29,495 nt of DNA from a virus (Duplodnaviria; Caudoviricetes): IMG/VR virus record IMGVR_UViG_3300009095_000055, positions 1 to 29,495 of that record, one strand, 5' to 3'. Of the stretch, positions 1 through 29,495 are shown piece by piece. The first letter of the stretch is position 1, and each line of letters begins with the position of its first letter. Both the position numbers and the translations under genes were made by a program. The notes under the pieces were generated by a model that ran no database searches, was not told where the DNA came from, and was given only the letters and a program-made list of their open reading frames with translations.

Positions 1-942
1 ACCAGTGTGAGCGTGATTACCAGCATTTGAAGAACTTGCTGAGTGTGAATGTGAAGGCATTTGGTTAGTGGTAAGTCTATGGAACCAAGTACCGAATGAA
101 TCTCCCCTGCTCCAATTTCTAGTATGACCGTTAGAATCGGTATATGAACCTTCACCCATTAATGATCTACCTTGAATCTTTGTCCAAGTACCGAATCCTA
201 AGCCACCGTTAGCAATACTCAATCCGGGGTTCTGAGGACGAATAACAACAGAACCAACAGGAAACAAGGCTTCAAAAATACCAGTGATATTCTGTGGTGT
301 TAATGCTACATCGTTACGTTGTCCAGCTTGTGCCTCAGCATTAGTAGCAAGCTCCACAAGACCAGATTGATTAGTAGTCGCTTGCCTGAACTGAAGAGTA
401 GCAGGAGTAATTGCAGCATCATTAACATTACCTTGTTGAACTTCTTGGTTAGTAGCTGTTCTTATGATACCTGTTCTTGTAGTAGTAGCTGTTCGAGAAC
501 TCAATGATGCAGGTGTTACAGCTAGATTACCAGCAGTACCTTGTTGAGTTTCAGCATTAGTAGCAAGTTCTACAGTACCTCTAGCACCAGTGGTAGCTTG
601 TCTATTACCCTCAAATACTTCCCAGTAAGCAGTATTCCCGGCTACTGGATTACGATTGGTGTGAGTTTGGATACACTTATAGATTCTATTATCACTACCC
701 TGAACATAACTTTTATCAGCTTGATATTCAGTTTGGTTATCCCATTCAACACAACCTAGCTGGTTAATATAAGCAAGACCTTGATGAAGTTTCTGCATAG
801 ACCAGTTTTCATATTCATAGGGTGGTTTTACTTGTACCCAACCAGTCTGAATATATGAATCAGAAGGTTTTTCAATATCACCTTCTAAAGCATTTACAGC
901 CCAAATCACATTCACCGAATTCGGTTTTTCATACTTTGCCAT
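1..942 (-). CDS. Tail fibre protein (N-terminal 314 aa; continues beyond window edge)
   Basis: Absent from the ORF track because it has no stop in the window. Manual translation from ATG 942: MAKYEKPNSVNVIWA...TGWVQVKPPYEYENW...GVVEWD. It has three ATxxxxGxxxxATNxExxxG...TP repeats (T4 gp12/gp34-like), FPVGSV..NP..GFGTW, and HSH/HAH motifs. Follows the DUF2612-like gene. Confidence 0.9.
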   Translation of the reverse strand, partial: MAKYEKPNSVNVIWAVNALEGDIEKPSDSYIQTGWVQVKPPYEYENWSMQKLHQGLAYINQLGCVEWDNQTEYQADKSYVQGSDNRIYKCIQTHTNRNPVAGNTAYWEVFEGNRQATTGARGTVELATNAETQQGTAGNLAVTPASLSSRTATTTRTGIIRTATNQEVQQGNVNDAAITPATLQFRQATTNQSGLVELATNAEAQAGQRNDVALTPQNITGIFEALFPVGSVVIRPQNPGLSIANGGLGFGTWTKIQGRSLMGEGSYTDSNGHTRNWSRGDSFGTWFHRLTTNQMPSHSHSASSSNAGNHAHTG

Positions 943-957
943 AAAAATAATTCCTAT

Positions 958-1692
958 TTAGATGTTAATAAATTCAGTATTTGCAACATAGTCAAGCCTA
1001 TTAGCAGATTCTACCCAGCGATCAACTGCAAGCAGTGTTGGAGTAACAGACTCATTAGTATATTCAATTCGAACACCAGCAGGTTTAGGTAGTAATCTAT
1101 CAGCAATCTGTGTTTCATCTAAACCGGGAAAAGCTGTTAGTTCAGCATCATTCCATGCCCGACCTACATTCAATGTAAATACAGCTGGTTCAGTTTCATC
1201 AATAGAAGATCCTTCAAAGTACTCAACAATTTCTGTATTGAAAATAATACGAGTTGCTTCAATAACTTCTTCTGGTGTTGACCCAGTATTATTCTGGATA
1301 ATCTTTGCTTTCAAATAAATCCTATAGAGACCATCTGATAAAGTAACTGTTCCAGATTCAGGATTATCCAATGAATAGTAATAACCACCAGCACTATTAT
1401 CAGTAGAACCAAAGGACTTAGCACCGGGATCAGTTTGGAAACCAAAATAACCAGAAGTATCAATATCTACCAATGTTCTAGGTTGACCAATAATTACACC
1501 AATGTTATCAAGCTGCGCCCCAGAAGATTTATCAATGTTCTTTATAGTTTCAATATCAATCAGTACATCTTCAATCTGCTGATAACCATTTAACCAGATC
1601 TTTAATAGATTATCGAAATTAGGTTTATTCTTGAATTGTTCTGTAACCCTTGTTCTCGCTTGCGCTATGTAATTAACATTTGTTAAGTCCAT
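958..1692 (-). CDS. Baseplate wedge protein, DUF2612-like
   Basis: Motifs GAQLDNIGVIIG, YFGF, LSDGLYRIYLKAKI and LPKPAGV; lies after baseplate J. Confidence 0.85.
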   Translation of the reverse strand: MDLTNVNYIAQARTRVTEQFKNKPNFDNLLKIWLNGYQQIEDVLIDIETIKNIDKSSGAQLDNIGVIIGQPRTLVDIDTSGYFGFQTDPGAKSFGSTDNSAGGYYYSLDNPESGTVTLSDGLYRIYLKAKIIQNNTGSTPEEVIEATRIIFNTEIVEYFEGSSIDETEPAVFTLNVGRAWNDAELTAFPGLDETQIADRLLPKPAGVRIEYTNESVTPTLLAVDRWVESANRLDYVANTEFINI

Positions 1693-1703
1693 ATCAAATC
1701 CTC

Positions 1704-3125
1704 TTAGTTAACAGTAACGCTAACGTTACCTCTAAGGAAGTTAGCAATCTCATTATAAGCGATAACAATGTTTGAAGTACCTGTTGGAGAAGGTGTAGTA
1801 CCAATGAACAAGGAATCTACCTGATAACCATTTGAAACGTTAATTGGTGTATAGAGACGTGAATAAACAACATCATCCCCAACACTATAATTTTCAGCAA
1901 AATATGCTTCCAGAGCATTGATGATCAACTCATCAACATTACTTGGTATAGTCTGATCCTCTACAGCAGAGATGGTGATATCAATATGAATATCCACATT
2001 TACAGGTCTTGCAAAAGAAATAGTATGTGGTAAACCTTGTGAGTCCATGACTTGTACATCTACATCCCCAAATGACTCAATTCCTGCTGGTTTAACATCC
2101 CAAATCGTCTCTGCAATCTCTTGTGAGTTACCACCCCTTACAACTGCTGAAAAGGATTTAGGTGGTAAACCAATAGCATCTACAGCATTTGTCACGTTCT
2201 CATAAACCTGAACTTCTTCAACGCCTACAACTGCCAACAGATTTGAGAAGATAGCATCAATAGTACCTCTAGCATTCAACTCTTTGGATTGTGCAAATCG
2301 AATTCTCAACTCAGGATCAGTTTCTCTTAATCTGCCTAATGAAGCAGCAAGAGGATTATTCACAGTATCCCAACCAGAAATAGGTGATGCAATAACATCA
2401 AGAGTATTTGCAGGTTGTGAAATAGCACCAACTTCTTCAGATTCAGCATCAATTAGTTTTGTGATTTTCCTGAATGATAAATTAGTTGATAAGGTAATAT
2501 CTCTTGCTAAGAAAATATCATCATACGTCAAATTCACTTGGGTTGTATTTACAACAACTGAAGAGAAATCTGAAGAACCATTAATCAATGCTGATAAATT
2601 ACTAGCAATATCACCAGTAGTTTCACCAACACCTGTCGTATATGTAAATGTAGAACCACCAACAGTAACTATATAATCTGCATTATCAACAGAACTAATA
2701 ACTTCAAATCTACAACCTGATGCTTGATTATGATCCAATATAACACTATCTGATGTAAGGAATCTATTTACAGTAAAAGAAGAATCGACATAAGATTGAC
2801 TAGGAATCGAAGTATTATAATCACCACTCACCAACAAAGATACTGTAGAAGGAGCAGCTTCAAATCTTGTCAAGCCAGCATATGCAACAATATCATCTAG
2901 TGCAGTACCAGTTGCTAATCCCGGTTTAAAAGAATTATATACAGCTTCTGCTAGTTCCCAAAGATCAGCTTCTGATGCGGCATGGATACGCAATGCTCTA
3001 CCCAATACATCATTAACAGTAGTTGCAGCATCTACACCAAAGAAATTCCTAGTATCTGCAATCCTATCATCAATTACTTCCTGTAATCGTTTTACCTCAA
3101 GACCTTTACTTGTTAATCCAGCCAT
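1704..3125 (-). CDS. Baseplate J-like wedge protein
   Basis: ATGTALD, GRLRETDPELRIR, YEN.T...D..G.PP.S..AVV.GG and KPAGI motifs; 473 aa; gene order. Confidence 0.92.
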   Translation of the reverse strand: MAGLTSKGLEVKRLQEVIDDRIADTRNFFGVDAATTVNDVLGRALRIHAASEADLWELAEAVYNSFKPGLATGTALDDIVAYAGLTRFEAAPSTVSLLVSGDYNTSIPSQSYVDSSFTVNRFLTSDSVILDHNQASGCRFEVISSVDNADYIVTVGGSTFTYTTGVGETTGDIASNLSALINGSSDFSSVVVNTTQVNLTYDDIFLARDITLSTNLSFRKITKLIDAESEEVGAISQPANTLDVIASPISGWDTVNNPLAASLGRLRETDPELRIRFAQSKELNARGTIDAIFSNLLAVVGVEEVQVYENVTNAVDAIGLPPKSFSAVVRGGNSQEIAETIWDVKPAGIESFGDVDVQVMDSQGLPHTISFARPVNVDIHIDITISAVEDQTIPSNVDELIINALEAYFAENYSVGDDVVYSRLYTPINVSNGYQVDSLFIGTTPSPTGTSNIVIAYNEIANFLRGNVSVTVN

Positions 3126-3145
3126 ATCCTCACCTTCTATATTTA

Positions 3146-3514
3146 TTAAAGTTCAATTTCAATCGGAATGATAGAATCATCATCGGCAGACCTTACTTGG
3201 AAGGACAATGAATACAAACGAGTACTAGAATCGATAAATGATTGGAATTCCACTAACTGCAATACTTCAGGTTCAGAGATGATTGCTCGTTTAAGGATTA
3301 AATCAATAGATTCTTTTGACCTATTCTTTCCAAAGATACTCTGAAAATATGGTATCCCTTCATTTAGATTTAGATACCACTCACCCATGAAAGTAAGAAG
3401 TTTAATGGTTAGTCTTTGCTGTAATGATTCAGATTGTGTGAGTGTTAATGCGAAATCCCCATTTTCAAACTGAATATCATGATTTGCTAAATCTAATTTT
3501 AAGTCTGTTGTCAT
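3146..3514 (-). CDS. Baseplate wedge / sheath initiator (gp25/W-like)
   Basis: QRLTIKLLTFMGEWYLN..EGIPY motif; lies between spike and baseplate J. Confidence 0.8.
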   Translation of the reverse strand: MTTDLKLDLANHDIQFENGDFALTLTQSESLQQRLTIKLLTFMGEWYLNLNEGIPYFQSIFGKNRSKESIDLILKRAIISEPEVLQLVEFQSFIDSSTRLYSLSFQVRSADDDSIIPIEIEL

Positions 3515-3534
3515 CTCATCATATTCCTATATTA

Positions 3535-4335
3535 TTAGTTGGGAACATCTGTATTACTAGAACCAGATTGAACACCACCATGGGTGTGGTTAACAAGAGA
3601 AATACCACTTGCAACAACATCATCACTGACAACAACATTACCAGTAATACTTGCAGTAGCACCACCAGTTGATCCAGAACCAACCATTCCAGATACATAT
3701 GTGAATACACCTTGAACAAGCATATCCCCAGTAACTGTAGTTTGTGGGGTATCAATAGTTACAGATTCAGAAGCATTAATCTCAGCAGTAGTACAATTAA
3801 CCTGAACTAATCCGGGAGAATTGATAATCACATCACCAGAAGCTTTTAATCTGACTTCGCATTCTGATCCAGTACCAATATTATGAACCATTACAGTATC
3901 ATTGGTGTCATGATCCAGAGTACGTTTATCAGGATTATTTACAGCAGAAGGGAAGGAGAATAAGCCGGGAATAGCCATTGCATCATTTCGAGAATACTTT
4001 CTAAAATCAATTGGCCTATGTCTATCATTAGCACCTAATTTAAAACGATCAATAGAACGTTGTGAAAATACACATAGAACAATATCACCACGTCTTACGG
4101 GAAAGGAGAACTGAGAAGACATGCTACCGGGAAATATAAGAGGTACACTAAGAATAGGAGGATGGGCCAAAACACCATTATCAGGAGTAACACGATCCAC
4201 AAGCAACTGTACATCAACTCTTTGCTCACCCATATTTACAACATTCTCAACTCTTGCAGGCATGCTGGTGAACATCCCATTCTGTGCATTTGTAATATAC
4301 TGTCTGATTACACCTTCAAGTGTTTGGTTTTCCAT
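3535..4335 (-). CDS. Baseplate central spike (Gp138/gpV-like)
   Basis: N-terminal OB-like region (FPVRRGDIVLCVFSQRSID), beta-helix-like middle, and C-terminal HTHGGV metal-binding apex. Confidence 0.9.
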   Translation of the reverse strand: MENQTLEGVIRQYITNAQNGMFTSMPARVENVVNMGEQRVDVQLLVDRVTPDNGVLAHPPILSVPLIFPGSMSSQFSFPVRRGDIVLCVFSQRSIDRFKLGANDRHRPIDFRKYSRNDAMAIPGLFSFPSAVNNPDKRTLDHDTNDTVMVHNIGTGSECEVRLKASGDVIINSPGLVQVNCTTAEINASESVTIDTPQTTVTGDMLVQGVFTYVSGMVGSGSTGGATASITGNVVVSDDVVASGISLVNHTHGGVQSGSSNTDVPN

Positions 4336-4351
4336 TATGTACCCCTTTTAT

Positions 4352-5293
4352 TCATACTTCCTGACCAGATAACTTGGAACAATGACAAACCACATACCAG
4401 CTATTACCTCGCCAATCACCATGGAATTCGGTTGTATTTACCCTATAAATACCGGTTATTGTCGTATCTTTAATAGACACTGCTGAACCCGGTCTAATAG
4501 ATGGATTAAGAAGTGCTTTAAATTTAACACCTTTCTTTTTCGTGTCATCATCCTTAACCTTCTTACCATCACCAGAAGTCTTACTAGGAACACCAATCAA
4601 TCCCGTTAATGGTGAAATCACAAAAGCTTTAGAAACACTATTGGGAGATTCATATTTATTGTGATCACTCACATATAATCTCTTACCATCAATTCTATAT
4701 TGTAATTCGTAATCCCTAGTAATCTCATTAAGTATAGATTTAATATCACCTTGGATTGGATAACCAAATGAAAACTTCTCATCAATACGATCACTGTTGA
4801 ATGAAGCTCTAGCGATAGTTCCTGATTGAGAAACAAGATAATTAATAACTTGTCTAGGAGTTGACCCAGCAGGGAATGTCTTTGAGATGGTAGGTTGATA
4901 TGTCAATGAATCAGAAGGAACACATTTTAATGTTGTTTTCTTATCCTGTCTTCCATTTCGAATATCTGTCTCAAGCTCAGAAACAATACCTCTAAAAATC
5001 TCAATATTATTTACACCCTGATTAGAAGTACCTTTATAACCCACCTTGAGGATAATCGCTATATTATCTTTATCAATTGCTTTTATTGTATCTTCAGATA
5101 AGTTATAAAGGTCAATGGTACAACTGTTTCCCTTCTCTTTATTATCAATGTTCTTTTTTATTCTAAAAGTAATCTGCAAACCCTGATTCAAATCTTCATC
5201 GCCAACAATACTGATTGCTTTACTAGATCCAATTTCACCGATGATAATTTCATATGTTCTTTTAAATTGTAGATTATTTTGGTCATCAGCCAT
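4352..5293 (-). CDS. Baseplate hub protein
   Basis: IDLYNLS, LKVGY, TGLIGVP, LLNPSIRPG and GDWRGNSW motifs typical of myovirus hub proteins; gene order. Confidence 0.82.
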   Translation of the reverse strand: MADDQNNLQFKRTYEIIIGEIGSSKAISIVGDEDLNQGLQITFRIKKNIDNKEKGNSCTIDLYNLSEDTIKAIDKDNIAIILKVGYKGTSNQGVNNIEIFRGIVSELETDIRNGRQDKKTTLKCVPSDSLTYQPTISKTFPAGSTPRQVINYLVSQSGTIARASFNSDRIDEKFSFGYPIQGDIKSILNEITRDYELQYRIDGKRLYVSDHNKYESPNSVSKAFVISPLTGLIGVPSKTSGDGKKVKDDDTKKKGVKFKALLNPSIRPGSAVSIKDTTITGIYRVNTTEFHGDWRGNSWYVVCHCSKLSGQEV

Positions 5294-5295
5294 AA

Positions 5296-5625
5296 TCAGA
5301 AACCTTCGTCGGAATAAATAAGAATATGTGTTTGATCAATCCTTCTAGGATGATGTGGTTCAGAATCTCTCAGATCAGTTTCCTCGATTGGGACAAGTAC
5401 AAAGTCACCGGGAATCTCTTGATTCAACGAATACTGTCTAAGTAATGGATAATAAGGAACCATTTGAACACCATAAATGATAACATTCTCCTCAGCATCC
5501 TCAATATCCATTAGATAACCTTCAGAGCGATCGGAGAATCTAAATCTTAATGTATATGTCTGAGAAGATAAATCAATCGTATAAGAATAATAAGGATAGT
5601 TATAAAATGGACATACAATTTTCAT
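5296..5625 (-). CDS. Small baseplate protein
   Basis: Beta-rich ~109 aa protein between tube initiator and hub; AAGGAG SD before ATG 5625. Confidence 0.65.
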   Translation of the reverse strand: MKIVCPFYNYPYYSYTIDLSSQTYTLRFRFSDRSEGYLMDIEDAEENVIIYGVQMVPYYPLLRQYSLNQEIPGDFVLVPIEETDLRDSEPHHPRRIDQTHILIYSDEGF

Positions 5626-5642
5626 CAAACTACTCCTTATTG

Positions 5643-6425
5643 TTAATTAAATAAATCAGAAATTGCAGTATCTAAACCGATACCCTCAAGAATATCTTCA
5701 ATTACATAATTTGTAGATTTCTGTTCAGCATCACTTGTCGCATCACCTCTATCAGATTCACCAGCAGCAGCATCAGTAACATCACCGGAAGCCTCTACTG
5801 GTGCTGATTGAGTAATTTGAACATCAACTTCTTTTAAATATGCAAAACGAACTTGAGATAATGTTAGAGTTACCGACAAAGAATCACCAGTATCAACATC
5901 TTCGATATCATCATAATTTTCAATAAGACAATTCTCAATGAGTTTACTTGAGACTGTCCTACCTGTAGCAATATCCCAATCTTCATCGATAATAGAAATC
6001 AACTCTGATTGGTCCCAAGCACGTTCTAATCTTTCCCTAGCAACCTCATGTGAATATCCTCTAAAATCACTAGAAGTAACACTTGATAAACCTGCACTAC
6101 CTAATACAGATTGAATAGGTTGAGGAAGATAATCAAGTAATTGAGAAGGTGAATTAATCGTAGCACTATCAGCAGGTCGATTATATTCTGAGTCAAGTTG
6201 TGTGAGTAGTGATGGGGATCTTGTTTCAGGTGAATGAAAATCCGCACTACTCACAACAGCCTTGATATTTAGTGTTAAATTATCTTTTGAAATATGGTCA
6301 GTAATATGAGCATAACTACTATCAATAGGATGATTCGAGACATTACTCGATCTTTTCTTGCCATAAGTTTGCACCGCATCAAGATACATTACACTTGAGT
6401 CTTGGAATAGAAGAGCTAACGCCAT
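5643..6425 (-). CDS. Tail tube initiator / Dit-like protein
   Basis: LDAV.....R...V..HPID....ITDH motif; immediately follows tape measure. Confidence 0.7.
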   Translation of the reverse strand: MALALLFQDSSVMYLDAVQTYGKKRSSNVSNHPIDSSYAHITDHISKDNLTLNIKAVVSSADFHSPETRSPSLLTQLDSEYNRPADSATINSPSQLLDYLPQPIQSVLGSAGLSSVTSSDFRGYSHEVARERLERAWDQSELISIIDEDWDIATGRTVSSKLIENCLIENYDDIEDVDTGDSLSVTLTLSQVRFAYLKEVDVQITQSAPVEASGDVTDAAAGESDRGDATSDAEQKSTNYVIEDILEGIGLDTAISDLFN

Positions 6426-6442
6426 ATCATAAACCTCTTTAT

Positions 6443-8593
6443 TTATTTTTCATCAATAACTTGATTAAGAGAAGCTTCTTTAAAGATATATGCTAATCCA
6501 CCCTGTAGACGCTCTTCAACCATATTACCAATCTCTTCAACATCATTATTACCAGCCTCAATCGTAATTTGAATCTGAGGTGATTGAACAGTCGTATTAT
6601 AAGTTCTACCTTGTCTGTCCATGACATTACCGAATGGTAAAGTAGTTGGATCAGTAATACCACCGTAAGGATTCAAAGGCATATCGGGAAAGACAGGAGT
6701 TATGAATCTTGGAGATTGTTTTGTGCTATTTTGAGGCGCATCCATACTTGGTAATACTAGCTCATTATCTCCATTAGTTGTGGAAGGTGCAGCAGGGAAC
6801 ATGCTAGCATCTGGATCATATCTATGAAGCATATTTCCAAACTCTCTAGAAGATGCTAATTCTGTACCAGCATAAATAGTAGCAGCAGGGAGATTGAACA
6901 TTGCCAATGGGCCAGCTTTCATGGCTGTATTTTTAAGAACACCTGTAGTATTGGATCTTGTAGCTCTAGTAGCAGCCTTGCCAGCACCGCCTCTAGTAGT
7001 TGCACTACCAACAGCACCAATCACTGAACCTAATCCTTTAATTGTTTTAAGAATGCCAGCCATAGCCCCTAATGAAGCAACGATACCAGCAATCGTAATT
7101 GCCCATTCTTCCCAACTTAATTTCTCACCATCTAACCATTTTGCCATACCTGACATAGCAGCAGGGATAAGAAGGAATACCAATAACAACTTTCTGGACC
7201 ATTTGAACAATGCCATCATTGCTAGACCAGCAAGTTTTACAAGTCCCTCATGTTCAGAAAGAAGCTTATTGTAATCTCCAAGATCCTCACCAAGAACACC
7301 AAGTAATTCAAAGAATGCTCTTAATGGGGACATTGCATACTCAGTAGCTTTACCTAATGCAATCCAAAGTGGTTCTGCTCTCCTGATTGCATCAGACATG
7401 GTATTGAATAGATCGCGAACAGCTTTATCAAAACCTGCTTCATTAAACGTTTTGTTTGCGAGAATTACATTATTCTGGAATCGAGCAATAGCTGAAGCTG
7501 TGTTATTCATTGCCTTCTGAAGCTGACCACCAGAGTTAGCCATTTTAAGCAATTCAACAGAGAGTTTAGGGAGAAGATCTTCAGCAACCAGTTCTCCATC
7601 TTCCATCATCTTGCTTAGTTCTGCTGTAGTAACACCCATTGCTCTAGCAGCAGCTTGATATGCGCCCGGTAAACGTTCACCAAATTGTCCTCTTAATTCT
7701 TCGGCTTGAACCTTTCCCTTAGATACCATTTGTGTCAAAGCTCTCATTACACCATTTACATCATCTGTAGAAAGATGAAGAACTTTAGCGTAAGAAGAAA
7801 CTGACTCAAATATATCTCTTGTTTGTTGTCCAGCCAACTCTGTCCCTTGTGTTGCTGCAACAAAGTTCTTATAACCATCAGCAGCAGCAGTAAGAGAAAT
7901 ACCTAATCGGTTAGACATGTTCAACAAGAATTCTAACTCAGCAGCTCCCTGTTCAGCAGAACCAGTTGCGGAATTAAGACCTTGTTCAACACCAATAAAT
8001 TCTTGGAAAGCTCTACTGGATTGTGCACCAGCAAATGCTCCAACCATTAATCCCAAACCGGTATCAGAATGAAGTGCAGAAATTAATCTATGATTCCCAA
8101 CTTGTCTAGGATCACCACGATCACCAGTCATTGCTTCAGCTCTTGTTAATCTTCTTTCAGCAGCAATTAACTCTTGAATCTGTCTTTTTCTTTCAGCTAC
8201 CTGTCTACGATGAGCAGCAGCAGTTTCATCAATCGCTCTTTGGTGATCACGTTCTTTTCTTAATTCCATTTGATGAATACGTTCGGTAACTCTCTTTCGA
8301 GCCTCCATGTATTCTTTATGTGTTAATTCATTCTGCTTAAAACCTTGATCAATCCTTTTAAGGTCATTTCTCATTTGCATGAGTGAAGGTTTTACTTTTG
8401 AATAATTACTTTTTATTTCCTGAAAAAGTTTATTTTGTTTTTGTCTAGCTTTCTCTGTAGCACCACCAATAGATTTATCAGAAGCACTATTGATTTCACC
8501 AGCAGTTTTTCTCAGGTCTGTTCTGAACCTGTCCAAATTGGATCGATCATACTTAAATCCGAGTTTGGCCATGAGGACGGCGATTTCGTTCAT
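6443..8593 (-). CDS. Tape measure protein
   Basis: Tape-measure domain (ALTQMVSKGKVQAEELRGQFGERLPGA), helical Ala-rich body, hydrophobic segments; AAAGGAG SD. Confidence 0.93.
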   Translation of the reverse strand: MNEIAVLMAKLGFKYDRSNLDRFRTDLRKTAGEINSASDKSIGGATEKARQKQNKLFQEIKSNYSKVKPSLMQMRNDLKRIDQGFKQNELTHKEYMEARKRVTERIHQMELRKERDHQRAIDETAAAHRRQVAERKRQIQELIAAERRLTRAEAMTGDRGDPRQVGNHRLISALHSDTGLGLMVGAFAGAQSSRAFQEFIGVEQGLNSATGSAEQGAAELEFLLNMSNRLGISLTAAADGYKNFVAATQGTELAGQQTRDIFESVSSYAKVLHLSTDDVNGVMRALTQMVSKGKVQAEELRGQFGERLPGAYQAAARAMGVTTAELSKMMEDGELVAEDLLPKLSVELLKMANSGGQLQKAMNNTASAIARFQNNVILANKTFNEAGFDKAVRDLFNTMSDAIRRAEPLWIALGKATEYAMSPLRAFFELLGVLGEDLGDYNKLLSEHEGLVKLAGLAMMALFKWSRKLLLVFLLIPAAMSGMAKWLDGEKLSWEEWAITIAGIVASLGAMAGILKTIKGLGSVIGAVGSATTRGGAGKAATRATRSNTTGVLKNTAMKAGPLAMFNLPAATIYAGTELASSREFGNMLHRYDPDASMFPAAPSTTNGDNELVLPSMDAPQNSTKQSPRFITPVFPDMPLNPYGGITDPTTLPFGNVMDRQGRTYNTTVQSPQIQITIEAGNNDVEEIGNMVEERLQGGLAYIFKEASLNQVIDEK

Positions 8594-8596
8594 AAT

Positions 8597-9445
8597 TTAC
8601 TCCTTTAAAGCCTTGCAATTATTAAAATGCCACCTACGCATTCCAGCAGGCTTCCCGGTTTTATCGCAATGAGGACAGGTCATATCTGGAAGATTGTTTC
8701 TAGACTTCCGCATCTTATTTTTAGATTCTTCCGAGTGCTTTCTTCCCACCATTGGATGCTGAGTATTTGCCCACAACTCTTTTTTAGATTCACTCATTCT
8801 TTTTCTAGAATCTTCTGTGTGACTCTTGCCTTTGAAACCATTCCCGTATTCATGTTCTCTTTTCTTGGCAGCCTTCGAAGCACGTTCCTTGTATTCTTCA
8901 GTCTTGTAAAGCTTTCTACGAGTTTCTTTCATCTTAGATACTGATTCTGGATTTTCCCATAATGCATGAGCAGCTTTAGTGACAGATTCCAAACCTTCAG
9001 GTGTGCTACAAAAAGTCCGCCTCTTGGAAATCATGTTATCCTTGTATTCCGGGTTTTTCCAATCTTGCTTTCTCAAATCACTAAGAAACCTTTTGTGATC
9101 TTTTGAAAGATTCTTCCCATACATTGGGTGATCTTCTTTCTTTTCAAAATAGAAACCTTTCCCACCAACAACTAGATTATATACATCTTTCCTGTTTATG
9201 AAGTCTTTATCAACAATGATTTCTTCTAATTCGAAAGCCTTCTCGTATTGATCAAAACAAGCTATGATATCTCTACGGAAATTATTATATCCATATTTAT
9301 CGATAGCTTGTTTTAAAGCATAACCTGAACCAATATATTTATCAGAGAAAATATCTTTAGATTTGTGTACGCCCACATAGATCTTACCATTTAGTAAGTT
9401 GGTTGTCTTGTAAACATAGAACTTATAACCCTCAAGATATTTCAT
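8597..9445 (-). mobile_element. Free-standing GIY-YIG (Seg-like) homing endonuclease with NUMOD3-like repeats
   Basis: FYVYKTTNLLNGKIYVGVH and YIGSG; three (H)PMxG/FKG-K-H-S/T-E-E/D NUMOD3-like motifs; C-terminal CPHC..H..C. The start at 9445 has a GAGGT SD. Confidence 0.9.
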
Positions 9446-9479
9446 AATAAACCTCATTTAAATCTGCTGGTGTTATTTA

Positions 9480-9770
9480 TCAACGTTTCTTACTTGCAGC
9501 TTCTTGATCTTTATTTCCTGCTGCTTCTAGATCAGCTTGAATATCAAGTATCTCAAGAAATGTCATTAGATCACTTACTGAGTAATCCCTATCAAGTTCA
9601 ATTAGAGTTGCATATTTACTTGTGACGACTGCATAGATTTCAGGATCAAGTTCACTTCCACTATTCAGGTAATTATTCCAAACTCTTTTTGTATTTCTTG
9701 AATTAGTACCACCATCACCAGACGAACCCTCAGATTTTACTCGTTGGTATCGCCGGTGATTACTGAAAAA
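9480..9770 (-). CDS. Tail assembly chaperone C-terminal extension reached by -1 frameshift
   Basis: Open -1 frame of 97 codons with no suitable start: FFSNHRRYQRVKSEG...EIYAVVTSKYATLIELDRDYSVSDLMTFLEILDIQADLEAAGNKDQEAASKKR*. It begins at a T6 run (9771-9766), with a TGA in the same frame three codons upstream. Confidence 0.8.
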   Translation of the reverse strand, partial: FFSNHRRYQRVKSEGSSGDGGTNSRNTKRVWNNYLNSGSELDPEIYAVVTSKYATLIELDRDYSVSDLMTFLEILDIQADLEAAGNKDQEAASKKR

Positions 9771-10105
9771 ACATCGTCAAAGTTGAACTTGATAATTTCC
9801 CAAATCAGCAGAATAAGAGTACCGTAATTACCAGCAAAATGTTCATCAAAATTAATTTCTTTCTTTTGATAAGTTGTTCTTGAAAGAAGCAATGCAATGG
9901 TCTCATCATCAAGCTCATCAATCTTGTCCACAATAGCATCCATAACATCGGCATAAGAAGCTTCGCCACCACTATAGAATTTAGACATAACAGGGAGAAC
10001 AATCTTAGCAACTTTCTTACTCAACTTGAAACCAGCTCTCGCGCCAAACTGAGTAATCAAATAATCTTCACCGTTTACTGTAACTGTTTTTTGTTCAATA
10101 GCCAT
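9737..10105 (-). CDS. Tail assembly chaperone
   Basis: 122 aa protein between tube genes and tape measure; INFDEHFAGNYG....L motif. Confidence 0.85.
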   Translation of the reverse strand: MAIEQKTVTVNGEDYLITQFGARAGFKLSKKVAKIVLPVMSKFYSGGEASYADVMDAIVDKIDELDDETIALLLSRTTYQKKEINFDEHFAGNYGTLILLIWEIIKFNFDDVFSVITGDTNE

Positions 10106-10137
10106 TTAATACACCCCACATTGTGTAATAAGTTTGT

Positions 10138-10596
10138 TTAAAATAGATTCCCAATGAAATCTAAAGCACCTTTCTGATTACCACCAACATCATATCTTGT
10201 TATATATTCAAAATTGATAACCCAATCATTAGGAGTTGTATCACTAGAAAATGAGATATTTGGTACACTTTCTAAGTAAGCATTTCCAACTTGGATACCT
10301 GTCCCACCACCAACATCAACAATATTAACCATTAGTTTGTTTGATAAGTTAAAATCATCAGAATTGGTAATTTGAGATAAGATATTATTTTGATTTGATG
10401 TTTGTAACATTCTAAAAGAAACTGTACCGCTTCTATCTCTAGTGTGTACTCTTGTATTCTTACCTCTAATACCAGACACTTTTCTAAATTTAGGGGCATC
10501 AAGTCTCAACGTAATAAATTCACCAAGAGCAAAGTCTGTTAATTGATAATCATTAATAGTGAAGATAACATTTTCAGGATCAAAAGTCGCAAGCAT
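10138..10596 (-). CDS. Tail tube-like protein (paralogue 3, DUF3277-like)
   Basis: TFDPENV, LQTSNQNNIL and DWVI motifs shared with the two upstream genes. Confidence 0.75.
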   Translation of the reverse strand: MLATFDPENVIFTINDYQLTDFALGEFITLRLDAPKFRKVSGIRGKNTRVHTRDRSGTVSFRMLQTSNQNNILSQITNSDDFNLSNKLMVNIVDVGGGTGIQVGNAYLESVPNISFSSDTTPNDWVINFEYITRYDVGGNQKGALDFIGNLF

Positions 10597-10598
10597 AA

Positions 10599-11105
10599 TT
10601 AGAATACTCCTAAGTTGCCGCCAAACTGACCAAGTAATGCTCCAAGATTACCAACTTGTTCAATAATTTCTCTGTCAGTCTCATTACCAGCTAAACCGAA
10701 TACTAAGTTATGGGCTTTTATTGTCCATTCTCTTGTTTCGATACCTGTTGTATATGAAGCTTCAGGTGGTGTATCAATCCAGCATTCTGATGCTAAAAAG
10801 ATTGAATTTCCACTATTATCTTTGGCAAATATGGGGAACATTCCATTACCAGAATATCTGTCAAGAGTTGCTAAGGCATTAAGAACAGAATTGGAAGGAG
10901 ATGTTTGGGATAGGGAGATAGTGATGGTATGAGTATTATCAACAACTTTCGTTCTTTCGACACCACCTAAAGCACCTTTAGTAGTGTTATAATACTTTTC
11001 ATCACGGGAGATACTTAGGAGGGAACCGGGAGAGAAATCTGTAACTTGGTACAGAATAGCCAGATAAATATCAACTTCATCTGGTGAATATGTTTGTATA
11101 GTCAT
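10599..11105 (-). CDS. Tail tube-like protein (paralogue 2, DUF3277-like)
   Basis: TYSPDEV, LSQTSPSNSVL, KDNSG and REWTI motifs. Confidence 0.78.
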   Translation of the reverse strand: MTIQTYSPDEVDIYLAILYQVTDFSPGSLLSISRDEKYYNTTKGALGGVERTKVVDNTHTITISLSQTSPSNSVLNALATLDRYSGNGMFPIFAKDNSGNSIFLASECWIDTPPEASYTTGIETREWTIKAHNLVFGLAGNETDREIIEQVGNLGALLGQFGGNLGVF

Positions 11106-11177
11106 AATAATTCTTCCTTACCGTAGAAGATAGGATTCCCAACATTGCATCAGGAACCCCTATCAATCAAAGGAAGT

Positions 11178-11696
11178 TTATGGGTTAGTTACCCAACGCG
11201 GATCAACAGTACCACCCATACCTTCAATAGCGTTCTGTTCATCAACAGTAAAGCGACCATTACCACCAATGTTATAAGACGGCTTAGGCATACGAATAGT
11301 CCATTCACGACCTTCAATAGTACCATTACCAGAAATCGCCTGAGAAGGTTCTTCCATGATATATGCAAAACCATCAGAATAAATAGTAGTACCTGAAGAG
11401 TCTTTAACAGTTAAGTTGAAAGTTCCCTCAAGAGTCTGACGATCATTCTCAAGCAATGCAAACAACACATCATTTGAATGAGAAGTTTGAGAAAGACCAA
11501 TCGTTACCGATACTGCTCTACTTGGTTGATGCGCTCTATATTCTTCACCTTTAGCACCAACTGTTGGAGAAAATCTTTCTGTAGCAGGTTCGAAAGTTAC
11601 CATAGAACCTTCTTGGAAACCAGTAAGCGTATGATCAATAAAATCATTCTGAATGATAATGTCAACGGCTTCTGGAGAAAATGTTTTTACACTCAT
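11178..11696 (-). CDS. Tail tube protein (DUF3277-like)
   Basis: TFSPEAV, LSQTSHSNDVL, KDSSG and REWTI; directly after sheath; GAGG SD favours ATG 11696. Confidence 0.85.
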   Translation of the reverse strand: MSVKTFSPEAVDIIIQNDFIDHTLTGFQEGSMVTFEPATERFSPTVGAKGEEYRAHQPSRAVSVTIGLSQTSHSNDVLFALLENDRQTLEGTFNLTVKDSSGTTIYSDGFAYIMEEPSQAISGNGTIEGREWTIRMPKPSYNIGGNGRFTVDEQNAIEGMGGTVDPRWVTNP

Positions 11697-11733
11697 TTTC
11701 AATCCTCTTATTTAATAGTTTCTGAAAAGATTT

Positions 11734-11757
11734 AAAGAAGGAGTCCTTACGGACCCC
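11734..11757 (-). terminator. Probable intrinsic terminator after sheath gene
   Basis: Minus strand GGGGTCC-GTAA-GGACTCC followed by TTCTTT (GNRA tetraloop). Confidence 0.7.
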
Positions 11758-11763
11758 AACACT

Positions 11764-13074
11764 TTAGATAACCAATCGACCACGAATAGAAACGAAGTGA
11801 ACAGCACCTTGAAGAGTAGCTGTGAATTCGAAACCAGTAGCAACACGATTAGCACGATCATTAGGATCAGCTTGGCGAGGATTGGGAACGACGATTGAAT
11901 AGTCAGGAGTAATACCACCAACAGCAACACCCTGATTAAGAACTTCTCTCATTCTACCTTCAATAACTGCAAAACCAGCATTGGTATAAGGAATCTTTTC
12001 AGAGTTCACAAGAGTCAGATAAATACGCTCACGCATTCTTGCCTCAAGCCAATCTGCAAAACGGATGATATCAATAAACTCAGAATTGACCATTCGACCT
12101 TCTTGGAAGATATTACGTTCTGCTACTCGCTCATAAGTATTGTAACCTTTACCATAATCATAACGAGTACCTTTAAGAGTAAGTGATTGAGTAGTAGACA
12201 GGTTACTAACAGTGACACCAGAAACAGTCTGGAATTTCCAAGTGGTAGAACCCGGATCTTTAGGGGCTTGCAGACCAATGAATGCCATTTCAGGATATTC
12301 ATCAGGATTCTCAGCATAAAGAATAAAGGTGCGTGACAAGTCCAATGCTTGGAGAACAGAACCAATATCCCCGGTATTCAATGCATCAAGAGCATCCGCG
12401 CCTGAATAGGAAGTACCGAAAATTTTGGTATCAGCCTGCACAAGGTTAGCCATCTCTTGAATATCAGCAGGTTCATGAGAATACATACCAACGAAATAGA
12501 AATCATTATCTTGTTCTTTAATTTTTCCATAAGCATCAGTCAGAGATTCAGTAACTTCAGTAGCAGTAATATTCGAACTATTGGAATAAGTAAAGTCATC
12601 AAAATCATCTGGAATGACACTGAAAGTACCATCATTGTTATTCAAGAAAGTACCGGGAGCAGAAGCATTTGCAAATTCAACTTCAAGAGCATCAACGATA
12701 TCTTGTTCAGTTGCTGGTGAACCTGAAGTGATACTTACCAAAACCCCATCAACAGTAATGGAATAATCAGTACCATCATCAAGATCAGTGATCTCAAAAT
12801 CAACACTGAGGGTACCAGTAACTCTCTTACCAATCTTCATATATGTTGGGGAGATTTGTTGTCCAAAAGTTCTAAGTGCAGCAGTATGTTCAGGAGTACC
12901 ATCACCAAAATCTTCAAGGACTGCATCGGCACTAGTATATGTTCTAACATATTCCTGAGTACCATAAATACCTTGAGTATTGCCGATGAATAATGGTGTA
13001 CCAAAACCAACACGGGAAATACCTCTAGTCTCCCTTGTGATACTAATATCAATAATTTCTTTCAAATCTGTCAT
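11764..13074 (-). CDS. Tail sheath protein (DUF3383-like)
   Basis: GFGTPLFIG, PGSTTWKF, FIDIIRFADWL, KIPYTNAG and GAVHFV motifs. Confidence 0.93.
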   Translation of the reverse strand: MTDLKEIIDISITRETRGISRVGFGTPLFIGNTQGIYGTQEYVRTYTSADAVLEDFGDGTPEHTAALRTFGQQISPTYMKIGKRVTGTLSVDFEITDLDDGTDYSITVDGVLVSITSGSPATEQDIVDALEVEFANASAPGTFLNNNDGTFSVIPDDFDDFTYSNSSNITATEVTESLTDAYGKIKEQDNDFYFVGMYSHEPADIQEMANLVQADTKIFGTSYSGADALDALNTGDIGSVLQALDLSRTFILYAENPDEYPEMAFIGLQAPKDPGSTTWKFQTVSGVTVSNLSTTQSLTLKGTRYDYGKGYNTYERVAERNIFQEGRMVNSEFIDIIRFADWLEARMRERIYLTLVNSEKIPYTNAGFAVIEGRMREVLNQGVAVGGITPDYSIVVPNPRQADPNDRANRVATGFEFTATLQGAVHFVSIRGRLVI

Positions 13075-13108
13075 GATTTGTTATCTCCATTGTAGAAAGG
13101 TTTGTCAT

Positions 13109-13642
13109 TTATTGCGTAGTGTGATTATCAAATTCGATAACAGTGCTTCCATCAATATCTTCAAATCTCCCTTTCCATCTAACTGAATCAAACCAATCAA
13201 TATCGAGTGTTGATTCAAATGCTGTGAGAGTTTCAATATCAAAAGTTGCTCTTTGTATATAACCCGTATCTCTTAAATCAGGCATTCTCCTAACTTGTGT
13301 AATATCCACAATGGAAATGTTATTAGTTTCGTAGAATCCTTCAATTACATCTTCATATGAAAATAAAGCTTGTGCTTCAAATGCATTGTCATAAGCGTTT
13401 GGACCATAAAAGGATACGGTGAGTAATATGTTGTAGTCTTGGTTAAGTTTCTCTTCAAAACCATCTACAGTTTTATTGAAGTGATTTTTATCCCTATGGA
13501 GTTTATTGAAAGTTGTAATTCCAATTACTCCATATTCTCCTGTTTGTTCTGGACCACCTTGATAATCTAGGATAATAGGGATAGGAAAAGCATTATTAAG
13601 TTCAATAAGGAAGGCATCTTCAAAGTCTGAAACAAATCCCAT
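13109..13642 (-). CDS. Neck / tail terminator protein
   Basis: Position immediately before sheath; 177 aa; VSFYGPNA and RATFDI motifs. Confidence 0.65.
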   Translation of the reverse strand: MGFVSDFEDAFLIELNNAFPIPIILDYQGGPEQTGEYGVIGITTFNKLHRDKNHFNKTVDGFEEKLNQDYNILLTVSFYGPNAYDNAFEAQALFSYEDVIEGFYETNNISIVDITQVRRMPDLRDTGYIQRATFDIETLTAFESTLDIDWFDSVRWKGRFEDIDGSTVIEFDNHTTQ

Positions 13643-14025
13643 TATGATGTACCCCCTGCTGATTGTTCTTCTCTCACTAGAAGATATTCATAATGTTCTC
13701 TTGGTCCCATATGGAACGACTTTCTCTTATGTACAGAAAACTTAATACCTTCAATAACAACTTTATCAGGAGACTGTGAAGACCCTTCCTCTAATGAATT
13801 AAGAAATGTCCAACCAAAGAACTTTCTTAAATCTTTGGATCGGAAAGCTTCGGGAAGCATCATTATTTCATAACCGGGAAGAGGTTGTTCATTACCTTCA
13901 ATGGAGAAAGTTGTTTCAGTACCTTTTACCAATCTACCATTTACATATGTATCAGGAGCTCTACGAATAACTGTATAGGTTTTCTTACCGACAAGTTTAA
14001 GGAGCATTGAAGTTCTAACTGTCAT
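13642..14025 (-). CDS. Head closure / head completion protein
   Basis: Y.NG..V.G, QP and LPE motifs; position in neck cluster. Confidence 0.65.
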   Translation of the reverse strand: MTVRTSMLLKLVGKKTYTVIRRAPDTYVNGRLVKGTETTFSIEGNEQPLPGYEIMMLPEAFRSKDLRKFFGWTFLNSLEEGSSQSPDKVVIEGIKFSVHKRKSFHMGPREHYEYLLVREEQSAGGTS

Positions 14026-14042
14026 GTCTTTTACTCCTTAGT

Positions 14043-14522
14043 TTATTTAACAATGAATGTAGCATTTCTGATAAGTTCACCACTATCAATATAAGGCATG
14101 GCATGACCTTTGAAGAAGTAAGTTAATGGTGCGTTTCTATTATTCTTGGAGCCATCTACATACCAGAACATCATTTTATTTTGATATCTACCAACAAGAT
14201 GATGACCAGAAGCATTAACAAGTAATGTATCAGTTTGGGTTTTCTGTTCTAGAAAGACTTTATAATATGGAGCTAATTCTTTTGTGAATTCATACTTGGA
14301 AGTTTTCAAATCTTGAACTGTTTCACGTAATGCAGGACGACTTGGGATCTTTTTAGTTCCCCATTCTTGCATAGCTGCTACAGTTGCATAAGGAAGCTTA
14401 GCTTGAGAGTGCATACCGGCACCATCAGGGTACCCCCATTCAACTTCTTTCTTACTCAAATTCTTTAGTTTCTTCTCTAGATGATCTAATCCAGATAGAT
14501 TAAGTTCAGCATTTTTACCCAT
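14043..14522 (-). CDS. Neck / tail completion protein (HK97 gp10-like)
   Basis: VAAMQEWGT..IPSRP..R and PYIDSGEL motifs. Confidence 0.72.
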   Translation of the reverse strand: MGKNAELNLSGLDHLEKKLKNLSKKEVEWGYPDGAGMHSQAKLPYATVAAMQEWGTKKIPSRPALRETVQDLKTSKYEFTKELAPYYKVFLEQKTQTDTLLVNASGHHLVGRYQNKMMFWYVDGSKNNRNAPLTYFFKGHAMPYIDSGELIRNATFIVK

Positions 14523-14533
14523 CTAAATCACCC

Positions 14534-14995
14534 TTAAACTAGTGGATGAGAACCCTTCTCTCTACCGCATCCACATTCACAATAGATAACACCATCATAA
14601 AATCGGTTATCTGTATATGCTGGATTGTTTCGTGTTCTACAAACATCAGCTCGGTAGACACCACCGAAAGACGGAACAGCTAAAGCACCTTCCCTAATTT
14701 CATCTTCAATCTCATCAATAGCAGCTTTCAATGCATCTGCCGATGCTCCATAAACCTCATACGCCCCACTTCTTTCCCTAGAAGGCCCCATCATTAATTC
14801 AACAAGTTCTTTCTTGAGAAGTTTCAATGCGACTTTATTTAAAGCCTTTTGAGTTGGTGGTTGTGGTTCAATTTGATTAATGAAGTAATTTAACTCTTCA
14901 TCTTCATACCTATGGTATTCTTCTACAGTGTCATTTAGACGCCATCTCAAATAATTCAAAGGTACAGATAAATCTGGCGAATATGAAAAACTCAT
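14534..14995 (-). CDS. Head-tail adaptor protein
   Basis: LRWRLNDT......DEEL..F motif; first neck gene. Confidence 0.65.
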   Translation of the reverse strand: MSFSYSPDLSVPLNYLRWRLNDTVEEYHRYEDEELNYFINQIEPQPPTQKALNKVALKLLKKELVELMMGPSRERSGAYEVYGASADALKAAIDEIEDEIREGALAVPSFGGVYRADVCRTRNNPAYTDNRFYDGVIYCECGCGREKGSHPLV

Positions 14996-15090
14996 TTATT
15001 TAACCCCTCTTTTATTTGGTCATAGTAAGGTGGCTAGAAGATGGTGGGGTATCATCTTTGAATACTAGCCATATAAATCCCCACTACTAA

Positions 15091-15564
15091 TTATGCTGGA
15101 TTTTCTAATGCAGCAACTCGACTTTCAAGATCAGTAATCTGAGTTCCCATTGCATTAATATCACCTTGAGCAGTTGCTAAATCAGTACCAAGATCAGCAA
15201 TATCACCTTGAACAGTTGTTAATCCAGTCTCAAGATCAGCAATATCACCTTGAGCAGTTGTTAAATCAGTACCAAGATCGGTGATCTGAGTTTCCATTGC
15301 ATTAATACTTGTTTCATGACCAGCAACAGTGGTCTGTAGAGTAGAAATCTGAGTTTCCATTGCATTAATACTTGCTTCATGACCAGCAACAGTTGTCTGT
15401 AAGGTATTAATCTGAGTTTCCATATTAGCAATAAGACCTTCAGCAGCATCAAGACGATCTTGTAAAGATTGGATAGTTGTAGGGTCAACACTGCCAATCA
15501 AATTACCTTCAAAATCATAATAAGCAGGTGCCATCTGAGGACGATATTTCTTTTCAATAGACAT
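15091..15564 (-). CDS. Coiled-coil virion fibre-like protein with internal repeats
   Basis: Continuous heptads; 21-aa and 14-aa repeats; ends ITDLESRVAALE. Confidence 0.6.
   Translation of the reverse strand: MSIEKKYRPQMAPAYYDFEGNLIGSVDPTTIQSLQDRLDAAEGLIANMETQINTLQTTVAGHEASINAMETQISTLQTTVAGHETSINAMETQITDLGTDLTTAQGDIADLETGLTTVQGDIADLGTDLATAQGDINAMGTQITDLESRVAALENPA
15137..15423. repeat. In-frame 42-bp and 63-bp tandem repeats
   Basis: AATATCACCTTGA at 15157, 15199 and 15241 (period 42); ATCTGAGTTTCCAT at 15284, 15347 and 15410 (period 63). Confidence 0.9.
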
Positions 15565-15578
15565 TTAATAATTCCTCA

Positions 15579-15977
15579 TTAATCTTTAAATGCTTTAAGT
15601 CCACCAGAAGTAAGAGTTCCATCATCACGTAACTGATTACGCTTGATTTCTCTAACCTTACCTTGATATTCTACTTGGAAAGATTCTTCAGTATCGACAA
15701 CAACTCTTGCAACGCTTGTATTGGAATCTTCTTCTTCTTCTTTCTTAACTGGTTCTTTTTGAACTTCTTTTGTCTTAGAAACATACTCATTATATTTGAA
15801 TAGTCTACGATCATCAGGATGGGCAAAGATACCAGCCCTATACATCTTGTCAATGAAGTGATTAGAAAGTTTGTCAATATCAGGAATCGATTGACCAATC
15901 TTATAATCTTCACCTTCATATTTTGTATTCTTGGCAAACACTAACTGCTTACCTTTATCCGGTTTTAACAGCGCCAT
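15579..15977 (-). CDS. Hypothetical protein downstream of major capsid
   Basis: AAGGAG SD; 132 aa; charged linker. Confidence 0.7.
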   Translation of the reverse strand: MALLKPDKGKQLVFAKNTKYEGEDYKIGQSIPDIDKLSNHFIDKMYRAGIFAHPDDRRLFKYNEYVSKTKEVQKEPVKKEEEEDSNTSVARVVVDTEESFQVEYQGKVREIKRNQLRDDGTLTSGGLKAFKD

Positions 15978-16005
15978 ATTGACTCCTTATCTATCTTAAA
16001 GACTT

Positions 16006-16036
16006 AAAAAAGGGGAAGGGATAAACCCAACCCCTT
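16006..16036 (-). terminator. Intrinsic terminator after major capsid gene
   Basis: Minus strand AAGGGG-TT-GGG-TTTAT-CCC-TT-CCCC followed by T6. Confidence 0.85.
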
Positions 16037-16055
16037 ACATATCTTCAGAAATTAA

Positions 16056-17036
16056 TTAAGAAGACAGAACGTTAGTAAAGAATGCACCAAGTGAAGGAGC
16101 AACGATACGCATGTCATCGGCATACTTGATTTCAAGACGAATAGTACCATCCAGAAGAGGATGATCCATTTTGATAATAGAACCACCAAGAGACAGGTAG
16201 TTATTCGGACCTACCCAATTGAAGCGGGCCATAGCAGTCGGGGACTGAGTACCAGCATTAGATTGCAGATAAGCCAGCAGCATGGTGTTATCACCAAGCA
16301 TTTCATTTTCGCCATCAGCACCACGAACAACAGTATCAAACACTACGATACTGGACAGGCCAAACACAGCGGCAAGGGTTTGTTCGTTTGCAACAGCAGG
16401 ACTATCCCCACCACGATAACGAATGCGGTCCAGAATGTCTGGATGACGCAGAAGAGCATTAAACACGCGACGACCAAGATACAGAGTGTTGGGCATGAAA
16501 CCACCACTTGACAACTGAATCTGAAGCATGGTGTCTTGGGTAACACCAACAGGATCGGAAGTAGGATCATCGAAGAAAATGAATTCGTTCGCACCAGCAC
16601 CATCAACACTACCAGTTTTATCAATACCCCAAACACCAGCGGTCATGAAGGTGGAGTAGAAACGATTCTCACGTTCCAGAAGCATCTGTGTGGTCAGATA
16701 AGTGGCACCATCACGCTCAATAGCAATAGAAGAGGTAGCAGCATTGTGCAGAGTAATTGGATCAAGGTCAACATGCAAACCATACAGTTTTGCATTATAG
16801 TTACCTTCGCCGTAATCGAACTTACCTGCACTGGTTTGGGTACCAGAGGCATACGGACGAACACGAACTTCACGAAGTGCATCAGCACCAAAAGTACGAT
16901 ACAGACCAGACTGATTCTGAACCTGAATACTTGGCAGAGAGTTAGCAGCTCGGAACTGTGAATTATCACGTGCCATTTTAAAGCTGAAATTAGTCAGATA
17001 TGTATCAGGCGCTCTAAGATTAGGAACAACGGCCAT
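16056..17036 (-). CDS. Major capsid protein
   Basis: D.YLTN.S, DPTSDP, G..PNTL.LG..VFNAL.RHPDI motifs; follows decoration gene; strong SD and terminator; CGT/CGC-biased Arg codons. Confidence 0.9.
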   Translation of the reverse strand: MAVVPNLRAPDTYLTNFSFKMARDNSQFRAANSLPSIQVQNQSGLYRTFGADALREVRVRPYASGTQTSAGKFDYGEGNYNAKLYGLHVDLDPITLHNAATSSIAIERDGATYLTTQMLLERENRFYSTFMTAGVWGIDKTGSVDGAGANEFIFFDDPTSDPVGVTQDTMLQIQLSSGGFMPNTLYLGRRVFNALLRHPDILDRIRYRGGDSPAVANEQTLAAVFGLSSIVVFDTVVRGADGENEMLGDNTMLLAYLQSNAGTQSPTAMARFNWVGPNNYLSLGGSIIKMDHPLLDGTIRLEIKYADDMRIVAPSLGAFFTNVLSS

Positions 17037-17077
17037 TATGTAGACTCCTTAAAAATTATTATGAAAGATGAATGAAA

Positions 17078-17476
17078 TTACGGGGTAGAGGCGGCAACAC
17101 GTGCAGCTTGCTTGAACAGAAGGATTTTACCTTCTTCACCAGCAGCAACGTCTTTGTCGATAACTTGGCCCAGAACAATCTCACCACCATCAGCAGCACG
17201 CATAGTGCCCGTATCGGTGTTGGTCACATAAGTACCAACCGGAAGATCTTCTTCTGCCCACACGTAAGTGATATCGCCAGTACGGACAGCAGGAGCCTCA
17301 CCTTCAAGGCAATTGTCACGAAGTACGCCTGTCACATTCGGATCAGCAGCAGTGCTTGCAACAGCGAATTGACCATCAGGTTGCAGAACAACAAACAGAC
17401 CATAAGCTTCAGCAAGAGCGTCACTAGTAGCCCAATCAGCAGTACCGTAGTCATTATAGGAATTAATATCAAACAT
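17078..17476 (-). CDS. Capsid decoration / cement protein
   Basis: Gly/Ala-rich 132 aa beta protein (GVL..N...GE...V..G; LG......AAGE) just before the major capsid gene. Confidence 0.78.
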   Translation of the reverse strand: MFDINSYNDYGTADWATSDALAEAYGLFVVLQPDGQFAVASTAADPNVTGVLRDNCLEGEAPAVRTGDITYVWAEEDLPVGTYVTNTDTGTMRAADGGEIVLGQVIDKDVAAGEEGKILLFKQAARVAASTP

Positions 17477-17508
17477 TAAAATATCCTCTTTATTTAAATT
17501 AGTGATGC

Positions 17509-18456
17509 TTACAGGTTATGAATCTTTTCGAAAGCCTTAACATAAGCATCTTGCTCAGGCATACCTTCTTCGACGAAAGATTTCTGCAAGGCAACAACCT
17601 TAGCTTCATCATCAGTCGGCTGGTCTTGAGTAGTAGTAACACCTTTCTCAACGAAAGAATCTTCTTTCTCAAGGGTATCAATCAGAGACTTCAGTACATC
17701 TTTAATAGCAGAAGTTTCTTCAGATTTCTCAACAGCAGCAAGTGCTTTGGCAATAACTTCTTTATCAGCACCTTCACCCATATACTTAGCAAAAGATTCA
17801 GCTTTTGCCAGATACTCTTGTTTTTCTTTTTCTTCAGCAGCAGCTTTAAAAATATCAAGTTGCTTTTTCAGAAATTCAACTTTTTCGTTGGCAGCTTTTT
17901 CTACAGCTTCTTTATGCGCAGCTACAGCATCTTGTGCAGCTTTTGCAACCATCTCTTGAATACTTTCTTGAGTCAGTTCTGTGGACATTGTATTGACCTC
18001 ATTTTCAGTTTTAGTAATATTATCTTCAGTTGATTTACCGCTAGAATAATCTCCATCTTCAACTGAAGATGAAGTCTTTGTCAGATACTCATTAAAAGCA
18101 TCAACAAATCTTTGAGAACTTTCAGACTTTTCAATAGTAACCTTGTCCATGTTCTCTTTAACCATATCCTCATATGTTTTCATATCATCTTCATCATAAA
18201 GATCTTCATATGAGTAACCCAACATACCAGCAATCATTTGTGCATCTTCGTACCAGATACCAACATAGCGGGTAAGAAACTCCATAAGAGAAAGTTTCAA
18301 ATTAACACTTACAGCTTTTTGAATTTCTTCTTCAGATGCTTTCAAGGATTTCATGACAAGAACTTCTTGAAGATTCGCAGCTTTATCAACAAGAGCCACG
18401 TGAGCACCCTCTGATTCAAAATTAAAATTTGTGATACGTCTTTTTGCTTTATTCAT
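17509..18456 (-). CDS. Capsid scaffolding protein with N-terminal protease-like segment
   Basis: GGAGAG SD before ATG 18456, which overlaps the upstream gene end; E/K/A-rich helical C-terminal half; N-terminal AHVALVDKAAN. Confidence 0.78.
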   Translation of the reverse strand: MNKAKRRITNFNFESEGAHVALVDKAANLQEVLVMKSLKASEEEIQKAVSVNLKLSLMEFLTRYVGIWYEDAQMIAGMLGYSYEDLYDEDDMKTYEDMVKENMDKVTIEKSESSQRFVDAFNEYLTKTSSSVEDGDYSSGKSTEDNITKTENEVNTMSTELTQESIQEMVAKAAQDAVAAHKEAVEKAANEKVEFLKKQLDIFKAAAEEKEKQEYLAKAESFAKYMGEGADKEVIAKALAAVEKSEETSAIKDVLKSLIDTLEKEDSFVEKGVTTTQDQPTDDEAKVVALQKSFVEEGMPEQDAYVKAFEKIHNL

Positions 18457-18901
18457 CGATACTCTCCGTTGTTGCAAGACAACCTACCGAGAAACCTGTA
18501 AAAGTTCCATCTTTGCACATCTTCCAAATCTCTTCATGATTGATCTTTGCGGTTGCTACCCAATCACCTTTGTGAATCATTCCTTCACCAAGTTGAAAAT
18601 CATGAGGTGCAATATAATTCTCCACAAAGACAATATCGTCAGTGTCTACAAGATGTTGCATATTACCTTTTTGACAATATTGGACAAATGAATGACATGC
18701 TTTTTCAACTGTATCACTATCGTAAATATCACCATGTGCATCGGGTATATCAGGTCGAAGAACAACAGCAGTAAAGAGTCGTTTTTCTTCATTAATTGAC
18801 TTAGCAATGTTTTCGACTTTTACTTCATCTTCTTTTTCAGAACCAGAAAAATTCTTATCTAACCATTCTGAGAAAGATTGTATTAGTTTTGTTTTATCCA
18901 T
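18449..18901 (-). CDS. Prohead protease, XkdF-like
   Basis: VL.PD..DAHGD, NMQH, KGDWV and W..CKDG.FTGFSVG motifs. Confidence 0.85.
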   Translation of the reverse strand: MDKTKLIQSFSEWLDKNFSGSEKEDEVKVENIAKSINEEKRLFTAVVLRPDIPDAHGDIYDSDTVEKACHSFVQYCQKGNMQHLVDTDDIVFVENYIAPHDFQLGEGMIHKGDWVATAKINHEEIWKMCKDGTFTGFSVGCLATTESIDE

Positions 18902-19736
18902 TAGTTTTCCTCACAAGGGTTATTGCAGATCGACATTCGTGAACAGGAGGGTATGCAGGAGGATGTCTAATACCATCTCTAAAAGTTCCACCAATAGGTG
19001 CTCTATTCAAATGGAGTGAAGTACAAATATCTGTTGTTACATCATCAATAATAGATACCCATTGCTTCTCATATTCATTTGGATCAATTTGATTTGTATC
19101 CACAAGATATCCAAAAGATTCATCTTTAGAAGATTCAACTGTCGATGTAGATAATTGATTAGAGACAAGATTAAGTCTCCAGTTGATCAATCGATCAATT
19201 CTTCTTTGAAGTTGTTTATCTCTAGATCTTTTGTTTACACCTTCTGCAATTAAGGCAGACTCCATATTCAGAACCGTCTGTAAATGACTTGGTACAAGAC
19301 CATAATACATCTTGAGTCTTCTAGCCAATTCTGCATTTGACCATGACCTTTCTATTGCAATCTCATTTAACCTCATCCACATTTGTTCATTCGTTTCTAG
19401 GATATAAGATAAGTTCACATTGAATGTCTCTCTTAATGCGATTGAGAATCGTTCTTGAGAATAATCAATAAAAATATCATCAATACCCAAGTCAGAAGAG
19501 ATCCTTGATATTGCTATCTCAATGGCTTCGTTTGAAGATGTAACCATTGTTGGATATATGGAAGAAAATCTAGAACGGAACCTATCTTGTACAGTAGCAA
19601 AATACGAATAAGTGAATGTTTCAGGATCAATCTGAGAAACTGCAAAGATAAGAGAATCAGCTAAAATTGCAATAAGAGCATCTTCTAACTGATCCTCTAA
19701 CTTATCTTCTTCTGGAAAAGGATTACTTTCAGCCAT
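18894..19736 (-). CDS. Head morphogenesis / minor head protein (SPP1 gp7 / MuF-like)
   Basis: KQW....D..T..IC..LH and PP...HECRS motifs; after portal. Confidence 0.82.
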   Translation of the reverse strand: MAESNPFPEEDKLEDQLEDALIAILADSLIFAVSQIDPETFTYSYFATVQDRFRSRFSSIYPTMVTSSNEAIEIAISRISSDLGIDDIFIDYSQERFSIALRETFNVNLSYILETNEQMWMRLNEIAIERSWSNAELARRLKMYYGLVPSHLQTVLNMESALIAEGVNKRSRDKQLQRRIDRLINWRLNLVSNQLSTSTVESSKDESFGYLVDTNQIDPNEYEKQWVSIIDDVTTDICTSLHLNRAPIGGTFRDGIRHPPAYPPVHECRSAITLVRKTNG

Positions 19737-19747
19737 GTGTAACCCTC

Positions 19748-21151
19748 CTATTCAGTTGGAATCCCTAAATCATTGCTTGTATCACCCAATGTGTTATTGA
19801 TTTCAGATTGTCTTCTTGCTCTTTCCATTGCTCCCATGTCACCGTCAGATGTAACAGGATCAACACCAAGATAATCACGCAAAGCATTTTCAATATCATC
19901 AGTAGGTGTAAGGAAACCATTCTTACCAGCTTTATCAATAAGATCAGCAAGAGGACCAATATCAACTTTTTCAACACCAGTATGTTCAATAGTTGGTGTT
20001 TTAGTTGGGTCCATTCCATTCATTTCCCAAAGCATGGGGATGGCTCTTGTATTAAATTGATCAGCAATAACATCAAGATAACTTTCAATAGCATGTGTAA
20101 ACATGTTTGCTTTAGTTGAAGCAAGAGAGTAAGAACCTACTGACTGACCACCAACAAGAAGAACATCAGCCAACATTGACTGAAGAATACGCCTGTCCCA
20201 TCTTTCAATAAGTGGAGAGATAGCGCCAACATTAGTTCCATCAGATTTCAATAGATCAAGTGAGTAAATATGTTCACCTGTTCCATTTTCTCCACCACCA
20301 TAGATATCAGAAGGGAGGAGGACATAGGCTTGCTCATTCTTCTTGAGCATCTTACCCATGGTTTCATACAGGCGACGTAATGCCTTCTCTCCCTCATCAG
20401 CTTCAGCAGAAAGGATTTGACTTGGTACACGAATAATAGGAATACCAGCCAGATTTCTTTCAACACCAATGCTTTCGAGCATCTCTAGGTTCTTACGGAA
20501 GTACCACGCTCTATATGCACCACGAAGAACTGACTGACCATAAGGATTATCTTTATAAGAAGAAGTTCTGAAAAGAAGGAATCGGTCATAAGGAATTGTT
20601 ACATTGATATCATTCCAATGATCAACCTGTTTTACCGATTCGATATCACCACGTTTGTTTGTATTGAACTTTTCGATGCTATCTTGTGAACGAATTGGGA
20701 ACTTTGCCCAACCGATCTTACCATCATTATGTTTAGATCGTTGTCTTGTTCCGGGAGGATTTGTACCAAGTCTTTTCTTATAAACAATTTCGTGAACACT
20801 AAATCCATAAGTTAAAAACGAAAGAATGTCAGTAAGTATTTCATGAAAGGATTTATCAAGATCACCGAGACATTCTTTCAAAAATTGAACTTGCTCGTTA
20901 GAATCAGTTGGAGCATCTGGACCCTTATAAGCCTGCACTTTCCATTCTGCACTTCTAATAAACTGTTTGATGGCAAACAATGCACCACTAATGATTGCAT
21001 CAGTTTCCATCTGTCGATAGATTTTTACAGCATTAGGCCAACGTAGATCACAAATAATTTCTTCGTCAATATAACCATTTGTATTTTTAAGTCCTGTACC
21101 ACCTAATTCACTCAAGGGTACTTTTTGTTTTTCAATTTGTTCGTTCGACAT
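19748..21151 (-). CDS. Portal protein
   Basis: YGFSVHEIVY, NPYGQSVLRGAY..W and GS.SLA motifs; follows large terminase. Confidence 0.92.
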   Translation of the reverse strand: MSNEQIEKQKVPLSELGGTGLKNTNGYIDEEIICDLRWPNAVKIYRQMETDAIISGALFAIKQFIRSAEWKVQAYKGPDAPTDSNEQVQFLKECLGDLDKSFHEILTDILSFLTYGFSVHEIVYKKRLGTNPPGTRQRSKHNDGKIGWAKFPIRSQDSIEKFNTNKRGDIESVKQVDHWNDINVTIPYDRFLLFRTSSYKDNPYGQSVLRGAYRAWYFRKNLEMLESIGVERNLAGIPIIRVPSQILSAEADEGEKALRRLYETMGKMLKKNEQAYVLLPSDIYGGGENGTGEHIYSLDLLKSDGTNVGAISPLIERWDRRILQSMLADVLLVGGQSVGSYSLASTKANMFTHAIESYLDVIADQFNTRAIPMLWEMNGMDPTKTPTIEHTGVEKVDIGPLADLIDKAGKNGFLTPTDDIENALRDYLGVDPVTSDGDMGAMERARRQSEINNTLGDTSNDLGIPTE

Positions 21152-21206
21152 AAACTACCCCAAGAAATTTGTTGACAAGACTTATAAGTTTGTTTCGTAT
21201 AATTAC

Positions 21207-21235
21207 ATTATAATATAATATTATAAGCCCTGCAA
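21207..21235 (-). promoter_or_regulatory. Sigma70-like promoter upstream of portal
   Basis: TTGCAG-N17-TATAAT, followed by GTAATTAT as in the promoter at 24925-24953. Confidence 0.55.
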
Positions 21236-21264
21236 CCATAATTATTTAACAATGTCAAGGTTTA

Positions 21265-22671
21265 TTACATGTTCCACATATTTTCCCCCAACATATCGTC
21301 AATTGTCATTGATAGGTTTGTGGGAGCGACCATCCCTTTGGACAGATTATTGAAACAATCTGATGTTGCATCAACCATATCGTCATGACCTTTACCGTCA
21401 CCAACAAAATTTTCTAATTCTCTACAATAATCTTCATTCCACGGTCCTTCAACAATTTTAATAAGTCCTGCTTCGGCTGCTGCTGAGAAAGGTTCAAATC
21501 TCTCTAACTTAGATTTGGATGTTTTACATTTTTTAAATTTAAAACCGACCAAATTTTTAGCATGATCTTCAAATACAGCCTTCCCTGCTCCACCCGGATC
21601 AAGGGGTAATCCAACTGTACAACGTGAACCATCGATCTCCGCATACTTCCTCATCATTGTTTTAACGCCTTGAGGACGTTTTCTATCCCTAACACAATGC
21701 ATGATATAATAATATCCATCTGTCCCTAGACGTATTTTAACACCTGCTGTATAATCAGGATCAGGATTGACTTCAGAAGGTTCTGTGGATGCAGTATCCC
21801 ATGCCCTCATTTCAGCTTTTGCTGGCGGCACGTCTTTGATATTCACAAATTCACACCAATCTTTCTGAAAATAAGTCCCCGAATTAGCTTTTACATTCCA
21901 GTTGCCCAAGTAGAGTGCCTCTCTTTCGACTCGGGTTAGTGCTTTAAGGTTTGCCTCATATGCCGGATCAATCTTTTTATTATCTTTCACTGTAGCATTA
22001 ATAAATGTGAAACTCTTAGGCATTGAGTCTTTACCCCAAATTTTCTCAGCCTCTTCTTTTGAATCATACCAATGAGTATCTTCACCTCGACGGATAAACC
22101 ATCGAATTACACCACAGCGTTCTTCAATTGGATAACCATTATCATCAATCCACCAATCGACAAGCTTTCGAACCCATCCTTCTGAAACAGGGTTGCATGT
22201 TGCTCGAATATAAGGTTTCACTCCTGTTGAAGATCGGTTACGTGAAAGTAGATACCAAAACATTTTTTCAGTAAAACCAGTCAACTCATCAAATATAATC
22301 AATGGGACCTGAGAACCTTTAAAGTTCTCCAAATCTTTTTCAAGCTCAATACCAGCAAACTGTAGCTTCCCTGTATTAACTTTATTTTTATTAAATTTCC
22401 ACAACATATATGCTTCAGAGTATTCCATATCAGGAAACATTGAAAACATATTCCTACTCTCGTCAACTGGACCACCCGGAAGTTTTATTTCTGATTTTGT
22501 CCGTCGAAGAAAGAGTGTGTAAAAACTTGGAACATCTCTATGTCTTAAACACTCTAGCAGTAATGCAAATGTCTTTCCTGACCCGGCACCCCCTCCATAG
22601 AGACATATATCAGCCGTTGTCTCAAGGAACATTGTTTGTTTTCCGGGTTGTGGACCTAATGTTTCATACAT
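21265..22671 (-). CDS. terL: Terminase large subunit
   Basis: Walker A YGGGAGSGKT, Walker B LIIFDEL, ATCNP, and nuclease motifs AWD and HDDMVDA. Confidence 0.97.
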   Translation of the reverse strand: MYETLGPQPGKQTMFLETTADICLYGGGAGSGKTFALLLECLRHRDVPSFYTLFLRRTKSEIKLPGGPVDESRNMFSMFPDMEYSEAYMLWKFNKNKVNTGKLQFAGIELEKDLENFKGSQVPLIIFDELTGFTEKMFWYLLSRNRSSTGVKPYIRATCNPVSEGWVRKLVDWWIDDNGYPIEERCGVIRWFIRRGEDTHWYDSKEEAEKIWGKDSMPKSFTFINATVKDNKKIDPAYEANLKALTRVEREALYLGNWNVKANSGTYFQKDWCEFVNIKDVPPAKAEMRAWDTASTEPSEVNPDPDYTAGVKIRLGTDGYYYIMHCVRDRKRPQGVKTMMRKYAEIDGSRCTVGLPLDPGGAGKAVFEDHAKNLVGFKFKKCKTSKSKLERFEPFSAAAEAGLIKIVEGPWNEDYCRELENFVGDGKGHDDMVDATSDCFNNLSKGMVAPTNLSMTIDDMLGENMWNM

Positions 22672-22750
22672 TCGTTATCTCCGGTTTTATTCCTATGTTT
22701 CTTATCATCCTTTCTGCTGATTATATGGATACATTGACCTCTCAACATAA

Positions 22751-23638
22751 TCACTCCTCTCTGTTGTTACTTGGTAAAAATACACCTTGTTTTTCATCAT
22801 ATTCACCAGCTTCACTGTCTATTTGCTGGATTTCATCAGGTTCGTGATATGTATTTTTGAAGTAAGTATCTAGAGATTCTTGTGTATCATGCTTCAAAAC
22901 ATGTTGATCGAGTTCCCGTGAATTACTTGGAAGTGTTACATGGATAGTTGGACCTTGATGTTCCTTACTTTTATCAGTCAGAGAAGGATCATAGGGTTTT
23001 GGTTTTGACCACACATAAGAAGCAAGCAATTCTAACGCCTTAATACGTTGTGAATTTTTTATTGGCTCTTTTGTATTAAGCTTGGTTTCGTCACCTTGAG
23101 CCCACGCAATTAATTGTTCAGCGGGGTTAAAGTTTAATCTCTTACTTGCTTTCTCCATCGTCTCAAGGCGGCGCTTTCTTTCTTCCCTAGCTTTGGCAGA
23201 ATTCTTCTTTGCATAATCCTTATCATTCATTGAAGGATTACCTTGTCTCTGTCCTGTGATATTAGAGATGCACACAACAGATTTAAACTTTCTTGACCAG
23301 AAAGCCTTATACTCTCTTGGGATTTTACCAGTACCAGGATTTTTAGGACCACAAGGCTTCTTCTCGACACAGAGCCAAGCTTTTTCATTTGGATGTTGGA
23401 AAAGGTTTTTTCTTTCATACGCTTTTCCTTTTTGCATCCTCCATTTTTCAGCAATCTGTTTAATGGTATCTTCTGTTGTATGAACAATATCTAAACTTAG
23501 GCCATCGACAATGTTCGGATCATCAACATCTGTTGTCCAGTAATGACCTGTTTCCGAAGAAAGAGCAAAATATTTATCTAAATTGTCAGAGGGGTCATTC
23601 CATACGATCCAATATTGATCTTGTAATTCATTTGACAT
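22751..23638 (-). CDS. Probable terminase small subunit with N-terminal extension
   Basis: Directly upstream of terL; central helical region NPAEQLIAWA...RIKALELLASY..SKPK resembles small terminase oligomerisation helices. Confidence 0.6.
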   Translation of the reverse strand: MSNELQDQYWIVWNDPSDNLDKYFALSSETGHYWTTDVDDPNIVDGLSLDIVHTTEDTIKQIAEKWRMQKGKAYERKNLFQHPNEKAWLCVEKKPCGPKNPGTGKIPREYKAFWSRKFKSVVCISNITGQRQGNPSMNDKDYAKKNSAKAREERKRRLETMEKASKRLNFNPAEQLIAWAQGDETKLNTKEPIKNSQRIKALELLASYVWSKPKPYDPSLTDKSKEHQGPTIHVTLPSNSRELDQHVLKHDTQESLDTYFKNTYHEPDEIQQIDSEAGEYDEKQGVFLPSNNREE

Positions 23639-23803
23639 AATTATAACCTGCTAATATAAATGGTGTGCTGGTATGTGTTGGGATTTACACAGTTTATGTA
23701 GGAGATACAATGAACCAGCACAATTCGGAGGGATAAATAATGATAGTTTATTTTTATTACACTGTTAGGAATAAAAGGACTATTTTGGAAGGGAATATAA
23801 ACC

Positions 23804-24313
23804 TTAATATCTTTTGTTAGAAACTACATCAAGGATAGTTGTGTGACTAACGTTATATCTCTTTGATAAAGATCTGGCACCATTTTCTCTACACATGGGT
23901 TTGTATAATGATCTAATGCAATTTACATCATCCTGTGAGAGTTTAGACAAAGGATTGTCACAGCCCTTCCTCGTGTTTATTAGACCATTCTTCAACGCAT
24001 GTTCAGTATTTTCTTTCGAAGTGCACCATTCTAAATTTTTGTAGTAATTATTGGATTTATCACAGTCAACATGATTCACAAAAAGTTTATTCTCAGGGTT
24101 GTCTATGAAAGCTTCTGCAACCCATCTATGAACTTTCTTACAGATATATTTTCCAGATCTTCCACCAATCTTTGAAGAAATAACTTTATAACCTTTTTTA
24201 GTAGTTCCTTGTATAAGGATCTTATTTGTACGTTTTGACCAAACTCTCCCATGATTAGATATCATAAACTCATCAGGATAATCAAAAACATCTTTCCATA
24301 TTTCTTTTTCCAT
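23804..24313 (-). mobile_element. NUMOD4-HNH homing endonuclease
   Basis: EIWKDV..Y...ISNHGRVWS, VHRWVAEAFI.NP, VNHVDCDKSNN...NLEWCT..EN..HA and C-terminal HTH. True start is 24313 (AGGAGA SD); the longer track ORF runs through the tRNA. Confidence 0.93.
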
Positions 24314-24337
24314 ATTTTCTCCTAAAATACTATTTTG

Positions 24338-24410
24338 CCCGCCCACCAGAATTCGAATCTGGACTCTAAGTTTAGAAGACTTATGTGCTATCCAGTTACA
24401 CCATAGGCGG
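24338..24410 (-). tRNA. tRNA-Arg (anticodon UCU)
   Basis: Acceptor CCGCCTA/TGGGCGG; D arm GTGT-AACTGGATA-GCAC with A20; anticodon arm TAAGT-CTTCTAA-ACTTA; T arm CCAGA-TTCGAAT-TCTGG; G73; followed by CAA. Confidence 0.93.
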
Positions 24411-24435
24411 CAGAATAATACTTTCCAATAAGGTG

Positions 24436-24477
24436 CCTCACCGAAACCAAGAGGAGGGAGATATGCAATCGGTGAGG
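24436..24477. ncRNA. Hairpin with anti-SD (minus) / GGA-rich (plus) loop
   Basis: Perfect 9-bp stem CCTCACCGA/TCGGTGAGG around a 24-nt loop containing AAGAGGAGGGAGATATG. Confidence 0.5.
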
Positions 24478-24658
24478 ACTTTTGCTTAATCAAATATCAT
24501 TTTGATTTAATGCGCCCTAGCAGGACGACTTTACACGAACACAAGTGATCATGCTTTATTGAAAGAACCCATCGGAAAAGTTTATGGATTCTCACAATAC
24601 AGAATTTACAAACAAACTTCCAAACACAACTAACTGAATCATATAATCATAAAACATA

Positions 24659-24895
24659 CTATTGACTCCTTAGATTTCCCTTGCCATCATACTTAGATGT
24701 TTGACCATAAAACTTGTCATGTTGTTTCTTGATGGTCTTGTAAGCTTTAGCAATATCAAGTTGTGGTTTATTTTGTTGGGAAGCAATAACATTGCACATT
24801 TGGATAAAACCTGAAGCAATATCCAATTTTTCATTCAAGTTACCAAAATATTGAATATTAACCTTGTTTCCGTTTTTATGGGTAATCTCTTTCAT
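24659..24895 (-). CDS. Hypothetical protein
   Basis: AAGGAG SD and its own consensus promoter. Confidence 0.8.
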   Translation of the reverse strand: MKEITHKNGNKVNIQYFGNLNEKLDIASGFIQMCNVIASQQNKPQLDIAKAYKTIKKQHDKFYGQTSKYDGKGNLRSQ

Positions 24896-24924
24896 TCCGT
24901 ATCTCCTTGTTCGACCATAATTAC

Positions 24925-24953
24925 ATTATATATGACTATCTCAACTATGTCAA
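24925..24953 (-). promoter_or_regulatory. Consensus sigma70 promoter
   Basis: TTGACA-N17-TATAAT exact match. Confidence 0.9.
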
Positions 24954-24970
24954 TAGATAGTTATCAATAG

Positions 24971-25198
24971 TTACTCACCATTGTATTCTTTGTCTGCATC
25001 TTCTTCAAAAATTTCTCCACCCATTGGATTCTTCCACATGAGGTATTCCATTTCTACCAAGTCTCCAAGTAAATGATCGGGGTTTGCTGAGTCATTTGAT
25101 TCTGATTGACAATTTCCACAAAGCCCTGTCTTACAGTGCTGATCAGTTGCGAGTTTGTAATTACATGCGACACATCTAAAATAAAAATCTCTACTCAT
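24971..25198 (-). CDS. Small zinc-ribbon protein
   Basis: CVAC...LCGNC; AAGGA SD before ATG 25198. The track start overlaps a promoter. Confidence 0.7.
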   Translation of the reverse strand: MSRDFYFRCVACNYKLATDQHCKTGLCGNCQSESNDSANPDHLLGDLVEMEYLMWKNPMGGEIFEEDADKEYNGE

Positions 25199-25280
25199 TG
25201 ATAATTTCCTTCTAAGTTTTACATTTTTTTTTTGTTCACCTTGGTGTATGGTTTGTGGCGTACCAAGAATTGATTCACTC

Positions 25281-25310
25281 ATCTTATCAAACATCATCAC
25301 GTGTTGTCAA
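25281..25310 (-). promoter_or_regulatory. Sigma70-like promoter (leftward)
   Basis: TTGACA-N18-TAAGAT with TGn extension. Confidence 0.7.
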
Positions 25311-25566
25311 GTGTTTACTTTAACAATTCAACAGTAACGGAATCCTTTCTATTTTGCTCTGTAAGACGTTTTAGGAGCAGACCTGAGTCATTTATCATCC
25401 TAACCTATAAAAACGCTTGCAGACCCCTTACAGGCCGATTTAGGATCATGTACGGAGTGTTCTTTAGGTATCTTTGTATAAGTGCACCATGAGTACACAA
25501 AAACAGGCCCCTACAAAGATCTATCTAGATAGGATTAATAATAATCTAATAATTATATTCTTTATA

Positions 25567-25633
25567 AGATATTAATTCTTACTAGATATTCTATTAAGAT
25601 ATCCAGTCTAGATATCTATACTAGATATTCTTA
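25567..25633. repeat. AGATAT-core short repeat array, 13-bp period
   Basis: AGATAT at 25567, 25584, 25597, 25610 and 25623. Confidence 0.75.
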
Positions 25634-25642
25634 TCTATAACT

Positions 25643-25672
25643 ATTATGAGTACAGAAACACGAAAATGTCAA
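25643..25672 (-). promoter_or_regulatory. Sigma70-like promoter (leftward)
   Basis: TTGACA-N18-CATAAT. Confidence 0.65.
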
Positions 25673-25708
25673 TAGGTTTTTGAAAATATTTTTGTTCACA
25701 GATTTGTG

Positions 25709-25738
25709 TTGACAGATCCATGAGAAATCTGTTAAGAT
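25709..25738 (+). promoter_or_regulatory. Early promoter P1
   Basis: TTGACA-N18-TAAGAT with TGn extension; AT-rich UP-like region upstream. Confidence 0.75.
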
Positions 25739-25824
25739 ATCCAACACAGAAATCTGAACACAAGGTAACAAGAGAATGGGAGAAACACTTATGTGTTCAT
25801 TTTCTCCCTTCCTTCAAGAATGTC

Positions 25825-25854
25825 TTGACACGATATCTTGTCAAATGGTACTAT
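25825..25854 (+). promoter_or_regulatory. Early promoter P2
   Basis: TTGACA-N18-TACTAT with TGn extension. Confidence 0.75.
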
Positions 25855-25895
25855 CAATATCTCTTGAGCTTCGCTCAGAATATCTGATAAAAGAC

Positions 25896-25925
25896 TTGAC
25901 ACAAGATCCTGTCATAATATATACT
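25896..25925 (+). promoter_or_regulatory. Early promoter P3
   Basis: TTGACA-N18-TATACT upstream of the AAGGAG SD of gene 25952. Confidence 0.75.
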
Positions 25926-25951
25926 ATACCAACACACAGAAGGAGAAACAC

Positions 25952-26167
25952 ATGAGTAATCAACAATTCTTACAAGAACTTGATAAGGTAAACCAAAAAT
26001 TCAAAGAAATCTATACTTCACATATGTTGAAAATCTATCATCAATTTCTTCATGATGATTTAACACTTGACACCATTGAAGAATTGTGTATGATTATTGG
26101 TGTTAATATCAAAGAAGATTATGAGAATATCATGATTCAACTTGAAGATGAACAGGAGGAACTGTAA
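25952..26167 (+). CDS. Hypothetical acidic early protein
   Basis: AAGGAG SD; first gene after the promoter cluster. Confidence 0.85.
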   Translation: MSNQQFLQELDKVNQKFKEIYTSHMLKIYHQFLHDDLTLDTIEELCMIIGVNIKEDYENIMIQLEDEQEEL

Positions 26168-26400
26168 TGTCAGAATTGCATAACGGTATGTTGAATCGTA
26201 TGTACGGTAAACAGGAATCTGATGAAGTCTTTACAAAAAGGATTCATCATCTAATGAAACTTAAAGAACAAGGTCATCCTGTTGTTTACTATCGTGATTC
26301 ATTTAATCGTGTTAGGATTCGTCATGGGAATAAATGGTGGTTAATGTCAGAATTATGTAAACACATTCCTAGTCTTCGTGTTGAAGGGGTTGACGAATGA
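26167..26400 (+). CDS. Hypothetical protein
   Basis: AGGAGG SD; TAATG overlap with previous gene. Confidence 0.85.
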   Translation: MSELHNGMLNRMYGKQESDEVFTKRIHHLMKLKEQGHPVVYYRDSFNRVRIRHGNKWWLMSELCKHIPSLRVEGVDE

Positions 26401-26627
26401 TCACTAACGTTTCATGTTCAACAAGTCCACGTGTTTATGTTGTAGGGATAACTAAAGATAATACTCAAGAATTTCTTCATACATTCTTGGATAACAAATC
26501 AGCAGTTAATTATATTAAAACTCATCACAAGACTTTTAAGGATAGATTCTATAAATATATCTATGGTCCTTCTTGTGTTGATAGACAAGACTGGTTATCT
26601 TTATATTTTCTAGGAGAGAAGCCATGA
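26397..26627 (+). CDS. Hypothetical protein
   Basis: ATGA overlap; GGGG SD-like run. Confidence 0.78.
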   Translation: MITNVSCSTSPRVYVVGITKDNTQEFLHTFLDNKSAVNYIKTHHKTFKDRFYKYIYGPSCVDRQDWLSLYFLGEKP

Positions 26628-26645
26628 TCATAGGAGGTTCCACAT

Positions 26646-26921
26646 ATGACAAGAGATGCTGATCAAATCACACGTGATGAGATGAGAGAGCTTATGGAAG
26701 ACTTGACAAATGGTCCTCCTGTTGTTCATGTGGTGATTTGTGTTTACAATGATGGAAATACACGTGCTTTCACATTTTCAACACCAGAAGGGATGGATGA
26801 TTTCATTGAATATATCCATAAGGCTGGGGAAGAGCTTGACATTAGGAGCTATACCTTCTATGATACACTCATAGATGCTTATATGGATTATGATTTCATA
26901 CGTTATGGTGTTTGGCATTAG
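26646..26921 (+). CDS. Hypothetical protein
   Basis: AGGAGGT SD. Confidence 0.85.
   Translation: MTRDADQITRDEMRELMEDLTNGPPVVHVVICVYNDGNTRAFTFSTPEGMDDFIEYIHKAGEELDIRSYTFYDTLIDAYMDYDFIRYGVWH
26836..26864 (+). promoter_or_regulatory. Gene-internal sigma70-like promoter
   Basis: TTGACA-N17-TATGAT inside the 26646-26921 CDS. Confidence 0.5.
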
Positions 26922-26972
26922 GAGGAAAGATGCTGATAGAATCCATAACCGACTAATTGGGGAGAATTGATT

Positions 26973-27182
26973 ATGACCAAAGTATATTCTGTTTACATGG
27001 ATGTTGAACTTGCTTATATGACACAATCCGAATCAAAGGCATTCAAGAAGGCCATGGAATTATTCGATGATGATGTTGTGGATGAAGTTAAAATTATTGA
27101 AGAGCATCTTGACACATGGCCCCATAAAGACATAGGTTATAGTATTGTTGAATTTGATGCAAAATATGGGCCATTCAAATGA
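26973..27182 (+). CDS. Hypothetical acidic protein
   Basis: GGGGAG SD; ATG 26973. Confidence 0.8.
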   Translation: MTKVYSVYMDVELAYMTQSESKAFKKAMELFDDDVVDEVKIIEEHLDTWPHKDIGYSIVEFDAKYGPFK

Positions 27183-27517
27183 AACACTGGAATGTTAAAC
27201 AAATGAATCCTCACCAAGCACTTCAATGTTTCTTGATTTGTAGTGTTGCATATTATTGGAAATATGAAAGCTTGATTGAGGATCATGAATACGATTACCT
27301 TGCAAAGTACCTATTGAAAACACAAGATGAATGGAAAGATCATCAACATGCATATCTTGTTGAAGAAGGTAACTTGAAAGCTGGAACAATGTACAACATA
27401 CCTTACAAGGATTACCCGACAATGATTCTTGTTGCAACAGATATGAGGTTGAGAGATCAGTTTGAGGTTAATGGTTCAAGTAGTGGAGAGATCAACCCTT
27501 CGTGCTTGAACAAATAG
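27179..27517 (+). CDS. Stand-alone NAD+-dependent DNA ligase domain Ia-like protein
   Basis: AYYWKYESLIEDHEYDYLAKYL matches the LigA domain Ia pattern YY-x8-D-x-EYD-x-L; no ligase catalytic domain follows. Confidence 0.7.
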   Translation: MKHWNVKQMNPHQALQCFLICSVAYYWKYESLIEDHEYDYLAKYLLKTQDEWKDHQHAYLVEEGNLKAGTMYNIPYKDYPTMILVATDMRLRDQFEVNGSSSGEINPSCLNK

Positions 27518-27533
27518 AAAAAGGGGTATAAAC

Positions 27534-27734
27534 ATGGTGAAGATGAAAGATATTGTGTTTGAGGTGGATCAGGAAAAGTGCTTGCATAAAGCAACATATG
27601 GACCACATCGTGTTTCTATTGTGAATCCATCCAAGAGGATGAGCAAAATGACAAAAGAATATCTGAAAGATCGTATTGAAACACTTATTGAATTTCGTGA
27701 TGATGTAGGGAGGAAACGTCCAAATGGCAATTAA
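27534..27734 (+). CDS. Hypothetical protein
   Basis: AGGGGG SD-like; fits the gene packing. Confidence 0.7.
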   Translation: MVKMKDIVFEVDQEKCLHKATYGPHRVSIVNPSKRMSKMTKEYLKDRIETLIEFRDDVGRKRPNGN

Positions 27735-27921
27735 TGATATTACTGGTGATTCAATCAGAACCAAAAAGACAAGTGATGCCTACAGAGATAATTGGGAAAA
27801 GATTTTTAAGGCACAAGGTTTGAAAGTACAACGTCATGATCCAAATGATGATAAGATTACAGGTGCGGAAGTAACTACAATAATTGTTGATGAAATGTAT
27901 GAGGAAGATAACCATGAATGA
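27724..27921 (+). CDS. Small hypothetical phage protein (NDITGD...Y..NW..IF type)
   Basis: GGGAGG SD; the N-terminal motif is one I recall from other small phage proteins. Confidence 0.78.
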   Translation: MAINDITGDSIRTKKTSDAYRDNWEKIFKAQGLKVQRHDPNDDKITGAEVTTIIVDEMYEEDNHE

Positions 27922-28108
27922 AGATGAGAATCATGTAATCACACATATGGAGAAGGGTTTGAGGGATTTGTTTGAGGAAGACCCAACACCCGGAATCCTA
28001 TCTGTAATCCTTCCTACGTTGCGACAGAGTGATGCTGAACGGTTAGCCTATGCAGTAGAGTCACTCCTTCGTGAAACGCTTGGTGTGGACGTTATGGTGG
28101 AATATTGA
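27914..28108 (+). CDS. Hypothetical protein
   Basis: GAGGA SD before ATG 27914. Confidence 0.75.
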   Translation: MNEDENHVITHMEKGLRDLFEEDPTPGILSVILPTLRQSDAERLAYAVESLLRETLGVDVMVEY

Positions 28109-28130
28109 TGGTTATTGGGAGATATTCAAA

Positions 28131-28418
28131 ATGATGAATAAAATTTATGTTGTCAAAGAAAATGGAGGATCTTATGAGGATGTTTACACATACAACATCT
28201 GTGCATTCTCAGAAGAGGATGATGCAAAGAAGTGTATTGATACCATGAGTCGATATAACGAATGGTGGCTAAGTAAAGCACAAAGAATTCTTGATGAATT
28301 TCAACCAAAGATGTACTCTTCAGATACAAAGTATAATCTTTGCTATGATCTTCAGATGGAGATTTATGATAGAGAATGTTGTTACTATACTTATGAGGAA
28401 GTAGAACTCAAGGGGTAA
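28131..28418 (+). CDS. Hypothetical protein (KIYVV...GSYED type)
   Basis: GGGAG SD before ATG 28131. Confidence 0.8.
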   Translation: MMNKIYVVKENGGSYEDVYTYNICAFSEEDDAKKCIDTMSRYNEWWLSKAQRILDEFQPKMYSSDTKYNLCYDLQMEIYDRECCYYTYEEVELKG

Positions 28419-28423
28419 TTGTC

Positions 28424-28681
28424 ATGACAAAACCTAATGTGCACACTCAAGAGTGGTCAATGATTAAATATCTACCTAATTGGTGGGCTTATGGAGAAAC
28501 TGAAAATAAGCCATACCAACCTAATCATTGGATTAATATTCAAGGAGATGCTATCCATTATTCATCTTTCCAAGAGGTTTCACATACACCATATTTTGAT
28601 GAATTGTTGCGTGACACAATTGAGGAAACTGATATAATTATTGATAAAATGATGAAGAGTGATGAGTATGACGGATTCTGA
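28424..28681 (+). CDS. Hypothetical protein
   Basis: AAGGGGT SD. Confidence 0.78.
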   Translation: MTKPNVHTQEWSMIKYLPNWWAYGETENKPYQPNHWINIQGDAIHYSSFQEVSHTPYFDELLRDTIEETDIIIDKMMKSDEYDGF

Positions 28682-28838
28682 ATATAAGAAACAGAAAGAG
28701 ATTCTTGCAAAGAAACTACTAAGTGCACAAATGTGTGATGATTACACTCAATACAAGAAAGAATTGAGACAGGTTGAAAGAGATAAACTTGATCTTGAAA
28801 GGAGATACAGAAGTGAAAAAGATAAAACCCCATATTAA
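28668..28838 (+). CDS. Small charged hypothetical protein (56 aa, below ORF-track cut-off)
   Basis: Manual translation MTDSEYKKQKEILAKKLLSAQMCDDYTQYKKELRQVERDKLDLERRYRSEKDKTPY*; fills the gap between neighbouring genes. Confidence 0.65.
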   Translation: MTDSEYKKQKEILAKKLLSAQMCDDYTQYKKELRQVERDKLDLERRYRSEKDKTPY

Positions 28839-29055
28839 GAAAATAAACCATGACACTTGGATGTCATACTTGCGTGGTGATCATGTGATTGTTATTGGGT
28901 ATGGAAGTAGCCCGTTCTCATCATTTGTTGATCTTCTGGATGAATTAGGTCACAGAGATAATTATTCTTATGCAGGCTATTTGGAAGAAGACATAATGGA
29001 ATGGTTTTATAGTTTTGAATGGGAGGATTATATATATGAGGATGAAAGGAAGTAA
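28813..29055 (+). CDS. Hypothetical protein
   Basis: AAGGAG SD before GTG 28813. Confidence 0.75.
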   Translation: MKKIKPHIKKINHDTWMSYLRGDHVIVIGYGSSPFSSFVDLLDELGHRDNYSYAGYLEEDIMEWFYSFEWEDYIYEDERK

Positions 29056-29491
29056 ACCAATCTTTAATGACAAAGATACATGGAACATGGATGCAACACT
29101 AGCACCAATCATTTGTGAAGGTTTGAAGAAGTTCAAAGAAGTGATAAGTGATCCAGAATGCATTGCTGGATATCCTTGTAAAGTTATTAATGCTTTTGAC
29201 TTCGGTTATGGTGTTGAGATGGAAGAGGACTGTATTAAAGAATGGCACAAGATCATTGATGAAATGATTTATGCTTTTGATTCTACCAATGAACCTATCA
29301 TATCAGATTATGATTTTGATTTGGAGTTTATGAATGTAGGAAAGACAGAACAAGGCTATATACAGTCAACTATTAAATGTTCTGATGAATATGAGTATGA
29401 CCTTTATAAAAAGGATATGGAAGAATGGGAACAACGTTGTGAGAAAGGAAGAGAATTGTTCGCTAAATATTTTAAGTGCTTGTGGAGGTGA
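29036..29491 (+). CDS. Hypothetical phage protein (DTW.MD.TLA.II...LF.KYF..LW type)
   Basis: GGAGGA SD before ATG 29036; motif pattern recalled from other phage hypothetical proteins. Confidence 0.82.
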   Translation: MRMKGSKPIFNDKDTWNMDATLAPIICEGLKKFKEVISDPECIAGYPCKVINAFDFGYGVEMEEDCIKEWHKIIDEMIYAFDSTNEPIISDYDFDLEFMNVGKTEQGYIQSTIKCSDEYEYDLYKKDMEEWEQRCEKGRELFAKYFKCLWR

Positions 29492-29495
29492 TCTA

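Follow-up and report, generated by a model that had tools for sequence, protein, structure and literature searches.

Anti-SD loops have precedent as seeds of small RNAs (PMC4615179, PMC8844928). The cuckoo RNAs of Alphaproteobacteria consist of two to four hairpins with variable stems and CCUCCUCCC loops and are co-transcribed as a cluster behind a small ORF; the loops of cuckoo RNAs, RSs0680 (CcsR) and NfeR1 are constant, C/U-rich anti-SD sequences of 9-27 nt (PMC4615179). AbcR1 and AbcR2 combine an anti-SD motif in a loop with one between stems and act on many mRNAs (PMC8844928). Among phages, sRNA2 of PAK_P3 is encoded between tRNAs and is abundant late, and the band C and D RNAs of T4 are described as still without function (PMC4933390). 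The c4 antisense RNA of phages P1 and P7 blocks an RBS through loop pairing (PMC12197685), and the T4 endoribonuclease RegB cuts GGAG in early messages (PMC1702504). A function is known for very few of the small RNAs made by virulent phages (PMC4933390, PMC12197685). We found no prior description of a phage RNA of the kind reported here in the literature as far as it was accessible; a screen of IMG/VR (PMC10690425) may hold motifs of this type, and six supplement files of that paper contained no match to the terms searched for.

The window, the whole 29,495-nt stretch analysed here, is a fragment, 29.5 kb long, of the genome of an uncultured myovirus. Its minus strand carries the terminase, portal, capsid, sheath, tape measure and baseplate genes while the plus strand from position 25952 onward encodes small proteins without assigned function. 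No close cultured relative was found, with identities to cultured phages of 45% or less for the large terminase (TerL), 36% or less for the capsid and 39% or less for the sheath protein. Uncultured relatives, two of them complete at 73-77 kb, possess TerL proteins of 78-93% identity (best segment). Searches of viral contigs with the capsid and of genome contigs with the putative small terminase (terS) gave no match.

The tRNA region of the window and its relatives contains a cluster of hairpins, represented in the window by H1, H2 and element B and in the relatives by A-type hairpins, including a family A2, and element B. Our best reading makes H2 a lineage-specific module within a phage cluster of anti-SD RNAs that is cuckoo- and AbcR-like by anatomy and is not a member of either family. 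The parallel to cuckoo and AbcR RNAs drawn in the original prediction thus holds for the predicted open anti-SD loop seed and fails for membership by Rfam or sequence: the cuckoo and AbcR/ar15 Rfam models gave no match at E <= 5 in the window, at the gathering score in seven loci or at E <= 1 in five loci. Like the cuckoo RNAs (ar14/RSs0680), the phage cluster displays several variable-stem hairpins, C/U-rich anti-SD loops and a small ORF upstream. Unlike them, it is phage-borne and interleaved with tRNAs. Whereas the two to four cuckoo hairpins are adjacent and similar, the phage UCC-loop hairpins, several per leader, differ from one another and have tRNAs or other DNA between them. The H2 loop matches 7 of the 9 letters of CCUCCUCCC, and the loops of H1, A2 and B carry other UCC words with fewer matches. 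Element B pairs an anti-SD word in a loop with a single-stranded one, as in AbcR1 and AbcR2, and broad RBS pairing is predicted; unlike AbcR/ar15, the phage cluster has no sequence or Rfam homology to that family. The position in a myovirus tRNA region is shared with PAK_P3 sRNA1 and sRNA2 and with the T4 band C and D RNAs, but the published sequences of these RNAs lack the loops by eye, and the seed proposed for PAK_P3 sRNA2 matches tRNA T-loops. The predicted pairing of phage RNA loops around an RBS recalls c4, which, unlike H2, has a dedicated target and belongs to temperate phages; no dedicated target was found for H2. RegB would hit GGAG-type SDs and spare others and, being a protein nuclease, offers an analogy of outcome only.

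H2 (24436-24477, minus strand) is a non-chance hairpin. Its arms (24436-24444 and 24469-24477) are perfect complements of 9 bp, 6 of them G-C, around a 24-nt pyrimidine-rich loop (24445-24468), as originally described. The sequence also confirms that on the minus strand the loop is the complement of an SD plus AUG, with an anti-SD hexamer (24457-24452) and an anti-AUG (24465-24463) separated by 5 nt within 24452-24465; on the plus strand this reads AGGAGG, 5 nt, ATG. No other perfect stem in the window combines at least 9 bp and at least 6 G-C pairs with a loop of up to 30 nt. Stems of this class were found in 6 of 100 dinucleotide shuffles of the whole window and in 0 of 5000 shuffles of 24411-24600. 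Fold z-scores are -3.75 for the minus and -2.90 for the plus strand. With its flanks, the hairpin is equally stable on both strands (-17.7 versus -17.9 kcal/mol), and because the stem has no G-U pair, H2 alone cannot fix its own strand. Its assignment to the tRNA strand in the original prediction is nevertheless supported. H2 belongs to a conserved non-coding cluster on that strand, the hairpins of which expose UCC words, and a tRNA-Arg(UCU) lies 25 nt downstream on the minus strand. The CCUCCU word is predicted to be unpaired with or without the tRNA attached (p = 0.88-1.00) while the anti-AUG is partly paired (predicted p unpaired 0.25, 0.38 and 0.97). In the predicted fold, H2 thus carries the unpaired anti-SD seed of the functional class of anti-SD trans-acting sRNAs. 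An Rfam search of the window returned only the tRNA plus two chance matches at E 2-5. Exact searches of viral contigs for the H2 stem yielded 26 matches with unrelated loops and 0 homologues. An H2-like hairpin in G001 and G004 was rejected, lying antisense inside a helicase gene.

H2 is embedded in a minus-strand leader with several further elements. A perfect sigma-70 consensus promoter (24925-24953, 12 of 12 letters) would drive the cluster, and motifs resembling sigma-70 promoters were recognized by reading upstream in L004, L048 and L054; a perfect sigma-70 consensus does not speak for late timing of the cluster. The promoter is followed by a conserved 78-aa gene that marks the leader start (24659-24895; alignment A2, no PHROG match) and by a hydrophobic small ORF of 21 codons (24592-24657), with similar small ORFs in L048, L054 and L007. 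H1 (24564-24592), identified by a blastn match to L054 and folding, is located at the stop codon of this ORF and exposes an 11-nt loop bearing UUUUCC. Its fold z-score is -3.98 on the minus versus -2.06 on the plus strand, and one compensatory stem change distinguishes it from the L054 homologue. Three smaller hairpins occupy 24489-24557 in the centroid fold between H1 and H2, and the stretch 24411-24620 folds at z = -3.23. Downstream of H2 are the tRNA-Arg(UCU) (24337-24410) and an HNH endonuclease gene (23804-24313; PHROG 59, E 1.6e-47) that splits the RNA cluster. Element B (23664-23735), known from folding and from the relatives, combines a single-stranded CCCUCC with a long bulged stem and UCC/UCCC loops just before a clade-specific gene (22751-23638; alignment A1). 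The product of this gene, 295 aa long, 57-72% conserved in the clade and without a match in PHROG or among GenBank phages, is putatively an unusual small terminase, judged by its position before the large terminase gene. Elsewhere in the window, an AT-rich, strain-variable tract with TAGATAT-like direct and inverted repeats lies between divergent sigma-70 promoters (25500-25660) and is a candidate origin or packaging site.

A close relative retains H2 next to a different tRNA. This relative, X2/X3, is represented by contigs of two runs from one sample, on which the conservation of H2 rests, and is about 95% related to the window, from which it differs at 35 of 1024 nt and at 30 of 484 nt. Both H2 arms are unchanged. 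The loop carries two changes, at 24458 and 24466, that leave the SD word and the AUG complement intact; two changes do not suffice to prove that the loop is under selection, and their sparing 9 of 24 positions is often expected by chance. In place of the tRNA-Arg and the HNH gene, X2/X3 have 478 other letters (joint 23723-24425); the first 30 resemble a tRNA 5' end, so that a different tRNA would begin 9 nt past the stem. Since the tRNA is exchanged and H2 is intact, H2 is kept independently of tRNA identity. The HNH gene is inserted between the tRNA-Arg and element B, and in X4 a tRNA 3' end abuts 23802 directly. Together with the absence of the HNH gene from X2/X3, this indicates that the tRNA slot is a mobile cassette.

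The same relative bears on the reading of H2 as a plus-strand terminator or as a neutral inverted repeat, the spacer around it being dispensable. The lack of G-U pairs, the equal stability of both strands and the absence of H2 from 12 more distant relatives would agree with it, as would the ACTTTT that the original prediction had pointed out 3' of H2 on the plus strand and that we located at 24478-24483. In X2/X3, however, six bases including the plus-strand T-run are deleted with the stem intact, and the plus-strand mini-ORF MQSVRTFA is reduced to Met-stop. The plus-strand roles of H2 are therefore not kept, and a terminator is disfavoured because X2/X3 lose T-run and mini-ORF yet keep the stem. 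The 24-nt loop also falls outside the definition used by the terminator scan, which gave 0 sites. We consider the terminator or neutral repeat improbable, and these comparisons argue against the caveat attached to the original prediction, that H2 might act only as a plus-strand terminator.

Related clusters are found in the uncultured relatives. The comparison covered 12 distinct leaders, each running from the conserved 78-aa gene to the putative terS. Duplicates (L042-L046, L051-L053, L058-L061 and L090) and the window's own contig (L047) were left out, as were loci without a leader (L001, L003, L008, L009, L050 and L055) and distant or weak matches (L011-L015 and L063). Family A2, present in 8 of the 12 leaders, consists of a 10-19-bp stem around the invariant loop core UUUUCCUG. 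In a hand-set structure of 14 pairs for these 8 sequences, which were picked as hairpins, that is for pairing, and which include the close kin L005, L056 and L057, 90% of cells are paired compared with 30-46% in slid registers. Two-sided changes occur in 10 of the 14 pairs, and the covariation score was reached by 0 of 500 shuffles. G-U pairs, which are mismatches on the opposite strand, make up 21 of 112 cells and fix the tRNA strand for the cluster. A related loop, ACUUUUCCG or UUUUCCG, is found in L007, L049, L054 and the window's H1. H1 scores weakly against the A2 covariance model R1, its 16 bits (E 0.08) equalling the score of a background match. In total, A-type hairpins are present in 10 of the 12 leaders, with none seen in L010 and L062. 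Element B is found in 11 of the 12 (not in L004; the window has a variant) and comprises a CCC-CC single strand, a bulged long stem, a UCC loop and a U-rich tail within about 40 nt of terS. The tRNA strand gives the better fold in 10 of 12 A-type stretches and likewise in 10 of 12 B stretches. Of 167 loops, 35 are UCC loops, compared with 17.2 +/- 4.4 in 50 shuffles (maximum 33). Rfam returned nothing for the cluster hairpins at the gathering score in seven loci or at E <= 1 in five loci.

A-type hairpins follow stop codons or flank tRNAs. Such fixed positions, with B close to the terS start and bearing its U-rich tail and with H2 ending 9 nt before the apparent tRNA start in X2/X3, would be expected if the hairpins were cis-acting parts of the tRNA-terminase leader, serving in processing, in 5'-end stabilisation or, for the long packaging operon, in attenuation or anti-termination, and if the SD-AUG complement of H2 were incidental. 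Yet the stems vary freely while the loop letters are invariant, which points to recognition of the loops, and A-type hairpins stand upstream of the tRNA in some leaders and downstream in others (L048 versus L005 and L057). A purely cis-acting role accordingly seems rather unlikely to us.

H2 itself is the least conserved part of the cluster, and A2 and B are the better experimental leads. It was not among 17 matches of model R1 down to 8 bits, and a comparison with the leaders of the 12 relatives gave no significant match (best p = 0.07); a resemblance to the upstream hairpin of L004 was rejected at this value. The loop conservation sought in relatives is thus present for the SD word and AUG complement in X2/X3 and absent from the 12 more distant leaders. 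MAFFT places the H2 loop on the loop of the A2 family. We read H2 as a lineage-specific module of the cluster's design and not as an A2 family member. Beyond the clade, the best 40 of 106 GenBank phage records matched by blastn with the H2 region match the tRNA only, and the best 40 of 67 matches to the L057 leader are tRNA-like or chance. A pattern search for A2 returned seven loci, one already known and six without a tRNA and with weak scores, and two local pattern searches found nothing. The A2 hairpin is absent from the tRNA regions of two distant cultured phages, PQ492658 (1-40000) and NC_024217 (1-42000), stretches that cover about half of each genome.

The leaders contain further structured RNAs. 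A third recurring motif, a CCUGA...AAA stem-loop without an Rfam match, is located directly after A-type hairpins (L005, about 6205-6232; L056, about 4944-4968; L057, about 4700-4727; L054, about 3331-3358; L010, about 5266-5290). A conserved tRNA-Arg(UCU)-like RNA (L010, 5475-5561; L057, 4479-4563; L062, 1272-1354; L085, about 4478-4566) possesses an acceptor stem, anticodon arm, T-arm and CCA. It lacks a normal D-arm, and its long variable region could fold into a pseudoknot. It was missed by ARAGORN, has only a weak tRNA-Sec match in Rfam (27 bits) and shows a 73% match, unannotated, in Escherichia phage Av-05. L004 contains a tRNA-like RNA of about 220 nt (about 4664-4882) between tRNA-Arg and tRNA-Met. 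This RNA has a terminal stem of 18 bp, includes a T-loop hairpin and ends in CCA; it drew no call from ARAGORN (default) or Rfam. Group I introns, one to three per locus, interrupt or adjoin the large terminase gene in L002, L004, L006, L007, L010, L054 and L062, the first five of which were examined for introns from the terminase start onward; the window's large terminase gene is without one.

The only specific target proposed for H2 does not stand out from background. The original prediction had named the RBS of gene 28131, and the 9-nt match is present (GGGAGATAT at 28117-28125, upstream of the ATG at 28131); target specificity does not follow, as matches occur at the background rate. With start regions taken from a simple purpose-made start caller, complements of at least 9 nt to the H2 loop were found in 1 of 51 start regions of the window versus 10 of 504 in five relatives without H2, a rate of 2% in either case. 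By duplex energy with the H2 loop, gene 28131 comes only fifth, and the X2/X3 change at 24458 breaks the matching 9-mer. The gene 28131 match is a chance match. A real start region of an unrelated virus is complementary to the X2/X3 loop over 22 nt (L080-L083, which count as one independent sequence); a search with one permuted pattern as control gave 0. Four 20-nt loop matches were found in prokaryote genomes, one of them, 23 nt in full, within a coding gene on the opposite strand; because the four belong to unrelated taxa, such matches are seen to arise by chance at database scale. The long database complements, viral and prokaryotic, were judged to be chance and rejected as targets. That H2 is a dedicated antisense RNA for a single message, be it gene 28131 or another phage or host gene, could draw on the 9-nt match and the 22-nt complement with its empty control, and is very improbable given the background rate, the energy rank and the unrelated prokaryotic matches.

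The conserved words of the cluster suggest a more general partner. All conserved single-stranded words complement purine-rich words containing GGA, and U-runs would accept A or G; judged from these sequences, the SD region would be the simplest common partner. A2 loops have no better partners among the start regions of their own genomes than among those of others, which fits broad or host targets. The same complementarity to GGA-containing words, together with an invariant A2 core that complements GGA plus an A run and includes no AUG complement, would suit loops that base-pair with, or titrate, a partner other than mRNA starts. CsrB/RsmZ RNAs form a family of GGA-loop sponges, and RNAs of this type or a pyrimidine-binding protein would be candidate partners. 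The AUG complement of H2 at SD spacing would be needless for sponge binding, and we regard such a partner as unlikely.

Pairing with ribosome-binding sites in general is the mechanism that we tentatively favor, at somewhat less than an even chance: the H2 loop may pair generically with GGAGG/GGGAG-type RBSs and damp initiation on many messages, among which many host or non-structural phage mRNAs would be affected. The structure and position of H2, the strand of the neighbouring elements and the conservation of the cluster are observed. Transcription would start from the sigma-70 promoter at 24953 and run through H1, H2 and the tRNA. RNase P cuts at the tRNA 5' end in tRNA maturation, and here this cut would free an upstream RNA ending 9-25 nt after H2. 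The GC stem would then present the 24-nt loop as a single-stranded seed that nucleates on SD plus AUG and blocks 30S loading. Structural genes would partly escape because they rarely use GGAGG or GGGAG as SD words: in the window, one of these words precedes 1 of 28 genes on the structural strand versus 6 of 17 others. Pooled over four genomes this bias is weak (GGAGG p = 0.06, GGAG p = 0.02; six motifs p 0.01-0.4, uncorrected). A plain 16S anti-SD control gave an equal structural-gene bias, so the bias need not come from the cluster RNAs. It is compatible with a selective escape of virion genes and is no demonstration of it.

As judged from sequence comparison, this cluster of conserved, covarying hairpins beside phage tRNAs appears to be uncatalogued. 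A more far-reaching picture, which we hold to be doubtful, is that the clade consists of lytic phages with a swappable cassette of RNA ribosome-tail mimics in their tRNA operon. H2 would be a newly acquired module of this cassette, clamping a full SD plus start-codon antisense in a stem, and the whole would switch translation by RNA alone, silencing host and non-structural messages led by GGAGG and sparing weak-SD virion genes. If generic pairing with ribosome-binding sites is true, it would give the RNAs of phage tRNA regions a testable role, the takeover of translation by RNA instead of by a nuclease.
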